Source: Octopus vulgaris
Taxonomy: Eukaryota
Direction: 5' to 3'
Length of the DNA: 64,000 nt
NCBI GenBank assembly: GCA_951406725.2
Contig: OX597843.1
Coordinates: forward strand, 5,952,001-6,016,000
Made by a program: the position numbers and the translations under genes. Every line of letters starts with the position of its first letter. Positions within the stretch are counted from its first letter, which is position 1. Of the stretch, positions 1 to 64,000 are shown one piece after another. The notes below the pieces were generated by a model. That model was not told the DNA's origin. It searched no databases and saw only the letters and a list, made by a program, of their open reading frames with translations.

Positions 1-14628: not shown

Positions 14629-14906
14629 TGTATATATACATATATATATACCTGTGTGTGCGTGTGTGTATCATCATCCAGTGTTTTAAATCCGGGTTTT
14701 GTCCCCGTTAACGGAGGGTGACCGGATCTACACCAATGCCATAGCAACTGGGGTAGTCAGGTGCAGCCCACCCTAACCTTTGGGCTGGCTGGTGTTCATT
14801 CTCCTTTGCTATCATGGGCCTTTTTTTGGAGCTGGATTTTCTAAAGGGAGCATGCCCTTGCTTACCCCCCCCCCCCCCAACCTCAGTGTTTAGACATGAG
14901 TGGTGT

Positions 14907-14937
<31 letters not shown>

Positions 14938-15343
14938 GGCGCAGGAGTGGCTGTGTGGTAGCTTGCTAACAAACCACAGTGTGGTAGCTTGCTAACAAAC
15001 CACAGTGGTTCTTGGGCAAGTGTCTTCTACTATAGCCTCGGGCCGACCAAAACATTGTGAGTGGATTTGGTAGACGGAAACTGAAAGAAGCCCGTCGTAT
15101 ATATGTATGTATGTATATATATATATATGTGTGTGTGTGTGTATGTTTGTGTGTCTGTGTTTGTCCCCCTAGCATTGCTTGACAACCGATGCTGGTGTGT
15201 TTACGTCCCCGTCACTTAGCGGTTCGGCAAAAGATACCGATAGAATAAGTACTGGGCTTACAAAAAATAAGTCCTGGGGTCGATTTGCTCGACTAAAGGC
15301 GGTGCTCCAGCATGGCTGCAGTCAAATGACTGAAACAAGTAAA

Positions 15344-15345
<2 letters not shown>
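14938..15345 (+). mobile_element. SINE family A with rearranged head
   Basis: Head segment duplicated, B box lost. Confidence 0.88.
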
Positions 15346-15390
<45 letters not shown>

Positions 15391-15982
15391 TATGTATGTA
15401 TGTATATATACATACACACACACGTTTGTATGTGTGTATGTATATATAATTGGCCTGTTCATCATCTCACCGCACACTTTGAAACCCATCCATGCCCAAC
15501 CAACCGTGGATTTTCACTTTACACCTGCCGGCTTTTAACTACATTCCCAATCACGACACAACCGCTGTATACATCTGTCACCTTAATTGCTTTCATATAC
15601 ACACAGGTACACCGCCCCAAATGTGCTCACTAGTAGCCAAACAACGAAAGAAATATTCCCGATTCGCCAGCTTAAATACAAAATAAACTGCACTTAACTA
15701 TGTGCTCCATATGCAGAGGGCGTCCCTGAAGAAAATGTATTCTTGTACCTGTCACCCGCTTTCCACCCGCCGCCTGTCACATGTCACGATCTCTCCCTTT
15801 CCCACCCGAAACTTCACACGAAGAATTTACGAGCGAATGCGCATTACATCAAGGTCACATGATCACAAGAGTTTTGACGGTGGTGTGACGTGACGCCGCC
15901 CACCCCGGGGCTGTGCTTTTATGAGAAGACTATTTCATAACTAAGACATCGTACCCGCGATTTTCTTGCTATGTCGAGGACA

Positions 15983-16013
<31 letters not shown>

Positions 16014-16099
16014 GACAAACTATATATATTTTTAAACGCCATATGTAGAGAGACGCTCGTTAACTTTTGTGCATGTATATCAATTTATCTATCTATCTG

Positions 16100-16136
<37 letters not shown>

Positions 16137-16190
16137 ATACATATATACATATATATATATATATACTTTATTTAAAAGCCGCAGAAATTC

Positions 16191-16242
16191 AACAAAACTA
16201 GTTACTCGGAGTTTCACGTTCCCGTTCGTCGGGAGTTTTGTT
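16191..16242 (-). ncRNA. Type I hammerhead ribozyme (CCGACGA variant)
   Basis: aacaaaacuc-CCGACGA-ACG(ggaa)CGU-GAAA-CUC(c)GAG-UA^acuaguuuuguu; stem I imperfect next to the core. Confidence 0.65.
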
Positions 16243-16246
16243 AAAA

Positions 16247-16294
<48 letters not shown>

Positions 16295-16962
16295 CGGAGT
16301 AAGTACTCCTGTAAACCTACTTTTGGACCACCCTGTGTAAATATATATATATATATATATATGGAGCAACAACGCAATAAAAAGCATTAAAACGGTCGGA
16401 CAGATAGACGATACAAAGAACAGGCAAAAAAAGACGGGTCGTTCCTGGCTTTCTTTCATCAGTCAAGTACCAGGAGTCACGACCATTTCGGACAGTTACA
16501 CTTGAGATGGTTCGATCTGGTTGCCCCCAAAAAAAGTCTAAGCTAAGAGCATTCGACCCCTTTGTAAAAAAAAGCTACCGAATGTGTACGGCAACAAAGA
16601 CAAAAAAAAAATTATAATAAACTAAAAACATAGAGAATATGGTACACAATTGCGAATACAAACAACAAGAAATAACAACAGGCGTCTTTCGACTGTAAAC
16701 CAACACATTCGACGCTTCTAAATTATGTTGTTTTCTCAGCTACACCTGTTCGAAATTTACCTTTCTGTCTGCAATATATATACATATAAAGGGTTGAACA
16801 TGTGGAATATAGACTACAATTGGTTCATAACAAGCTGAAACTACAAGACAGCAGCACTAATCTTCAGGCCTTAGTTTCCTCCACGAAGCTTACATTGTCG
16901 CAGGAAGTAAACGAAACAATTACTTCGGATACATACATACACACACGTACGCACACACATAT

Positions 16963-17094
<132 letters not shown>

Positions 17095-17239
17095 ATATAT
17101 ATATGTGTGTGTGTATATATATGTATGTATGTATGTATATATATATACACATATATGTATATATATATATATATCTATATACATATATAATATACATTAT
17201 ATATATGCACACACACGCAAACACACACACATATATATA

Positions 17240-17277
<38 letters not shown>

Positions 17278-17293
17278 CATACATATACATATA

Positions 17294-17359
<66 letters not shown>

Positions 17360-17633
17360 TATATATATCATAGTGCAAATGGAAAAATCCCAAGGCCACT
17401 CGTATACATTCGAAAAATGCTTGAAACAGGAAACAGGAAACTCTCTCTGTTTCTGGTTTTTTTTTAAATTGTTGCTCTCTCAAAACCAGTTTTGTCTTCT
17501 TGTAAACATCTGGTGATCAGAGGAAAAAGTGAACCAAGAGCGAATTCATCCTTTTCTGATTCTCACACTGACACACACACACGGACGTTAACGAGAAATC
17601 AACGTCTATCTAACAGATGGTAGTGAGATACCT

Positions 17634-18406
17634 CCTATTCCTTGTTTAGACTAGTGGTTCTCAACTGGGATCCATACGGCCCCTGAGAGTCCATATCAGA
17701 TTTTTGGGGGAGCCGCGTAGCAAAATCGTAAATTGGTGATCTACAATAGCATTTTAAGGCTTCCTGAAAATATCTGGCTTTAGATGACCCCTATTCCTTG
17801 TTTAGACTAGTGGTTCTCAACTGGGATCTATACGGCCCCTTGAGAGTCCATATCAGATTTTTTGGGGGGCCACGTGGCAAAATCGTAAATTGGTGATCTA
17901 CAATAGCATTTTAAGGCTTCCTGAAAATATCTGGCTTTAGATGACCCCTATTCCTTGTTTAGACTAGTGGTTCTCAACTGGGATCCATACGGCCCCTGAG
18001 AGTCCATATCAGATTTTTGGGGGCCACGTTGCAAAATCGTAAATTGGTGATCTACAATAGCATTTTAAGGCTTCCTGAAAATATCTGGCTTTAGATGACC
18101 CCTATTCCTTGTTTAGACTAGTGGTTCTCAACTGGGATCCATACGGCCCCTGAGAGTCCATATCAGATTTTTGGGGGGCCACGTTGCAAAATCGTAAATT
18201 GGTGATCTACAATAGCATTTTAAGGCTTCCTGAAAATATCTGGCTTTAGATGACCCCTATTCCTTGTTTAGACTAGTGGTTCTCAACTGGGATCCATACG
18301 GCCCCTGAGAGTCCATATCAGATTTTTGGGGGGCCACGTTGCAAAATCGTAAATTGGTGATCTACAATAGCATTTTAAGGCTTCCTGAAAATATCTGGCT
18401 TTAGAT
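17634..18406 (+). repeat. Tandem repeat, 5 x ~155 bp, from the left end of a hAT-type MITE
   Basis: Units start at 17634, 17790, 17947, 18101 and 18256; each has TAGTGGTTCTCAAC; matching right end TTGACAACCATTG near 18600-18612. Confidence 0.9.
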
Positions 18407-19073
18407 GTATATATTGGTATGTTTTGCAAGAAAGGGCTGGGTTTCTTTCTCTGACATTTTACATAGTTCAGCCTACACAAGGGACTGTGGGGAAAACAAA
18501 ATAAGAATTTTAAAAGGCGTTTATAGAAAACTTATGGAAGGCTTAGTGGGTGGGCACCAAAATAAAATAGTAGTCAAAAAGGTCCTTATGTGAAAACACT
18601 TGACAACCATTGATTTTGACTTCTCTTTCTCTAAGGAAACAAAACTCCCGAAATAACACCCGACCTTTTGAGAAACCAAAGAATACAGAAACGTTTTTTT
18701 CTGCACTGCCTGGCTTTGCGGTGTTGTGGGAGCTTTTAGCTTCAAATTCCAGCACGGCATTGCTCACTGCCGTTATCTTTAAGATCTAAACCAGTTGTTT
18801 CCAAACATGTTTTATGTATGGAGCCCTCTGTTTCCTATTATAAGTTACTGGACCCTAACGGACATTCAGTGTTTAAAAAATCCTATTTTTATTATTAAGT
18901 ATTATTGAGAATTGTATTTGAAAAATTGTTAAAATAATTTGTGCATTCTAGAAGTATAGCTAATTCATTGCGCATATATTTTAGCAAAATCTTAAATTGA
19001 CCCCTAAAAGGTCATGTGGACCCCCACGGGTCATGTGGGCCCTGGTGGACTCAAAATGTAAAGATTGACGAAA

Positions 19074-19250
19074 TACCTATTTCTTTACTACCCACAAGGG
19101 GCTAAACACAGAGAGGACAAACAAGGACAGACAAACGGATTAAGTCGATTATATTGAGCCCAGTGCGTAACTGGTACTTAATTTATCGACCCCGAAAGGA
19201 TGAGAGGCAAAGTCGACCTCGGCGGAATTTGAACTCAGAACGTAACGTAA
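19074..19250 (-). mobile_element. SINE family B, 5'-truncated
   Basis: Matches the copies at 36373, 48535, 55876 and 61284. Confidence 0.85.
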
Positions 19251-19455
19251 CGAGAACCATAATTACATACATATATACATTAAAATTCAATACATATAAG
19301 ATAAGAATACAATTATAAAAACCTTAATATGAATTATTGGAATCATTAAAATCACTCTTACAGCTGTTTCGGCCTTTGAAAAAAGTAATTTCTTGTGCCC
19401 ATACAAACACACAGAGTTAGATTTTGTATTTATCCTTTGCTTCTTCTCGATTCAG

Positions 19456-19881
19456 ATGTTCCTGTGGATTGCTGTGATCGCGTGCTGTTGTAACGTCCGG
19501 CGAGTGGAGTCCGTCACCATTGTAGGTCACTTGTTCATCGCTTCGTTCAAAGCTCCCCGGGCACGAAGTGCCGTGTTCGTCACGAACGACTCGCTCGTGG
19601 ACGCCAGCGAATCGAAACCGGTGTCCAACACCACGTGCAAGTCCACCGTGAAGCGATCGTACGATCCTTCGCGATACCCGAAAGTCATATACGACGTCCA
19701 GTGTGATTTTAATCACAGTTCGCAGACTCAGTGTGACCAAGCGACCAAAAACATCCACATGCTGTTCAAAAAGAACTGTGAGAAGAACATTTGCTCCTAC
19801 GATGTTGAGGTCAATTCCGTACAGACGGCTTGTGTTAAGAAACGGAGTCCAGACGAAATAGAGAAAGACGGCAAAATAGTT
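19456..19881 (+). CDS. Exon 2: signal peptide h/c-region, propeptide and IL-17-like domain 1
   Basis: Acceptor ttcttctcgattcag|ATG, donor GTT|GTAAGT (phase 0); MFLWIAVIACCC..VES; motif C-x8-DPSRYPKVIYDVQC..C..ML..C-x4-C.Y..ACV resembles the IL-17/trunk/PTTH D-x-x-R-Y-P signature. Confidence 0.85.
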
Positions 19882-19933
19882 GTAAGTACTCGGTTGTTGT
19901 TTTTTTGTTTATATATTACTTAATTCTTTTATT

Positions 19934-20344
19934 CTTTTATTTGTTTCACTCATTTGACTGCGGCCATGCTGGAGCACTGCCTTTTAGTCGAACAAACCGA
20001 CCCCCACCCCAGGACTTATTCTTCGTAAACCTAGTACATATTCCGTCGGTTTTTCTTTTTGCCGAACCGCTAGTTTACGGGGACGTAAACACACTAACAT
20101 CGGTTGTCAAGGAGGGACAAATACACACACACACAAACATACACGCGCACACACACATACACATACAAATATATATATAAATATATATATCGGACGGTCT
20201 TCTTTCAGTTTCCGTCTACCAAATCCACTCACAAGGTTTTGGTCAGCATGAGGCTACTGTAGAAGACACTTGCCCAAGGTGTCACGCTGTGGGATGAACC
20301 CAGAGCCATGTGGTTGGTAAGCAAGCTTCTTACCACACAACCAC
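19934..20344 (-). mobile_element. SINE family A (intron 2)
   Basis: Diverged full-length copy. Confidence 0.85.
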
Positions 20345-20583
20345 AAACATACAACGGGCTTCTTTCAGTTTCCGTCTACCAAATCCACTCACAAGGCTTT
20401 GGTCAACCTGACGCTTTTGTACATTTATATGTGTGGTATTGTGTGTGTATATATGTGTATCTGTGCAATCGTTTTAGCAGTTGTCGGTAATGTTTTAACC
20501 CCAGGCCAGTCTTGATCCAGCAGACCTATGATCAACGATGTTTCAGCTCTTATGAAACTTATTTAAACATCGTGTATCTACAT

Positions 20584-20772
20584 CGGTGCTTATCAACCTT
20601 TTTGCTGGGGCGGAACCCCAAGGAAACATTCCACTGGCTCGAGGAACCCCTGTGCAATAATTTAATAGTCTTATGCATGCATATCTGCACAGGAGAATTA
20701 AAAATTACAGCCAATTTTAGCAGTTGCGGAACCCCTGGACTGTTCTGGCGGAACCCTGGTTGAAAACCACTG
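20584..20772. mobile_element. hAT-type MITE
   Basis: TIRs CGGTGCTTATCAACC / GGTTGAAAACCACTG; degenerate 8-bp TSD; same family as 47473. Confidence 0.8.
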
Positions 20773-21099
20773 ATCTACGGTTACATTATCTAAGGCTCCC
20801 CTCGTTGTTATTGTAGTTAAGTTCTAAGGCCGTCCTGGTCTAGCGGACCCATGATCAAAGACGTTCCAGTGATGACCATCCTAACAAGAATTATCTTATC
20901 CAACCTGATCCTGTTTGTTGTTGTTGTTATCTCCATTATTGTTGTTATCTCCATTATCGTTGTTATCTTCATTATCATTATCGTTGTTGTTGTTGTTGTT
21001 GTCGTTTTCTTGGTGGTGGTGGTGGTGGTGGTAGTGTTTGAAATTGTTGTTTTTGTTGCAAGCAATTAATTTTCTTTTTCTTTTTCTTTCGATTTGCAG

Positions 21100-21402
21100 A
21101 AATTCTCAAGAGACGTTTTGTTATTCTTCAACAAGAAAGCAAAGGACGATGGTTTGGAACCAACCGGTGATGACGAAGCGAACAGGTTCGCCGAATGCCA
21201 GTGGGACTGGGTCCGACATGTCGACGACAACCGCTTTCCGCGGGTCTTCGAAAGGGCCGTCTGCAAAGACAACGAGCGCTGCAAACCAGTTTTCAAAGAG
21301 ATCGTCATGTTTGTTAAGCGCCCTGAACATGGATGTATCGGAGAATATTGTAACTATGAACCACATATCTATAATGAACCGGTGGCTTGCGTTTTGAAAT
21401 GA
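21100..21402 (+). CDS. Exon 3: IL-17-like domain 2, ending at TGA
   Basis: Long polypyrimidine tract plus ttgcag|AAA (phase 0, matches exon 2); CQW..DDNRFPRVFERAVC..CKPV..C-x4-C.Y..PVACV. Confidence 0.88.
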   Translation, partial: KFSRDVLLFFNKKAKDDGLEPTGDDEANRFAECQWDWVRHVDDNRFPRVFERAVCKDNERCKPVFKEIVMFVKRPEHGCIGEYCNYEPHIYNEPVACVLK

Positions 21403-21918
21403 AGTTTGGACGGAAGTGGAAAGGTTACTGGCCAGAAGCAGTCTCAGGAGAAACATGAAGCGGTTCAAAACCACAATTTCGACGTCGATTCTACTGCTTC
21501 AACGGCTGCCGCCTTCACAATCGGCGGCGCGGTTAACAATAACCGCAGTAACAATTCTACTTCCGGTCACTCGCTTCTTTCCGTTATATCAAATAGGAAT
21601 TTGCAGAACCACAGCACGACAGACAACTCCTCAACTACGACGACGAGGAGGCCGATAAAATGTCCCAGACGGAAGAGGAGGAGGAAGGCGAATAGGAGGA
21701 AATCGAAACAGGTGGAGCGGAGGAGGAGGAAAGAGAGAAGGCGGAGGTGTCAGCGAAAGTCGAAACGAACGTCGAAGCAGAAGAAGAGAAAGCATAGAAA
21801 GTGTACGAGAAAAAGGAGAAGAAAGAAAAAGAAGGCGAAAGAGGAAAAGGAGCAGGAAGGTGTGAAGAAGGAAGTGGCGGCAAAAGAGGGAGAAAATGTA
21901 GAGAAGACGACATCATGA
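21403..21918 (+). other. In-frame 171-codon extension after the TGA (readthrough, editing or nonsense-allele candidate)
   Basis: Same frame as exon 3 with no stop until 21916-21918; S/T-rich linker with five N-x-S/T sequons, then an R/K-rich block with three Cys. Confidence 0.6.
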
Positions 21919-22051
21919 GAATTCCTGCCCGACCCCCATCTCTTCCTTTCTGGAATTTAACTTATTATGTATGAGTGGCGTTGTATGAGTTTAGCTGTGC
22001 GTGTGTGTGTGTATCTGTGATTGTGTGTGTGTGTGTGTCTACGTGATTATA

Positions 22052-22122
<71 letters not shown>

Positions 22123-22155
22123 GTATGTATATATATATATATATGTATATATATG

Positions 22156-22204
<49 letters not shown>

Positions 22205-22296
22205 GTATATATATATATATGTGTGTATGTATATATATATATATGTATGTATATATCTATATCTATCTACAAGATATATATATATATACGTATATA

Positions 22297-22353
<57 letters not shown>

Positions 22354-22761
22354 TCTCAAAAACAAAATGACGAACATCATCATCATCATCATCACAACTG
22401 TGATCATAATCATCATCATCACCATCGACATACATTATAATTATTCTAATCAACATCATCATCATCATCATCATCATTACAGTGATTAATCACGTTGCCT
22501 TCATTGAAACCACACCAAAAAAACAAACTCAAAACATAAAGACAATACTGAGGTAGCTTAAAATGCTAGAAATAGCAGTCGAATCTCACTTTCCTTCACC
22601 CATCTCTCTCTCTCTCTCTCTCTTTCTCTCTGAAAAAACAATGATGGACATGTTGTTACGAGGTAGTTCTAAATATACAGAACAATTTTTTTTTTTTTTA
22701 ATTAAAGAAAAACTATAACAAATTTTAATAATGTGGGCTTAACGAGCCCTCGGCTGGACCG

Positions 22762-22792
<31 letters not shown>

Positions 22793-23884
22793 GCCAAGAG
22801 TCGTCAGCTTTCTCATGTTTTGAACCCCTGACCTCTTGGCAGAAACAAAAACTGCAGCAACAACAAGCAATGACTTTTAGACCAAAATTTGAGAAAAAAA
22901 AAACAAACAAAAAATAAAAGGAAATGACGAGATATGAAAAAAAAAAATCACAGAACATTTTTCTAAAAAGAACAATAATAAATTATATTTTCATAAAATT
23001 TAAAATATATATTTATAATTTTCTATATTTTTATCAATTTGGTTAGTTTTTTTGTCTTTTTCTCTTTTTGTTGTATTTTAAAACTTTTTTTTCGATTTAA
23101 AACTTTTTTAATCAAAGAATTCCCACCCAGCTCACCTTCTCCGCCAAAAAAAAAAACAAAAAAATCCAGAAAAAAACATTATGCTATAGCAAACCTTTAA
23201 TCCTGTGCTGTCTCTCCTATGGCTACTCGGCTCTTCTTTTTTTTTTTCTTTTTCTTTTATCACTCTCTTTTTGACCCACTGCACTTCAGCAGTACACTTT
23301 TGTGCAACACTTGAAAAAACAAATCTGTTCTCGCCTGGCTACTTTTATTTTTTTTTACATCTTCTTTTATTCAACACCCACAGACACTCAAACAGACATG
23401 CTTTCTATGTATGAGTACGTATGTAGGTGGGTATGTATATATATATATATATATATATATACAAATACATATGTATATACATATACATATATATATGTAT
23501 GTATATATATGTAGGTACACATATATATGCTCATACCTGGCTCACAATCATTACGATGTACCCGGTTGTCCGCAGATAGATCATATACCTCAGTGGGTAT
23601 GAGTATGGAATTCTACATACATACATGCATACATACATATATACCTATATATACACACATATATATATATATATTTCCTTTTATATATATGTGTGTGTGT
23701 GTGTGTGTATATACTCATGTATATATATATATACTTATGTATTTATATATATATATATATATATATATACTTATATATATTATGTTTAGGCACACACACA
23801 CACATATATATGTATACATACATGCATTCGTATAGATGTATTCATAATATATGCGACTGTATACAGACACACACACACATACAT

Positions 23885-23988
<104 letters not shown>

Positions 23989-24441
23989 GTATGCATTTAA
24001 AGGTGACAATTTTCCATCCATGACCACAAGTTGAATTATCAAATAAAAAACAACAAATTTGCTTCAAATTTGCAACTTTACTACGCTACGTGCATGGAGT
24101 TCTTTTTCTCCCCCCAATAGCCATGTCTGTGCATATCTCTGTCTGTCTTTCTCTCTCTCTCTACTATCTCTTCCCCAGCCTATTCCTCCATTTCTCTATA
24201 ATGCTTTAAATTCTTCATTTAAACAATGAATAAGCTTCTTTTTTCAATAAACAAAGTTCCATTGTTGGAATTCAGGTAGCCTGGGTCAACAAGATGTGCA
24301 TTAGATAACAATGTGTCGCGTAATTCCACTGTTCCACCAAATGTTTAAATTCGTAGAGTTCATCTCAGCACTCTTGTCTTTTACCTCCTGTTGAATGCAT
24401 GCATATATATATATATACACATATACATATAAACATATATA

Positions 24442-24517
<76 letters not shown>

Positions 24518-24969
24518 GTATATACATATATATTATATAAGTATATATAATTGGATATATATACATATTTATATATCATATATATATTATATATATATAT
24601 ACATAAAAACATATATATATATATGAATATATGTTTGTATATATACATATATAAATAAACATATATATTTATATTGTATATATACATATAAACATATATA
24701 TATATACATATTGTATATATACATATAAACATATATATATATGAATATATATACGTATATGTATATAAACATTATATATATATATATATATATACATATA
24801 TACATATATTTGTATATATATAAACATATGTATATAAATATATATATATGTGTGTGTGTGTGTGTGTATATATATATGCGTGTGTGTGCATGTATCTATG
24901 TATGGGCGTATGCGTGTATTTATAGCGATGATATGTATATCGGGTGTGTGCTGTTTCTAGATTATTAAG

Positions 24970-25110
24970 TATGTATATTTTTTACTACTATTTATAAAAA
25001 CGATGTATATTGTTATTTAAACATACCAAAATGTATTTAAGAAAGAAAGAAAAAAAAAACGATGTAAAAATCAAATAAAATATTTAATTTATCATATAAC
25101 CATGTCTCTT
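24970..25110 (+). terminator. Candidate 3' end of the gene: AU-rich elements and poly(A) signal
   Basis: Several TATTTA motifs, AATAAA at 25074-25079, T-rich tract downstream; other AATAAA (e.g. 22913) cannot be excluded. Confidence 0.45.
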
Positions 25111-25229
25111 TCCTTTTTCAACCGGAGTAGTCGTGTGTCTACTCTACCGCAAGACAATTATATATGTCCGTTTCAACTGACACAAATTGACATAAACTCA
25201 CTGTTATACTTCACTTCTAGCTGAAGTAA

Positions 25230-25589
25230 TTTGTGTATGGCAGGTTTGGCAACCTTCAAACTAACACTGCGGCACAAGTTGACCAAAATTGAGAGTATGA
25301 TAAAAGAAGGCTTGCTCTTCTTTCCGTAGAAGAAAAAAATTCAAATCGGACCATGTTAATACCAAGAATTATTTACATCAAAAAGGTGTTTTTTTTCTAT
25401 GAAAATCCCTATTTTTTTTTACGATTTTTGGACTGCTGTGTCGCCATTCTTCGGTGTATTTCAACCAGAAAAGTATTCACTTAAAGAGAATAACAAGCTA
25501 TATAATGCAAAATGTTTACTTTTCAAAAATTCCAATTCTCAAGGGTCAAAAAGAAAACAAAACGGAGCAACGCTGGGCTATACTGCTAG
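25230..25589 (+). mobile_element. Non-autonomous Helitron, subfamily 1 (diverged)
   Basis: Reverse complement of 12250-12615; ends ..TACTGCTAG|T. Confidence 0.75.
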
Positions 25590-25593
25590 TGTG

Positions 25594-25657
<64 letters not shown>

Positions 25658-25668
25658 CATATATATAT

Positions 25669-25990
25669 AAAGTTAATCCAAACAAGAAAGCACAAAAAAA
25701 CACAAACAACGCAAAGACGTGGAACAAATAAAGTATTATTGGACGCTCAGGAAAGGAGGAGGGTTTAACGTTTCGAGCGGAGCTCTTCGTCGGAAACATA
25801 GGAGAAGGGAAGACAGAGAAAAAAAATCGCCAACGGTATATATATAGGGAGAGTTTACGAAAAAAACAAAAGACGAAGACAGGTGGCGTACAAAACAAAC
25901 AGGTGTAATAGTATAACGCTCAGGAATAGAAAATGCCTTTTACGTTTCGAGCCTACGCTCTTCTACAGAAAGGGACACAGAAAAAACACA
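25669..25990 (-). mobile_element. Penelope-like pLTR fragment with two minimal hammerhead-like motifs
   Basis: GUUU-CCGACGA-A-GAGC(ucc)GCUC-GAAACGUU-AAAC at 25763-25797 and CUUU-CUGUAGA-A-GAGC(guag)GCUC-GAAACGUA-AAAG at 25937-25972. Confidence 0.65.
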
Positions 25991-26109
25991 AGTACTGGGT
26001 TCGACTCATTCGACTACTAAATTCTTCAAGGCGGTGCCGCAGCATGGCCGCTGTCTAACGACTGAAACAAGTGATTAGATAAAAAACGGAAACTGAAAGA
26101 AGCCCGTCG

Positions 26110-26143
<34 letters not shown>

Positions 26144-26337
26144 AGTAGAAAAATGAAATATCTTTTTAGGGATAATTCGTTTAACCGATACCTGGGTAGC
26201 AAATTCACATCAGAAATAACACGGTTGAAGTTACGTGCCTAGGGCAGAGACTACGTGTTTTCGTGTGGAAATTTGTGTGTATTTTTATAAAATTTATGAA
26301 TAAATGAAAGAATGGAGTTGAACGACAAATTAACAAA

Positions 26338-26437
26338 TTTCCTTTATTTTCGACATATGTTTCGAAGGCTGCATAATCCTAATTGTGAAGGAATAAGGAG
26401 TACATTATGCCACTTTCTCATCAGGAAAAACCAGGAA
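26338..26437 (-). ncRNA. Type I hammerhead ribozyme with extended stem II
   Basis: uuccugguuuuuc-CUGAUGA-GAAAG..GCAUAAU..AUUAUGC..CUUC-GAAA-CAUAU-GUC^gaaaauaaaggaa; palindromic ACAUAUGU stem III. Confidence 0.8.
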
Positions 26438-26526
26438 TTTATGTCAACATCAAGATTCACAAAAACTTTTAGATGACTGCTCTCACGGAGCGCATAGCGA
26501 TAATGAGTGTCTCTAATTTATTCATA

Positions 26527-26623
<97 letters not shown>

Positions 26624-26985
26624 ATGTGTGTATTTGTGCGTCTGTGTATGACCTCCCCCCCCCCCCCCACACACACACACCATCCATTGACGACCGATGT
26701 TGGTGCATTTACATCCCCGTAACTTAGCTGTTCGGCAATAGAGAACCGATAGAATGAGTACCGGGCTTGCAAAGAACAAGTCATGGGGGGGGGGGGTCGA
26801 TTTGTTCGACTGAAAGGCGGTGCTCCAGCATGACCGCACTCAAGTGACTGTAAGAAGTAAAAGAATGGAAAAAAAAATTTGAAAAGTAACGATTAGTTTA
26901 GAATAAGCTTCTACGGCGGCGGTTAAACCAGTCAGGTGACTTCGACCGACGATAAAAATCTGGATAAGAAGACAAGAGCTACAAC

Positions 26986-27055
<70 letters not shown>

Positions 27056-55754: not shown

Positions 55755-56390
55755 AATCTGCAGACTGTCCAAGTTTCATCTCCATACAGCAGAGAAGAAA
55801 GCACTATAGCCCGGTAAACCTTACATTTAACAGCCAACCAAACAACGCATTAGCTCAATCCATTCTGTATATATGTTTCTTTACTACCCACAAGGGGCTA
55901 AACACAGAGGGGACAAACAAGGACAGACAAACGAATTAAGTCGATTAATTCGATCCCAGTGCGTAACTGGTACTTGATTTATCGACCCCGAAGGGATGAA
56001 AGGCAAAGCCGACCTCGACGGAATTTGAACTCAGAACGTAACGGCAGATGAAATACGGCTACGCATTTCGCCCAGCGTGCTAACGTTTCTGCCAGCTCGC
56101 CGCCTTGGGGCAGTAGCGTTTTCTACTGTAGCTTATACATATATATACATATACATACATTCTGTATATAGGATTTCCCGATCCAGTCGTGCATTATCTG
56201 GGATGGTATTGCCTTGGGATTTGAATGCTTCGCACCGAGCTAACCTTTCGCGTCTAATAGAGATGTTTTCTTCCGTTACGGGGGCAAGAATGTTCTCCAC
56301 GGCTTGGTAAAGGCATTCGGTTTTTCGATTACGATCCTGTTATGACGATAGGCACACGCCTGGCGGAACTGTGTTGGGGGAAGTTCGCTT
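55755..56390 (-). mobile_element. RTE/BovB-like LINE relic, SINE-interrupted
   Basis: Minus-strand KTECLYQ..NARLDREILYR and KCKVYRAIVLSSLLYGDETWTV. Confidence 0.65.
55876..56104 (-). mobile_element. SINE family B
   Basis: Full copy inside an RTE relic; older copies at ~57955-58310. Confidence 0.88.
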
Positions 56391-56640
56391 CCTAATCACG
56401 TGGTTTCAGATTCAGTCTCACTGCGTGGCACCTTAGGCAAGGGTGTTTTATTAAGGCCTCGGGTCGAATAAAGCCTTGTGAGTGGATTTGGTAAACGGAA
56501 AGTGAAAGAATCCCTTCGCATATATAGACATATACATATATACATACATACAATATACATATATATATACATATATATGTATGTATATATATCTATATAC
56601 ATATATATGTATGTATATATATATACATATATGTATATGG

Positions 56641-56927
56641 TGGAGGCGCAATAGCCTAGTGGTTAGGGCAGCTGACACGCGGTCGCAAGATCGCGGTTTC
56701 GATTCCCAGACCGGGCGTTGTGTGTGTTTATTGAGCGAAAACACCTAAAAAGCTCCACGAGGCTCCGACAGGGGATGGTGATCCCTATTGTACTCTTTCA
56801 CCACTCTTTCTTCTGTTGGCCTGCTCGCTTAGCCAGCGGGGTGGCGTCATTCGAAGGCTAAAACAATGCGAACGCATTGTGACCAGCGATGTGTAGCAAC
56901 ATCTGATGGTCTGGTCGGTCACGTGAT
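56641..56927 (+). mobile_element. SINE, head H1 + tail T2
   Basis: Closely similar to 42091-42390. Confidence 0.88.
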
Positions 56928-57359
56928 ATTATATATATATATATGTACATACATATTATATGTATATATACATATATATTATATATACACACACACACAT
57001 ATATATACATTCACCGATTGAAAGGCTAAGGGGCCAATACCAAGAGAAAGGCAAAGGAACCGATACAGCTTGGCACCGGTGACGTCACATCTAAATTTTG
57101 CCAGATGAGTGAACTGAAGCAAGAACACAACACGCAGCCTGGTCCGAGAATCGAACTCACTATCTCATAACCGTGAACCCGACGCTCTAACCACTGAATC
57201 GTGCAGAAGGACAAAATACTGTTAAGCATTTTGATCCGTCTGTTAACGATTCTACTGGCTCAATCCTTTAAAAAGACAACAAATAATGGCTAAAAATGGC
57301 AACCATTTTGGTGAGGAGGGGGAGGCGGGCGTCGGTCGGTTGCATTGACACTAGTTCAT

Positions 57360-57597
57360 TTGCTTCAGTCATTTGACTGTGGCCATGCTGGAGTACTGCC
57401 TTTAGTCGAGTAAATCGACCCCAGGACTTATTCTTTGTAAGCCTAGTACTTATTTTATCAGTCAGTTTTGCCTAACTGCTAAGTTACGGGGACTTAAACA
57501 CAGTAGCATCGGTTGTCAAACGATGTTGTGGAGGACAAACAAAGACACACAAACGTATACATATATATGTATATATATATATATATACATATATATG

Positions 57598-57639
<42 letters not shown>

Positions 57640-57950
57640 TTATATATAGTGTAATAAATAAAATATATGCATACATACAAACATATATGTACGTACCGAC
57701 ATCTACATGTATATATACATGCATATATAAATATATATACGTACAGGACACCACAAAAAGACGTAAAACTCAACATATATATATATATATGACGGGCTTC
57801 TTTCAGTTTCCGTCAACCAAATCCACTCGCAAGGCTTTGGTCGGCCCGGGGCTATAGTAGAAGACACTTGCTGAAGGTGTCACGCAGTGGGACTGAACCC
57901 GGAACCATGTGGTTGGGAAGTAAGCTGCTTACCACAGTCACTCTTACGCC
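57360..57950 (-). mobile_element. SINE family A with expanded internal microsatellite
   Basis: Both halves present, ~250 bp of TA/CA between them. Confidence 0.8.
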
Positions 57951-58409
57951 TAGTGTTTAACTGGTAGTATTTTATCGATCCAGAAATGATGAAAGGCAAA
58001 ATCGATGTCGACAGAATTTCAACTCTGTACGTATAGACGGATGAAATGCCGCAAAGCGTTTGGTCCGGTGTGCTAACGATTCTCTCAGATCGCCGTCTTA
58101 ATAATTCTTTGTGCTATAGGCACAAGGCCTGAAATTTGGTGGGAGAGGACTAGTCTATTACATCGACCTCAGTGTTTCGCCAGTACTTAATTTATCGACC
58201 CCGAAAGGCAAAGTCGACCTCGGCGGAATTTGAACTCAGAACGGAGCGACGGGCGACATACCTTTAAGTATTTCGTCAAGCATGCTAACAATTCTGCCAG
58301 TTCGCCGTCTTAATAATAATGTCTGTCTGTCTGTCTCCATCTATCTATCTACCTCTCTTTCTCTCTCTCTGACCCTCTCTATCTATCTATCTCTCCCTCT
58401 CTTTCTATC

Positions 58410-58440
<31 letters not shown>

Positions 58441-58447
58441 CTCTCTT

Positions 58448-58490
<43 letters not shown>

Positions 58491-60262
58491 CTCTTTATTT
58501 ATCTCGCTCACTCTATCTATCTATCTATATATATATATATATATATCTATCTAAACACTTTCCTCTCTGGTCAATCTCTCATCAACTTCTTCAAGTATCA
58601 CTTGGAAAGGAAAGTGAGAGCAGAGAGGCAAGTTTTGTCTAGTGAATGTTTTAAGAAAAAGATGGGTGAATGTAGCAAGGATGGCACGTATGAATGACGA
58701 AGCCACCTTGAGCATGATCCTATGAACCCAGAAAAAGTTAAAACAGAGGGTTACCTACTTGCAAATAAATGTGTTAACATGTGACATTAATGACCGACGT
58801 TACCGTGGTCTTTTCCGTAGGCTTTTCTTTCCACGCATAGACCTCATCTGTTTCCCCCTTTACACTTTAAATCATGACATTTCTGTGATACACGATCCCT
58901 ATTGATCTTTTTTCTTTCCTTTTTAAGATCCCTTTTCATCGAAAACCTACCCCACTTTTTTTTCTCCCCAAAAAGAAAAGCTCTACTTCGTAATTTGTCC
59001 CGTCTGTGTGCAGCCTTGTGTGGCCAATAAAAAAACTTATCTATCTATCTATCTATCTATTTGTCTGTCTGTCTATCTATTTATCTTTCTCTCTCTCATT
59101 CTATCTATCTACCTCTATATATACATATAGAGATAGATAGATAGTGTGTGTGTGTTACTTATTCAGTCATTAGATTACGGCCATGCTGGAGTACCGCCTT
59201 GAAAACTTTTTATTTCAACGAATCGACCCCAGTAACTATTTTATAATATATATATATATACATATATATATATGGAAAAGAGGGGTGTATGTACTTATAT
59301 ATAGAAGCAGAAATATGCATATATGAATATGTGTACACACTGACATTAATACACACCCCCGCACGAACCAGAATAAAATATTTGTATATATACCCCCCGG
59401 TTCACACATCCATCCATCTATCCATACATACATACATCATACATATGTACACACGCTGGCATGTATACATACATACACGCACTCACACACATATACATAT
59501 ACGCACACATACATACAGACAGACATACACATATACATATATATATATATATATATATACACACGCACTATGTATCATTTGTTATGTCAACAATGAGAGA
59601 CAAGTGCACCGCACCCAGAACTCTGTGTGTGTGTGTGCATGGGTGTATAAATGTGTGTGTATGCGTGTGTGTGTGTCGCATCGTATACATATATATATAT
59701 TCTTTTACTTGTTTCAGTCATTTGACTGCGGCCATGTTGGGGCAACGCATTGAAGGTTTGTCTTTCTTTTAGTCGAAGAAATCGACCCCAGGACTTATTC
59801 TTTGTAAGCCTAGTACTACTTATTCTATCGGTCTCTTTTTCACAAACCGCTAAGTTACGGGGACGTAAACACCCCCAGCATCGTTTGTCATTCGATGGTG
59901 AAGAAACAGACACAAGGGAGAATTGCGGGCAAGGTTGTTCATGGAACACCAGCAGTCGCCCATGCATACCGGGTTCCCCTCTCCACGCCACCAGTGTTGT
60001 CCAAGGGAAAAGCAAAGGGGCCGATACAGCTTGGCACCTGTGACGTCACAACTCATTTCTACAGCTTAGTGAACTGAAGCAACGTGCAATGAAGTGTCTT
60101 GCTCAAGAACACAACACGCAGCCAGGTCCGGGAATTGAACTCACAACCGCACGATTGTAAGCTCGACGCTCTAACTACGGCAGCGGTACTGGATATTAAT
60201 AGTTATGACTAAGTTAACATTGCAGTCCATGGACTGCCATGTTACCTTGGCGATAACTATTA

Positions 60263-60409
<147 letters not shown>

Positions 60410-60479
60410 ATCCAAACAAGAAAACACAGTAAAAAAGAAAAAAAACACAGCAACGAAGGACGTGGAATATACATATATA

Positions 60480-60866
60480 CTAGCAGTATCGCCCGGCGTT
60501 GCTCGGGTTTGTAAGGGAAATAACTATATAAGCATTTTTAGAGAGTTATAGCCAAAAAGTAGCAAAGAAATGCATTAAAAATGGAAATAAATTATGGTAA
60601 ATTTTTTTTTAAATCGTTGACTCATTGAAGACATTTTTAGAGAGTTACTTCCCTTAGATAATAACGAAAAAAATTGCATTAAGATGGAAAAAAATAATGG
60701 TAATTTTTTTTTAAATCGTAGACGCGCGCTAATACCCAGAAGGGCTCGATATGAATCACGACTATAAGATACCCGGTTTTGGTTAAACTGCACCGCAAAA
60801 TGTGGGAGTAGTTAGGAATCTAAATCGTAGGAGACAGACACACAACTTCACTTTTATATATAAAGA
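60480..60866 (-). mobile_element. Non-autonomous Helitron, subfamily 2
   Basis: Reverse complement of 47722-48115. Confidence 0.85.
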
Positions 60867-60871
60867 TATAT

Positions 60872-62262
60872 AGGAGTCAGGCAGTAGTGGTTAATGGAGC
60901 CACCTCTATGAACACGCAAATAGTGAGCGGTGTTCCACAGGGCACTGTCTTGGGACCACTGCTTTTTATAGTGGCCCTCTCAGATATGCCCTCAAATGCC
61001 CGGATAGCCACTCTGGCCAGCTATGCAGACGATACGAAAGTCTCGCAGAAAATACAGAACCCCTGCGATGTTGCACACCTGCAGCAGGAGTTGGACTCAA
61101 TCTACAGATGGGCTGAGGATAATAATATGCAGTTTAATGCTGAAAAATTCCAGGCCCTGCGCTACCAGCATCCAAAACTGAATATTAAACTTACAGGATA
61201 AACCGGCCCACAGGGAATTTCAATCCCAGAGCCTAAGTCTGTGAGGGACCTGGGTATCGACATGAGTGATGATACCTCTTTCCTGTTTAGGGCGGCGTGC
61301 TGGCAGAAACGTTAGCACGCCGGGCGAAATGCGTAGCTGTATTTCGTCTGCCGTTACCTTCTGAGTTCAAATTCCGCCGAGGTCGACTTTGCCTTTCATC
61401 CTTTCGGGGTCGATAAATTAAGTACCAGTTATGCACTGGGGTCGATGTAATCGACTTAATCCGTTTGTCTGTCCTTGTTTGTCTCCTCTATGTGTAGCCC
61501 CTTGTGGGTAATAAAGAAACGGATGATACCTCTTTCCAAGTGCACATCACCAGGATGGCGACAAAGTGCAGACGTCTGGCTGGGTGGATCCTAAGAACAT
61601 TCAGAACCAGAGATAAGGAAACCATGATGGTCCTCTGGCGGACATTCGTCCTCAGTCGCCTGGATTACTGCTCACAGCTATGGTCACCCACCAGTGTAAA
61701 ATTAACAGCGGACCTTGAAGCAATCCAGAGAAGATTCACAAAGAAGATCATCTCTTTGCAACAGCTCAGCTACTGGGAAAGGTTGAAACAGCTAAGACTC
61801 TACTCCCTGGAGAGAAGAAGGGAGAGGTATGCAGTAATATATGTCTGGAAGATCCTGGAAGGAATTGTGCCAAATTTTGGCATTGTAAGCTACACCAATG
61901 CTAGAACGGGACGACACTGCATAGTGCCAAAGATCCCAGCAATGCCATCACGCTTCAGGACCAGCTTCTGCAACAGCCTGGGTTTCAAGGGTCCACAGCT
62001 TTTTAATATTCTCACAAAGAGTCTGAGGAACTTGCACAAAGTAGATGTAGCGGTTTTTAAATCAAAGCTGGACATCTTCCTGTCAAGAGTCCCAGATGAA
62101 CCTACCTCACGACAAGAGGTGCAAATGAGAGTAGCTGTATCAAACTCCATTCTTCACCAAGTGCCACATATTAGACGAGGTTCTTCGCAATAACAGTGTA
62201 GCACAAAACTGCGGTGCATTAGCATGGCCGCAGCTCTGAGCTGAAACTAGAGATTAAAAAAA
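60872..62262 (+). mobile_element. 5'-truncated CR1/L2-group LINE (RT C-terminal half and 3' UTR)
   Basis: SGVPQGTVLGPLLF, YADDTK, VRDLGI, LDYCSQLWSP, YSLERRRERY; one stop (61199-61201); frame is restored after removing the SINE and one TSD. Confidence 0.92.
61284..61521 (+). mobile_element. SINE family B
   Basis: A box TGGCAGAAACGTT, B box GAGTTCAAATTCC; 16-bp TSD GATGATACCTCTTTCC at 61268-61283 and 61522-61537. Confidence 0.92.
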
Positions 62263-62279
62263 GAATATATATATATATA

Positions 62280-62530
62280 TTGCAGCGTGTAAGGTGTTTA
62301 TAAGCCATTTACGAAACAAAATCCGTTAGATTCACTTCAACATTTAAATTTAATTTGTCAAAATATTTTCGTCGCTTTGAGACCGCGACCTGATCACTGA
62401 CAAAGCTTCGTGCTTCAAAACTTTGTGTGTTTCTTGAATGGCTTATAAACACCTTCCACGCTGCAATTGCTTTCGTTCCAGCACACGATCTTAGATCAAG
62501 TCACTCGCTATGCAAGTACATCTCCGTGTA
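62280..62530. mobile_element. TA-embedded element with ~40-bp inverted repeat and degenerate hammerhead-like scaffold
   Basis: IR 62280-62319 / 62428-62466; minus strand UUUGUCA-gugauca-g-GUCGC..GCGAC-GAAA-AUAU-UU-UGACAAA. Confidence 0.55.
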
Positions 62531-62600
62531 TATACATATATATATGTGTGTGTGTGTGTTTGTGCCTGTGTGTGTGTGTGTGCGCGTGTGTGTGTGTATG

Positions 62601-62631
<31 letters not shown>

Positions 62632-62644
62632 GCATATATATATA

Positions 62645-63051
62645 CTCTTTTACTTGTTTCACTCATTTGACTGTGGCCATGCTGGAGCATCTCATTTCGT
62701 CGTGCAAATCGACCCCAGGAATTATTCTTTGTAAGCCTAGTACGTATTCTATCTATCTCTTTTGCCGAACCTCTAAAGTTACGGGGACGTAAACATACCA
62801 CCATCGGTTGTCATGTTGGGGGTACAAACACTGACATACAAACATATACACACACATACATACACACACACACATATATATATATATACATATATACGAC
62901 GGGCTTCTTTCAGTTTCCGTCTACCAAATCCACTCCCAAGGCTTTGGTCGGCCCGAGGCTATAGTAAAAGACACTTGCCATAGCTGCCACGCAGTAGGAC
63001 TGAACCCGAAGCCATGTGGTTGGGAAGCAAGTTACTTACCACACACAGCCA
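62645..63051 (-). mobile_element. SINE family A
   Basis: Full copy; further partial copies near 950, 1540, 6490, 10070, 11580, 26640, 32415, 46197, 51909, 53144 and 59700. Confidence 0.88.
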
Positions 63052-63189
63052 TTTACATATATTTATCTACACATGCTGACATATATACATGCATACGCAC
63101 ACACGTATATAAAACATGATATATACATACTTACATAGACGTACACACATACACACACAATCATACATACACGCTCTCACACATGGTGC

Positions 63190-63760
63190 ATGTGTGTGTC
63201 TATGTGAGCGTGTGTATGAGTGTGTGTGTATGCAAAAACGTGTGTGTGCGTCTATGTGAGCGTGTGTATGAGTGTGTGTGTGTATGCAAAAACGTGTGTG
63301 TGTGTGTCTATGTGAGCGTGTGTATGAGTGTGTGTGTATGCAAAAACGTGTGTGTGTGTGTCTATGTGAGCGTGTGTATGAGTGTGTGTGTGTATGCAAA
63401 AACGTGTGTGTGTGTCTATGTGAGCGTGTGTATGTGTATGCAAAAACGTGTGTGTGTGTCTATGTGAGCGTGTGTATGTGTATGCAAAAACGTGTGTGTG
63501 TGTCTATGTGAGCGTGTGTATGTGTATGCAAAACGTGTGTGTGTGTGTCTATGTGAGCGTGTGTATGAGTGTGTGTGTATGCAAAAACTTGTGTGTGTGT
63601 GTCTATGTGAGCGTGTGTATGAGTGTGTGTGTATGCAAAAACGTGTGTGTGTGTGTCTGTGTCTGCAAAAAACGTGTGTGTGTGTCTATGTGAGCGTGTG
63701 TATGCAAAAACGTGTGTGTGTGTGTCTATGTGAGCGTGTGTATGAGTGTGTGTGTGTCTA
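63190..63760. repeat. ~40-55-bp GT-based minisatellite
   Basis: Unit (GT)nCTATGTGAGCGTGTGTATGA(GT)nATGCAAAAAC. Confidence 0.92.
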
Positions 63761-64000
63761 TGTGTATGTGCGTGTGAGTTTATGTGTGTCATTGTGTTTG
63801 TCTGTGGCTGTGTATTTGTGTGTGTACGTGTCCGTGTGTGAGTCTGTTGGTGTGTGGGTGTGTGTGTGGTGTGACTGTGTGTGTATATCTTTGTGCCTCT
63901 GTGTGTGTGTGTGTCTGAGTGTGTGTGTGTGTGCCTGTGTGTGTGTGTGTGTGTGTCTGTTTGTGTGTAGGTCGTGAATCGTTTGTTTAAGAAAAGGTAT

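Follow-up and report, generated by a model that had tools for sequence, protein, structure and literature searches.

A candidate stem-stimulated readthrough site at the UGA codon of a tandem IL-17-like gene in Octopus vulgaris

A gene of Octopus vulgaris for a protein with two IL-17-like domains ends in a UGA codon, after which the same frame stays open for 171 codons. The UGA is unedited in majority RNA contigs, most ortholog records end at the same point, and one distant ortholog, P0009, passes this point and continues into a tail with a polybasic block. The best explanation, and in our view a probable one, is conserved ribosomal readthrough of the UGA stimulated by a predicted RNA stem downstream. 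An amino acid would then be inserted at the UGA, and the protein, if secreted as its N-terminus suggests, would be made in both a short form and a form that may be tethered to the matrix. The window, that is the whole stretch of 64,000 nucleotides analysed, is G000:C30:5952001-6016000, in a genome of 2.8 Gb.

Structure of the gene and its relation to the IL-17 family

The O. vulgaris locus was found to be a spliced, single-copy gene (Table 1). Its product of 242 aa with two IL-17-like domains is identical to the NCBI 'hypothetical protein' P0001 (Octopus vulgaris, 242 aa), and two RNA contigs from different studies, X5 record 24 and X16 record 17, cross the 19881/21100 junction without differences. 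A splice acceptor lies 5' of coding exon 1, and X5 record 24 has 26 further bases 5' of 19454; the exon upstream of the 19456 exon was not located. At 17626-18407 of the window, roughly 1 kb 5' of coding exon 1, a 155-bp unit was observed in five tandem copies that are 97% alike. The N-terminus, with a hydropathy of 2.78, is likely to be a signal peptide, and its hydrophobic nature suggests secretion of the protein. Searches of the O. vulgaris genome with the tail, with exon 1 and with DNA detected this locus alone, plus one weak match with stops, and the stretch after the stop is single-copy and not a repeat. All the databases examined annotate the short form only, and the NCBI gene models end at the first stop.

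Table 1. Features of the gene, of the frame beyond its first stop and of the predicted RNA fold (window positions)
Feature	Position	Strand	Remarks
Coding exon 1	19456..19881	+	start ATG 19456; hydrophobic N-terminus, IL-17-like domain 1 (6 Cys), basic site at end
Phase-0 GT-AG intron	19882..21099	+	19881/21100 joined in X5 record 24 and X16 record 17
Last exon part 1, IL-17-like domain 2 (6 Cys)	21100..21399	+	IL17 20.4 bits; repeats domain 1
First stop TGA, proposed readthrough codon	21400..21402	+	context A-TGA-AGT; ortholog records end here
8-nt spacer, stop to predicted basal stem	21403..21410	+	fold prediction
5' arm of predicted basal stem	21411..21429	+	11 bp, 2x2 loop, 6 bp; codons of tail residues 3-9
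Enclosed 117-nt region, three inner hairpins	21430..21546	+	predicted; probably longer in P0009, from residue count
3' arm of predicted basal stem	21547..21565	+	encodes 6-residue motif exact in P0009
Stretch predicted to pair over the stop (21396-21408) on ribosome-free RNA	21568..21581	+	
Tail part A, S/T/N-rich linker, five sequons	21403..21651	+	coding-like three-base periodicity
Tail part B, polybasic block	21652..21840	+	42/63 R/K, three Cys, five R-x-K/R-R motifs
Tail part C, E/K-rich, closed by the second stop (TGA 21916-21918)	21841..21918	+	end of coding-like, CpG-rich composition

The two domains resemble each other (E 4e-6), and their ends align as the earlier note stated. That alignment set the stop opposite an Arg of domain 1, and this part holds; judged from the sequence, the Arg more likely belongs to a basic, convertase-like stretch that separates the two domains (KKR; RKRR in Argonauta) and may serve as a convertase site. 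Each domain has six Cys, C-x-W is found in domain 2 only, and the closing CxC is absent. The Pfam IL17 (PF06083) scores, 18.8 bits for domain 1 and 20.4 bits for domain 2, are both below the cut-off of 24, and the gene was absent among the 69 matches of the IL17 family search in this genome. Precomputed PF06083 labels are attached to P0001, P0002, P0007 and P0008, the top two Atlas matches were IL17 clusters at 0.90, and comparison with PDB sequences gave 21 matches at E up to 1, every one of them IL-17A, the best ones at E 0.07-0.6 and the very best at 0.07. AlphaFold models were poor (pLDDT 38.3 and 39.6) and unusable for fold search. These comparisons suggest an IL-17-like protein, and not a tested member of the family.

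Proteins of the IL-17 family carry 6-8 Cys per domain and a CPW-like motif, and the mussel IL-17s are single-domain proteins of 126-221 aa (PMC8353272). The octopus protein is like the invertebrate IL-17 family in its six Cys per domain, in C-x-W and D-x-x-R-x-P of domain 2 and in its hydrophobic N-terminus (PF06083; PMC8353272), but differs in having two divergent tandem domains below the Pfam cut-off without the closing CxC. It also lies apart from the large IL-17 clusters of chromosome 1. Of the 69 family matches in the genome, 67 were over the cut-off and most fell in clusters on C1, where two large tandem IL-17 clusters occupy G000:C1:14.7-15.0 Mb and 131.7-132.5 Mb. A single-domain IL-17-like gene, L002 (G000:C30:4043255-4043497), is located 1.9 Mb upstream on the same contig; over 53 residues it shares 40% identity with domain 2, it likewise lacks the closing CxC, and a fold signal was absent 3' of its TAG. 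Two distantly related records, P0016 and P0019, have two tandem IL-17-like repeats as well, and P0013, of 148 aa, matches domain 1 only (E 1.8e-14) and could be a further copy from an octopod or a first exon predicted by itself.

The stop codon, the open frame and the predicted stem

The UGA is crossed without difference, with an unedited A, by X5 record 30 (21284-22000, depth 39.1) and X16 record 22 (21284-21463, depth 5.6), and the bin depth at the stop equals the depth of these records alone. Since splice joints are present in contigs of both, X5 and X16 contain mRNA. The stop is unedited and not spliced out in the majority contigs of two of the four runs, in which the majority base is shown and minor variants are hidden. 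The other two runs gave no cover at the stop: X1 covers neither exon and X11 nothing beyond 21392, and neither run served as evidence. The earlier note had proposed a check of RNA at 21400-21402 for A to G changes, and the contigs of the two studies read A.

Another contig, X5 record 29 (21155-21306; 614 nt, depth 6.8), showed 16 differences; among its nine codons with listed changes six carry silent ones, and one change produces the residue found in Argonauta. Searches of the O. vulgaris genome for a second copy behind it found none, and this contig could come from a paralog missing from the assembly or from another octopod in the run. The end point of the X11 contig and those of both O. bimaculoides protein records were observed at 21381-21384, about 20-30 nt before the stem. 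Sequencing or assembly may have broken off close to the hairpin, or a minor splice donor may lie here.

Within the stop, the A at 21402 has a G on the 5' side and an A on the 3' side. The canonical leaky context is UGA-CUAG (PMC5868278), and neither UGA-C nor CUAG is present at the octopus stop, which reads TGA-AGT; readthrough sites often have such a context but do not require it. The remark in the earlier note that this context is non-canonical was correct, but the worry is softened by kelch, in which UGA-AUG, or UGA-AGC in mosquitoes, is combined with a stem.

Frame reading bore out the TGA at 21400-21402 and the 171 open codons after it, as well as the five N-glycosylation sequons, the R/K-rich stretch of about 65 aa with three Cys and the E/K-rich end that the earlier note had described. 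The computed lengths are 242 aa for the short form and 414 aa for the long form, in place of the approximately 250 and 422 aa given before. The N-x-S/T sequons are at tail positions 47, 50, 51, 69 and 75, those at 50 and 51 overlapping, and the Cys residues at tail positions 87, 116 and 134; the computed pI of the tail is 11.6 and its charge about +38.

The frame stayed open in 21/20,000 whole-tail dinucleotide shuffles, 49/20,000 two-part shuffles and 64/20,000 block shuffles (0.1-0.3%). Among the stop-to-stop frames of the window, 33 of 5,314 reach 171 codons, and 0-61 open codons follow the stop at the 31 IL-17-like loci examined in this genome. Such an open frame alone is unusual, yet it would arise by chance in dozens of genes per genome; the case rests on structure and ortholog evidence. 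When compared with shuffles conditioned on an open frame, the periodicity of part A was equalled in 1/600, its synonymous near-pairs in 0/500 and its low position-1/2 entropy in 1/500. The CpG-rich and T-poor composition extends to the second stop and ceases there. The codon model trained on paralogs gave the tail no support, with 297/600 shuffles as high for part A and 600/600 for the basic block; this model did not discriminate. The protein search with the tail only gave none among 705 candidates, and the Atlas gave no usable match for the tail. Hexamers resembling polyadenylation signals were seen first after the second stop at 22701 and 22913, and X5 record 30 extends beyond 22000.

Downstream of the stop a basal helix is predicted, in which 21411-21421 pairs with 21555-21565 and 21424-21429 with 21547-21552, at pair probabilities of 0.91-1.0 (0.71 for the first pair). 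The predicted basal stem persists if the stop and spacer are kept unpaired, as a ribosome would keep them. The fold of 21400-21560 has an energy of -54.5 kcal/mol (z -4.65; 0/200 shuffles), and among 21 segments of 175 nt over both exons the two starting at the stop gave z -6.5 and -6.6, followed by -3.2 for the next. None of 400 synonymous resamplings folded as well, and the best z for the post-stop regions of 31 paralogs was -3.6. Of the non-repeat tiles of the window 3/151 folded as strongly; these tiles were chosen from 365 for their lack of simple repeats and replaced an initial background inflated by (AT)n, with 6/128 tiles at or below -6. An inverted-repeat scan was dominated by (AT)n and uninformative, and Rfam at 21000-26000 returned only simple-repeat miRNA and snoRNA noise. 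On free RNA the predicted duplex covers the stop as well, with P 1.0 for the A21402-U21576 pair and for the stop G and A; because this duplex (21568-21581) extends over the stop, some room is left for editing. Elsewhere in the window, a nearly perfect palindrome with arms of about 47 bp (z -13.8) was noted at 52920-53020, probably a remnant of a mobile element or a duplication, and other strong hairpins near 30276 and 48826.

Orthologs and the competing explanations

Of the other ortholog records that reach the stop point, seven of eight end there, two from Argonauta and five from Logan, in three clusters; the shared position was read from protein records, and the identity of the codon from this genome only. 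The two Argonauta proteins (P0002/P0006), 51% identical, end at the stop column, and in the five Logan proteins (two clusters) the end lies three residues farther away from the last Cys. With these three additional residues in the Logan group, it is the distance from stop to tail that is kept, and not that from stop to last Cys. Outside this count are the O. bimaculoides records P0003 and P0005, which stop just short of the domain end, and P0004, an alternative model. On these sequence comparisons the stop is old, and a recent nonsense allele is largely ruled out.

The eighth record, P0009 (ENA contig, 341 kb), is about 55% identical to O. vulgaris domain 2 and 83% to the Logan group. It passes the stop column with W and continues into a tail of 151 residues. 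The ortholog comparison proposed in the earlier note came out in two ways, with a stop at this point in seven of the eight records and a W with a continuing tail in P0009. The first five tail residues of P0009 and O. vulgaris are identical at four positions (1/20,000 shuffles), an exact 6-residue motif is common to both tails (19/20,000 shuffles), and the basic block has 27 R/K per 40 residues in P0009 and 29 in O. vulgaris. In O. vulgaris each of the two common motifs is encoded by an arm of the predicted stem, the first by the 5' arm and the second by the 3' arm. When the P0009 residues were back-translated in the register taken from O. vulgaris, 20 of 21 Watson-Crick pairs were possible. 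This register was the best of 134 partners and the best of 9,453 seven-codon arm pairs, and 0/5,000 shuffles reached it; for arms of 8 or 9 codons the partner was still the best, with 4/9,180 and 10-11/8,911 pairs as good. Four codon pairs changed in P0009 stay pairable at 11 of 12 positions (P ~0.02), and the loop of P0009 is about 30 codons longer. This back-translation of one protein record points to conserved arms around a free loop.

Outside these motifs the two tails agree little. Their BLASTP comparison was not significant (E 0.099), MAFFT puts the P0009 motif opposite a different S/T block, and only one of the three tail Cys and two of the five sequons have counterparts in P0009. The sequons in common lie on the 3' stem arm only, and the term 'glycan linker' of the earlier note was thus overstated. 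Ortholog DNA was sought in two metagenome scans, which gave 172 and 76 pattern matches, none of them confirmed. At the W of P0009 the genome may have TGG, or else a TGA that the gene caller translated as W; the record looks like a gene called from genomic DNA as a single exon, and in calls of this sort a TGA is probably rendered as W at times. The source of P0009 is, as a guess from the sequence, a squid or cuttlefish, and a lineage of this kind split from the octopods about 250-300 million years ago. Taken together, the kept stop position, the P0009 tail and the predicted stem support the proposal, made in the earlier note, that the stop acts as a switch between two forms, one short and one with a basic tail.

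The main rival to readthrough is A-to-I editing, which we consider unlikely. ADAR would edit A21402 within a duplex and convert UGA to a Trp codon, so that the 414-aa form would be made from edited transcripts only. Editing is favoured by the predicted pairing of the stop G and A on free RNA (P 1.0), by the W of P0009 at the stop column and by the heavy recoding of coleoids, with reports of stop-loss editing (PMC8382921). The cases from cephalopods given there, however, change UAG to UGG. Favourable neighbours for ADAR are U or A on the 5' side and G on the 3' side, as in UAG, and for human ADARs, whose preference we assume for octopus, 5' G is the least and 3' A a less favoured neighbour (PMC11276115). 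Squid editing sites are described as showing neighbour preferences, in a statement that goes no further (PMC4384741). In addition, X5 record 30 and X16 record 22 read A, although contigs drop minor variants, and the arms that appear conserved in P0009 begin 8 nt past the stop and not over it. Of editing and readthrough, both named in the earlier note as ways to such a switch, editing is the less likely because of the 5' G neighbour and the two unedited RNA contigs.

It is improbable that the tail is a relic, left untranslated and slowly decaying in Octopus after an ancestor and the P0009 lineage had a sense codon at this place and the stops arose later. The recording of P0009 as one continuous protein and the low similarity outside the two motifs agree with such a history. 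It would need stops at one place in octopods and in two lineages whose domain 2 is 83% identical to that of P0009, and it leaves the complementarity of the conserved motifs as arms unexplained; moreover, the frame is still open and periodic. Ranking just after it, and improbable as well, is an ordinary stop followed by a 3' UTR, in which a conserved hairpin would serve stability or localisation and the purine-rich block would be in frame by chance. The NCBI models end at the stop, a chance of 0.1-0.6% would yield many such frames genome-wide, purine-rich simple repeats are common in the window and the codon model was negative, all of which speaks for this reading. Yet the distant lineage also has 151 open codons, a polybasic block in frame and a codon-to-codon register of the arms, and part A shows variation of the synonymous type.

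Two further explanations are very improbable. Insertion of selenocysteine at the UGA could draw on a loose SECIS-like pattern at 21455-21488, inside the hairpin, but such patterns match at chance level (6 found, 6.9 expected), SECIS is absent among 107 Rfam matches at E up to 5 (21000-26000), the GA quartet is not formed in the predicted fold, and the stop column is not Cys in domain 1 or in any ortholog. Equally improbable is a minor isoform in which the stop is spliced out or another last exon is used. The NCBI model P0004 does depart from the exon at 21381 into a Gly-rich end, but no exact copy of this end occurs in the window and its only likeness is to simple repeats, frame-keeping acceptors in the tail have weak pyrimidine tracts, the contigs are colinear across the stop, and a donor at 21382 would delete the last Cys strand. 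The recent CGA to TGA nonsense allele suggested in the earlier note, or an assembly error, can hardly be upheld, as Arg stands at the aligned position of domain 1 but TGA was found in two independent RNA data sets and seven of eight other ortholog records end at the stop point.

A possible switch and its known counterparts

For the readthrough that we prefer, ribosomes would pause at the UGA with the predicted stem at the mRNA entry site, and a fraction of them would insert an amino acid and add the 171-residue linker and polybasic tail. The residue inserted at a UGA in readthrough is probably Trp, Arg or Cys. The 242-residue short form would diffuse, and by analogy with VEGF-A the 414-residue form may stay close to the cell that secretes it, bound to heparan sulfate or to other polyanions, and a convertase cut at the R-x-K/R-R motifs of the tail could then free it. 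We tentatively propose, at slightly less than even confidence, that coleoids have kept this stem-driven switch, setting the ratio of diffusible to matrix-tethered tandem IL-17-like cytokine, since before the split of octopods from the P0009 lineage.

The mechanism itself is of a known kind. Readthrough stimulators of the same layout class are described for tobraviruses, for VEEV (8-9 nt spacer, 11-12 bp, 101 nt loop) and for kelch, with a spacer of 8 nt, 14 bp and a loop of 268 nt after UGA-AUG or, in mosquitoes, UGA-AGC (Firth et al., PMC3159437). The octopus site is like kelch of Drosophila and mosquito in its UGA-A, the 8-nt spacer, the stem closed by a distant arm round a variable loop and the long in-frame second ORF. 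In kelch, readthrough is reported to be stem-stimulated and within the CNS restricted to neurons (bioRxiv 10.1101/2020.06.22.165522); kelch is cytoplasmic and experimentally shown, whereas the octopus case is a prediction for a likely secreted, cytokine-like protein of a mollusc. The alphaviruses (VEEV, SINV) and tobraviruses share a spacer of 8-12 nt, a basal stem of 11-12 bp, a loop of 100-150 nt and arms more conserved than the loop (PMC3159437), but their sites are mostly UGA-C, unlike the UGA-A of this chromosomal gene. In dfr/vvl and headcase of Drosophila a stable stem likewise lies proximal to the stop, and readthrough of dfr depends on the distance of the stem (PMC13170385), but the stops are UAG/UAA and the hairpins shorter and local.

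VEGF-A toggles heparin binding by splicing. It is a cystine-knot growth factor with heparin-binding domains in an optional C-terminal basic tail, of which a readthrough form, VEGF-Ax, exists (PMC10328876). VEGF-Ax is thus a precedent for readthrough in a cystine-knot factor, but its tail is short, about 22 residues, whereas readthrough in the octopus gene would add a 171-residue tail with a basic block.

Abundant readthrough was placed in the Pancrustacea, that is insects and crustaceans, by Jungreis et al. (PMC5100048), in the main text of which 'mollus', 'octopus' and 'Lottia' are absent, and editing in cephalopods is named as its counterpart (PMC5868278; bioRxiv 10.1101/2020.06.22.165522). 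A readthrough gene of a cephalopod or other mollusc was not found in the literature as covered by title and start of abstract, with few subscription papers and no supplements. If the proposal is true, a mollusc would have a conserved gene with readthrough although its group is known for editing and not for readthrough, and readthrough would do here the job of splicing in VEGF-A and PDGF-A. A conserved case defined by a stem would be a ready reporter cassette and a search image for further cephalopod genes, and a likely surface-bound form of the cytokine would be missing from the databases. Editing and readthrough can be tested against each other at a single codon.

Other open frames of the window were seen at 36103-36396, 44477-45091 (-) and 60824-62190, and resemble what we take to be broken reverse-transcriptase ends of a non-LTR retrotransposon (LINE).
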